Positions 1 through 59,083 of a stretch of DNA of 59,083 bases are shown piece after piece. A program made the position numbers and the translations under genes. The notes below the pieces were generated by a model. It saw nothing but the letters and a program-made list of their open reading frames with translations, had not been told where the DNA came from and did not search any database. The DNA lies in NCBI GenBank assembly GCA_963632615.1, contig CAVGVF010000001.1, positions 138,636 to 197,718 on the forward strand. Direction: 5' to 3'. Position 1 is the first letter of the stretch. The number at the start of each line of letters is the position of its first letter. Source of the DNA: an uncultured Eubacteriales bacterium (GTDB taxonomy: Bacteria > Pseudomonadota > Alphaproteobacteria > RF32 > CAG-239).

Positions 1-2
1 CT

Positions 3-1580
3 GTGCGCGGACTGCGTGCGCAGGCTGACCGTGCGCTGTATAAAAAATATATGCTGCAGGCGCTGCAGGAAACTCCGAATTTGGATATTAAAGAAGGTGC
101 CGTTGAGGGGTTGCTGATAAAAGATAATAATGTCTGCGGCGTAAAACTTGCTGATGAAACCGAGATTTTTGCTAAAGCCGTGGTTTTGACAACCGGTACA
201 TTTTTAAATGGCGTGATGTTTACCGGTCATCAAACTTCTATCGGCGGGCGTGTCGGGGATATCTCGTGCACTGGCGTAACACCGTATTTAAAATCTTTGG
301 GCTTGCAGCTTGGACGCTTGAAAACCGGAACTCCATCCCGTTTAAACGGCGATACGATTAACTGGGATATTTTGGAAAAACAATCCGGCGACAAAAATCC
401 GGTGCCGTTTTCGTTTTTAACTAAGGAGCTCAACAATCGTCAGATTGACTGCGGAGTGACATACACCAATGAAACAACGCATAAAATTATTCGCGATAAT
501 TTTTCTAAGTGTGCTTTGTTTTCCGGCTTGATTACCGGTAAAGGGCCGCGCTATTGTCCGAGTATTGAAGATAAATTAGTCCGCTTTGCCGACAGAACCT
601 CGCACCAGATTTTTTTGGAGCCGGAGGGATATGATACAAACGTTGTTTATCCAAACGGTATCTCTACATCCTTGCCGGCAGAGGTGCAGGATGCTTTTAT
701 CCATACGATGAAAGGCTTGGAAAATGTGGAAATTCTGCGCTATGCGTATGCGATTGAATATGATTTTGTTAATCCGCAGGAGCTCGATCATTGCTTAGCA
801 GTTAAAAAATCTAAGGGCTTGTATTTAGCTGGACAAATTAACGGCACTACCGGTTATGAAGAGGCTGCGGCTCAAGGTTTGCTGGCCGGTGTAAATGCGG
901 CTTTATTTGCACTTAACCGCGGCAAGGAATTTAAAATTGACCGCAGCCAAGGCTATATCGGCGTTATGGTGGACGATCTAATTACCAAAGGCGTTGATGA
1001 GCCGTATAGAATGTTTACTTCGCGTTCAGAATATCGCTTAGTGCTGCGCGCTGATAATGCTGATGCTCGTCTGACTGAGCTTGGCTATAACATCAGCTGT
1101 GTTTCCGAAAATAGATACAGTGTATTTAAAGCAAAAGAAGAAAAAATTAAAAGGTTTAATGACTTTTGCTTAAACAAAATCGTTTCTTATCCTGAAATAG
1201 AAGCTTTGGGTATAACCGTAAAACATAATGGCAAAAAGACCTTAAAAGATTTACTGGGCTACCAAGATGTTTCACGTGAAACAATTTCTAAAATTGCACC
1301 GGAAAGCAAGGATATAGAAGATTCTGTTTATGAACAAGTTGAAATTGACGCTAAATATGCCGGTTATTTAAAACGAGAATATGAGGATATCGCTGTATTT
1401 AAACGTGATGAAAATTTGCAAATCCGCGATGATATAGATTATTCTAAAATCGGCGGTTTATCTACAGAAATGATTCAGCGCTTTACGGCGGTAAAACCAA
1501 AAACAATCGGCGAGGCTGCCCGCATCAAAGGCGTTACTCCGGCAGCGGTTACGGCAATTTTAGGATATATTAAAAAATGA
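3..1580 (+). CDS. mnmG: tRNA uridine-5-carboxymethylaminomethyl modification enzyme MnmG (GidA), 5'-truncated by the window edge
   Basis: The ORF is open at the window start. The translation shows the GidA-type motif GPRYCPSIEDK and the long helical C-terminal domain. It sits in the classical gid-par block upstream of rsmG/parA/parB. Confidence 0.95.
   Translation: MRGLRAQADRALYKKYMLQALQETPNLDIKEGAVEGLLIKDNNVCGVKLADETEIFAKAVVLTTGTFLNGVMFTGHQTSIGGRVGDISCTGVTPYLKSLGLQLGRLKTGTPSRLNGDTINWDILEKQSGDKNPVPFSFLTKELNNRQIDCGVTYTNETTHKIIRDNFSKCALFSGLITGKGPRYCPSIEDKLVRFADRTSHQIFLEPEGYDTNVVYPNGISTSLPAEVQDAFIHTMKGLENVEILRYAYAIEYDFVNPQELDHCLAVKKSKGLYLAGQINGTTGYEEAAAQGLLAGVNAALFALNRGKEFKIDRSQGYIGVMVDDLITKGVDEPYRMFTSRSEYRLVLRADNADARLTELGYNISCVSENRYSVFKAKEEKIKRFNDFCLNKIVSYPEIEALGITVKHNGKKTLKDLLGYQDVSRETISKIAPESKDIEDSVYEQVEIDAKYAGYLKREYEDIAVFKRDENLQIRDDIDYSKIGGLSTEMIQRFTAVKPKTIGEAARIKGVTPAAVTAILGYIKK
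1268..1283. promoter_or_regulatory. parS centromere-like site (perfect 16-bp palindrome TGTTTCACGTGAAACA) inside mnmG
   Basis: Exact match to the canonical ParB-binding parS palindrome. It encodes the peptide VSRET within mnmG. parA/parB lie 2 kb downstream. Confidence 0.8.
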
Positions 1581-2416
1581 CGGTTCAGAATTTTTCATAC
1601 CATTCGCACACAAACTTTTCCGATGGAAATAATACGCTGGAAGATATGGTTGCACAGGCTAAAAAACTTGGTTTCTGTGAACTGGGTATAAGCGATCATT
1701 TGTGCGTGCATAAAAATATACGGCAGAGTAAATCTTGGCCGCTTTGGGAACAGCGCGGTAACAGTCATATATTTAAAAGCGATTTCAAAGAAATCCTGCC
1801 TGATTTTCAAAAGCATTGCGAACATATCCGTAAAGTTTCTGCACAAAGCGGTTTAAAATTATATGTCGGTTTTGAGGTTGATTTCTTTACGTACAGCGAT
1901 TGGTTTGCTGAGCTGCAAGACTTTTTGAAGCAGCTTGATTATGACTATATCATTACCGGCAATCACATGCTGTTTGATGAAAATTGCGAGTCATTGATTG
2001 ATTTGTATGATATGTCGGTTTTCTTTAAAGATGAAGTTTTTCAAAAGGAATTGCTGCAGCGGCACTTCGAAACTATAGAAAAAGCTGTCAAAAGCGGTGT
2101 ATTTAAATTTTTAGCGCATTTAGACTATGCCCGCCGTTTAGGAGATGTTTGCTCTGCCGAAAAATTTATGCCGCAAAAACTGAAAATTCTAGATGCTTTG
2201 CAATGCCAAAATATGGGAATGGAAATCAGTACCAAAGGCTTGCGTAAAATTAACGATTTTTATCCGAGTGATGAAATTTTAACCGAGGCTGCTAAGCGCT
2301 GTATTCCGTTTGTTATCAGCGATGACGCGCATGCGGTTGCCGAGCTTGGTGATAGATTCGATTTGGCTGAGGCGGCTTTGGCAAAGCATAATATTCAGCA
2401 TAGAATTAAGTTTTAG
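1577..2416 (+). CDS. PHP-domain metal-dependent phosphoesterase (HisJ-type histidinol-phosphatase family)
   Basis: Its start overlaps the mnmG stop by 4 nt (ATGA). The N-terminal motifs YHSHTNFSDG and GISDH, and the C-terminal ISDDAH, are typical of PHP-domain phosphatases. Confidence 0.75.
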   Translation: MTVQNFSYHSHTNFSDGNNTLEDMVAQAKKLGFCELGISDHLCVHKNIRQSKSWPLWEQRGNSHIFKSDFKEILPDFQKHCEHIRKVSAQSGLKLYVGFEVDFFTYSDWFAELQDFLKQLDYDYIITGNHMLFDENCESLIDLYDMSVFFKDEVFQKELLQRHFETIEKAVKSGVFKFLAHLDYARRLGDVCSAEKFMPQKLKILDALQCQNMGMEISTKGLRKINDFYPSDEILTEAAKRCIPFVISDDAHAVAELGDRFDLAEAALAKHNIQHRIKF

Positions 2417-2481
2417 TGAATAACAATTATATTTTGTTGCATAAAATTTAAATGGCGCATACTTTATAGTCAGAGGTAAAA

Positions 2482-3132
2482 ATGAATTTTGATGAAGAAG
2501 TTTTGAGTTATGGTGTTTCACGTGAAACATTGCAAAAAATGAAAGATTTTTTGCAAATTCTTTTAGGGTGGAATCAAAAAATTAACTTAGTCAGTAAAAA
2601 TGCCGAAAAAGAATTGGAAACGCGTCATTTGCTGGATTCTTTGCAGCTGATAGATTATATCCGCGATGATGCAAAATTGCTTGTTGATGTCGGAAGCGGT
2701 TCCGGTTTTCCGGGAATCGTGTTGGCTATTGCCAGTCAAGAAAAATTTCCGGCTCTGAAAATTGTACTCATAGAAAGTATAACTAAAAAAACATTGTATT
2801 TAAAAGACGTCTGCGAACGACTGAATTTGCAGAATGTCGAAGTTATAAATGACCGGGCTGAAAACGTTGTATTTAAAAATGTCGACTATATAACCGCCCG
2901 CGCTGTGGCTTCTGTTGATAAAATCCTAAAATGCACAACCGGCCTGTATTCAAAAAATACGGAATATGTTTTGCCTAAAGGCCATACCGGATACGCTGAA
3001 TTGGAAGAGGCTGATAAAAATTGGAAAATGCTGGTTGATATCTATGAAGATTTTTATGCGCGCCCCTTTGAAGTTGAACGCGGCAAAGAAGGATATGTTT
3101 TCTGTTTGACGGGAATAAGGAGAAAGAAATGA
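2482..3132 (+). CDS. rsmG: 16S rRNA (guanine527-N7)-methyltransferase RsmG (GidB)
   Basis: SAM-binding motif VDVGSGSGFPGIVLAI. The size (216 aa) and the position between mnmG and parA also fit. Confidence 0.9.
   Translation: MNFDEEVLSYGVSRETLQKMKDFLQILLGWNQKINLVSKNAEKELETRHLLDSLQLIDYIRDDAKLLVDVGSGSGFPGIVLAIASQEKFPALKIVLIESITKKTLYLKDVCERLNLQNVEVINDRAENVVFKNVDYITARAVASVDKILKCTTGLYSKNTEYVLPKGHTGYAELEEADKNWKMLVDIYEDFYARPFEVERGKEGYVFCLTGIRRKK
2514..2529. promoter_or_regulatory. parS centromere-like site (second perfect TGTTTCACGTGAAACA) inside rsmG
   Basis: The 16-mer is identical to the site at 1268-1283 and again encodes VSRET near the N-terminus of RsmG. Confidence 0.8.
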
Positions 3133-3896
3133 AAATAATTTCTGTTGCAAACCGCAAAGGCGGAGTCGGCAAAACTACCACTACAATCAATATTGCCACG
3201 GCTTTATCCGCTATCGGACGTAATGTTTTGGTTATAGATTTTGACCCGCAGGGCAATGCCACAACTTCTATGGGAATCGCCAAGCAAAAGGAAAACTATT
3301 CGTCTTACGATGTTTTGATTGGCAACTGTGATGTTAAAGAGGCTATTTTGCATACGGATTTGCCAAGGTTTGATATGATTCCGTCATCGCCGGATTTAGC
3401 CGCTGCGGAAATTGAACTTGTGGAAGTAGAAAAACGCGAGTTTGTGCTGAAAAAAGCCTTAAGCAGTTTAGAGGCTGTATATGACTATGTGCTGATTGAC
3501 TGCCCTCCGTCTTTGAATTTAATCACTATTAACGCGCTGGTCAGTTCCAATTCGGTTATGGTGCCGCTGCAATGCGAGTTTTTGGCTTTGGAGGGCTTGG
3601 CCGACTTGATGAAGAATATCAACGCGATTAAACGCAATTTTAATCCTGCTTTGACTTTGCAGGGGATTATTCTTACGATGTACAGCCGTCAAAATAACCT
3701 CAGCCAGATGATTGAAGCGGATGTGCGCAAATATTTCGGCGACAAAGTTTATCAAACGGTTATTCCGCGCAGCGTGCGGATAGCTGAGGCTCCGTCGCAC
3801 GGCAAGCCTATATTGATTTATGATTTCAAAAGCGCCGGAGCGCAGGCCTATATTCAGTTGGCAAAAGAAGTTTTGAAAAGAGAAAAGGAGTTATAA
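3129..3896 (+). CDS. parA: chromosome partitioning ATPase ParA/Soj
   Basis: Deviant Walker A motif NRKGGVGKTTTTINIA. Its start overlaps the rsmG stop by 4 nt, and parB follows directly. Confidence 0.92.
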   Translation: MKIISVANRKGGVGKTTTTINIATALSAIGRNVLVIDFDPQGNATTSMGIAKQKENYSSYDVLIGNCDVKEAILHTDLPRFDMIPSSPDLAAAEIELVEVEKREFVLKKALSSLEAVYDYVLIDCPPSLNLITINALVSSNSVMVPLQCEFLALEGLADLMKNINAIKRNFNPALTLQGIILTMYSRQNNLSQMIEADVRKYFGDKVYQTVIPRSVRIAEAPSHGKPILIYDFKSAGAQAYIQLAKEVLKREKEL

Positions 3897-4808
3897 ATGA
3901 ACGCTAATAATAAAAAATTCGGTTTAGGGCGTGGCTTGGAAGCTTTGCTTGGCGATGAAGATATAAACTTGGACTTAGACAGTGAAACGGCAGATGTCAG
4001 CAGCTTGGTTGAGAACACTGTATTTAAATCTGAAAAAAATGAGGTTAAGATAACAGATATTGTTCCTTGCTCTTTTCAGCCGCGTACGGAGTTTGACCGC
4101 GAAGCACTGGAGTCTTTAGCTCAGTCCATAAAAGAAAAAGGCGTGCTGCAGCCGCTTTTGGTACGCAAAAAGAACGATAAATATGAAATTATTGCCGGTG
4201 AACGCCGCTGGCGCGCGGCTCAGCTTGCCGGTTTGGCTGAAGTTCCGGTAATTGTGAAAGACTTAAACGACAGTGAAACTCTGGAAATCGCCTTAATTGA
4301 AAACCTGCAGCGTGAAAATCTTTCGGCTATTGAAGAAGCCGAGGGCTTAAACCGCCTGATGAATGAATATGCCTACACTCAAGAAGTTATCGGCAAAGTT
4401 ATCGGCAAGTCGCGCAGCTATATTGCCAACACTCTGCGCCTTTTAGGCTTGCCGGAAGAAATTAAACAGCTGGTAAAAGAAAATAAGCTGTCAGCCGGTC
4501 ATGCACGGGCTTTAATCGGCTGCGAAAATGCCGTAGAGCTTGCAAATAAAGTTGTCAAAGAAGGTTTGAGCGTGCGCGAAGCCGAAGCCTTGGCTGCTAA
4601 CGCTAAGGGTATAAATGTAAAAAATATTGCGCCGAAACAGCCGAAGCCTGTAGACAGAGATTTAGAAAAAATTATGGCGGACTTAGAAGAAAAATTAAAA
4701 CTGAAAGTCAAAATAAATGCTGGAAAAAAAGGTAAAGGTAGTATAACATTGCACTATAACACACCGGCAGAATTAAGCTCGCTTTTAGATATTTTAGAAC
4801 AAAGATAG
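3897..4808 (+). CDS. parB: chromosome partitioning protein ParB/Spo0J
   Basis: ParB box motifs GERRWRAA and LIENLQRENL, plus a helix-turn-helix region (SRSYIANTLRLL). Confidence 0.92.
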   Translation: MNANNKKFGLGRGLEALLGDEDINLDLDSETADVSSLVENTVFKSEKNEVKITDIVPCSFQPRTEFDREALESLAQSIKEKGVLQPLLVRKKNDKYEIIAGERRWRAAQLAGLAEVPVIVKDLNDSETLEIALIENLQRENLSAIEEAEGLNRLMNEYAYTQEVIGKVIGKSRSYIANTLRLLGLPEEIKQLVKENKLSAGHARALIGCENAVELANKVVKEGLSVREAEALAANAKGINVKNIAPKQPKPVDRDLEKIMADLEEKLKLKVKINAGKKGKGSITLHYNTPAELSSLLDILEQR

Positions 4809-4820
4809 GAGAAAATTAAA

Positions 4821-5063
4821 ATGGCTACAATTTTAGAAAAAATGTTGGAAAACTGCAAAAAAGCCGGATACTATCCGACTCAGAATATTGAAAAAATCGC
4901 TAAGGCAAAAAATATGATGTTCGGCGACAGCGAATGGCAGCGCTGTCCTTGCGACGGCAACAATGAAAAAAGATATTGCATTTCCGAGCTTTGCCGCAGC
5001 GATATTGAGCGCGACGGTATTTGTCATTGCCGCTGCTATCAAAAAGCTGGTTCCGATAAATAA
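4821..5063 (+). CDS. small Cys-rich protein resembling the ferredoxin-thioredoxin reductase catalytic (FTR-beta) domain
   Basis: An 80-aa ORF with a good SD (TAGGAGAAAA) 12 nt after the parB stop. Its cysteine pattern CPC...C...C...CHC-x-C resembles the FTR catalytic-subunit CPC/CHC signature. A hairpin follows. Confidence 0.55.
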   Translation: MATILEKMLENCKKAGYYPTQNIEKIAKAKNMMFGDSEWQRCPCDGNNEKRYCISELCRSDIERDGICHCRCYQKAGSDK

Positions 5064-5073
5064 TTTATGACCG

Positions 5074-5100
5074 AGGGGCGCCTTTTTCGGGCGCCTTTAT
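5074..5100 (+). terminator. putative intrinsic terminator after the FTR-like gene
   Basis: GGCGCC (5077-5082) pairs with GGCGCC (5090-5095), extended by G-U and A-U pairs, and a T-rich tail follows. Confidence 0.4.
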
Positions 5101-5106
5101 TGCCGA

Positions 5107-8100
5107 ATGAAAGACCCTAAATTTATACATTTGCGTGTTCACACCGCTTATTCTTTGTCGCTTGGCGCCATGCTGGTGCCAAAGCTGGTGCATAAAATGC
5201 ATGATTTGGGTATTCCTTGCTGCGCTATTACCGACAGAGGCAATTTGTTTGGCGGCAAGTGCTTCTCAAAATATGCCTCAGATGAAGGAATTAAGCCGAT
5301 TCTCGGTTCTGAACTCTGTGTGCATAATGAGGATTCGGAAAACTTAGCTTTGTCTAAAGGCAAGGAGCTTCCGCCGGATAGAATTATATTGCTGGTAAAA
5401 GATGAAACCGGCTATAAATCTATCATGAAAATGTTCCGCCGCTATTATCTGGATAATATGGAACACAGCGATACGCCGCAGCTTACTATGCAGAATTTGC
5501 GTGATTTCAGCGACGGTCTTATTTGCTTTACCGGCGGCTATGAAGGGCCAATCGGGCGGTTGATTTTGCAAAACCGCAAAGATGAAGCCGAGAAAAAACT
5601 GCTGGAATATAAAGAGATTTTCGGCGACAGATTGTATATGGAAATTTCCCGCGTCGGCTATGAAGAAGAAAAAAAGACCGAGCCGGTATTCTTGGAGCTA
5701 GCCTATAAACACAATATTCCGCTGGTGGCGACAAACGATGTTTTCTTTTTTGATGAAAGCATGTATGAGGCGCATGACGCGTTGTGCTGTATTGCCGCCG
5801 GAGAATATGTGGCAAATGAAAACCGCCGTAAATATCTGCCGGGCAACCATTGGCGTACCGAAGCCGAAATGGTGGAATTGTTTAAAGATATACCGGAAGC
5901 GGTTGAAAATACGGTAAATATTGCCAAACGCTGCAATTATCTTTCCTATAAAATGGAGCCTCTGCTGCCGATATTTATTTGCCCGGAGGGTAAGACTCAG
6001 GATGAGTTTATTACCGAAGAAGCCTATAAAGGCTTAAACGAGCGTATGAAAATCCAAGTTTATCATGACGGAATGAGCGCGGAAGAACGCGCAGAAATCG
6101 ATAGGCATTATTATGAGCGTTTGGATTATGAATTAAGCGTTATTAAAAAAATGGGCTTCCCGGGCTATTTCCTTATCGTGTCAGACTTCATCCGCTGGTC
6201 TAAGACCCACGGCGTACCGATTGGTCCGGGGCGTGGTTCCGGTGCCGGTTCCATTGTGGCGTGGGCGCTGAAAATTACAGACTTGGATCCGATTCGCTTA
6301 GACTTGCTGTTTGAAAGATTTTTGAACCCGGAACGTGTTAATATGCCGGATTTTGACGTGGACTTGTGTCAGGAAAATCGCCATAAAACCATTGAATATG
6401 TGCAGAAAAAATATGGCTATGACCATGTGGCGCAAATTATCACATACGGTAAATTGCAATCAAAAGCCGTGATTCGCGATGTGGCGCGTGTGCTGCAAAT
6501 GCCGTATAGCCAGGCGGATAGAATTTCCAAAATGATTCCGCCGGGGCAGGGCGGTAAAAACCCGACTTTGCAGGAAGCTTTAGACCAAGTTCCGGAGCTT
6601 GAAGAAATGCGGGTAAAAGATCCGCAGATTAACAAGCTGTTTGATATTGCCATGAAGCTGGAAGGGTTATACCGCAACTCCGGCATGCACGCTGCCGGCG
6701 TGGTTATCGGTGACAGACCGCTGGATCAGCTGGTACCGCTTTATAAAGACCCGCGCGCCGAAATGCCGGTTACGCAATATGATATGAAGTTTGTGGAAGA
6801 AACCGGCTTAATCAAGTTTGACTTTTTGGGGTTGAAAACTCTGACGGTTATTAAACGCGCTGTGGACTGGGTAAAGAAAACCCATGGCATAGAGCTGGAT
6901 ATGGCGGCGGTTCCTTTGGATGACAAGCCGACATACGAACTGATGCAAGAGGGCAATACCAGCGCTATTTTCCAATTTGAATCTTCCGGCATGCGCGATG
7001 TGATGAAGCAAATCAAACCTGACCGTTTTGAAGATTTAATCGCCGTTATTTCTCTTTACCGCCCGGGGCCGATGGATAACATTCCGACTTATATCAACCG
7101 CAAGCACGGACGTGAAGAGATTAAATATCTGCATCCGGACTTGGAGCCGATTTTGGGCGAAACCTACGGAATTATGGTGTACCAAGAGCAAGTTATGAAA
7201 ATTGCTCAGGTTTTGGGCGGATATACGCTGGGCGGTGCGGATAAGCTGCGTAAGGTTATGGGTAAAAAAATGCGCGATGAAATTCCGCATCAGCGCCAAA
7301 TGTTTACTGACGGAGCTATCAAAAAAGGCATAGACGGCGAAGTTGCCAAGACTATTTTTGACCAAATGGAAAAGTTTGCCTCCTATGGCTTTAACAAATC
7401 GCACGCTGCCGCATATTCGCTGATTTCTTACCAAACGGCGTATTTAAAAGCCCACTATCCGGTGGAATTTATGTGCGCCATTATGGACTTTGATATTACC
7501 AATACCGAAAAAGTGCTGTTCTATACCGAAGAGTTCAAAAAAATGGGCTACAAAGTGCTGACGCCGGATATCAATATGTCCAACGCTTTGTTTAAGGTGG
7601 AGGGCAATAATATCCGCTTTGCTCTTGCCGGCTTAAAAGGCGTGGGCGAAGCCAATATGAACGCCATTGTTGAAGAACGCGAGAAGAATGGAAAATTCAA
7701 GGATTTATCTGATTTTATACATCGTGTTGATGTTAAGCAGATAAACCGCAAGCAGCTGGAACAGCTGATAAAAGCCGGTGCGTTTGATTGCTTGGATACC
7801 AATCGCGGCAAGCTGTTTGCCAATATTGAAAACATAATGCGCCACATGGCTGCTGCGGCAGAACTTAAAAACAGCTGCCAAACCTCGTTATTTGGCAGCG
7901 AAGAGCTTAATGCCAAGGTAAAATTGCAGGAAAAACCGGATTGGCCGGCTTTGGAACGCTTGCAGTTTGAGGCGGAAGCCATTGGTTTTTATTTGTCTTC
8001 ACATCCGCTTGATGTCTATCGTGAAAGTATGGAGCGTCTGGGAGTTACTACCTACGCTGATGCCGTAAAAGGAATAAAAACCGGCGATACGATTTATGCT

Positions 8101-8580
8101 AACTTGGCCGGCTGTTTGCAAAGTTTTCAAAAGAAAATCGGCAAGAGCGGCAAGCCGTTTGCTTTTGTGAAACTTTCGGATACAACTTCAGCATACGAGG
8201 GTATTTTATTTTCGGACGGAATTGCTAAATTTGAACATGCTCTCAACAGCGGTTTACCGCTTTATGTTAAAGTAAAAATAGATAAGCAGTCTGACGATAT
8301 GCCGCCGCGCATGCTGTTTAATGTGATAAAAACTTTGGATGATGAAATTGCTGAAAATTCAAAGGGTTTGATTATTGTGGTAAATAATGTAGAAGCCGTG
8401 CGCCCGATTCGCGAGGCTTTATCTCACGAGCATTACGGAACCAACAAAGTTTATATTAAGCCGGAAAATGACGACTGGGATATTCGTATAGAACTGAAAA
8501 ACGGCTATGCTCTGGCCAACGGAGATTTGCTGTCTTCAATCCGCGCCATTGCTGGAGTTACTTTAGTAAAGGAAATATAA
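5107..8580 (+). CDS. dnaE: DNA polymerase III alpha subunit
   Basis: 1157 aa with an N-terminal PHP domain (HLRVHTAYS), the catalytic motif PDFDVD, GLIKFDFLGLKTL, and a C-terminal OB-fold region. Confidence 0.97.
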   Translation: MKDPKFIHLRVHTAYSLSLGAMLVPKLVHKMHDLGIPCCAITDRGNLFGGKCFSKYASDEGIKPILGSELCVHNEDSENLALSKGKELPPDRIILLVKDETGYKSIMKMFRRYYLDNMEHSDTPQLTMQNLRDFSDGLICFTGGYEGPIGRLILQNRKDEAEKKLLEYKEIFGDRLYMEISRVGYEEEKKTEPVFLELAYKHNIPLVATNDVFFFDESMYEAHDALCCIAAGEYVANENRRKYLPGNHWRTEAEMVELFKDIPEAVENTVNIAKRCNYLSYKMEPLLPIFICPEGKTQDEFITEEAYKGLNERMKIQVYHDGMSAEERAEIDRHYYERLDYELSVIKKMGFPGYFLIVSDFIRWSKTHGVPIGPGRGSGAGSIVAWALKITDLDPIRLDLLFERFLNPERVNMPDFDVDLCQENRHKTIEYVQKKYGYDHVAQIITYGKLQSKAVIRDVARVLQMPYSQADRISKMIPPGQGGKNPTLQEALDQVPELEEMRVKDPQINKLFDIAMKLEGLYRNSGMHAAGVVIGDRPLDQLVPLYKDPRAEMPVTQYDMKFVEETGLIKFDFLGLKTLTVIKRAVDWVKKTHGIELDMAAVPLDDKPTYELMQEGNTSAIFQFESSGMRDVMKQIKPDRFEDLIAVISLYRPGPMDNIPTYINRKHGREEIKYLHPDLEPILGETYGIMVYQEQVMKIAQVLGGYTLGGADKLRKVMGKKMRDEIPHQRQMFTDGAIKKGIDGEVAKTIFDQMEKFASYGFNKSHAAAYSLISYQTAYLKAHYPVEFMCAIMDFDITNTEKVLFYTEEFKKMGYKVLTPDINMSNALFKVEGNNIRFALAGLKGVGEANMNAIVEEREKNGKFKDLSDFIHRVDVKQINRKQLEQLIKAGAFDCLDTNRGKLFANIENIMRHMAAAAELKNSCQTSLFGSEELNAKVKLQEKPDWPALERLQFEAEAIGFYLSSHPLDVYRESMERLGVTTYADAVKGIKTGDTIYANLAGCLQSFQKKIGKSGKPFAFVKLSDTTSAYEGILFSDGIAKFEHALNSGLPLYVKVKIDKQSDDMPPRMLFNVIKTLDDEIAENSKGLIIVVNNVEAVRPIREALSHEHYGTNKVYIKPENDDWDIRIELKNGYALANGDLLSSIRAIAGVTLVKEI

Positions 8581-8581
8581 A

Positions 8582-9523
8582 ATGAAATTAACATTCCCTA
8601 AAATTATATACAAAACTGCAGTATTGCTTAAAAATATAAGCGGAAATTTAAAAATACCGGCGTTTTATGCGGCTGTTTTATGTGTTTTGGCTTTTTTAAC
8701 CGGATTCCCGATGTCTTGCCAGCTGGGCAGAGAAGGCGGCTGGTGGTGCTATCTTGAAAAAAATAACAGTGAGATGCCGCTGTATGCTTTTATACTATGC
8801 AAGCTTTTGCTTTTGTTTGTTTGCTGTTCGTTTTTTGTAGATTTTTATAATACGGCGTTTAACAAAAAAGCTTTCAGCTGGAAAAATCTGGTTTTATTTA
8901 ACTCCGAACGCCTGAAGAAAATCGGCCTGCTGTTTGGTGCCTTGTTTATTTTTGTTGCGCCGATTGCCTTGGCGTTTGCTATTTTTCTGAAAAAAGCCAA
9001 TCCGGACTGGCGTATTGAGTTTATATATTTTGTAATTATGTTTATTTGCTGCTGGATGCCGTTTATTGTTATACGCCTGTCGGCTGTCGTAAGTTATTTT
9101 TTAAGTGACGGAAAATTTCCGTCTGTGAAAGTGTTATGGCAAAAAACCGAAGACCGAAATTTCAGCATTATTTTTTCTTATGTGCTGATTTTTGTTATTT
9201 TGAACTTTTTATCTTTGCAGATTTCATTTATTTTAAGATTGCTGGTGCTGAAATATTTTTATTTTTCAATAGCGTTAATTACAGAATTTTTCAGCAACGT
9301 ATTTATTTTGTTTGCCGAAATTGTGTTTATGATGCTGTTTAGGGCTATGCACGAAATTTTGGAGTCTGAAAATCCGAGTCCGTCAGATGAAAATACAGCT
9401 ATGGATTCGCCAAAAAATGATACGGTATTGCCAACAGCCGAAGATGATAGCTCCAGAGTCAAAAAATCGGCTAAAAAAGCAAAATCGGCAAAATCCCGCA
9501 AAAATAAAAAGGAAAAAAAGTAA
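8582..9523 (+). CDS. polytopic membrane protein of unknown function with a Lys-rich C-terminal tail
   Basis: Its ATG lies 1 nt after the dnaE stop. The translation has multiple hydrophobic segments and the tail KKSAKKAKSAKSRKNKKEKK. I recognised no family motif. Confidence 0.6.
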   Translation: MKLTFPKIIYKTAVLLKNISGNLKIPAFYAAVLCVLAFLTGFPMSCQLGREGGWWCYLEKNNSEMPLYAFILCKLLLLFVCCSFFVDFYNTAFNKKAFSWKNLVLFNSERLKKIGLLFGALFIFVAPIALAFAIFLKKANPDWRIEFIYFVIMFICCWMPFIVIRLSAVVSYFLSDGKFPSVKVLWQKTEDRNFSIIFSYVLIFVILNFLSLQISFILRLLVLKYFYFSIALITEFFSNVFILFAEIVFMMLFRAMHEILESENPSPSDENTAMDSPKNDTVLPTAEDDSSRVKKSAKKAKSAKSRKNKKEKK

Positions 9524-9534
9524 GAGAAAAGAAA

Positions 9535-9562
9535 ACCGCCGGATTTTAATTTATCCGGCGGT
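9535..9562 (-). terminator. intrinsic terminator between convergent genes
   Basis: A perfect 10-bp stem forms between ACCGCCGGAT (9535-9544) and ATCCGGCGGT (9553-9562) with an 8-nt loop. Read on the minus strand it is followed by a T-rich tract. Confidence 0.6.
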
Positions 9563-9571
9563 AAGCCTTAT

Positions 9572-17589: not shown

Positions 17590-17689
17590 ATTCTTATTCT
17601 CCTGAATATTTGCATAATCTTTACTTGCTTTTAGCGGCAAGACTCATTAAGCTGCATTATAAAACAAAGATACTTAATAAAGGCTAAAA

Positions 17690-18667
17690 ATGAGCACGGA
17701 AGAAACAATATTTTCTACAGCTGAAGCTGCGGAATGCGATAAAAAGTTACGTTTGGATAAATTTTTGGCGAAAAGCCTGCCGGATTTTTCACGTTCGCAG
17801 CTGCAGCGGCTGATTGCAGAAGGCTGTGTTTTGCTGGATGATATTGTTGTTTCGGATAACTCATACAAAGTAAAAGCCGGCGATATTTTTCAAATTTCCG
17901 TTCCTCCGGCCGCAGAAGCCGAGCCGATTGCCGAAGACATTCCGCTGGATATAGTTTATGAAGACGCCGATTTGCTGGTGGTTAATAAGCCGGCCGGCAT
18001 GACGGTTCATCCGGCGGCGGGCGTTTCACGTGGAACACTGGTAAATGCTTTGCTTTATCATTGCAAAGACAGCTTGTCCGGCATCGGCGGCGTTAAGCGT
18101 CCGGGAATTGTGCACCGTATTGACCGTGAAACCAGCGGTTTGCTGGTGGTGGCAAAAAATGACAATGCTCACCGTTTTTTGAGCGAACAGTTTGCCGAAC
18201 ATTCTATCGAACGCACTTATTTAGCAGTGGTCTACGGCGTGCCTAATCCGCTTAACGGCCGTATAGAAGGCAATATCGGGCGCAGTCCTTCTGATCGCAA
18301 AAAAATGGCGATTGTGACAAGCGGCGGCAAGCCTGCTGTCACTCATTATAAAACTCTGCAAGTGTTCAAAAATGCAGCTTCACTAGTGCAGTGCAATCTG
18401 GAAACAGGACGCACTCATCAGATTCGCGTACACCTAACAAGTGTAGGCAATGCTTTAGTCGGCGACAAGGTCTATGTAAAGAACCGCAAAACAGCTGTAA
18501 ATTTACCGCAGAATCTTAAAAACTATGTCAATGAATTTCCGCGCCAAGCCTTGCACGCCAAGAGTTTGGGCTTTATTCATCCGTCAACGAAAAAGTTTAT
18601 GCAGTTTGATTCTGTGTTGCCTCCTGATATGGCAGAGCTGTTGCAAAAACTTTCGGATGTATGCTAA
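17690..18667 (+). CDS. rluD: 23S rRNA pseudouridine synthase, RluD family
   Basis: N-terminal S4 domain and the catalytic motif HRIDRETSGLLVVAK. Confidence 0.9.
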   Translation: MSTEETIFSTAEAAECDKKLRLDKFLAKSLPDFSRSQLQRLIAEGCVLLDDIVVSDNSYKVKAGDIFQISVPPAAEAEPIAEDIPLDIVYEDADLLVVNKPAGMTVHPAAGVSRGTLVNALLYHCKDSLSGIGGVKRPGIVHRIDRETSGLLVVAKNDNAHRFLSEQFAEHSIERTYLAVVYGVPNPLNGRIEGNIGRSPSDRKKMAIVTSGGKPAVTHYKTLQVFKNAASLVQCNLETGRTHQIRVHLTSVGNALVGDKVYVKNRKTAVNLPQNLKNYVNEFPRQALHAKSLGFIHPSTKKFMQFDSVLPPDMAELLQKLSDVC

Positions 18668-18763
18668 TCTTTAGTTGATATTTGCCTTAAAAATAGAACT
18701 AAAGTATAGGTTGTTTGTTAAAATTTTCATCTATATCATACTTCTAAACAACTAACAGGGGAA

Positions 18764-19648
18764 GTGAAGACAATGGAAAATTTAACAGCACTTACCGGAA
18801 TGGATTTTTCTCCGGAAATAAATTTGGCCAGATACTTGCAAAATATCCGCAAATATCCGATTTTAACGCAGGAAGAAGAATATACTCTGGCTAAAAAGTA
18901 TAAAGAAACCGGCAACAAAGACGTGGCTTATCAGCTGATAACCTCGCATTTGCGTTTGGTTGTCAAAGTTGTTTCGCGTTATAAGGGCTATGGTCTGCCG
19001 GTCAGCGAGATGATTTCCGAAGGCAATATCGGCTTGATTTATGCTATTGATAAGTTTGAGCCGGATAAAGGCTTTCGTTTTTCCACTTATGCTTTGTGGT
19101 GGATAAAAGCGTCAGTGCAAAAATATATTCTTAATTCATGGTCGCTGGTCAAACTGGGAACTACGGCGGCGCAAAAGAAGCTGTTTTTCAACTTGCGGAA
19201 GATTAAAAACAGTTTGAACCTAATGGATGACCGTGAGCTTTCTTCGGATATTTTGAAAGATATTGCCCGTTCGCTGGATGTCAGCGTGCAGGAAGTCACA
19301 GAGATGAATACTCGCCTCAAATCACATGACGGTTCGCTGAACTCTCCGGTAGACAGCGATTCGGAACGCACGGCCGAATGGATGGATTTTATTTCGGACG
19401 GCAAGCCTAATCAGGAAGAGCGCTATGCGTATAAGGAAACCATGAACTATCGGCGCAAGCTGTTTAATCAGGCAATTACGGTTTTAAATCCGCGTGAAAA
19501 AGATATTTTGTTTAAGCGCCGGATGAGCGATGAAACCATTACTTTGGAAGATTTAAGCCAGGCCTATAACATTTCAAAAGAGCGCGTGCGGCAAATAGAG
19601 CTTAATTCTATCCGCAAAATTTCTAAAGCTATAGAGGTTTTGCAGTAA
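18764..19648 (+). CDS. rpoH: RNA polymerase sigma-32 (heat shock sigma factor RpoH)
   Basis: Sigma-70 regions 2-4 and the RpoH box AQKKLFFNLRKIK. Confidence 0.9.
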   Translation: MKTMENLTALTGMDFSPEINLARYLQNIRKYPILTQEEEYTLAKKYKETGNKDVAYQLITSHLRLVVKVVSRYKGYGLPVSEMISEGNIGLIYAIDKFEPDKGFRFSTYALWWIKASVQKYILNSWSLVKLGTTAAQKKLFFNLRKIKNSLNLMDDRELSSDILKDIARSLDVSVQEVTEMNTRLKSHDGSLNSPVDSDSERTAEWMDFISDGKPNQEERYAYKETMNYRRKLFNQAITVLNPREKDILFKRRMSDETITLEDLSQAYNISKERVRQIELNSIRKISKAIEVLQ

Positions 19649-19720
19649 GTGCTTACTTGAAAAGTGTTTTTTACCGTATATCTAGAGTCAGACTTAATCT
19701 AGCGGGAGGCTTTGGATAAA

Positions 19721-20845
19721 ATGAAAAAAGACACGTTCAAGAATTTGCTGATTTTGATATTGCTGCTGATAATTGCGGGCGGAGGAGTGTTTTTGTATAA
19801 ACACAGCCGCCCGCATGCCGAGGAGGCGGTAAAATCAGAAAACTTAATTACTGTAGCGGCCGAACAGCCGAAAGTTCAGGACATTGTTGTATCTAAAAGT
19901 TTTATCGGGCGGGTTGCCGCCGTCCGCAGTGTGAATATTCTGCCGTATTTAAGCGGATACATAGCGCAAATTCCGGCCGACAGCGGTCAAGAAGTTAAAA
20001 AAGGCGATATTTTGATTGTTTTGCGGCAGGAAGAATATAAAGCGGCTTTAACTTCGGCTTATTCCGCCGTACTTTCAAGCGCTGCCGATTTGCAGAATGC
20101 TCAGAGCCAATATCAGCGCTTGTTGAAAGCCGGAGCCAAAGCCGTTTCGCAGACAGAGCTTGATAATGCCAAAACGGCGCTTTTAACCGCGCAGGCGGCA
20201 GCCGAAAAAGCCGGAGCGAATTATGAAACCGCTAAAATAAATTTGGCGTATACCTGGGTTAAAGCTCCGTTTGACGGAGTGCTGGGCAACATCAATGTGG
20301 CAATCGGCGATTTCATTTCTCCGTCAATGTCTCCGGCTTTGGTGCGGATTGTGCAATATAATCCGGCGCGGGTAATTTTTTCGGTTACTGATAAAGAATT
20401 TTTACAAAACAAAGACTTGTTTGCCGATAAGGTTAAAGTTATTCTTTCGGACGGAGAAGCTTACCCTTTTACCGGCAAGGTCATTTATACGGAAAATGCT
20501 TTGGAAAAAAGCACCAATACTTTGGCTGTTTATGCTGAATTTGAAAATCCGCAGCGTTTGCTGATACCTAATGCCTATGTTAAAGTTTTGCTGGAGCATA
20601 CGTATAAAAACGTTGTGGCTGTTGCCAAGAATTTGGTGCAGCTGAAAGACGGCGGCAACTTTGTTTATGCCGTGCAAAACGGAACGGTGGTTTTGCTGCC
20701 GGTGCAGATTGAAGCGGAAAAGGATGATGTTTTTTTGCTTAAAAATAATTTTAAAGCGGATGAGCTGCTTATTGTTCAAGAGATAGAAGCTCAGCTTGCT
20801 GGGCAAAAAGTCCAAGTTCAGAATCAATCTCAAAAGGAGCAATAA
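19721..20845 (+). CDS. RND efflux periplasmic adaptor (membrane fusion protein)
   Basis: I preferred the ATG at 19721 (GGGAGG 11 nt upstream) to the TTG at 19712. It has an N-terminal anchor, a coiled-coil hairpin region, and sits directly upstream of the RND pump. Confidence 0.85.
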   Translation: MKKDTFKNLLILILLLIIAGGGVFLYKHSRPHAEEAVKSENLITVAAEQPKVQDIVVSKSFIGRVAAVRSVNILPYLSGYIAQIPADSGQEVKKGDILIVLRQEEYKAALTSAYSAVLSSAADLQNAQSQYQRLLKAGAKAVSQTELDNAKTALLTAQAAAEKAGANYETAKINLAYTWVKAPFDGVLGNINVAIGDFISPSMSPALVRIVQYNPARVIFSVTDKEFLQNKDLFADKVKVILSDGEAYPFTGKVIYTENALEKSTNTLAVYAEFENPQRLLIPNAYVKVLLEHTYKNVVAVAKNLVQLKDGGNFVYAVQNGTVVLLPVQIEAEKDDVFLLKNNFKADELLIVQEIEAQLAGQKVQVQNQSQKEQ

Positions 20846-20848
20846 GCT

Positions 20849-23800
20849 ATGTTTTCGGCATTTTTTATCAATCGGCCTCGTTTTGCCATCGTGCTTTCTG
20901 TGGTATTGATTATTTTAGGTTTGCTGTCGCTGGCTGTTCTGCCGGTGGCGCAGTATCCGGAAATCACTCCGCCGCAGATTGTGGTTTCAACAACTTATTC
21001 CGGCGCCGGCGCCAAAGTTCTGGTGGATACGGTGGCTGTGCCGATAGAAAATGAAATCAACGGCGTTGAGAATATGATGTATATGTCATCCTCCTCTGAT
21101 GATAACGGTTCATACGAGCTTACGGTAACGTTTGACGTGGGAACAAATGCCGATATTGCGCAGGTAAAAGTGCAGAACCGTTTGCAACAGGTAACATCCG
21201 AGCTTCCGGACGAAGTTAATCAGTACGGCGTCAGTGTCAAAACGCAGAACCCGAACATTTTGGCGCTGCTGGTGCTGCGTTCTCCCAACCACACGTACGA
21301 TGATTTATTTTTAAGCAACTATGCTTATACCAATATTAAAAATGCCTTGGCGCGTGTTAAAGGCGTGGGCGAAGTGCAGATTTTCGGCCCGCAGTACAGC
21401 ATGCGGATCTGGCTGAATTTGGATAAATTAAATGCTCTGGGGCTGAACAGCTCTGATATTATAAGCGCGGTTAAAAATCAAAATATACAGGCCTCAGTCG
21501 GCAGTATCGGCGCTGCTCCAAGCACTAAGGACAATAAAATGGTTTTGTCTTTGACAGCCAAAGGCTTGCTGAACAGCGTTGCCGATTTTGAAAATATTGT
21601 GGTTGCATCCGGAGCCGATGGAGCGCAGATTTACCTTAGAGATGTGGCGAAAGTAGAGCTGGGTGCCGATACCTATAATATTAAATCCGGTTACAATAAT
21701 GCACCGGCGCTGATTATGGCTATTAACCAGCTGCCAAACTCAAATTCCTTGCAGATTGTCGATAAGCTGCGCCAAAAAATTGCCGATTTAACCGAAGTTC
21801 TGCCGGATGATATGGATTTGCAGGTTGCCTATGATTCTACCGAATATGTGCGCGCTTCCATCCAAAGCATTATAGATACTCTGGTTATAACGTTTCTGCT
21901 GGTGGTTTTGGTTACTTACATTTTTTTGCAAAAGCTGAAAACAACGCTGATTCCGCTGTTTACTATTCCGGTATCGCTGATAGCCACGTTTATTGTGGTG
22001 TATTTATTGGGATTCAATATCAATATTTTAACATTGTTCGCCATGATTTTAGCTATCGGTTTGGTGGTTGATGATGCTATTATTGTGGTAGAGCGTGTGC
22101 AATATTTAATGCTGAACCAAAAGCAGGATTCCAAGACCGCCTCTATTACCGCTATGAAAGAAATCGGCAGCGCGATTGTGGCGACCACGTTTGTGCTGCT
22201 GGCTATTTTTATCCCGGTAGGCTTGATGGCCGGTATTACCGGCAAAATTTATCAGCAATTTGCCGTAACTATCGCTACGGCTGTGGCTTTTTCGGCAGTC
22301 AATGCTCTGACTCTGAGTCCGGCGCTTTGCGCTATATTTTTGCGCGGCGATGAAAACAGCGAGCCAAAAGGCTTTTTTGCTTGGTTTGATAAGGTATTGA
22401 ATAAAAGTAAAACCCACTATTTGAAGGCGGTTGTTTATTTTTCGGAACATCTGAAAACTATGGTGTTATGCGTTATCGGAACAATTGGTTTGATAGCTTT
22501 GGGCTTTTTGTATACTCCGACATCTTTTTTGCCGGAAGAAGATCAAGGGATTATTTTCGGCAACATCCAGCTGCCGGATACGGCGAGTATCAACGAGACA
22601 AATAAGATTCTCAGCGAAATGAACGATAAAATTCTCAAAACCAAAGGCGTGAAATATTTTATTTCGGTTGCCGGCTACAGTATGCTTGGCGGCAGCGGCG
22701 AAAATGTGGCGCTTGGGGTTATCGGCTTGGAAAGCTGGGATGAACGCAGTTCAAAGAATTTATCGATAGAAGCTATCAGCCGAGATTTGCGCGGCCAATT
22801 TGCCGGCAATAAACAGGCAACCATCAACTTTTTTGCGCCGCCGGCCATTCCGGGGGTAGGGCAAAGCAATGGTATTTCTTTTGATTTTGTGACAATGAAC
22901 GGCAGCACTTCTCCGCAGAAATTATACGCCCGGCTGATGGAATATCTAAAGTCAGTGAATAAAAGCGGATATTTTGATTATGCTTTCAGTACTTTTACTG
23001 CGCAGACGCCGCACATATATCTGGACATAGATCGGAAGAAATTGGAATACTATAAAATTCCGGTATCATCGCTGTTTGCCACTTTGCAGAATAATCTGGG
23101 TTCGCGTTATATTAACAATATTACTTTGAGCGGGCAGGTAAATAAGGTAATTTTACAGGCTGACTATCAATATCGCCGGCAGCTGGAGGACATCGGCAAT
23201 TTGTATGCGCGTTCAAATGATGGAAAGTTAGTGCGTATCAATAGTTTTGCTGAAGTCAAAACTGAACTTTCTCCAAAAATTATCTATCGTTTCAACCAAT
23301 ATACCTCATCTTCCGTAACCGCAATGTCTAAAAACGGCGTCAGCAGCGGCGCGGCCTTGGATGAACTTGAAAAGCTGGAAAAAGAATTGCCTAAAGAATA
23401 TGGACTCTGGTGGACAGGATTAAGTTTGCAAGAAGTGGAAACCCGTGGTTTAGCAACATTTTTGATAGGTTTAGCCGTAGTATTTTGCTATTTATTTTTA
23501 GTCGCCTTGTACGAAAGCTGGCTGTTGGCTTTGGCTGTGATTTTTTCAACGGTATTTGCTATATTGGGTGCGTTAATCGGACTATGGTTTATGGGGCAGT
23601 CGCTGAGTATATATGCTCAGCTTGGTTTGATTATGCTGATTGGCTTGGCGGCAAAGAACGCTATTTTGATTGTGGAATTTACAAAAATGTACCGAGAACA
23701 AGGCCTGCCGATTGTTGAGGCTGCACGCCGCGGCGCCGAAGAACGATATCGGGCGGTTTTGATGACGGCGTTTACCTTTATTTTAGGCGTGTTTCCGATG

Positions 23801-23986
23801 ATAGTAGCCACCGGCGCCGGAGCAAGTTCGCAGATAGCTATCGGTTCGTCGGTGTTTTACGGAATGGTTGCCGCAACAGTGATAGGAATTATTTTTATTC
23901 CGTCGTTATTTGCTTTTTTTGAACACATAAAAGAAAAGTTCAGTCCGTCATCAGAAATAAAATCCGAGGAGAAAAATAATGCTTAA
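20849..23986 (+). CDS. RND multidrug efflux permease (AcrB/MexB, HAE1 family)
   Basis: 1045 aa with a 12-TM architecture and two large periplasmic loops. The start ([17 protein letters not shown]) and the motif [12 protein letters not shown] are typical of AcrB. Confidence 0.95.
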
Positions 23987-25373
23987 AACTAACTCCGCTG
24001 TTTTAATGACTGTAGTTATTGCCGCCTGTACAGTCGGCGCTGATTATAAACATCCTGATTTGTATAATGATAATAAAATAAGGCAGGAACTGGCTTTGCG
24101 GCAAGGACGTCAGCCGGAAAAAGACTGGTACGCGCTGTTTGGCGATAAGCAGTTGAACCGGCTGATTGAAATCGGTTTGCAGAACAGTACGGATATAGAA
24201 ATAGCTGCAGCGCGTTTGAAACAGGCGCGGGCTTCGCTGAAAATCAGCCAAGCGGCGTTTTTGCCTCAGATAAGCGGCAGCGGCGGTTATAATTATCAAA
24301 AAAACAGCCGAAATATCGGCCCTGCTGCCGACAGCCGCTATTATTCCGCCGGATTTGATGCTTCATGGGAGCTTGATTTATGGGGTAAAGGCCGGCGTCA
24401 GAAGGAAGCGGCATTTGCTGAAGTTGCTGCCGGAGAATATACCTTAAACAATGTGAAAACGGTGGTTGCGGCCGAACTTGCGGCTAATTATATAAATCTG
24501 AAATTAGCATCGGAAAAGCTGCGGATAGCCAAACAGAATCTGGCTTTGCAAAAAGATATTCAAGCTACGGTAAAGTCAAAATATCAAAGCGGGCTGACCG
24601 ATGATATTTCATATAATCAGGCTGAATATCTGGTCGATTACACCGAGGCGCAGATACCGGCTCTGCAAAGCGAAATCGAGCAATATAAAAATGCGCTGGC
24701 GGTTGTGGCCGGTGTGCTGCCGTCGCAGCTGCCTCTGGATGACAGTAAAAGATCGGAAATTTTTATAAGTAACTATCAGTTTAACCCCAAATCTTTATAT
24801 AGCTTGCCGGCAGACGTAATCCGCAATCGTCCGGATATTGCAGCTGCCGAGCAAAATTTGGTTGCTCAAAATGCGTTGGTCGGGGCGGCAGTAGCTGATT
24901 TGTATCCAAATGTCAGTGTTTCTGCGCTTTGGGGATATGCCGCCAGCGGCGGAAATAGCTTGTTTAATTCAAAAAGCCAAGGATACAGCTATAAACCGTC
25001 TGCCGTGCTTCCGATTTTAGATTGGAACAGGCTGCAAAATCAGGTGGAAAAGCAAAAACAAGTTAAAGCCGAAGCTTTGGCTCAGTATAAAAAAACAGTT
25101 CTTTCCGCAGTGGGTGAACTGAAAAATGCAATGACAGCCGTACAGAATGAACTGAAAAGCTATCAGGCGCAAAATTCAGCTTTGAGCAAAATGCAAAAGG
25201 TTGTCAATGCTACGGCAGAACGGTATCGCAGCGGGCTGATTGATTTTTCCGAATTTTTGACTATGGAGCAAAATCTTTTGCAGGCGCAGACACAAAATCT
25301 TAACAGCCGCGCTCAAGTTTTTCAGAATCTTGTAGCATATTACAAAGCCAGCGGCGGCGGTTATCTGCTGTAA
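23979..25373 (+). CDS. RND efflux outer membrane factor lipoprotein (NodT family)
   Basis: Overlaps the pump gene by 8 nt. Lipobox VIAAC. Two repeated TolC-like halves. Confidence 0.9.
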
Positions 25374-25819
25374 ACATCTTCCAGCGGAACATAGTCTGTT
25401 CCTTTTTGCGGATTATAAACAAAAACATTCGTAACAGTCGGAATATCATATTTTCTATGCCAATAGCCTTTTGCTTCCATGCACAGGCGGTATTCCTTTG
25501 GGTCGGAATCTGCGGAATCTCGGATGGAATTTACTAACAGCGGAGAGGCACCGCGGTATGGAACATAGCTTGCCCAAATGCCTTTGGTTTTATGCCAGTC
25601 AACTACAATGTTGTAACGGTATTCTTCGGAATAAAACCAGCTGCTGAAATCCGGCCAATGGAACCAAGGCTCAGCTTCTTTCAGACATTCAGAGTGGTCG
25701 CGGGAGAATTTCTGCACGCCGGTGCGTTCGCGTTCCCAGTGATAAATAATCTGTCCTTTTCCGCCCCAAGAAGAGCAAGAAGCTAAGAAGGCCAGTGATA
25801 TAAGCAAAAAATATCTCAT
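25361..25819 (-). CDS. small lipoprotein of unknown function
   Basis: I chose the internal ATG at 25819 (MRYFLLISLAFLASC, lipobox LASC), 1 nt after the GST stop. The 3' end overlaps the convergent OMF gene by 13 nt. Confidence 0.6.
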   Translation of the reverse strand: MRYFLLISLAFLASCSSWGGKGQIIYHWERERTGVQKFSRDHSECLKEAEPWFHWPDFSSWFYSEEYRYNIVVDWHKTKGIWASYVPYRGASPLLVNSIRDSADSDPKEYRLCMEAKGYWHRKYDIPTVTNVFVYNPQKGTDYVPLEDVYSR

Positions 25820-25820
25820 A

Positions 25821-26486
25821 TTAAAAATCCAAATCATTATAGTGTTTTGAAGGATATATTCCTTTAAAACGGTCATTTAAGATGTCTTTGAAGCTTGGCC
25901 GTGACTTGATTTTAGAGTACCACAGCTTGGCGTTTTTATAGTCTTCCCAAGGCACATCGCCGAGATAGTCGATAATGGAAAGCTGAGCTGCGGCGCTGAT
26001 ATCGGCCAGCGAAAAGTTATTGCCGGCCAAATAGTTGTTGCGTTCAACAATCCAGTCTATATATTCCAAGTGAAAGCGCAGGTTGTTTATACCGGCTTTG
26101 ATGCGTCTGGATTCCGGCGGCTGCTGCAAAGCAAAGCGCTTATAAATTTTTTCTCCGGCAATATATTGATATACTTCACGGCTGAATTTATTGTCAAACC
26201 AGTCTATCAGGCGGCGGATTTCTGCCCGTTCTTTGTTGTTGCCGTTTATCAGACGGTTTTGAGTGTAGGTTTCTTCCAAAAACTCTGTGATTGCGTAATT
26301 TCCGGAAATAATATTTCCGTCATAAATAAAGACAGGCAGTTCGCCGGCCGGATTGATTTTCATAATATCTTTGGAAAGTTTCCACGGATTTTCTTCTTTC
26401 AAAACAAACAGCATTTTCTTTTCGGACATCAATATTCTGATTTTCCGGCATTGCGGCAATACACTGTTATGCACTAAAAGAACCAT
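25821..26486 (-). CDS. glutathione S-transferase family protein
   Basis: N-terminal thioredoxin-like GST fold (INPAGELPVFIYDGNIISGNYAITEFLEE) and a helical C-terminal GST domain. Confidence 0.75.
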   Translation of the reverse strand: MVLLVHNSVLPQCRKIRILMSEKKMLFVLKEENPWKLSKDIMKINPAGELPVFIYDGNIISGNYAITEFLEETYTQNRLINGNNKERAEIRRLIDWFDNKFSREVYQYIAGEKIYKRFALQQPPESRRIKAGINNLRFHLEYIDWIVERNNYLAGNNFSLADISAAAQLSIIDYLGDVPWEDYKNAKLWYSKIKSRPSFKDILNDRFKGIYPSKHYNDLDF

Positions 26487-26499
26487 TTATAAAACCTCC

Positions 26500-27471
26500 T
26501 TATATTCCATCTAGTACTTCATCAATAGTTTTTACATGAACTTTTTGTTCTATAATGCGCCCTTTGGATTTTTCGGCTTCGCCAGGAGCGTCAGCTGCCG
26601 GAATAGCCTCTTCTTCTCCAGTTACTTTAGCGGCAAATGCCGGCGGAACAATACCTTGATTAGCGGTAATTTCGTCTTCAACCATCCGGATTATTTCTTC
26701 TTTGACTTTTTTACCGAATTCCGGCTTAGAAAATTCGTTGCTGAAATCTTTTTCATAAAGGGAAAATTGCGGCATTACTCTGGATAAGGCTACAAATACC
26801 GGAATTTTAAACAATGGCTTGGTTGAATAAGACAGGTATTGTTCAATGCCGCAGCGGCTGGCCATAATGCGGTTATAATAAAGTCCGCCGATAATATAAT
26901 CAATTTCGCCGGTAAAAAGCTTTTCGTAGGCGTCAACCGGTTTATCGACATATTCCAGGTTAAACGGTTTTATTTTTCGTATCACAAAATCGCTTAAATA
27001 TTCTGTTTTGCTGATAACGCCGCGCAAGTTTGCCAAATCTTTCGCCGATTTAATTTTTTCTTGGGTTTCCGGCAAGGTAATAACATGAATCGGGTTGGCT
27101 ATCACAGCCGGATAAATAGGATTTATGCCCGTAAACAGCTTGGTATTGGAATAAGCTCCGAAAAACAGTTGGACTTCGCCGCTGCGGATTTTCAGAATAA
27201 GCTGTTCCATTTCCGGTATATTCAACACAAAACCATTTTCGATTTTAAATCCGTATTTTGTTGCAAGTTCCTGCACCGGATTAAAAAAGGCACTGTAAAA
27301 ATTATAGAATCTGCCATCATATTTATATTCACCGAAAGGCGGATAATCCGGCAATCCTTCATAAATTAAATCTTTTTTTAAATAGCTTTCTTGCTTTACC
27401 ATGTGCTGTGCTTGAACCGTGTATGATGCACCAATCCACAAAGACAAAATGTATATAAAAAGCTTTTTCAT
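26500..27471 (-). CDS. periplasmic solute-binding-protein-like (family 3) protein
   Basis: I chose the start at 27471 (MKKLFIYILSLWIGASYTVQA signal peptide, AGGGA upstream). The two-lobe SBP-like pattern (GEIDYIIGGLYYN) is followed by an acidic C-terminal extension. Confidence 0.6.
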   Translation of the reverse strand: MKKLFIYILSLWIGASYTVQAQHMVKQESYLKKDLIYEGLPDYPPFGEYKYDGRFYNFYSAFFNPVQELATKYGFKIENGFVLNIPEMEQLILKIRSGEVQLFFGAYSNTKLFTGINPIYPAVIANPIHVITLPETQEKIKSAKDLANLRGVISKTEYLSDFVIRKIKPFNLEYVDKPVDAYEKLFTGEIDYIIGGLYYNRIMASRCGIEQYLSYSTKPLFKIPVFVALSRVMPQFSLYEKDFSNEFSKPEFGKKVKEEIIRMVEDEITANQGIVPPAFAAKVTGEEEAIPAADAPGEAEKSKGRIIEQKVHVKTIDEVLDGI

Positions 27472-27590
27472 TTTTTTCCCTAAACCACATTCATTAAAAT
27501 AATAAATAAATTGTGTTAAAAAGATTTTAATCGTTTGCAAGAAAACAATAAATTTGTCACTATCATAATATAAAAAAAGAAAAGTACAAG

Positions 27591-28400
27591 ATGATAAATT
27601 GTGATAATATAAAAATTGATAAAAATTTATTTTTAACGCCGGCTACAAAAATCACAGCCGTAGCCTCCGGCTTTGGCAGTATGGGCAAAACCTGGTTTTC
27701 TATTACTTTGTCACATGCGCTTAATTTGCTGCATAAAAGCGTTTTGCTGTTTGATGCCAATAACGGTTTGCTGAACACCGATTTTCAGCTGGATATTACG
27801 TACAAAGCTTATCTGAATCAAGTTATAGCCGGAGAAATAACACTAAATCAGGCGGTTACTCCGGTTAATAAAAAGAAATTTGACGTGATAAGCGGTATGG
27901 TCGGCAGTGATTTGCTGGAAGGCGTGCCGACCGGCCGGCTGCAGATCTTGCGTGAAGAATTGGCTTTGCTGGCGCAGAATTATGACAATGTGGTGGTTGA
28001 TTTGCCGTCATCCGAAAAAATTCTATATAATTTGCTGCCGCCGTCAGATTTGATATTGGTATGTACAAATGAACCGGCAAATGTTGTTTCAACGTATGAT
28101 TTCCTGCAAAAAAACAATGGCTGCTTTGCATATAAAAGTTTGCAAATTGTTATTAACTATGCTAATTCTTACGAAGAAGGCTTGCGGACGTATGATACGC
28201 TAAAACATGCTTGCGGGCAATATATGACTTCCACGCCGCGTCTGCTGGGAGTAATCCGCCGCGATACCCGAGTCCGCGATGCTATACGCAACCATGTTTT
28301 GCTGCTGAACCGCTATCCTGGGTCGGAAGCTGCCGAAGATGTGATGAATATTGCTAAAAAGCTATGGATGAAGGAGAATATTGATGAGCGCCAATTTTGA
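27591..28400 (+). CDS. MinD/FlhG/ParA-family P-loop protein with a degenerate deviant Walker A
   Basis: The layout matches MinD/FlhG (AVASGFGSMGKTWFSITLSHAL...VLLFDAN.GLLN...YDNVVVDLPS). The signature KGG of the deviant Walker A reads GFGS, while the P-loop GKT is kept. Confidence 0.75.
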   Translation: MINCDNIKIDKNLFLTPATKITAVASGFGSMGKTWFSITLSHALNLLHKSVLLFDANNGLLNTDFQLDITYKAYLNQVIAGEITLNQAVTPVNKKKFDVISGMVGSDLLEGVPTGRLQILREELALLAQNYDNVVVDLPSSEKILYNLLPPSDLILVCTNEPANVVSTYDFLQKNNGCFAYKSLQIVINYANSYEEGLRTYDTLKHACGQYMTSTPRLLGVIRRDTRVRDAIRNHVLLLNRYPGSEAAEDVMNIAKKLWMKENIDERQF

Positions 28401-29538
28401 TGCTAAAGGATATTATCAAGTTTTGGAGGTTACTCCGAATGCGCCTTTGTCTTTAATAAAACAGCAATATTATGACCGAGCCAAATTTTGGCATCCGGAT
28501 CACAATGACAATCCTGATGCCGTAGAAATTTTCCAAAAAATTTCGGTAGCGTACAATATTTTGAAAGATCAAAAGAAGCGGCTGAAATATGATTTGCTTT
28601 CGCTGATTTACAATAATAATGATTTTCCGGATATGGAAGCTTTGAATCCATACAAAAACCAATCCGGAAAAGACGATGCGGCTTTAAGGGTTTTGAAACA
28701 GCGCCGCATAACGGCTTTTTTCAGCGGTTTTACCAAAAAAGAAACCAAAGATATATGCAATTACGCCGAAGCTAAGGATATGGTTGTTTCCACTTCTGTG
28801 GCAAATTGGTTGAAGGGTTGGTGGAGCTTGGATGCTTTTTTCGAAAATATCAAGGCGCTGAAATTCAATTATAATGCCGTTCAAGCCGCAGATGAAGACA
28901 ATTTCAAGCTGCTGATACATAATGCGATTGCGTATGAAAGCAATAACCGCAAAGATTTTGCCTGGATATATGCCAAACAGGCTTTGCTGATTGTAAAATC
29001 GAACGGCCGTGAGAAAGAGCTGTTACGGACATTTATTGATATTTTAGATTATCATCCGCAAAAATCAGTGGTGCTGCCGCGTTGGTCGGCGGCAGAGCTG
29101 CGGCTGCGGCAGCTTTTAATACCGGTGTTTTTAGCAGCCGTGGCGGCAATTTTGGGTGTATTTCTTATTGGAAAAGTCGGTTTAATCAATTTGCCTCAGC
29201 ATAAAAATTCCGGTTATTATAAAGAAATGGTAATCGGCGGAGTTAAAGTGGCGGATGACCAGATAGAAAGCCATATTATTAAAGTTGACGGCGATAAAAG
29301 CGATGAAAATTATATTTTCCATTTAACGGAAAATTGCAAAATTTATTACGGTCCGGACAGCCGCTATGATGTGCTGAAAGAGGGTGTTGCCGGACAAACT
29401 GTCCGTGTAGTCGGATATACGCCGGATAAGCAATGGTTCAAAATAATTATTGACAACGGCGAGGCCGGATACGTAAATAGAAGCAATATAGTTAAAGGAA
29501 TGGGCAACCCTGTTCCTCCGCGTTCACAAGTAAGATAA
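28384..29538 (+). CDS. membrane-anchored J-domain protein with a C-terminal SH3b-like domain
   Basis: The ATG at 28384 lies 7 nt after AGGAG and overlaps the upstream gene by 17 nt. It has a J domain with HPD (YYQVLEV...FWHPDHN...AYNILKD), one TM ([20 protein letters not shown]), and a C-terminal SH3-like region ([33 protein letters not shown]). Confidence 0.8.
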
Positions 29539-29549
29539 TAGGATATGAC

Positions 29550-30674
29550 ATGGGACTGAAGTTTGAAATTGATAAAAAAGTCGGCAAAAGCCGTTTAGGA
29601 CGCTTAATAACCAAACACGGCGTAGTGAATACTCCGGCGTTTATGCCGGTGGGAACTTGCGGCACGGTTAAAGCTATGATGCCGGAAAGCGTGGCGGCGA
29701 CAGGTGCGGAGATTTTGCTGGGCAATACTTATCACTTAATGCTGCGTCCCGGTGCTGATTTGGTTGAAAAAATGGGCGGTCTGCACAAGTTTATGAACTG
29801 GAATAAGCCTATTTTAACGGATTCCGGCGGCTTTCAGGTTATGAGCCTGAGCGGTTTGCGCAAGCTTACGGAAGAGGGAGTGACTTTCCGTTCGCATGTT
29901 GATGGTAAAAAGTTCTTCTTAAGTCCTGAAGAGTCCATGAGTATTCAGCATAAGCTGGATTCAAATATCACTATGTGTCTGGATGAATGCACGCCGTACC
30001 CGTCAACTTATGAAACCTGCGCCAAGTCTATGCGGATGTCTATGCGCTGGGCAAAACGCAGCAAAGCCGCTTTTATTGACCGCGAGGGTTACGGAATTTT
30101 CGGTATTCAGCAAGGCAATGTCTATAAAGATTTGCGTGAAGAGTCGGCTAAAGCTTTGCGTGAAATCGGTTTTGACGGTTATGCTATCGGTGGTTTGGCT
30201 ATCGGCGAGGGGCAGGAAAAAATGTTTGAGGTTTTGGACTATGCTCCGGGAATGCTACCGGAAGATAAGCCTCGTTATTTAATGGGCGTCGGCCGTCCTG
30301 ACGATATTGTCGGCGCGGTTTTGCGCGGCGTGGATATGTTTGACTGCGTTATGCCGACCCGCTCCGGACGCACAGCACAGGCTTTTACTAAATACGGACC
30401 GATAAACATCCGCAACGCCCGCCACCGCGAAGACCCGCGTCCGCTGGAAGAGGGCTGCGACTGCCCGCTTTGCAGCCATTACAGCCGCGCTTATATCCAC
30501 CACCTGCAAAAATGCAACGAGGTTTTGGGAATTATGCTGCTTACATGGCACAATATCCGCTACTATGAACGTTTAATGCAGGGATTGCGCGCTGCTATTA
30601 AAAACGATACGCTTCAGGAATTTGCTGCTGAATTTTATGCAAATCAGGCCAAAGGCGATATAGAGGAGCTGTAA
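29550..30674 (+). CDS. tgt: queuine tRNA-ribosyltransferase
   Basis: Motifs LGNTYHL and TDSGGFQV, plus the zinc site [16 protein letters not shown]. Confidence 0.95.
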
Positions 30675-30677
30675 AAT

Positions 30678-31628
30678 ATGGCAGAGCAGATATGTGATGT
30701 AGAAGAAAAAGTAATTCAAAGCTTTAAGCAGGCCAATAAAGAAGAGGGTATACGCGTATTTGTTGCCGGCGGTTCTCGTTCCGGCAATGACACGGCGTAT
30801 GCGCAGGAAGCTTACAATCTGGGCAAAAAAATTGTAAAAATGGAGTTTAAGCTGGACTTTGGCTTATCTAACAGCGGCATTATGGGCGCGGTGGCAAAAG
30901 GCGTGCTGGATGGCTGGAACAAGCGTCAATGCAAGCTTGAAGGTTCGCCGATTCAGGGAATTACCACTAAAAAATATTTTGATTTGTATCCGAATGACGA
31001 TGAGCTTATTAACAAAATGGATATTGTGGTTGCCAAAACCTTGGAAGAGCGCAAGCAAAAGCTTTTGGAATCTGACTTTGTGGTATTCGCTCCGGGAGGC
31101 GTTGGGACTTTGGATGAACTGGCTTATGACTGTGTGGCGATGCAGGACGGAATGCTGCCGATGAAACCGTTTATTATTTATAATATTAACGGCTTTTTCC
31201 ATCATTTGCTGGAGTTTTTGAAATACATTGCCCAAGAGGGATTCGCCAATCCGGTGCCGTTTATTGTGGTGGATAATAACGAAGAGCTGGAAATTGCTTT
31301 CCGCCTTTTGAAAAAACGCTATATAAAATGCGCGGACGGGCAGGAAGCTTATGCCAACGCACGTCAGCTGGTTTATGAATTGCCGTATTTTATTAAGCAA
31401 AAACTGAGCTTCAATCTGGAAGTGGAAGATTGTATTGAAAAAATGCATCAAATAAACACATCCGGCACTTATCAGGAACGCACCGTGCTGCGCAATGAAA
31501 TTGAAACTGCATATCTGGAAAAAGAAATCAGCCGTATGTATGACCGTTTGGCAAAAACCGGACGTGATACGGGCAATGTAAGTGAAAAATTAACTAAGCT
31601 GAAAAAACGCCGCAAGGAATTGGCGTAA
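30678..31628 (+). CDS. LOG/TIGR00730-type Rossmann-fold nucleotide-binding protein with an approximately 100-aa helical C-terminal extension
   Basis: A LOG-like PGGxGTxxE motif (FAPGGVGTLDELAYD) and an N-terminal VFVAGGSRSG. Lies 3 nt after tgt and shares 1 nt with the next gene. Confidence 0.7.
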   Translation: MAEQICDVEEKVIQSFKQANKEEGIRVFVAGGSRSGNDTAYAQEAYNLGKKIVKMEFKLDFGLSNSGIMGAVAKGVLDGWNKRQCKLEGSPIQGITTKKYFDLYPNDDELINKMDIVVAKTLEERKQKLLESDFVVFAPGGVGTLDELAYDCVAMQDGMLPMKPFIIYNINGFFHHLLEFLKYIAQEGFANPVPFIVVDNNEELEIAFRLLKKRYIKCADGQEAYANARQLVYELPYFIKQKLSFNLEVEDCIEKMHQINTSGTYQERTVLRNEIETAYLEKEISRMYDRLAKTGRDTGNVSEKLTKLKKRRKELA

Positions 31629-33376
31629 TGAGCGTATTCGGCTTCATTTTCAAATATTTGCGCAAAACAAAACTGATGGCGTCGATTATTTTGGCGGCGC
31701 TTATTGTCCGCTGTATTGCCGAACGCGGGCAGATTTACGCTATGTCGCAGGTTATCGGCTATTTGCCGAAATATACCGAAGACAATACAGTTTTATCGCA
31801 GATTGTGCTGTTTATCGGCTTGCTGGCGGCTATGCTGTTGCTGGACGGGCTTGGCTCGTACGTTTGGCGCTATACGGCCGGCAAATTTATGCCTTATTTC
31901 TGCAGCTTGGTGTATAAAGATATTTTTGTGCAGGTTCATCATCATTCGATTCGCTTTTTTAATGAAGAAATGGCGGGAAAAATCGCTTCTAAAACCAAAA
32001 ACATTGTTTCCGGCATTAAGGAAATTTACGGACAGATAGTGTTTGGGGTTATCAGGCCTTTAGGCGGCTTGATTATCACGATGATTCTGATTTGCTCGGC
32101 TGATTTTGAGCTTGGTATTATCATCTTTTTGCTGAATATAATGTATTTGCTGATTATGGTTTATATCCGCAAAAGAATAGGCTCGTTTGCCGAAAAAAGA
32201 GCCAGATTCGGGGCGGAAACCGACGGCGTTTTTATTGATACGGTTACTAATTCGGATTTAGTAAAAAGCTTTGCCAATTATTTTTATGAAAAAAAGCATT
32301 TTTATAATGTGTTGAAAACAGCCGTAAAAGCAGAGCAAACCGAACGCACTAAGGACGCTTGGTTTGATTTTGAGGGAAAAATCTGTTTTGCGGCAACTTA
32401 TTTGGCTTCCTGCTTGGCGGTTTTTTATTATTGGTATCTGCAAAAAATCAGCTTTGCCGATGTGGTAATGGCGACTTCTTTGCTGAACGGCATAATGTTT
32501 GATGTTATAAATATCGGCTTTTTCGTAAGTGAATTTTCTCAGTCTTACGGACAGGTTAAAGACGGCTTAAACTTAATTTTTCAGCCATGCTTAGTGCAAG
32601 ACGCGCCGGATGCTCATAATATCAAAATGCGCAATCGCTCTATCAGCTTTGCCAATATTGACTTTTGCTATCCGCAGAAAGAAAAGCTGTTTAACAATTT
32701 TTCACTGAAGATAAAATCAGGGCAGAAAGTCGGATTAGTCGGGCATTCCGGCAGCGGTAAATCTACATTGATTAAATTACTGGTGCGCTATTTTGATGTT
32801 TGCGGCGGAAAAATTACGGTCGGCGGCGAAGATATTGCCAAAGTCCGCCAAGAGAGCCTGCGGGCGCAGATAGCCGTGATTCCGCAAGACACCACATTGT
32901 TTAACCGCACGATTCGCGAAAATATCCGCTATGGGCGCTTGGACGCAACCGATGCGGAAGTGGAAGCTGCCGCCAAGCAAGCGTTTGCCGATGAGTTTAT
33001 AAAGCAGCTCCCGGACGGCTATGACAGCAAAGTCGGCGAGCGCGGCGTATTGCTTTCGGGCGGCGAGCGGCAGCGTATTGCGATTGCCCGCGCTATTCTG
33101 AAAAATGCGCCGATTCTGATTTTGGACGAAGCAACCTCGGCGCTGGACAGCCAAAGCGAAAACTATATTCAGCAATCACTCAAAAAATTGATGAAAGGCA
33201 AAACTGTTATCGCTATCGCCCACCGTCTGTCTACGCTGAAAGAAATGGATTCGCTGGTGGTAATGGATAAGGGCAAAATCGTTGAACAAGGTTCGCATGA
33301 CGAGCTTTTAGCTCATAAAGGCGCTTATTATAAATTTTACCGCCTGCAGAATTTTGAACAGCAGAACAGAAAATAA
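31628..33376 (+). CDS. ABC exporter, fused permease/ATPase (MsbA-like)
   Basis: Six-TM N-terminal domain, Walker A GHSGSGKST, signature LSGGERQRIAIARA, and Walker B ILILDEATSALD. Confidence 0.9.
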   Translation: MSVFGFIFKYLRKTKLMASIILAALIVRCIAERGQIYAMSQVIGYLPKYTEDNTVLSQIVLFIGLLAAMLLLDGLGSYVWRYTAGKFMPYFCSLVYKDIFVQVHHHSIRFFNEEMAGKIASKTKNIVSGIKEIYGQIVFGVIRPLGGLIITMILICSADFELGIIIFLLNIMYLLIMVYIRKRIGSFAEKRARFGAETDGVFIDTVTNSDLVKSFANYFYEKKHFYNVLKTAVKAEQTERTKDAWFDFEGKICFAATYLASCLAVFYYWYLQKISFADVVMATSLLNGIMFDVINIGFFVSEFSQSYGQVKDGLNLIFQPCLVQDAPDAHNIKMRNRSISFANIDFCYPQKEKLFNNFSLKIKSGQKVGLVGHSGSGKSTLIKLLVRYFDVCGGKITVGGEDIAKVRQESLRAQIAVIPQDTTLFNRTIRENIRYGRLDATDAEVEAAAKQAFADEFIKQLPDGYDSKVGERGVLLSGGERQRIAIARAILKNAPILILDEATSALDSQSENYIQQSLKKLMKGKTVIAIAHRLSTLKEMDSLVVMDKGKIVEQGSHDELLAHKGAYYKFYRLQNFEQQNRK

Positions 33377-33381
33377 AATGC

Positions 33382-33409
33382 TTGCAAAAAAATTGAAATT
33401 GCATATATT
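33382..33409 (+). promoter_or_regulatory. putative sigma-70 promoter of the aldolase gene
   Basis: TTGCAA, a 16-nt spacer, then TATATT, about 40 nt upstream of the fba ATG. Confidence 0.35.
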
Positions 33410-33448
33410 TTAGGCAGTTATAAAACTTAACTTTTTAAGGAGAAAAAA

Positions 33449-34498
33449 ATGCCTTTAGTATCTATGCGTCAAATTCTTGACCATGCAGCAGAACACGGTT
33501 ATGGTGTTCCGGCTTTCAACGTAAACGATATGGAACAAATTTTAGCTGTATTGCAAGCTGCTAAAAAAGTAAATGCTCCGGTTATTTTGCAAACCTCTAC
33601 CGGCGCTCGTAAATTTGCCGGCGATCCGATGATTCGCCACATGGTAATGGCTGGTATCGAGATGTTTCCCGAATTGCCGATTTGCTTGCACCAAGACCAC
33701 GGCGCTTCTGTAAATATCTGCCAATCCGCTATTGTAAACGGTTACAGCTCTGTAATGATGGACGGTTCTTTGGAAGCTGACGGCAAAACACCGGCTTCAT
33801 TTGAATATAACGTTCGCGTAACTCAAGAAGTTGTAGCCCGCGCACACGCTGTTGGTGCTTCTGTAGAAGGCGAATTGGGCGTTATCGGCTCTTTGGAAAC
33901 CGGTAAAGCTGACAAAGAAGACGGCCATGGTGCCGAAGGTAAATTGGATAGAAAACGCTTGGTAACCGACCCGGATGAAGCAGCCGAATTTGTAGCTTTG
34001 ACACACTTGGATGCTTTGGCAGTTGCTGTTGGTACTTCTCACGGCGCTTACAAATTCACTCGTAAACCGGACGGCGATATTTTGGCTATTGATGTGATTG
34101 AAAAAATTCACGCCAAATTGCCTAACACTCACTTGGTAATGCATGGTTCTTCTTCTGTTCCGCAGGAATTGCAAGATTTAATCAATGCTTACGGCGGTGC
34201 TATTCCTCAGACCTACGGCGTTCCTGTTGAAGAAATTGTCCGCGGTATTAAATCCGGCGTTCGCAAAGTTAATGTAGATACCGATTCCCGTATGGCAATT
34301 ACCGGTGCTATCCGCCGTTTCTTTATGGAAAATCCGAAAGAATTCGACCCTCGTAAATATTTGAAACCTGCTATTGAAGAAATGCAGAAAGTTTGCGAAG
34401 CTCGTTATATTGCCTTTGGCGCAGCTGGACATGCTGATCAAATTAAAGCTATCAAATTGTCTGATATGGCGCAGAGATACGCTGCCGGCGAATTATAA
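33449..34498 (+). CDS. fba: fructose-bisphosphate aldolase, class II
   Basis: Motifs YGVPAFNVNDMEQ, LHQDHG, MMDGS and GTSHGAYKF. A strong SD (AAGGAGAAAAAA) is present. Confidence 0.93.
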   Translation: MPLVSMRQILDHAAEHGYGVPAFNVNDMEQILAVLQAAKKVNAPVILQTSTGARKFAGDPMIRHMVMAGIEMFPELPICLHQDHGASVNICQSAIVNGYSSVMMDGSLEADGKTPASFEYNVRVTQEVVARAHAVGASVEGELGVIGSLETGKADKEDGHGAEGKLDRKRLVTDPDEAAEFVALTHLDALAVAVGTSHGAYKFTRKPDGDILAIDVIEKIHAKLPNTHLVMHGSSSVPQELQDLINAYGGAIPQTYGVPVEEIVRGIKSGVRKVNVDTDSRMAITGAIRRFFMENPKEFDPRKYLKPAIEEMQKVCEARYIAFGAAGHADQIKAIKLSDMAQRYAAGEL

Positions 34499-34522
34499 TA
34501 GCTTCTTTAGTCATAATGAAAA

Positions 34523-34552
34523 CTCCATTGGTTTTACTGATGGAGCTTTTTT
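34523..34552 (+). terminator. putative intrinsic terminator after fba
   Basis: A 6-bp stem (CTCCAT / ATGGAG) is followed by CTTTTTTT. It overlaps the stop of the convergent pilin-like ORF. Confidence 0.4.
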
Positions 34553-35457
34553 TATGGCCAAAGATGTATGGAATAGTGTACGCCTCCGCCGTCTTTGGCC
34601 ATAAAGTGACATTTTGACTGAATATCATTCAAGGTAGCGGATATCAGGCTTTTGGTGGAAAATAAAGAATAAACAGTTCCTTTGCCGTCTTCTATTCTGT
34701 AGTAATCAATAACTTTTATATCTTGGGCGATGGGTTTTGCCGCCCAAACGATGTTGTGGCAAAATTCTTCGGATTCACGGGATAAGTCTGAGTCTTGGTC
34801 GGCTCTGAAAAATATTTCCAAAACAAAATGTTTGGCATCATCACGATTATATTTATGTATCTGAATCATATTGCCGCTTTTATCATAAATTGTGCTATTT
34901 TTATACGTTGTTCCTTCCGGCAGATAGCCAAGAGAATAAACTAAATCCGTAATATTTTGAAATTCTGCTAAATTAGTGCCGAGCTTGGGTTTTATTTCTA
35001 TCATTGCCTGCAGCAATTCAGAAAGCAGTTGGCGCTGAATATTGGATTTGTGTGCCTGCATAGCTTTAGAGTAACCGGCAATTCCGCCAACTGATAAAAC
35101 CGCGATAATCGCCAGCACGCCCAGCATTTCTATCATCGAACGGCCAAGTTGCAGCACACTCTTATTGTCATCCTTGGCTTTGAGCGTCAGCTCATTCGCC
35201 GAGGATCCAGAATGGTACATCCGATTCAATAATTTAATGAATGGAAAAAACATAGACAAACATCCCCGGCACCCGTCATTGCCGGACATGACGCACAGTC
35301 TGTTCCGGCAATCTTGGCTCAACAGACTCCTTTTGAATAATAAGGCAAATTTATTGACTTGGTTAGTCATTCGCTGCACCAAGATTACCGGAATAAATCC
35401 GGTAATGACGGAGAACAGACGAGAGCTCATACAATTTTTTAAATCCTTAACTATCAT
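34552..35457 (-). CDS. prepilin-type (type IV pilin / pseudopilin-like) protein; the true start is uncertain
   Basis: The class III signal motif G|RSMIEMLGVLAIIAVLSVGGIAGY (Glu at +5) begins at residue 105 of the 301-aa ORF. The ATG at 35457 has AGGAAG 5 nt upstream. Alternative in-frame starts are the ATG at 35220 and the GTG at 35157. Confidence 0.65.
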   Translation of the reverse strand: MIVKDLKNCMSSRLFSVITGFIPVILVQRMTNQVNKFALLFKRSLLSQDCRNRLCVMSGNDGCRGCLSMFFPFIKLLNRMYHSGSSANELTLKAKDDNKSVLQLGRSMIEMLGVLAIIAVLSVGGIAGYSKAMQAHKSNIQRQLLSELLQAMIEIKPKLGTNLAEFQNITDLVYSLGYLPEGTTYKNSTIYDKSGNMIQIHKYNRDDAKHFVLEIFFRADQDSDLSRESEEFCHNIVWAAKPIAQDIKVIDYYRIEDGKGTVYSLFSTKSLISATLNDIQSKCHFMAKDGGGVHYSIHLWP

Positions 35458-35715
35458 TACAACTTCCTATCATTTTGAAATTACAACAAAAAAGCCGCTT
35501 AAAAAAGCAGCTGGAAGTTCGTAACTATGTAAATTAAATAGTGTAGCATATTAGCATATAGCACATTTTGCTACCTTCCAGCCCTTTAGCCAGAAGGTAT
35601 GCTTAATTAACGTCTAACACTAAGACGAATTTACAGAGGTTACGACACCCCGGACAGACTATCGCCTATCCGCAAATATTTTAGTATGATATAATGTTGT
35701 TGTAAAGAAAAATAA

Positions 35716-35755
35716 AAGAATCCCAAAAATTACTTCCGCAACCCTTGGGATTCTT
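35716..35755 (-). terminator. intrinsic terminator of the F0 operon
   Basis: A perfect 11-bp stem (AAGAATCCCAA / TTGGGATTCTT) is followed on the minus strand by TTTATTTTTC. It lies 20 nt after the atpF stop. Confidence 0.65.
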
Positions 35756-35774
35756 GCACACAAATGTTTGAATT

Positions 35775-36431
35775 TTATTTTATAAACTTATCCAAACTTG
35801 CTATAGCATTATCAATCAAAGCACTTTTGTCGGCTTTTTCAATATGTTGCATAATGGCTTTTTTTGCCAGTTCAACAGATGATCGGGCTACTGACTGATT
35901 TATCTCCGCCATTGCATTTTCCGTTGAGCTTAAAATGCGGCGTTTAATTTCTTTTTCTTTTACCGCCGTATTTTCTTTAAGCTGCGCTAAATCATTTTTC
36001 TTTTGATTAGCAATATTTTTTTCAGCTTGCTTTAAAATCTCCGCAACCTCAGCTTCGGTAGTCGCAAATTTGCGTTCATACTGAGCTAAGAGCTCTTGAG
36101 CATCATCGCGCAGTTTTTCAGCATCGGAAATTTGATTTTTAACGGAATCAATCTTGCCGCGCATAGCACCTTTCAAAAAGCGGTAAGCCGGTTTAGCCAA
36201 TACCGCGATTGATAAAATAAATGCCATACCGACCCAAAATTCCACATCGGCATAAAACGGAACATCTGCAATTTGATGAGCAATGTCCGGATTGGCTTTG
36301 TCAAACACTTCCGAAACATTTTCTGCTGCATCAATAATGGCATTTTGCGTGGCGTTAATCAAATCATTGCCGTTTTGCAAAGCACCGGATGCAACATCTT
36401 CTAATGGTTTTTCAATAAGTTCCTCTGCCAT
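35775..36431 (-). CDS. atpF: F0F1 ATP synthase subunit b (with N-terminal extension)
   Basis: Single TM (FWVGMAFILSIAVLA) followed by a long charged helix. It is the last gene of the atpI-a-c-b'-b order typical of alphaproteobacteria. Confidence 0.85.
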   Translation of the reverse strand: MAEELIEKPLEDVASGALQNGNDLINATQNAIIDAAENVSEVFDKANPDIAHQIADVPFYADVEFWVGMAFILSIAVLAKPAYRFLKGAMRGKIDSVKNQISDAEKLRDDAQELLAQYERKFATTEAEVAEILKQAEKNIANQKKNDLAQLKENTAVKEKEIKRRILSSTENAMAEINQSVARSSVELAKKAIMQHIEKADKSALIDNAIASLDKFIK

Positions 36432-36916
36432 TATACGTTTCCTTTGTGGTCGGCTGCATCAGTTATGTCTTTTTTTGAAATATTTGTAAAACCGAGTTTT
36501 TGCACTATTTCAAACGCCAAATTTTGCGAAAGCGATTCAATTTGCTGCAGAGTTTCTTTTTTTTCTGTGGCTAATTTAAATTCGCTGTCGGCAATTTGTT
36601 TGTTCAGACGCTCATTCAGCAGCTTTTCTTCAGCAGCCAAAAACGCCGCCGATTCTTTTTGATTTTCGGCGATGCTAGCTGATGCTTTTTGTTTGGCTTC
36701 ATTCAAAGCCTGCTCATACTTTGCCAAAGAGGCTTTTGCCTGCTGGTTAAGTTTTTCGGCCTTGCGGATGTAATCATCGATTTTGCGCTTGCGCTGTTCC
36801 AAAACATCTGCAATTTTCGGCGTAACAAAAATTGAGAGTAAAATCCACAGCAGGCAAAAACTCAGAACCATCCAAAAAGCCTGAGAGGCAAATGTAGATA
36901 AGTCTAATTGAGGCAT
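36431..36916 (-). CDS. F0F1 ATP synthase subunit b'
   Basis: N-terminal MPQLDLSTFASQAFWMVLSF is typical of b/b' subunits. It has a single TM plus a coiled coil and sits between the c and b genes. Confidence 0.8.
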   Translation of the reverse strand: MPQLDLSTFASQAFWMVLSFCLLWILLSIFVTPKIADVLEQRKRKIDDYIRKAEKLNQQAKASLAKYEQALNEAKQKASASIAENQKESAAFLAAEEKLLNERLNKQIADSEFKLATEKKETLQQIESLSQNLAFEIVQKLGFTNISKKDITDAADHKGNV

Positions 36917-36951
36917 TTTGTTCCCTCGCTAATAAAAGGAATTTATGTCTG

Positions 36952-37188
36952 TTAGATAATCATCAAGATGGCAATAACCAGAATGTACAAAGCAATAGCT
37001 TCAATAGAACCCATACCGATAAAGCCGAACAAGGTAACGTCTTTTTTAACTTGAGGATTGCGGCCTACTGTTTCAATCAAAGCCACCCACAGTTTAGTCA
37101 AGCCCCAAGCAGCGGCAGTCATAGCCAAAGCGCAGATACCGGCACCGATGTAAGCCAAAGTTTTGTTTTGTAAGATTTCGTTTTCCAT
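36952..37188 (-). CDS. atpE: F0F1 ATP synthase subunit c
   Basis: A 78-aa two-helix hairpin with the carboxylate in GMGSIEAIALY. Confidence 0.9.
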   Translation of the reverse strand: MENEILQNKTLAYIGAGICALAMTAAAWGLTKLWVALIETVGRNPQVKKDVTLFGFIGMGSIEAIALYILVIAILMII

Positions 37189-37218
37189 TTTGAGTTCCTT
37201 TCTATTTAGTCAACAAAA

Positions 37219-37947
37219 TTAATGTTCGTTACTGATTGCCATGTTTAAATATACGCAGCTGAGCGTTGTGTATATATAAGCTTGCAGCAATGTAACAAAA
37301 AGTTCAAACATAATGATTCCCATGTCTGCGATTAAAGGTATAAAACCAAAAATCTGCATGGTAATGATAAAGCCTCCCAAAACCTTCAGAATAATGTGTC
37401 CGACCGACATATTAACTGCCAAACGGATTGTCAGACTGAAAGGCTTTGAAAGAAGCGAAATTGTTTCAATCGGGATAATTAACGGAGCCATAAGCGCCGG
37501 AACGCCTTGCGGGAAAAATGTGTGCAAATAGCCTAAGCCGCGTTTTTTTATTCCGACAACAATATTCATCAAAAGGCAAAAAATTGAAAGAGCGCCGACC
37601 GCTGCAATATGCGAAGTAAACGTAAAGCTATACGGGAACAGTCCCAAAATATTGCCGCCGGCAATAAAGGTAAACAGCGCAAAAACAAATGAAAAATACT
37701 TTACACCGTTTTTCCCCAGAGTTTCGCCCATAATGCCTTGAATAAAACCGTAAACAGCTTCTGGAATTGTTTGTGCCATGGTCGGAACAATATCTCTTTT
37801 TCTGAGGCAAAAACTCATACTGAGCAAAATAACGGCAATCGTAATCAGCATACATAGAGATGAATTTGTAAACGACAAATCAACTCCGTTAAATTCAAAC
37901 GGAATAATCTTTTTTATTTCAAATTGTTCAACCGGACTTGACATCAA
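37219..37947 (-). CDS. atpB: F0F1 ATP synthase subunit a
   Basis: Conserved motif LTIRLAVNMSVGH containing the essential Arg. Polytopic membrane protein. Confidence 0.92.
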   Translation of the reverse strand: MMSSPVEQFEIKKIIPFEFNGVDLSFTNSSLCMLITIAVILLSMSFCLRKRDIVPTMAQTIPEAVYGFIQGIMGETLGKNGVKYFSFVFALFTFIAGGNILGLFPYSFTFTSHIAAVGALSIFCLLMNIVVGIKKRGLGYLHTFFPQGVPALMAPLIIPIETISLLSKPFSLTIRLAVNMSVGHIILKVLGGFIITMQIFGFIPLIADMGIIMFELFVTLLQAYIYTTLSCVYLNMAISNEH

Positions 37948-38258
37948 TCTTTTCCCTTCTGAATATTTTTATCCATCTCTTGAGCAGAACGATAAACATT
38001 CAACATACCAGCCATACACCCAAATAAAGAAAATACAAGCAGAAAAACAACTTTAGTCCCGAAAATTTTATCTAAAGTGAACCCGATGCAGATTCCAACC
38101 AGCACTGCGGCAATAAATTCCGTGCCGATTCTAAAAGCATTGGCAACGGCATCTTTCAGCGGAGAGGCATTGCTGTCTTTGCCGCTTTTCTGCTGTTTTT
38201 CTTTCAGGCGGCGGATTCGCTTGTCTATCTCCTCAATGTCTGAATTGGCCTTTTTCAT
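37944..38258 (-). CDS. atpI: ATP synthase protein I-like small membrane protein
   Basis: A 104-aa protein with two TM segments. Overlaps atpB by 4 nt, in the position where atpI occurs. Confidence 0.6.
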   Translation of the reverse strand: MKKANSDIEEIDKRIRRLKEKQQKSGKDSNASPLKDAVANAFRIGTEFIAAVLVGICIGFTLDKIFGTKVVFLLVFSLFGCMAGMLNVYRSAQEMDKNIQKGKD

Positions 38259-38998
38259 TTTTCCTGTCTGTAACCCAATCTTTCCAAACGGCTGTTAATA
38301 TATGGCTTTAGCGAGCTAAAGCTTGCTGCCGAATAAATAATCTCGTTGCCGTCGCGGCCGCTGAACAGCAAAGCCGGAGTACCGGTCATGCCCAGCTGCT
38401 TTAAACCCTGCTGGCGGTCAGATATAATAGTCTGTGCCAATGCATCGTCATGCAGGCAAGCCTCTGCTTCATCATAGCTTATGCCGTATTCTGCCGCATA
38501 GCTGTGCAGCTGAGAAGTGTCGCCGGCTAAATACCAGAAACGCTGCTTGTCAAACAGACGGGTTAAAAAGCCGTGATAGTTGTCTATAGAAGCGCATTGC
38601 AGCAGCATAGCCGCCTGCATGGCTTTTTTATCCAGCGGAAAGTTTACAAATACAATTCGGAGCAATCCGTATTCCACGTATTCTTTTTCCAATCTCGGCA
38701 CAACATCAAGATGAAAATCAGCGCAGTGCGGGCAGCCTAAAGATGAAAATTCATAAAGCGTCAGCGGAGCGTCGGCCGCGCCGACAGCGTATTTTGCGGA
38801 AGCATTGATATGCAGATTCGGCGGCAAAACCGTGGCGATACCGTTTTTCTCTGTGGCCGCAGCAGCCTGAACTTTTAAAGTAATTTGCCCGTTTTCATCA
38901 AAAACAAAGCCTTTATAAGTAAAATAAAAATAAGCAGCAGCAAAAAAGGCAACAATAAAAGTTGCGGTTTTGCTCAGTGACTTTATAAACTTATCCAA
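38255..38998 (-). CDS. DsbA-family thiol:disulfide oxidoreductase
   Basis: N-terminal anchor and the thioredoxin-fold active site SSLGCPHCADFH. Confidence 0.8.
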   Translation of the reverse strand: MDKFIKSLSKTATFIVAFFAAAYFYFTYKGFVFDENGQITLKVQAAAATEKNGIATVLPPNLHINASAKYAVGAADAPLTLYEFSSLGCPHCADFHLDVVPRLEKEYVEYGLLRIVFVNFPLDKKAMQAAMLLQCASIDNYHGFLTRLFDKQRFWYLAGDTSQLHSYAAEYGISYDEAEACLHDDALAQTIISDRQQGLKQLGMTGTPALLFSGRDGNEIIYSAASFSSLKPYINSRLERLGYRQEK

Positions 38999-39008
38999 AA
39001 TATATCTC

Positions 39009-39536
39009 CTAATTTTTTTTATTGCTGAATACGGCTTTGCCTAAATTTTCTAAATGCTCGCGCAAATTGCTGTTATCAACATCTTTAATTATTTCTGTAA
39101 TATAATTTTGTTCTTCAGCGGATACAAGAATTTTTTTAACATTATCAATGGGTTTTTTATTTAATAAGAAATTTTCGGGACAGCTGTTTTGAATTATTTT
39201 CAATTTTGTTACGGCATTATAGCCGAAATATGTGTTGATTTGGCTTAAAATCTGCGGCTCGCGCTGTTTTATTTCCATGGCAAAAGCGCCGCTTAATACA
39301 ATCAGCTGAAGAGTGCCGCCGGTCTTTTCATTTTTGCTGAAAGAAATTTTTTGCGGCAGAGAATATTTTGCCAGCTCTTCGCCGACAATCGACGACCAGC
39401 CGGATAAAATTTCCAGCTCAATCATGCCGCCCGCGCCCAAAAGCTGCTTGGCTAAAGGCATAATGGTTTTGGATACGCTGGTTAAATCATCCAAAGTGCG
39501 TTCTTCGCGGATAAGCATTTTTTTGCTTTTAGTCAT
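39009..39536 (-). CDS. DUF721 (DciA-like) protein
   Basis: I chose the ATG at 39536, which overlaps the xerD stop (ATGACTAA). The DUF721-like pattern W..IVGEELAKYSLP...GGTLQLIVLSGAFAMEIK is recalled from memory and was not searched. Confidence 0.55.
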   Translation of the reverse strand: MTKSKKMLIREERTLDDLTSVSKTIMPLAKQLLGAGGMIELEILSGWSSIVGEELAKYSLPQKISFSKNEKTGGTLQLIVLSGAFAMEIKQREPQILSQINTYFGYNAVTKLKIIQNSCPENFLLNKKPIDNVKKILVSAEEQNYITEIIKDVDNSNLREHLENLGKAVFSNKKN

Positions 39537-40446
39537 TCGTATCATCCTTAAAATAGGCCAGCGGGTGTTTCCTCCGGACAATGTCGCCCAGTTTTTGCGA
39601 GGTTATGTGGGTATAAACTTCGGTTGTCGTAATATTTTCGTGCCCCAGCATTTTTTGCACCGAGCGCAGGTCGGCATCATTATTCAGCAGGTGGGTGGCA
39701 AAAGAGTGGCGCAGCACGTGCGGCGAAACTCTTGACGGATATATTCCGCAGTCAACCGCCAGTTTTTTTAAGTCCTTATAGAAAGCATCGCGGGTCAGGT
39801 GTCCGGAAATTGAAGTCAGAGATGGAAACAGCCAGTTGGAATTTGAATTTTTTTTGATAAATTCCCGCCTTAAATCTATATATTCCGACAAAGACTGCAA
39901 AGCGCTTTCGGCTACCGGAACCACGCGCTCTTTGCTGCCTTTGCCGAAAATCGTTATCAGCCCCTTGTTATAATTTATGGCATTTTCAGGCAGCCCAACC
40001 AGTTCGGATACGCGCAGGCCGGTGGCATACATCAGTTCAATCATTACGCCGATACGCCAATAGCGATAGTCCTTTTTAGCAAAAGCCGCTTCAATTAAAA
40101 GCTTGATTTCCTGCACTGATAAAAATTTAGGCAGAGGCTTTTCCTGCTTCGGCGTCAAGATATATGCAGCCGGATTGGTTTTGATTATTTTTTCCGAATA
40201 CAGAAATTTGCAGAAATCTTTGATGGCGGAAAGTTTGCGAGCCAAACTTTTGGGTGCGTATGATTCAGCACTTAGATTCTGAATGAATTTTTCGATTCGC
40301 TCTTCGGTTAAATCCTGTGGAGCCGAAATGCCGCAAAACTCAAAAAATTGCCGCAAATCATGCTCGTACGCCGTCAAAGTTGTTCGAGCCGCGCCTTTTT
40401 CCGCCGCTTCCGTTTCTAAAAAATTTTCCAGCCAACGTCCAACCAT
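39529..40446 (-). CDS. xerD: tyrosine site-specific recombinase XerD/XerC
   Basis: N-terminal SAM-like domain (LTAYEHDLRQFFEF) and catalytic motifs RVSELVGL and HVLRHSFATHLL...LGHENITTTEVYTH. Confidence 0.85.
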   Translation of the reverse strand: MVGRWLENFLETEAAEKGAARTTLTAYEHDLRQFFEFCGISAPQDLTEERIEKFIQNLSAESYAPKSLARKLSAIKDFCKFLYSEKIIKTNPAAYILTPKQEKPLPKFLSVQEIKLLIEAAFAKKDYRYWRIGVMIELMYATGLRVSELVGLPENAINYNKGLITIFGKGSKERVVPVAESALQSLSEYIDLRREFIKKNSNSNWLFPSLTSISGHLTRDAFYKDLKKLAVDCGIYPSRVSPHVLRHSFATHLLNNDADLRSVQKMLGHENITTTEVYTHITSQKLGDIVRRKHPLAYFKDDTND

Positions 40447-40451
40447 TATGC

Positions 40452-40613
40452 TTATTTTTCTAAATCAACGGCAATTTCTTGAGACACATGTTCTGTCGGA
40501 ACTTGAATGTCGTGAACCATTAAAAAAACAATGCCGGCCAAAATTATCAAGCCCAAAGCATAAAAAACAATTTTCAAGGTGCTTCCTTGAGTATATGCAG
40601 ATTGTCTTCTCAT
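40452..40613 (-). CDS. 53-aa single-TM small protein, below the ORF-track cutoff
   Basis: My own translation is MRRQSAYTQGSTLKIVFYALGLIILAGIVFLMVHDIQVPTEHVSQEIAVDLEK. AAGGAAG lies 6 nt upstream of the ATG, and the stop lies 5 nt before the xerD ATG. Confidence 0.45.
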   Translation of the reverse strand: MRRQSAYTQGSTLKIVFYALGLIILAGIVFLMVHDIQVPTEHVSQEIAVDLEK

Positions 40614-40718
40614 TAATTTCTTCCTTGTATACAGTTAAAAAAAGATTGAATAATAGTAGCAAGGATATATTATGAGGTCAATAGAAAGCAAAAAATTTAA
40701 ACAAAGAAAAATAATAAA

Positions 40719-41273
40719 ATGTCGAGAATAAATAAAATAATTTTGCTGGTCGGCTTAATGGGAAGCGGAAAAACCAGCGTGGGCAAAAGGCTGGCGCGCC
40801 GCTTGTCGCTGCCGTTTGTCGATGGAGATCAGGAAATTGAAAAAGCGGCCGGATTATCGCTGGTTGATGTGCTGAAGTGTTTCGGCGAAAAAGAATACCG
40901 CGCCGGTGAAGAAAGAGTGATGAAACGCCTGCTGCAGGGAAATCCTTGCGTTTTGGCCAGCGGCGGCGGTTCTTTTGTGGCTGCGCAGACGCGTGAGCTG
41001 GCTAAAGAGCATGCCGTGACTATTTGGCTTAAAGCCGATATCGATACTTTGTATCATCGAACGGCCGGGCGCACGCGGCGTCCGTTTCTGCTGGGGGATA
41101 ATGCTACGGTAAAAAGCAAGCTGCAAGAATACATAACCGAAGAGTATCCATACTATTCCGAAGCGGATATTGTGGTTGAAACCCGTGATGAAAAAGTTGA
41201 AAACACGGTTAAAAGAGTTGCTTCCGCCGTGCACCATTTTTTCCAGCAGCAGAAAAAAACAGCAAAAAACTAA
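40719..41273 (+). CDS. aroK: shikimate kinase
   Basis: Walker A GLMGSGKTSVGKRLA and a size of 184 aa. Confidence 0.9.
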   Translation: MSRINKIILLVGLMGSGKTSVGKRLARRLSLPFVDGDQEIEKAAGLSLVDVLKCFGEKEYRAGEERVMKRLLQGNPCVLASGGGSFVAAQTRELAKEHAVTIWLKADIDTLYHRTAGRTRRPFLLGDNATVKSKLQEYITEEYPYYSEADIVVETRDEKVENTVKRVASAVHHFFQQQKKTAKN

Positions 41274-41283
41274 GGAGCTGAAA

Positions 41284-41994
41284 ATGAGAAAAAGCAATCG
41301 TGGAACGGAAGATTTACGGCAAATAGAGATTATTCCGAATGTTAATTTATATGCCGAAGGTTCGTGTTTAATCAAGTGCGGCAATACTCATGTTTTGTGC
41401 ACGGCCAGTGTCAGTCCGGAAATTCCGGCTTGGCTGAAAGGCGGAAACCGCGGCTGGGTAACTGCAGAATATTCTTTATTGCCGCGGGCTACACAGACCA
41501 GAGTCAGCCGTGAGACCAAAGGCGTGGGCGGACGCACGGCGGAAATCCAGCGTCTTATAGGCCGTTCGCTGCGGGCGGCGGTGGATTTAACGGAAATGCC
41601 GGAAATCTGCGTGCAGGTTGACTGCGATGTTTTGCAGGCTGACGGCGGAACGCGCACCGCATCGATTACCGGCGGATTCGTTGCTTTGTATTCGGCTTTG
41701 CAGAAAATGGTCATGGATGGAATGCTGCCGCGCAATCCGATTCGCGAATATGTAGCAGCCGTTTCTTGCGGTATCTGCAACGGCGAGCCTTTGCTTGATT
41801 TGGATTATGATGAGGATTCGCATGCCGGCGCCGATACTAATTTTGTGCTGACCGAAAGCGGAAAAATTGTGGAAATCCAGGCAACTGCCGAAGGCGCCGT
41901 ATTCAGCGAAAGCGAGTTTAACGAGCTGTTCCGCTTGGCTAAGCAAGGCATTCATCAGCTGATTATGGCTCAGAAAAAAGCCCTTAAAGCATAG
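41284..41994 (+). CDS. rph: ribonuclease PH
   Basis: The ATG at 41284 follows AAGGAG. Motifs AEGSCLIKCGNTHVLCTAS and GGRTAEIQRLIGRSLRA are present. The longer ORF-track start would overlap aroK. Confidence 0.93.
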   Translation: MRKSNRGTEDLRQIEIIPNVNLYAEGSCLIKCGNTHVLCTASVSPEIPAWLKGGNRGWVTAEYSLLPRATQTRVSRETKGVGGRTAEIQRLIGRSLRAAVDLTEMPEICVQVDCDVLQADGGTRTASITGGFVALYSALQKMVMDGMLPRNPIREYVAAVSCGICNGEPLLDLDYDEDSHAGADTNFVLTESGKIVEIQATAEGAVFSESEFNELFRLAKQGIHQLIMAQKKALKA

Positions 41995-42003
41995 GAGAAA
42001 ATT

Positions 42004-42594
42004 ATGAAATTAACCGAAGTTGTTTTTGCCAGCCATAATGCCGGTAAAATAAAAGAAATCAAAGAATTGCTGGAGCCTTTGGGCATAAAAGTGAAATCAG
42101 CTTTAGATATGGATTTGCCTGATGTTGAAGAAACCGGCACGACTTTTGCCGAAAATTCACTGCTGAAATCTCAAACTATTGCTGAAATGACCGGCGTTCC
42201 GTGCCTGGCCGATGATTCGGGCTTATGCGTTGACTCGCTGAACGGCGCTCCCGGAGTTTATTCGGCGCGCTATGCTCCGAACCGTGATTTTGACAAGGGG
42301 ATGGAAAAGCTGCTGGCAGAAATGGCAAAAAGCCCGGATAAAAGCCGCAGTGCTCATTTTTCCTGTGTGATTTCTTTGGCTTGGCCGGATGGTAAATTTG
42401 AAACTTTTGAAGGACGTGTCAACGGTAAGATTGCTTTTGAAAAACAGGGCAGCGGCGGATTCGGCTATGACCCGCTGTTTGTTCCTGACGGATTCGCCTG
42501 CAGCTTTGCCCAAATGAGCAAAGAAGAAAAAAATAAAATATCGCACCGCGGGCGGGCGGTTGAAAAATTAACGGCATATTTGAAATCATTATAA
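42004..42594 (+). CDS. rdgB: XTP/dITP diphosphatase (RdgB/HAM1 family)
   Basis: Motifs ASHNAGKIKE, TFAENSLLKS and SHRGRA. It follows rph, as in many bacteria. Confidence 0.9.
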   Translation: MKLTEVVFASHNAGKIKEIKELLEPLGIKVKSALDMDLPDVEETGTTFAENSLLKSQTIAEMTGVPCLADDSGLCVDSLNGAPGVYSARYAPNRDFDKGMEKLLAEMAKSPDKSRSAHFSCVISLAWPDGKFETFEGRVNGKIAFEKQGSGGFGYDPLFVPDGFACSFAQMSKEEKNKISHRGRAVEKLTAYLKSL

Positions 42595-42604
42595 GGCGGA
42601 TTAA

Positions 42605-45529
42605 ATGGCGGCAAAAATCTATAATATCAATGCCGGAGCATCTTTTGTAGATGTTTTGGCCGAGCATTTTTTGAAATGTTATAAAAATCAGCCGGAAGAG
42701 CTGGCTAATGTTTTATTTTTGCTGCCGAACAGACGCGCCTGCCAGAGTTTATCCGAGGCGTTTGTGCGCCTTAAAGGTCTTGAGCCGACTATTTTGCCGC
42801 AGATATTGCCGATAGCCGATGTTGAGGAAGACGAAGTGTTTTTGACCGGTCAAAGCAATATTCTGCAGGATTTGCCGCCCGAAATTACTAAAACCGAACG
42901 CGTATTTATTTTCAGCAAGCTGATATCGCAAAAACCGGAGTTAGGCTTTGGACATCTTTCTTTGGCTCAAGCTTATGCTTTGGCCGAAAATTTAGCAGCG
43001 CTGATTGATTTGTCTTATAATGAAAACTTGGATTTTTCCCGACTCAGTGAAATCGTGCCGGCAGAATTTGCGGCGCATTGGCAGGAAAGCTTGGAGCTGC
43101 TGAAGATTATTACGGAATATTGGCCGCAGATTTTGCAGGAACGAGGCAAGGCCGATACGGCAAAACGCCGCAATCAGCTGCTGGAAGCCGAGTTAAAGCT
43201 CTGGCAGCAAAGCCAAACCAAGCAAAAAATTGTGGTAGCCGGAACAACCGCCGCATTTCCGCTGCTGAAACAGCTGGTTAAAACGGTTTTGAATTTGCCG
43301 GACGGAGAAGTCTGGCTATACGGTTTAGACAGTTGTCTGGAAGATTCCGGCTGGGCGCTGATAGATGAAAATCATCCGCAGTTTGAGCTGAAAGAGCTGC
43401 TTGATTATTTGCAGGTTGACCGTGGCAGCATAATCAATCTGCCGCAAAAAACGTTCAGTCCCAGAGAACACCTTGTTTCTGAAATTATGCGTCCGGCGGC
43501 CGATTCTGCAGAATGGCGCTCTTTGTCGGGTAATCCTTTGCCGGAAGAGGCCTTTAAGGGGATTCATCTGCTGAATTGCGATGATATTCGCCAAGAAGCG
43601 CAGGCTATTGCTTTGCTGATTCGCAACACTTTGGAAATGCCCGAAAAAACTGCCGCTTTGGTTACGGTGGATAGAAATTTGGCGCGGCGGGTGGTTTCCG
43701 AGCTTAAAAAATGGAATATTGTGGCGGATGATTCGGCCGGACAGCCGTTAAGCCTGACGCCGATCGGCATATATTTACGGCAGATTATCAATGTGCTGGA
43801 AAATGATTTTTCGCAGGTAAGCCTGCTTTCCTTGCTGAAGCATCCGTTTACATCGTGCGGGCAAAATCCGGCGGTTTTCAATCAAAAAGTCCGTAAATTG
43901 GAATTAAGCTGGCGTAAAAAAGAAGATTTGTCGCCGGAGTCGGCTGAATTTTTAGCCGGAATAAAAGAAATTTTTGTTCCGCTGTGCGAACAGTACCGGC
44001 AGGCGGAAATAGATTTGCAGCAGTTTTTTACCTGCCACATTAAAACAGCCGAGCTCTTGGCGGATACGGATATAAAAACCGGCGATAAAATTATTTGGAA
44101 GAATGACGCCGGAGCCGCAGCCTCTAAGTTTGTGGGCGATTTTATGCAGAATTGCGGTATTTTAGGCAAAATTAAGCCGCATGATTATTTGGCGTTTTTA
44201 GAAAGTATGCTGATAGAGCAAAATGTGCGCGTTCGCTACGGTATGCACCCGCGGGTTAAGATTCTGGGCCCGATTGAAGCCCGTTTGACTCAGTTTGATG
44301 TAACAATTATCGGCGAAGTAAATGAGGGTGTTTGGCCAAAGCTGCCGACAGCCGATTTATGGATGTCGCGCCCGATGAAAAAGGATTTCGGATTTCCGCT
44401 GCCGGAACGGAATATCGGTGTGGCCGCCGCTGATTTTGCTCATTTGCTGAATGCGCAGAAAGTCTATTTGACCAGAGCCGAACGGGTTGACGGCACGCCT
44501 ACGAATAAATCCCGCTGGTGGCTGAGATTTGAAACGGTTTTAGCGGCAAATTTCGGCAATCAAAAAGAAGATAAGGCAAAATATGAATTTTTATATGACA
44601 ATAAATATTCTTTGTGGGCAAAATATTTAGAGCGGGCAACAGAGCAAAAGCGTATTTCCGCACCGGAGCCTCGTCCGCCGTTGCCGCTGCGTCCGCGCAA
44701 ATTGTCGGCGGTAAATTTTGAGATGCTGATGCGCGATCCATATACAATTTTTGCCAAATATATTTTGAAGCTTTATCCGCTGGAAGAACTCGACGAGGAT
44801 GTGGCCTATCGGGATTACGGCAATATTGTTCATGCCGTGATAGAAAAGTTTAACAATGTTTACAGCACCGGAGCCTATCCGCCGGATGCAGAACAGCAGC
44901 TACTGAAATTGGGAGAGGCTGAATTTGCCGCCAATAATATAAGTTCGGATATCAAGGCTTTTTGGTGGCCTAAGTTTGTTAAGACAGCGGCCTGGCTGGT
45001 AGAAACAGAGAAAAACTACCGCAGTGAAGTTAAAAAAGTTCACAATGAAGTGAGCGGCAGTCTGGATTTTGATTCTGACGGCGGCAAGTTTACCATAACC
45101 GCTAAGGCCGACCGTATAGACGAAACCATAGACGGACATTTGAATGTGTTGGATTACAAAACCGGCAGGGCTCGTACGCTGAAAGAAATCATTACCGGAA
45201 TGGCTCCGCAGCTGCCGATAGAGGGGCTTATTGCCGAAAAAGGCGGATATGCCGGGATTCCGGCCAAGGAGGTGGCAACTTTGCGCTATTGGCGGCTGGG
45301 CAAGGAAGAAATTGCTGCAAACAGCGAGCAAAGCCAAAAAGGCTTAGAAAGAACAATGAGCTATCTGCAAACTTTAATCGCCCATTTTGATAAGGAATCA
45401 ACCCCTTATTATGCTAAGCCGAACCCGCATGATGCGCCGGATTATTCGGACTATGACCATCTTTCCCGTTTTTTGGAGTGGTCGGTAAGAGATGAACAAG
45501 CCAAGGAGAATGATTCAGATGAAAACTAA
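42605..45529 (+). CDS. addB: double-strand break repair protein AddB (alphaproteobacterial type)
   Basis: 974 aa, immediately upstream of and overlapping addA. It has a C-terminal PD-(D/E)xK nuclease motif (LNVLDYKTG). Confidence 0.85.
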   Translation: MAAKIYNINAGASFVDVLAEHFLKCYKNQPEELANVLFLLPNRRACQSLSEAFVRLKGLEPTILPQILPIADVEEDEVFLTGQSNILQDLPPEITKTERVFIFSKLISQKPELGFGHLSLAQAYALAENLAALIDLSYNENLDFSRLSEIVPAEFAAHWQESLELLKIITEYWPQILQERGKADTAKRRNQLLEAELKLWQQSQTKQKIVVAGTTAAFPLLKQLVKTVLNLPDGEVWLYGLDSCLEDSGWALIDENHPQFELKELLDYLQVDRGSIINLPQKTFSPREHLVSEIMRPAADSAEWRSLSGNPLPEEAFKGIHLLNCDDIRQEAQAIALLIRNTLEMPEKTAALVTVDRNLARRVVSELKKWNIVADDSAGQPLSLTPIGIYLRQIINVLENDFSQVSLLSLLKHPFTSCGQNPAVFNQKVRKLELSWRKKEDLSPESAEFLAGIKEIFVPLCEQYRQAEIDLQQFFTCHIKTAELLADTDIKTGDKIIWKNDAGAAASKFVGDFMQNCGILGKIKPHDYLAFLESMLIEQNVRVRYGMHPRVKILGPIEARLTQFDVTIIGEVNEGVWPKLPTADLWMSRPMKKDFGFPLPERNIGVAAADFAHLLNAQKVYLTRAERVDGTPTNKSRWWLRFETVLAANFGNQKEDKAKYEFLYDNKYSLWAKYLERATEQKRISAPEPRPPLPLRPRKLSAVNFEMLMRDPYTIFAKYILKLYPLEELDEDVAYRDYGNIVHAVIEKFNNVYSTGAYPPDAEQQLLKLGEAEFAANNISSDIKAFWWPKFVKTAAWLVETEKNYRSEVKKVHNEVSGSLDFDSDGGKFTITAKADRIDETIDGHLNVLDYKTGRARTLKEIITGMAPQLPIEGLIAEKGGYAGIPAKEVATLRYWRLGKEEIAANSEQSQKGLERTMSYLQTLIAHFDKESTPYYAKPNPHDAPDYSDYDHLSRFLEWSVRDEQAKENDSDEN

Positions 45530-48500
45530 GGAAGAGTTTGCCGCCTTGCGCCAAGAGCGCGGCGATTTAGCCACCGGCCAGCAGCGTTCGGCCGCCAATC
45601 CGCAGAAATCTGTCTGGGTTGAAGCGTCAGCCGGCACCGGTAAAACCAAAGTGCTTTCAGACCGCGTGCTGCGCTTGCTTTTAAGCGGTGTTAATCCGCA
45701 GCGTATTTTGTGCCTTACCTATACTAAAGCGGCGGCGGTGGAAATGAATACCCGTATTTCCGAACGCCTCAGCAAATGGTCTGTTTTGCCGGAAGATAAG
45801 CTGGAAGAAAGCCTGTTCAGCCTGCTGGGAGATGAGTTCGGCGATATAAAGCAGCAAAAAAAATATAAGCAGAGAGCCCGTACCTTGTTTGCTGTTTTGC
45901 TGGATACTCCGGGCGGTATCAAAATCCAGACAATACATAGTTTTTGTCAGGAAGTTTTGAAGCGTTTCCCGCTGGAGGCCGGTGTTTCTCCGTATTTTGA
46001 TATTTTGGACGATGAAAGCGCAGCCGAAGCCTTGGCGCAAATTCAAAAAGATTTGCTTGATGAGGCCGAGCACGGCGCCGATAGTCCGCTGAAAGAAGCT
46101 TTGCAGTATCTAACCGAGAATTTAAGCGAATATTCTTTTCCGCAAGTTATGAAAAATATTACTCTTAACCGCTCAAAAATTACGGATTTGCTGAAAAATT
46201 ATGCCGGCAATGAAGAATATGAAAATGTTTTGGCGCAAAAATTGCAGATTAGCCCTCAAGACACGGAAGATACGGTTATTGCCGATTTTATGGCCGGAAT
46301 AAACGTTGCCGGGCTGCGCTTGAATATAGCCGCTTTGCTGCAAGGCGGCAGCACCGACCAAAGCCGTGCTGAAAAATTGGAAAATATTTTAAGAGGCGGA
46401 ATGAAACCGGCTGACTATAATCAATATGTCGGGATTTTTGTAACGCAAAAGGGAACATTGCGCAAAGCTGCGGATAAAAAGTCCTGCGCCGCCGATGCCG
46501 GATTGTCTGATCGTATGACCATGGAAGGCGAGCGTGTTTTGCAAACAGAAGATAAAATCCGTAAAGCCCGTTTGTTTCAAGCTACTAAAGCCGTGTTTAC
46601 CATAGCCCGGGAATTGACCGGACACTATAATGAATTTAAAAAGCAGCATGCCCGCTTGGACTATGAGGATTTAATTTTAATTACCCGCAATCTTTTGGCG
46701 GATGATGCAGCGGCTTCTTGGGTTTTGTTTAAGCTGGACGGCGGTATTGACCATGTTTTGATTGATGAGGCGCAGGATACTTCGCCGAACCAATGGGAAA
46801 TAGTCAAATCGCTGAGTGCGGAATTTTTTGCCGGCGCCGGCAGTTCCGATAAAAAGCGCACGGTTTTTGCCGTGGGCGATAGAAAACAGTCTATTTACAG
46901 CTTTCAAGGCGCCGATCCGGATAAATTTGATGAAACGGCAGAATATTTTGCGCAAAGAGCCGCTTCCGAATTTGAAAAAGTAAATCTGGCGGTGTCTTTC
47001 CGTTCTTCGGCTGCGGTGCTGAACACGGTAAATCAGCTTTTTGCCGATTCGGAAGTGTCTAAAGGCGTAACCGCTCCGGAAGAAACAGTTAATCATATTC
47101 CATTCCGAGCCGGCGAGTTCGGACACGTGGAGATTTGGCCGCTGCTGGTGGCGGAGAAAAAAGAAAAAACGGATGACTATAATTGGCAGCCGCCGGTAGA
47201 GATGAGCAAGGAAATATCGGTTAAAACCCGTCTGGCAAAAAAAATGGCGGCAAAAATAAAAGAGCTGGTAGAAAAAGAAAATCTGCATTACCGCGATATT
47301 ATGGTTTTGGTACAGACCAGAAGCAGTTTTGTTGATGAGTTTATTCGGGCTTGCAAAGATGAAAACGTAAATATCAGCGGTGCCGATAAGTTGCGTTTGA
47401 GCGAGCAGATTGCCGTGCAGGATTTAATTTCCCTGGGGCGCTTTTTGCTTTTGAACAATGATGATTTGTCATTAGCCGAAGTGCTGAAATCGCCGATTTT
47501 CGGATTAACTGACGATGATTTAATAAAGCTCTGCGCCGGCCGCGGCAATGCTCCTTTGTGGTCAAAACTCGGGGATTTTCCGGAATATTCGCAAGTGTAT
47601 AATGATTTAAAAACTCTGTCGAATATGCTGGATTTTGTGCGCCCTTATGAATTGTTCAATTATGTTTTAACCGCCATGAACGGCCGCTATAAGTTTACGG
47701 AACGTATGGGCATGGAAGTTGAAGATGCCTTAGATGAATTTGTTAATTTGACTATCGCCTACGAGCAAGAGCATATTCCGGGGCTGCAGGGTTTTATAGA
47801 TTGGATAGGCCGCAGCGAAGTTGAAGTAAAGCGCGAAACCGAACAAAAAGATACGGATGCAGTGCGGCTGATGACTGTGCACGGTTCCAAGGGTTTGCAG
47901 GCGCCGGTGGTCTTTTTGCCGGATACGGTGCGGGTAAAAAATGCCAAAAATGAACAAGCCTTGCTCTGGGGCGATGACATCGCATACTATCCGCTGAACA
48001 GCGCCTGCTATGACGAGAATTGCAAAAAGATTAAAGATAAAAATAATGACAAGGCTTTTGAAGAGTACCGCCGGCTGCTGTATGTGGCTCTAACCCGCGC
48101 CGAAGACAGGCTGTATATTTGCGGCTTTGCCGGAAAAGACGGAGCCGACAAGCGTTCTTGGTATGAGCTTTGCCGCAAAACTTTGCAGGAAAAAGGTGTG
48201 CCGGACGGGGATATAATTACGGTTGATGAGCCGGAGGTCATCGCTAAAAAAACAGATGATAAAGTTTTTGCCTATAATGAAATACCGGCGCCAGAACCCT
48301 GGATAAATGAAAAGGCTCAGGCCGAGGATTTGCTTGCCAAACCGTATACTCCGTCGCATTTGGAAGAGGATGAAAATGTTGATTCTGTTTCTCCGTTGAA
48401 AGACGGCGGAAATTACTACCGCCGCGGCACGATTATCCACAAGCTTTTGCAGTTTTTACCGCAAAGCGCTGCCGATAAAACAGAAATCATAAGCGAATAT

Positions 48501-48893
48501 CTTGATAAAAACGCTGCCGATTTGAGCCGGACGCAAAAAGAACAGATAGAATATGAAGTGCTGAATCTGCTGCATAATCCTGAGTTTGCCGAAATATTCG
48601 GCAGCTGTTCGCGGGCAGAAGTGCCGATTATCGGCGAAGTTAAAGGCAAAAACGGCGCAAAAGACAAGATTATTTCAGCTCAGCTGGACAGATTGGTTAT
48701 TTTACCGCAAAAAATTATGATTGTGGATTTTAAAACTAACCGTCCGGCTGCCAAAGATTTGAGCGCAACTCCGCCTGCTTATATCAATCAGCTGCAGGCT
48801 TATGCGGAATTGGTGCAGAAAATATATCCGGATAAGCTGGTCGAAACATATATTTTATGGACGAATGAAACCAGATTGATGCGGGTCAGCTGA
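45519..48893 (+). CDS. addA: double-strand break repair helicase-nuclease AddA
   Basis: The ATG at 45519 follows AAGGAG and overlaps the addB stop. UvrD-type motifs (EASAGTGKTKVL, IDEAQDTSP) and a C-terminal nuclease motif (IMIVDFKTN) are present. Confidence 0.88.
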   Translation: MKTKEEFAALRQERGDLATGQQRSAANPQKSVWVEASAGTGKTKVLSDRVLRLLLSGVNPQRILCLTYTKAAAVEMNTRISERLSKWSVLPEDKLEESLFSLLGDEFGDIKQQKKYKQRARTLFAVLLDTPGGIKIQTIHSFCQEVLKRFPLEAGVSPYFDILDDESAAEALAQIQKDLLDEAEHGADSPLKEALQYLTENLSEYSFPQVMKNITLNRSKITDLLKNYAGNEEYENVLAQKLQISPQDTEDTVIADFMAGINVAGLRLNIAALLQGGSTDQSRAEKLENILRGGMKPADYNQYVGIFVTQKGTLRKAADKKSCAADAGLSDRMTMEGERVLQTEDKIRKARLFQATKAVFTIARELTGHYNEFKKQHARLDYEDLILITRNLLADDAAASWVLFKLDGGIDHVLIDEAQDTSPNQWEIVKSLSAEFFAGAGSSDKKRTVFAVGDRKQSIYSFQGADPDKFDETAEYFAQRAASEFEKVNLAVSFRSSAAVLNTVNQLFADSEVSKGVTAPEETVNHIPFRAGEFGHVEIWPLLVAEKKEKTDDYNWQPPVEMSKEISVKTRLAKKMAAKIKELVEKENLHYRDIMVLVQTRSSFVDEFIRACKDENVNISGADKLRLSEQIAVQDLISLGRFLLLNNDDLSLAEVLKSPIFGLTDDDLIKLCAGRGNAPLWSKLGDFPEYSQVYNDLKTLSNMLDFVRPYELFNYVLTAMNGRYKFTERMGMEVEDALDEFVNLTIAYEQEHIPGLQGFIDWIGRSEVEVKRETEQKDTDAVRLMTVHGSKGLQAPVVFLPDTVRVKNAKNEQALLWGDDIAYYPLNSACYDENCKKIKDKNNDKAFEEYRRLLYVALTRAEDRLYICGFAGKDGADKRSWYELCRKTLQEKGVPDGDIITVDEPEVIAKKTDDKVFAYNEIPAPEPWINEKAQAEDLLAKPYTPSHLEEDENVDSVSPLKDGGNYYRRGTIIHKLLQFLPQSAADKTEIISEYLDKNAADLSRTQKEQIEYEVLNLLHNPEFAEIFGSCSRAEVPIIGEVKGKNGAKDKIISAQLDRLVILPQKIMIVDFKTNRPAAKDLSATPPAYINQLQAYAELVQKIYPDKLVETYILWTNETRLMRVS

Positions 48894-48986
48894 AAATATT
48901 GTTGTCTTATTTGTTAATAGCCTTTAATATTGGCAAAAATAAGACTATATAGAAGTTATCGTTTTTATAAATTAAGGAGAAAAAAT

Positions 48987-49304
48987 ATGACACAACCATT
49001 AAACGACAGCCAATTTTCTGAAAATGTTTTAAATTCTAAAGGGCTTGTTTTGGTCGATTTTTGGGCAGAATGGTGCGGCCCGTGCCGTCAGCTTGGACCT
49101 ATTTTGGAAGCTATTGACGAAGAAATGGGCGGCGATGTTACTATTTATAAGATGAATGTTGATGATTCGCCGGAAACAGCCAGCCAGTTCGGTATCCGCA
49201 GTATTCCGACAATGTTTTTGTTCAAAGACGGCAAACAGGTAGACACCAAAGTCGGCTTAAACACTCAGTCAACCATCTCTTCTTGGATTGAATCATATAA
49301 ATAA
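48987..49304 (+). CDS. trxA: thioredoxin
   Basis: The ATG at 48987 follows AAGGAGAAAAAAT. Active site WAEWCGPCR. 105 aa. Confidence 0.93.
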   Translation: MTQPLNDSQFSENVLNSKGLVLVDFWAEWCGPCRQLGPILEAIDEEMGGDVTIYKMNVDDSPETASQFGIRSIPTMFLFKDGKQVDTKVGLNTQSTISSWIESYK

Positions 49305-49325
49305 CTTACTAAGATAAGAAAAAGC

Positions 49326-49355
49326 TTGACAATAGGTCACCTGATGTGATATAAA
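49326..49355 (+). promoter_or_regulatory. putative sigma-70 promoter with extended -10 (module A)
   Basis: TTGACA, an 18-nt spacer, then TG-A-TATAAA. The 10-mer TTGACAATAG and the TGATA element recur at 51303. Confidence 0.45.
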
Positions 49356-49366
49356 ATTGCCATGAT

Positions 49367-49401
49367 GAAAAAGTGTGCTCGAGAAATCGGCGCACTTTTT
49401 T
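49367..49401 (+). terminator. hairpin plus T-run (trxA terminator and/or attenuator)
   Basis: AAAAAGTGTGC pairs with GCGCACTTTTT (one G-U pair) across an 11-nt loop, and T6 follows. Confidence 0.5.
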
Positions 49402-49430
49402 GTTATTTGAAAATTTAGTCATACAACCAA

Positions 49431-49470
49431 AAAATCCCTTTGTTTTATGAGCAAAAACAAAGGGATTTTT
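49431..49470 (+). terminator. perfect 16-bp hairpin plus T-run (module A), homologous to the hairpin at 51405
   Basis: AAAATCCCTTTGTTTT (49431-49446) pairs perfectly with AAAACAAAGGGATTTT (49454-49469). It lies 37 nt upstream of the 372-aa gene. Confidence 0.55.
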
Positions 49471-49506
49471 CATTTTAAATTTACTCTAAATTAAAGGAGA
49501 TATTAA

Positions 49507-50625
49507 ATGAGTAATAAATTAAGAAATTCTTTACAAAGAAATTTTTATTTAAGAGATGAACGTGATTTATTAGATAAACAAATTGCGTTGTTAAAAGAAA
49601 ATAATTATCCGCTTGAAGAAATTCAGGCATTAGAAAAGCAACGAGCTATGGTGGATGAAGCATTTAATAAAAAAACGCATGATTCAAATGAACCTGAAAC
49701 TATAGGTCAAAAAAGCTATGATTATTCTTATGAACCGGATAGAGATATATGGGATAAAGTTAATGGCAATTACCCTGACGGAGCAGACGGCGAGCGTATG
49801 CGCCAATATGATAACAGAAGGGCAATGATAGAAAAAGTCAATAACGGCACATATTCTCTTGATGACTATATAAATTCAACTTATCAAACAATACCGCAAA
49901 TGTCGGCTTTGTCAAAAAGTAACCAACCAACGGCTCAACCAAACATAAACCCGCAGGAACAAGGATTTTGGACAGTAGAAAATGCAAAAAAATACTTGCG
50001 CCAAGCCAAACAACTGGGATATACTGCAATAAACGGATATTCCATGGGATATTTGGATGAGTTATACGGGGCTGTAGAAAGCGGGGCATACGGTGCCACT
50101 GAAGCATTTCTAAAAGCCTTTGCCGGTTATAATCCCAAAGAAAGCACCTGGGATAGCATGAAAGAAACGTACGTACAAGGCAGAGATGATATGCGCAGAG
50201 AATTGCAGCAGATTAAAGATGAACAACCGATATTAGCAAATATAGCCGATGCAGCCGGTTCTTCATTAAGTCCGTCAATATTCTCTAAAGGCAAACAAGT
50301 AGGCCTTGTTCGAAATACGCTTATTCCAAGAGTTGAACCTTGGACGTATGGAACAGTCGGCAGTGCGGTAAAAAACCAGATGAAAAATGCTATAGCAAAC
50401 AGTGTACTCAGCGGAATCGGCAATTCTGAGGAAAATACTCTGAGTGAATATGCTAAAAATGCAGGAAAAAGCATGATAGGCAATATTGCCGGCAGCAAAG
50501 CCGGAAATGCCTTGTTTGGCAGAAACTTAGAACATGTACTTGGACGAGCTACTGTTGACACCGTTACTAACTATGCCGTTAATTCAGGCCTAAATAGCAT
50601 TGAAGATTATTTAAGGAAAAAATAA
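49507..50625 (+). CDS. 372-aa protein of unknown function, with no signal peptide and a Gly/Ala/Ser/Asn-rich C-terminal third (toxin-like candidate)
   Basis: SD AAAGGAG 7 nt upstream. The N-terminus is coiled-coil-like. The C-terminus reads GIGNSEENTLSEYAKNAGKSMIGNIAGSKAGNALFG, with small-xxx-small spacing. The region is visibly AT-richer than its flanks. Confidence 0.7.
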   Translation: MSNKLRNSLQRNFYLRDERDLLDKQIALLKENNYPLEEIQALEKQRAMVDEAFNKKTHDSNEPETIGQKSYDYSYEPDRDIWDKVNGNYPDGADGERMRQYDNRRAMIEKVNNGTYSLDDYINSTYQTIPQMSALSKSNQPTAQPNINPQEQGFWTVENAKKYLRQAKQLGYTAINGYSMGYLDELYGAVESGAYGATEAFLKAFAGYNPKESTWDSMKETYVQGRDDMRRELQQIKDEQPILANIADAAGSSLSPSIFSKGKQVGLVRNTLIPRVEPWTYGTVGSAVKNQMKNAIANSVLSGIGNSEENTLSEYAKNAGKSMIGNIAGSKAGNALFGRNLEHVLGRATVDTVTNYAVNSGLNSIEDYLRKK

Positions 50626-50627
50626 AT

Positions 50628-51026
50628 ATGAAAGATTTTTGGGAAGATCTTTGGGAAAACTTTGTCAAACCATATTTTTTTGTTCTGATTATGATTGGCA
50701 TAATATGCTGGCTATACGTGTATCCCTGTCTTTTTTATATTGGACAATTAAGATGGTACGATATTATGGGGGTTATTTTTATATCTTCCGAAGCTTTGGC
50801 TGCCATTTTTCATAATAAAAGCAAGCTCGTAAGACATTTAGAACCCTTTATATTTTCTGATAGATGTTTTGAAATAACCTTTTGTGTTGTAACTTTTTCT
50901 AATTTAATGCATATAGAGGCTGCGTGGCCGATTTTTTGTTTGTTATTGAAAACAAGGGGTATCTATGTAGCATTAGTTTTTTTAGGAATTGGCATATACA
51001 ATTATTTTACCATTCCCAAAAGCTAA
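50628..51026 (+). CDS. 132-aa four-TM membrane protein (immunity-like candidate)
   Basis: The ATG lies 2 nt after the upstream stop, and four hydrophobic segments are present. I recognised no family. Confidence 0.65.
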   Translation: MKDFWEDLWENFVKPYFFVLIMIGIICWLYVYPCLFYIGQLRWYDIMGVIFISSEALAAIFHNKSKLVRHLEPFIFSDRCFEITFCVVTFSNLMHIEAAWPIFCLLLKTRGIYVALVFLGIGIYNYFTIPKS

Positions 51027-51062
51027 AACTTTCTTATTTACCTGGAAATTAAGTAAAACTGA

Positions 51063-51106
51063 ATGATAAGCCTCAAATTCCCAAAGATGAGGCTTATCAT
51101 TTTTTC
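51063..51106 (+). terminator. intrinsic terminator of the two-gene cassette
   Basis: A perfect 13-bp stem (ATGATAAGCCTCA / TGAGGCTTATCAT) is followed by TTTTT. Confidence 0.7.
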
Positions 51107-51175
51107 TGCTGTACCACACAGCTGCCATATAAATATATAAAGTTTTACACAGCTACTATTTGTAAGTATATTTAT

Positions 51176-51209
51176 ATAACATATTATATTTTAACATAAC
51201 ATATTATAT
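51176..51209. repeat. 14-bp direct repeat ATAACATATTATAT, two copies on a 20-bp period, within an AT-rich spacer
   Basis: Exact copies lie at 51176-51189 and 51196-51209. A degenerate third copy (ATAACATTATT) starts near 51233. Confidence 0.55.
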
Positions 51210-51302
51210 AAATATACAAATCTTTTATACGTATAACATTATTTTTCAATTATATTTTTATTATGAAATAAAATTAAAAAATTATATTTTATAATAAAAA
51301 AC

Positions 51303-51331
51303 TTGACAATAGCTGATTAGTATGATAATAA
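51303..51331 (+). promoter_or_regulatory. putative sigma-70 promoter with extended -10 (module B)
   Basis: TTGACA, a 17-nt spacer, then TG-A-TAATAA. It shares TTGACAATAG with module A. Confidence 0.45.
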
Positions 51332-51404
51332 GATAATGTATTTGGTAATATCCATGTTAATATTATGCCCTTTCATAATATGTTATGTTGTATTTATACT
51401 CTCC

Positions 51405-51440
51405 AAATCCCTTTGTTTTCCCAAACAGAGGGATTTTTTT
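51405..51440 (+). terminator. hairpin plus T-run (module B), homologous to the hairpin at 49431
   Basis: AAATCCCTTTGTTT pairs with AAACAGAGGGATTT (one G-U pair) across a 4-nt loop, followed by T7. It lies about 75-100 nt downstream of promoter B. Confidence 0.55.
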
Positions 51441-51542
51441 GTCTTTAGATTTAAATCTATTTATATATATTGCTGCATATCTATAAACATTAGAAAGATA
51501 ACAACCACAGGATTATGGAAATTGTAATTTTACAGAATCTTC

Positions 51543-51571
51543 TTGCTTTTAGGCAATAAGTGTGCTACACA
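51543..51571 (+). promoter_or_regulatory. putative promoter of rplQ
   Basis: TTGCTT, a 17-nt spacer, then TG-C-TACACA, about 115 nt upstream of the rplQ ATG. Confidence 0.3.
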
Positions 51572-51685
51572 ATACCCGAAATTGAGTTGGTTTTTATGTA
51601 TGAGCGCTTGGCGCCACCGTAGTAAAAACCTTGTATTTATCCGCTTTGCCCATCAAAGCATAGAGAAAATGAAAGGAATTACATC

Positions 51686-52141
51686 ATGAGACATGGTGAT
51701 GGACACAGAAAATTCAGTATGCCGAAAAGCCAAAGAAGAGCTTTGTTCTCTAACTTGACAAGTTCTTTGCTGGAACACGAACAAATCACAATTACTTTGA
51801 CAAGAGCCAAAGAATTGAGAACTTTTGCCGACAATATGATTACTTTTGCTAAAAAAGGCGATTTAAACAGCCGCCGTATTGCCGCAGGTTTCTTGCGTAA
51901 TAATGAAGTAGTTTCTAAACTGTTCTCTACTTTGGCAGAACGTTATAAAGAACGCAACGGCGGTTACACCCGTGTATTGAAAGCCGGTTTCCGTTATGGC
52001 GACTGCGCTCCGATGGCAATCATTGAATTGGTTGACCGCGATGTAAACGCTAAAGGCGCTAAAGATTTGGCTCGCGTTGCTGCCGAAAAAGCAGCCGCTG
52101 CTGAAGCTGAAAAAGCCGAAAATGCTGCTTCTGCTGAATAA
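51686..52141 (+). CDS. rplQ: 50S ribosomal protein L17 with an Ala-rich C-terminal extension
   Basis: The N-terminal [24 protein letters not shown] is typical of L17. The tail reads [20 protein letters not shown]. Confidence 0.93.
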
Positions 52142-52166
52142 AGTTCAGTTTAAGTAAAGTTAAAAA

Positions 52167-52192
52167 ACGGGGCGAAATCTCCGTTTTTTTTT
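52167..52192 (+). terminator. intrinsic terminator after rplQ
   Basis: Stem ACGGGG / CTCCGT (one G-U pair) with a 6-nt loop, followed by T9. Confidence 0.55.
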
Positions 52193-52215
52193 GTGCTTAA
52201 TATGCTTAGTTTTAA

Positions 52216-53868
52216 TTATTTAAGCGGCAGGCGGATGCTGAATTCGGTGCCTTTGCCTATTTTGCTTTTGACTCTTATGCGCCCTCTCATTTTTTCGATC
52301 AGGCTGCTGACAATGGCTAATCCTAAGCCCGAGCTTCTGGCGTTGTCATTTGCCGAATAAAACGGCTCAAAAATATGTTTCAGCTTATCGTTATCAATCC
52401 CGATGCCGGTGTCGCGTATGGTCAAATATACATTGTCGTTTTTGCAGCGAGAGCCTAAAAACAGCTCGCCGCCGTCCGGCATGGCTTTTATGGCATTTTG
52501 CGACAGATTTAAAATAATCATCTTGAAATCAGCATCATTGCCGTTAAATTTTACATTCGGTTCAAGCTGCGTTTTTATGGCAATGCCGTGCCGTTTTGCA
52601 TCATAATCTATCATCAGCAGCATATCTTTTACGGCATCTTCCACATTGATTTCTACTTCTTCATTGTCGGAATAACGCGCCAGACGCAGCAGCCGCTCCG
52701 GTGTTTTTATCGTTTCCACCAGTTGATTATAAGCCATTTGCAGATATTTTTTCTGGTCATCGTCATCAGGTACATTGCTGTAGTAGTTTGACAAGATTCC
52801 TTCAAAAATCATCCGGATAGCGCCGAGATTGTTTTTCATTTCATGAGCGATTGAAGTCGAAAGAAAAGCTAAAGACGAAACTTTTTGCTGATGAGAAAAA
52901 CGCACGTCATTGCTCAAATCATGGAATGCTTCCACAATATAAACATTTTCGTTGTCTTTGCCCCAGCGCAGGCGGGTGGCATTCAGATACAGCGGAATTT
53001 TCCCGACTTCGTGAATAGTGTGAAAGTCCTCGATATTCTTTTCGGTGTCAAGCAGCAGCTCTTTTATCGGACAGGCGTATTGTCTTTGCGGACAGCCTTC
53101 GCAGTTATGGTTGTAGGCGCGGTAGCATTTTTGCCCGACACAAGATTTTTTCAGGTGCAGCAAAGAGTGAAAAGCGCTGTTAGCCATAATAACGTTATAA
53201 TCCTTGTCAATTACCCGAATGCCGTCAGGAATGGCATCTATCAGCTTTTGCAAAAAGATTTCGCGTGATTTTGTTTCTTCAATATTATATTCGGTATTAT
53301 CCAGCATTTTATTAAAAGCGGAATATAATATATCAAATTCATCTTGAAAGCGGCCTTCTTGCGGGGCGATACGGCTGGAGAATATGCCGAGCGATACTTT
53401 GCGGCTTATTTCGATTAGTTTTTCAATCGGCCGGATAACCCAATAATCCAGCATAAAAATCAAAAGGAAAATAAACAAAACCACAATAAACAGACTAAAG
53501 CCGATAATTTGCGCGCCCACTTTTATGGCTTCTTTGTTGTTATTATAATTTTTTTGCAGTTCCGCATTTAATTGCTGTTCCTTAGATAGTTCTTTCTGTG
53601 TTATGTCAATTCCCTGTGATGCTGATTGCAGGCGGTATTTTGACAGCGCGTTGGGATATTTTTCATAAATTTCGGCCAGCTGTTTTTGCAGCGAGATGTT
53701 ATCATACAGCAAATCAACCACATATTGGTTTCGCAAATACAAAGAATTTTGCCGGTCTTGCAGGTTGCGGGCATAAAAATTGATAAAGATTAAAAAAAAC
53801 AGACAAGTTATGACAAATAAAAAAACTAAGATGCTGTATAAAATCTTTTTATTCAGACTGATAAACAT
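52216..53868 (-). CDS. sensor histidine kinase (2 TM, HAMP, Cys-cluster PAS, HisKA, HATPase_c)
   Basis: H-box SIAHEMKNNLGAI, N-box LNLSQNAIKA, G-boxes DTGIGI and GLGLAIV. The PAS region carries C-x4-C-x7-C-x2-C-x6-C. Confidence 0.88.
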   Translation of the reverse strand: MFISLNKKILYSILVFLFVITCLFFLIFINFYARNLQDRQNSLYLRNQYVVDLLYDNISLQKQLAEIYEKYPNALSKYRLQSASQGIDITQKELSKEQQLNAELQKNYNNNKEAIKVGAQIIGFSLFIVVLFIFLLIFMLDYWVIRPIEKLIEISRKVSLGIFSSRIAPQEGRFQDEFDILYSAFNKMLDNTEYNIEETKSREIFLQKLIDAIPDGIRVIDKDYNVIMANSAFHSLLHLKKSCVGQKCYRAYNHNCEGCPQRQYACPIKELLLDTEKNIEDFHTIHEVGKIPLYLNATRLRWGKDNENVYIVEAFHDLSNDVRFSHQQKVSSLAFLSTSIAHEMKNNLGAIRMIFEGILSNYYSNVPDDDDQKKYLQMAYNQLVETIKTPERLLRLARYSDNEEVEINVEDAVKDMLLMIDYDAKRHGIAIKTQLEPNVKFNGNDADFKMIILNLSQNAIKAMPDGGELFLGSRCKNDNVYLTIRDTGIGIDNDKLKHIFEPFYSANDNARSSGLGLAIVSSLIEKMRGRIRVKSKIGKGTEFSIRLPLK

Positions 53869-53871
53869 AGG

Positions 53872-54588
53872 CTAACTCATTTTGTTGATAAAATCTGTTT
53901 CAGAGGCAATTTTTAAATACGGATTGCATTTTTTTTCTAAATTCAAAGGGACGCCGACCGGCGGCAGATTGTTTTTGCGGCAATTTTCCAAAAATTGCAA
54001 ATATTGCTGAATTTCCGGTTCATTCTGCCGAGCCGCCAGATAGTTTAAAGAAGCGCCGGTATATTCGTGTCCGGGGTAAAAACGCACGTCATCCGGCAGG
54101 GCTTTTATTTTTTGCAGGCTTTGCCACATTTGCCGCGGAGTTCCTTCAAACAATCCGCCTATGCACAGGTTGAACAGCACATCTCCGGTAAACAAAGCCT
54201 TATCTTTGGGAAAATACCAGAGCAAATGTCCGTCCGTGTGCCCCGGTGCCAAAATCGCTTTGGCTTCCGAATGGCCTAAATTAAAAGTGTCGCCGTCATT
54301 CAAAGCCATATCCAGCCCCGGAATCCTTCCGGCCTCCGCCGCCGAGCCGATGATTTGCGCATGAAAACGCTTTTTCAGTGTCAAGTTGGCATTTGTATGG
54401 TCTTCATGATGATGCGTTGTCAAAATATATTGCGGAGTGATGTTTTGCGCGCGGCAAAAATTTATAATCGCATTTTCTTCGGCCGCGTCTACAATAGCGG
54501 AAGTATTGGTATTTTCATCGGTAATAAGGTAGGCGTAATTGTCCATATATCCGGCATTGCATGAGATAGGGCGGATTTGCAGCGTCAT
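53872..54588 (-). CDS. gloB: hydroxyacylglutathione hydrolase (glyoxalase II)
   Basis: Metallo-beta-lactamase motif TTHHHEDH. The size and C-terminal region are typical of GloB. Confidence 0.9.
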   Translation of the reverse strand: MTLQIRPISCNAGYMDNYAYLITDENTNTSAIVDAAEENAIINFCRAQNITPQYILTTHHHEDHTNANLTLKKRFHAQIIGSAAEAGRIPGLDMALNDGDTFNLGHSEAKAILAPGHTDGHLLWYFPKDKALFTGDVLFNLCIGGLFEGTPRQMWQSLQKIKALPDDVRFYPGHEYTGASLNYLAARQNEPEIQQYLQFLENCRKNNLPPVGVPLNLEKKCNPYLKIASETDFINKMS

Positions 54589-55475
54589 TGTATATCCTCC
54601 AGCTGAGCTTTATAGTCAGTGTTTTGCAGTTGATAATATGAAAAAGTATAGTCAATCATTCCGGCAATATTTTTCAGATTGTTGTCCAGCAGCATGGTGG
54701 CGGCTATTTGCGGGCCGTAAAGCGGACGTTCTATTTTGCGGGCTGTCGTGCGAGATTTTCGCAGATATTCATAGTTGATGCCGGAATTTAATTTCAGCAG
54801 ATGATCGGCAATTCCTTCCGCCAAAGTGCCGTAAACCTTATAACGGTAGTCGGCATCCGGATCATCCAGCGGCTTCAATCCTTGTTCTCCATACCATACT
54901 TCTTGCAAATACAGCGAATTAGCCTGCAATGCCAGGCGGGATGTTCCCCAGTTGCTGTAAATTCCGGCGGTGGCAAGCATCACGGACGGCGGAACCGCAT
55001 CAACCTTGTCTAAAAGCTGATGCAGCAAAACAATGTTTTTTTCTTTGCCTTTCAAGCGGGTAAACGCATCATATTTTTGAGCCAGATTGTCTAAAGCGCT
55101 TTGTTCAGGTGCAGAGAGTTCGGCGCCGTTTTCAATTTTTTGCAGCATGTTTTCAATATTTTGGCGCTCGGCGGATACTTTTTCATTTTCATGCAGAACC
55201 AGCGGCAGCATAATTTTCAGAAACACCAGGTGTTTGTCATCGCTTTCCGGAATTTCCGCCCAGTCCTCAGGAAGCCTTAAAAAATAAATCCGCGGATATT
55301 TTGCATTCAGTTTGGTAAATTCATCAAATTTATATTGCTCAAACAGCTGTTTTGTTTCTTGCATATCGGCAGATTTCACATAGAGCGCACCGTCTCTTTT
55401 TTCTGTAATCAGCCGCGCATCGGCAGTTATGGAAAAAAGCAGAAAAAACAAACATATCAGTGCGCGTACAACCAT
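54585..55475 (-). CDS. Bax-like glucosaminidase-domain protein (secreted)
   Basis: A signal peptide is present. The pattern IMLPLVLHENEKV...ATAGIYSNWGTSRLALQANSLY resembles the Bax/FlgJ-type glucosaminidase core (..ESGWGTSRFA..NNLFG). Confidence 0.6.
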   Translation of the reverse strand: MVVRALICLFFLLFSITADARLITEKRDGALYVKSADMQETKQLFEQYKFDEFTKLNAKYPRIYFLRLPEDWAEIPESDDKHLVFLKIMLPLVLHENEKVSAERQNIENMLQKIENGAELSAPEQSALDNLAQKYDAFTRLKGKEKNIVLLHQLLDKVDAVPPSVMLATAGIYSNWGTSRLALQANSLYLQEVWYGEQGLKPLDDPDADYRYKVYGTLAEGIADHLLKLNSGINYEYLRKSRTTARKIERPLYGPQIAATMLLDNNLKNIAGMIDYTFSYYQLQNTDYKAQLEDIQ

Positions 55476-55476
55476 T

Positions 55477-59083: not shown

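Follow-up and report, generated by a model that had tools for sequence, protein, structure and literature searches.

A mobile two-gene cassette of an uncultured gut alphaproteobacterium encodes a phage-related, putative membrane toxin and an immunity-like membrane protein

Between trxA and rplQ, an uncultured gut alphaproteobacterium carries an AT-rich insertion of about 2.2 kb (about 49315-51465; positions refer to the window, the whole stretch of 59,083 nucleotides that was analysed). Our comparisons support the view that it holds an accessory, horizontally mobile two-gene unit and no core syntenic pair. We propose, with a probability of about one half and on the basis of sequence comparison, that this cassette is phage-derived and encodes a putative membrane-acting toxin together with an inner-membrane immunity protein. 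Two open reading frames lie on the plus strand with a gap of 2 nt, one for a toxin-like protein of 372 aa (49507-50625) and one for an immunity-like protein of 132 aa (50628-51026). Both are real genes, since dN/dS stays below 1 across five homologue pairs (0.13-0.18 for the toxin gene, 0.12-0.42 for the small gene). The flanks are core genes outside the cassette, also on the plus strand: trxA on the left (48987-49304; Thioredoxin, E 1.5e-31) and, on the right, rplQ with its own upstream region (51592-52141, collinear with the relative L039), the rplQ ORF itself being 51686-52141 (Ribosomal_L17, E 2.9e-38). These matches and coordinates bear out an earlier note on this DNA, which had placed two ORFs, 2 nt apart, between trxA and rplQ. 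Of 47 related loci retrieved with the addA C-terminus, 46 keep the order addB-addA-trxA. The composition of the cassette is foreign to the host genome. GC is 0.38 in the 372-aa gene and 0.31 in the 132-aa gene, compared to a window mean of 0.43, and their GC3 values (0.298 and 0.293; z = -2.8 and -2.9) are the two lowest among 50 window ORFs, in agreement with the AT-richness that the earlier note had seen and had wished to see quantified. Its coordinates, 49507-51106, cover the genes and the terminator; the conserved unit exceeds these by a leader of 190 nt (from about 49315) and by about 360 nt past the terminator (to about 51465), both of which were left out.

Presence and position of the pair vary among relatives. 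In L039 the site is empty: addA-trxA is followed by about 210 nt and rplQ with no insert, and positions 49328-51591 of the window stand in place of 89 nt there. Elsewhere the pair, with the 2-nt spacing and the leader, has other neighbours. In L001-L004 it is flanked by AP_endonuc_2 and unknown genes, in L065-L069 it comes after a T2SSE/T2SSF operon, in L005 and L007 it comes after such an operon and beside tyrS, and in L006 it lies upstream of a T2SSE/Peptidase_M29 gene pair. This makes at least four genomic contexts in all, at least three besides that of the window, and the others (the T2SS-like locus among them) are absent from the window's 59 kb. Decayed and orphan copies are found as well. 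In L006 the small gene is present twice, the second copy being divergent (52%) and placed behind the remnant of a second toxin gene, and in L070 one deletion has taken the toxin C-terminus together with the first 84 codons of the small gene. The counter-case named beforehand was a universally conserved syntenic position with ordinary composition; we find an empty site, varied contexts and the lowest GC3. A tRNA scan detected no tRNA near the cassette, which is thus not a tRNA-targeted island, and Rfam gave nothing but sub-threshold chance matches in 49200-51750. No phage genes lie near the window cassette, which has trxA and rplQ as neighbours and is not part of a prophage head-morphogenesis module.

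In the 372-aa protein, a helical N-terminal domain (residues 1-133) is joined by a linker rich in Q, N and P (134-155) to a core of high conservation (156-262), after which comes a C-terminal third (263-372) that is rich in G, A, S and N and evolves faster. dN/dS is 0.04-0.08 in the core versus 0.21-0.38 in the C-terminal third, and at non-synonymous sites this third and the small protein evolve at 3-5 times the rate of the core. A signal peptide is lacking, as stated before: the protein has neither a hydrophobic segment nor a signal-like N-terminus, and its top Kyte-Doolittle 19-mer score is 0.95. Insertion into a membrane would therefore need oligomerisation or refolding. The N-terminus, earlier described as coiled-coil-like, is predicted to form a helical hairpin (H3-31, H36-55; pLDDT 77-93). 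AlphaFold runs with 7 and then 43 sequences were confident for residues 1-133 only, the remainder being helical with pLDDT of about 30-68, and fold searches are therefore uninformative for the core. The Foldseek search that had been suggested found no match in the PDB and only weak ones in BFVD (E of at least 0.06), to uncharacterised Caudovirales proteins of 700-750 aa. What did not hold up is the small-xxx-small spacing, which had been read as a feature of the C-terminus and as the mark of a glycine zipper. The last 90 residues are rich in G, A, S and N (32% G+A+S), and the nine such motifs in this single sequence equal the expectation from composition (8.7 +/- 2.1 in composition-preserving shuffles, 53% of which reach 9), so that the argument is statistically empty for the 372-aa sequence. 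Single glycines are conserved in the family. G303, G305, G329 and G338 are invariant or nearly so, the 372-aa protein has a conserved GNxxGxxxGN stretch (G325, G329, G333), and the consensus NIGxxxxGNxxGxxxGNxxFGR holds throughout the distant family.

The 132-aa protein is hydrophobic almost throughout, and the four hydrophobic helices described earlier correspond to about four predicted transmembrane segments. Its ribosome-binding site (AAGGA) is located inside the 3' end of the toxin gene, and its start lies 2 nt past the toxin stop. Asp45 is invariant. The small partners at distant loci share an invariant Asp as well as loop and TM3 motifs, and the 132-aa protein has a K-S-K loop and an LMH/Y-x-E motif in common with them. 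This coupling between a helical, soluble protein and a small polytopic membrane protein, seen first in the window alone, holds across very distant relatives: at the five distant loci with readable downstream DNA, a 3-4-TM protein or small ORFs always come next. The partners measure 127 aa in L009, 115 aa in L013, 98 aa in L014 and 97 and 88 aa in the phage contig L011; L063 and L064 have small ORFs downstream whose TM content was not scored, and the sole called neighbour in L062 is a 60-aa ORF on the opposite strand. The large proteins of these distant loci have an identity of only about 22-30% with the window protein.

In the reading that we prefer, the segment from about 49315 to 51465 would be a small, self-contained mobile cassette, ultimately derived from a phage. 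The 372-aa protein would be synthesised in the cytoplasm, soluble and all-helical; its variable N-terminal part (residues 1-133) may serve in handling or delivery, while the core and the G/A/S/N-rich C-terminal helices (residues about 155-372) would attack the cytoplasmic membrane or envelope of cells without the partner. The translationally coupled four-helix protein of 132 aa would neutralise the toxin in the inner membrane of the producer, comparable to the immunity proteins of pore-forming colicins, CdzI and Sip6. Expression is probably kept low by the leader, with two terminator hairpins between promoter and start codon, and delivery could occur by packaging in phage or other particles, by release upon lysis or by an unrelated secretion system. 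We infer toxicity, membrane target, direction of protection and delivery route from several observations: the mobility of the unit, a pairing kept over deep divergence, a decay as expected of such a pair (the orphan small gene of L006, the joint deletion in L070), a fast-evolving C-terminal third and small protein with a mosaic C-tail in L065, and the lack of a match of either protein to a housekeeping or enzymatic family. Several points weigh against it. Known toxin domains give no match, and past residue 133 the AF2 models carry little confidence. A hydrophobic segment and a secretion signal are both lacking from the 372-aa protein, and no secretion system adjoins the window pair; of a T4SS, only a coupling protein was identified in the window (10223-12439), at a distance of 37 kb. 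The residues D184-E185, Y222, R226-D227 and R230 are invariant and could equally well mark an enzyme or an assembly interface. Finally, the C-tail in L065 is swapped without a matching change in the small protein, and co-variation of the small protein with the toxin C-tail, when tested, gave a negative result, which misfits a simple picture of tail recognition.

Neither protein has a significant match in Pfam, NCBIfam, PHROGs or PADLOC (PADLOC cut-off E < 0.01, relatives included), and a sequence-profile search of the PDB gave none; for family members, names at source are missing or read "hypothetical protein". The family is thus undescribed, as had been supposed, though of a familiar kind. 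A profile search recovered 53 distant relatives with a common core domain (residues about 155-372), and among 43 family members the only Pfam matches are MuF and PG_binding_1, in accessory regions. The core domain is fused to partial Phage_Mu_F (PF04233) in P0051 (E 1.3e-12) and, with a weaker match, in P0061 (E 2.4e-4), the segments being limited to profile positions 56-110 of 112, and to PG_binding_1 in P0053 and P0061. In the MuF relatives the core sits C-terminal to the Phage_Mu_F segment. Such a toxin-cassette architecture would fit polymorphic-toxin logic. The muf toxin genes of temperate phages have a small putative immunity ORF downstream in 89% of cases (Jamet et al., 2017; PMC5576092). 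The likeness extends to the position of the core domain in P0051 and, weakly, P0061, to a downstream ORF of less than 150 aa (here 132 aa, 2 nt on) and to family relatives in phage morphogenesis modules. However, the window protein has no MuF domain, its domain is outside the known toxin domains, and the cassette lies outside a prophage. The interbacterial toxin/immunity pair proposed in the earlier note is hence retained as a mobile two-gene unit of an undescribed family with conserved pairing, to which the MuF fusion lends a fitting context; its glycine-zipper argument and its membership in the Cdz, colicin or T6SS-effector groups are not retained. If true, our reading adds a new family of membrane-directed toxins and a new polytopic immunity family in poorly studied uncultured gut Alphaproteobacteria, and a traceable evolutionary link between bacterial two-gene conflict cassettes and phage virion proteins (ejection slot, MuF fusions).

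Comparison with characterized systems shows where support for these memberships is lacking. Immunity proteins of colicin pore-formers have three or four transmembrane segments. They have been reported in the inner membrane (cited in PMC6889166), and the T6SS pore-former gene ssp6 overlaps by 4 nt with sip6, whose product has two TM helices (PMC6889166). Similar to these systems, the cassette combines a soluble, mostly helical toxin-like protein with an adjacently encoded small polytopic membrane protein (about four predicted TM segments, 2-nt gap). In contrast, there is no sequence or fold match, no hydrophobic helical hairpin, and here no receptor or translocation domains, lysis gene or T6SS genes; Pfam finds no Colicin pore-forming domain in the 43 family members, in line with the low maximal hydropathy and the lack of a PDB match. 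The Cdz system of Caulobacter consists of CdzC (86 aa) and CdzD (84 aa) with RTX-type secretion signals, an adjacent type I secretion system, cdzAB, and the small 3-TM immunity protein CdzI, which has no homologues (PMC5380434). The cassette shares with it an alphaproteobacterial host, a small-residue-rich toxin, a conserved GxxxGxxxG stretch and a small polytopic partner. It differs in encoding one 372-aa protein with a helical-hairpin N-terminus instead of RTX-signal peptides of about 85 aa, in a glycine-zipper periodicity not above composition, and in that no ABC/MFP pair of a type I system adjoins it in the window or any homologous context. For the C-terminal XVIPCD recognition domain of X-Tfe T4SS effectors nothing significant was found in a Pfam copy in which presence of that model is unconfirmed.

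The nearest relatives outside the genus-level clade are found in podophage virion modules. On the phage contig L011, a homologue with 29% identity over residues 156-372, plus a matching N-terminal 26 aa, comes after a P22-gp10-like tail tube B gene and an acetyltransferase-fold (gp14-like) gene; two small TM proteins are encoded downstream. In the annotated Sulfitobacter phage phiGT1, the genes behind the equivalent pair include one for a putative structural protein and two for putative internal virion/injection proteins. In a Silvanigrella phage the domain resides in a 558-aa ORF four genes past the portal gene; this phage was the only tblastn match of the window protein among GenBank phages, and P0019, P0023 and P0062 gave none. 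Four distant family members match the N-terminal roughly 190 positions of phrog_5880 (E 1e-6 to 7e-3), a phage family of 661 positions without assigned function, while the window protein itself is not significant against any PHROG. A housekeeping or phage structural match had been expected to speak against a toxin; there is no housekeeping match but a partial phage one, with one relative in an ejection-protein slot. The large protein may thus act as a conduit or a structural element and not as a weapon, and an origin as ejection or exclusion protein is a live alternative. The large protein would then be homologous to podophage internal-virion (ejection) proteins that help to form a DNA conduit through the envelope, the small one a SieA-like blocker of this conduit, and the chromosomal cassette a captured phage module, under selection for the exclusion of related phages or for service to particles encoded at other loci, and no killing device. 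A precedent is P22. There, sieA, encoding a 3-TM inner-membrane protein, comes directly after the genes 7, 20 and 16 for ejection proteins, mutations that escape SieA fall in the C-terminal parts of gp16 and gp20, and gp20 is made of mosaic modules (PMC10883804). Shared features are the slot of the L011 homologue, which is not that of the window gene, a small 3-TM inner-membrane protein encoded beside an ejection-type gene, C-terminal mosaicism, and helical, low-complexity, poorly modelled proteins. However, sieA lies on the opposite strand and is expressed from a prophage, whereas the window cassette stands alone in the chromosome, and hhalign gave probabilities below 1% in all four comparisons, with gp7, gp20, gp16 and SieA. 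Most inspected members consist of a lone chromosomal pair flanked by housekeeping genes, without further phage genes in the vicinity. A scan of 2.9 million viral contigs found no locus of the close family, and viral-contig scans with the phage-type homologue P0023 and two non-coding motifs likewise gave no loci. Moreover, exclusion alone accounts neither for a large protein under strong purifying selection (dN/dS 0.13) nor for the joint loss of both genes. We consider this alternative rather unlikely; if true, an exclusion module of this kind would carry the SieA principle into a new family of proteins and a new class of bacteria.

Control of expression brings up a further alternative. Homology with the cassettes of L001, L005, L007, L065 and L068 starts at about 49315, straight after the trxA stop, and the left end (49315-49365, plus strand) contains a sigma-70-like promoter, read by eye as TTGACA (49326-49331), an 18-nt spacer and TGaTATAAA with the -10 element at 49350-55. 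The promoter-motif scan missed it because this element ends in A. Two plus-strand hairpins follow. The first, hp1 (49366-49401), has a GTGTGC...GCGCAC stem and then T6, is terminator-like, and is kept in all close cassettes; the second, hp2 (49430-49475), consists of a 17-bp perfect palindrome, AAAAATCCCTTTGTTTT / AAAACAAAGGGATTTTT, with a T-run behind it, and occurs among 70 loci with the cassette only. The region 49350-49512 folds with -46.9 kcal/mol (z = -6.8), and a ribosome-binding site, AAGGAG (49494-49499, plus strand; AAGGA in homologues), lies 7 nt 5' of the ATG. A leader peptide was considered and rejected, as the 18-codon ORF of the window is broken by a stop in L005 and L007. Behind the pair, the strong terminator described earlier is present on the plus strand (51062-51107) as a 14-bp perfect stem (51062-51075 / 51088-51101) with a 12-nt loop and T6, nearly identical in L005 and L007. 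It is followed by an AT-rich (about 20% GC), palindrome-rich non-coding element (51102-51290) with repeated ATAACATATTAT motifs that is 93% identical to L005 despite a gene dS above 1.3, and partly present after the pair in L065-L069 too. The non-coding flanks are thus better conserved than the genes, which was unexpected and suggests control at the RNA level. The large protein might never be exported and might belong to an intracellular toxin-antitoxin or abortive-infection switch, silenced by the double-terminator leader, which is kept in every close homologue, and buffered by the membrane partner. It would collapse the producer's own membrane upon partner depletion or terminator read-through, triggered for example by a phage antiterminator or a foreign RNA polymerase. 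The missing export signal, the lack of secretion genes nearby and a small, mobile, AT-rich cassette between core genes, as in many defence and toxin-antitoxin modules, are in line with this. However, PADLOC gives no match, the coupled order with toxin first and protector second and the MuF and peptidoglycan-binding fusions point to delivered toxins, the latter fusion implying action outside the cytoplasm, and an orphan protector copy as in L006 is more typical of immunity against an incoming toxin. We regard such a switch as unlikely. The pair might also have a non-toxic, accessory role in the envelope, for instance as a membrane-associated scaffold and its anchor that happen to travel as a two-gene unit. 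Such a role would be in line with the lack of toxin, enzyme or defence matches, the strong purifying selection on the core and the T2SSE/T2SSF pilus-like operon beside the pair in several lineages, but is very improbable given the variable position, empty site, decay in some strains, foreign composition, the phage and MuF connections of the family and a window pair that adjoins no pilus operon.

There is also a more speculative and doubtful proposal: a podophage ejection-type protein and its cognate membrane blocker may have escaped from phages as a free, recombinase-less cassette of about 2 kb that moves among chromosomal sites via its own conserved, hairpin-bearing non-coding ends, is controlled at the RNA level (by a promoter, a double terminator and a duplicated promoter/hairpin unit that bears a divergent antisense promoter) and acts as a particle-delivered weapon or as a read-through suicide switch. 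If true, this would be a new class of mobile module, joining phage DNA-delivery proteins to bacterial conflict systems. Being small and sharply bounded, with an empty site and natural decay variants, the cassette is a convenient study system, suited to questions of recombinase-free movement, the role of conserved non-coding flanks and phage ejection proteins turned weapons. Downstream of the genes, a 48-aa minus-strand ORF across the terminator was ruled out by a 2-nt indel in L005. On the same strand, the AT-rich downstream element has a promoter-like site (TTGTCA 51309-51304, TATAAT 51286-51281; 11/12 matches). The right end of homology to L005 and L007 (51291-51465, plus strand) carries a second promoter box, TTGACA (51303-51308), and after about 80 nt an hp2-like hairpin (51405-51438) that is followed by no gene.

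Two open reading frames, one of 372 aa (49507-50625) and one of 132 aa (50628-51026), lie 2 nt apart on the + strand between trxA (Thioredoxin, E 1.5e-31), which is itself preceded by addB and addA, and rplQ (51686-52141; Ribosomal_L17, E 2.9e-38). An earlier note had described this arrangement as an AT-rich, toxin/immunity-like gene pair of an undescribed family, and its observation is largely right. GC content drops from about 0.46 in addA to 0.29-0.42 over the pair and to 0.21-0.23 immediately 3', and the GC3 values of the two genes (0.298 and 0.293; z = -2.8 and -2.9) are the two lowest among the 50 ORFs of the window. The pair is closed by a terminator at 51062-51107, formed by a hairpin of 14 perfect base pairs and a T-run. 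Both ORFs are under purifying selection, with dN/dS of 0.13-0.18 for the 372-aa gene and 0.12-0.42 for the 132-aa gene, and are therefore real genes. At the left side of the locus, the addB ORF (42605-45529) extends 38 nt (45492-45529) into the listed addA ORF (45492-48893), whose true start may lie further downstream. At the right side, rplQ is solitary with its own promoter region upstream, rather than being the last gene of an rpoA operon.

The 372-aa protein has no signal-like N-terminus, as had been noted, and no hydrophobic stretch either (best 19-mer 0.95). In the AlphaFold model, residues 3-55 form a confident helical hairpin followed by more helices up to residue 123, while the protein beyond residue 133 is helical yet poorly determined, also when 43 sequences are supplied. 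The proposed enrichment of small-xxx-small spacing in the last 90 residues does not hold, since 9 such pairs compare with 8.7 +/- 2.1 in shuffled sequences. The tail, as judged from its sequence, is rich in G, A, S and N, and a zipper-like character is not demonstrable. The whole family does keep several of the glycines, together with a GNxxGxxxGN stretch. The 132-aa protein is predicted to consist of about four transmembrane helices and follows the large gene at a 2-nt gap in the loci of all seven close homologues.

Only these seven close homologues (68-100% identity) were found among 5.8 billion protein clusters; all are metagenomic, and only one has a named source, a MAG of an uncultured alphaproteobacterium in a Hadza metagenome assembly. 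A profile built from the seven proteins and searched against 1.84 billion representatives retrieved a wider family of 53 proteins (18 with E < 1e-10), matched over about residues 120-372. In this conserved core D184, E185, G188, Y222, R226, D227, R230, P241, G251, P256, G303 and G305 are invariant or nearly so, and the N-terminal parts vary from subgroup to subgroup. Among 43 members, none has its core covered by a Pfam model, the sources name the members nothing beyond "hypothetical protein", and four members match the N-terminal part of phrog_5880, a group to which no function is assigned. The family is indeed undescribed, although the kind of system is familiar. Distant members occupy other neighbourhoods. 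Downstream of the large gene come a 127-aa protein with 3-4 TM segments in L009 (flanked by recF and an ABC transporter gene), a 115-aa TM protein in L013, a 98-aa TM protein in L014, and small ORFs in L063/L064 (between an HhH-GPD glycosylase/PQ-loop pair and rpmF-plsX). In L062 the distant member adjoins gyrB, and a 60-aa ORF of opposite orientation is its sole called neighbour. The small partners align, sharing an invariant Asp that opens TM2, a basic loop of the K-S-K type and, in TM3, an LMH/Y-x-E motif; the association of large and small protein is therefore ancient, which argues for direct functional dependence.

The pair is a mobile insertion. In 47 related loci gathered by a scan with the AddA C-terminus, the order addB-addA-trxA is collinear in almost all. 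In the empty site L039, rplQ (protein 95% identical) follows about 210 nt past trxA, and 89 nt there correspond to window 49328-51591. In L015 (AddA 95% identical), the hairpins lie 3' of trxA, past which the sequence diverges short of the contig end; in L017 (11602-15069), two pilin-like genes and secY-adk come after trxA instead. The stretch 3' of trxA is rearranged from one relative to another. Where the pair is found elsewhere, it has AP_endonuc_2 on one side and unknown genes on the other (L001-L004), follows a T2SSE/T2SSF operon (L065-L069), lies between such an operon and tyrS (L005/L007) or has a T2SSE/Peptidase_M29 gene pair downstream (L006). Universal syntenic conservation, which the earlier note had named as a refutation, is therefore not what the loci show; the pair is accessory. 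DNA homology among the cassette loci sets in at about 49315, immediately past the trxA stop, and ends at 51027, or at 51465 in L005/L007; no recombinase, transposase or tRNA was found near the cassette. The left end AAGAAAAAGCTTGACA (window 49314-49331) is similar to the left arm of the terminator behind trxA in the empty site L039 (1285-1320; ATAAAAAAGCTTCC...GGAGGCTTTTTT). The cassette may have been inserted within this trxA terminator, or through microhomology to it. Decay is seen as well. L006 (1620-2294) carries a second-toxin-gene remnant, matching window 50137-50294, and then an intact second small gene whose identity to any other copy is only 52%, an orphan-immunity-like arrangement. 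In L070 (210-497; P0014, P0026, P0027), only toxin codons ~289-336 are left, fused in frame with small-gene codons 84-132 downstream of an ankyrin-repeat ORF, and several variants of this kind exist in databases. The C-terminal third of the toxin and the small protein evolve faster, with mosaicism: in L065 (6001-7508), the toxin is 96% identical to that of L068 over its first 302 residues, its last 66 residues are nearer L005 (76%) than L068 (61%), and the small protein beside it is still L068-like (86%).

A toxin with its immunity protein is the reading we rate highest, at a probability of roughly one half, because most of the members inspected stand in chromosomes as solitary pairs and strong constraint acts on the large gene. 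The earlier interpretation is reasonable as a best guess. The toxin/immunity reading is in line with the conserved polytopic membrane partner, a feature also of pore-forming colicins, CdzI and Sip6, with the putative toxin gene coming first and being translationally coupled, with the orphan small gene and the joint loss of both genes, and with the rapid, mosaic evolution of the C-terminal third and the small protein. Fusions of the core to phage-type and peptidoglycan-binding domains speak for it as well: P0051 has a partial Phage_Mu_F domain (E 1.3e-12) N-terminal to it, P0061 a PG_binding_1 domain and a weak MuF match, and P0053 a PG_binding_1 domain. One described family of polymorphic toxins (PMC5576092) consists of MuF proteins that carry a toxin domain at the C-terminus and have a small immunity ORF downstream. 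A less probable alternative is a phage ejection protein with an exclusion protein, suggested by the slot of the homologue P0023 (291 aa; 29% to the window protein over aa 156-372, E 7e-17, and 46% over the first 26 residues) in L011. L011/L012 are gut-metagenome contigs resembling a podophage virion module, in which a 522-aa protein, an acetyltransferase-fold protein, the homologue P0023, two small TM proteins and virion/fibre-like proteins follow each other. Relatives of the 522-aa protein are P22-gp10-like tail tube B proteins from Sulfitobacter, Brucella and Mx8 phages. Past the gp10-like/acetyltransferase gene pair, the annotated Sulfitobacter phage phiGT1 has genes for one putative structural protein and for two internal virion/injection proteins, likewise putative. 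The podophage fragment L011/L012 could help in characterising the family as it occurs in phages. Likewise, a 558-aa ORF four genes past the portal gene of Silvanigrella phage MWH-Nonnen-W8red-1 matches the window protein (29% over aa 147-305); close family members were not found in IMG/VR contigs. P22 offers a precedent, its ejection genes 7, 20 and 16 being followed by sieA, which encodes a 3-TM inner-membrane protein blocking the ejection-protein conduit; mutations that escape SieA lie in the C-terminal regions of gp16 and of gp20, the latter a mosaic protein (PMC10883804). However, homology to gp7, gp20, gp16 or SieA is not detectable. In both frames the soluble helical large protein would act at the cytoplasmic membrane and the cognate small membrane protein would neutralise it there; the frames differ in the purpose of the large protein. 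An intracellular abortive-infection/TA system appears unlikely, and a non-toxic accessory function least likely of all. There is no support for placing the window protein in the Cdz, colicin, MuF-toxin, T4SS-effector, P22 E-protein or PADLOC families. Elsewhere in the window, a T4SS coupling protein gene (- strand; T4SS-DNA_transf, E 1.5e-56) and the next four ORFs (497, 163, 674 and 353 aa; no Pfam match at E <= 1e-5) span 10223-17640, and no link between this region and the cassette was found.

Together with the phage link, the conserved non-coding architecture is most worth following up. The leader (49315-49506) carries a good promoter-like element (TTGACA, 49326-49331; 18-nt spacer; TGaTATAAA), two terminator-like hairpins, hp1 (49366-49401) and hp2 (49430-49475), and lastly an RBS ahead of the ATG. 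It folds with z = -6.8, and this layout is kept in all close cassettes. A promoter-like box followed by two terminator-like hairpins before the start implies control by attenuation or read-through, or a tiny leader RNA. Past the terminator of the pair lie a palindromic element of about 190 nt (20% GC) and a second promoter box with an hp2 copy (51291-51445) that has no gene behind it. Overlapping this copy (region 51281-51445) is a strong, divergent promoter-like site on the minus strand (TTGTCA-17-TATAAT, 11/12), directed into the AT-rich palindromic stretch; the region could hold small RNA genes. Identity to L005 is 90%, 93% and 90% for the leader, the palindromic element and the second promoter/hp2 copy, but 75.5% and 68% at the nucleotide level for the two genes, which have dS of 1.35 and 1.43. 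The cassette flanks (49315-49506, 51027-51465) are thus conserved far more strongly than synonymous sites. Either strong selection acts on the non-coding parts, as RNA elements or sites of protein binding, or these parts were recently exchanged on their own. No Rfam family was found for them. Among the 70 fetched loci hp2 occurs only alongside the cassette, and it may be a recombination anchor and mark a strain-variable locus. It also lies at junctions with other cargo, in L005 (4417-4500) ahead of a 227-aa lipoprotein-like gene, and past trxA in the close relative L015 (11485-11568), where the sequence thereafter resembles the L005 junction and not the toxin gene.
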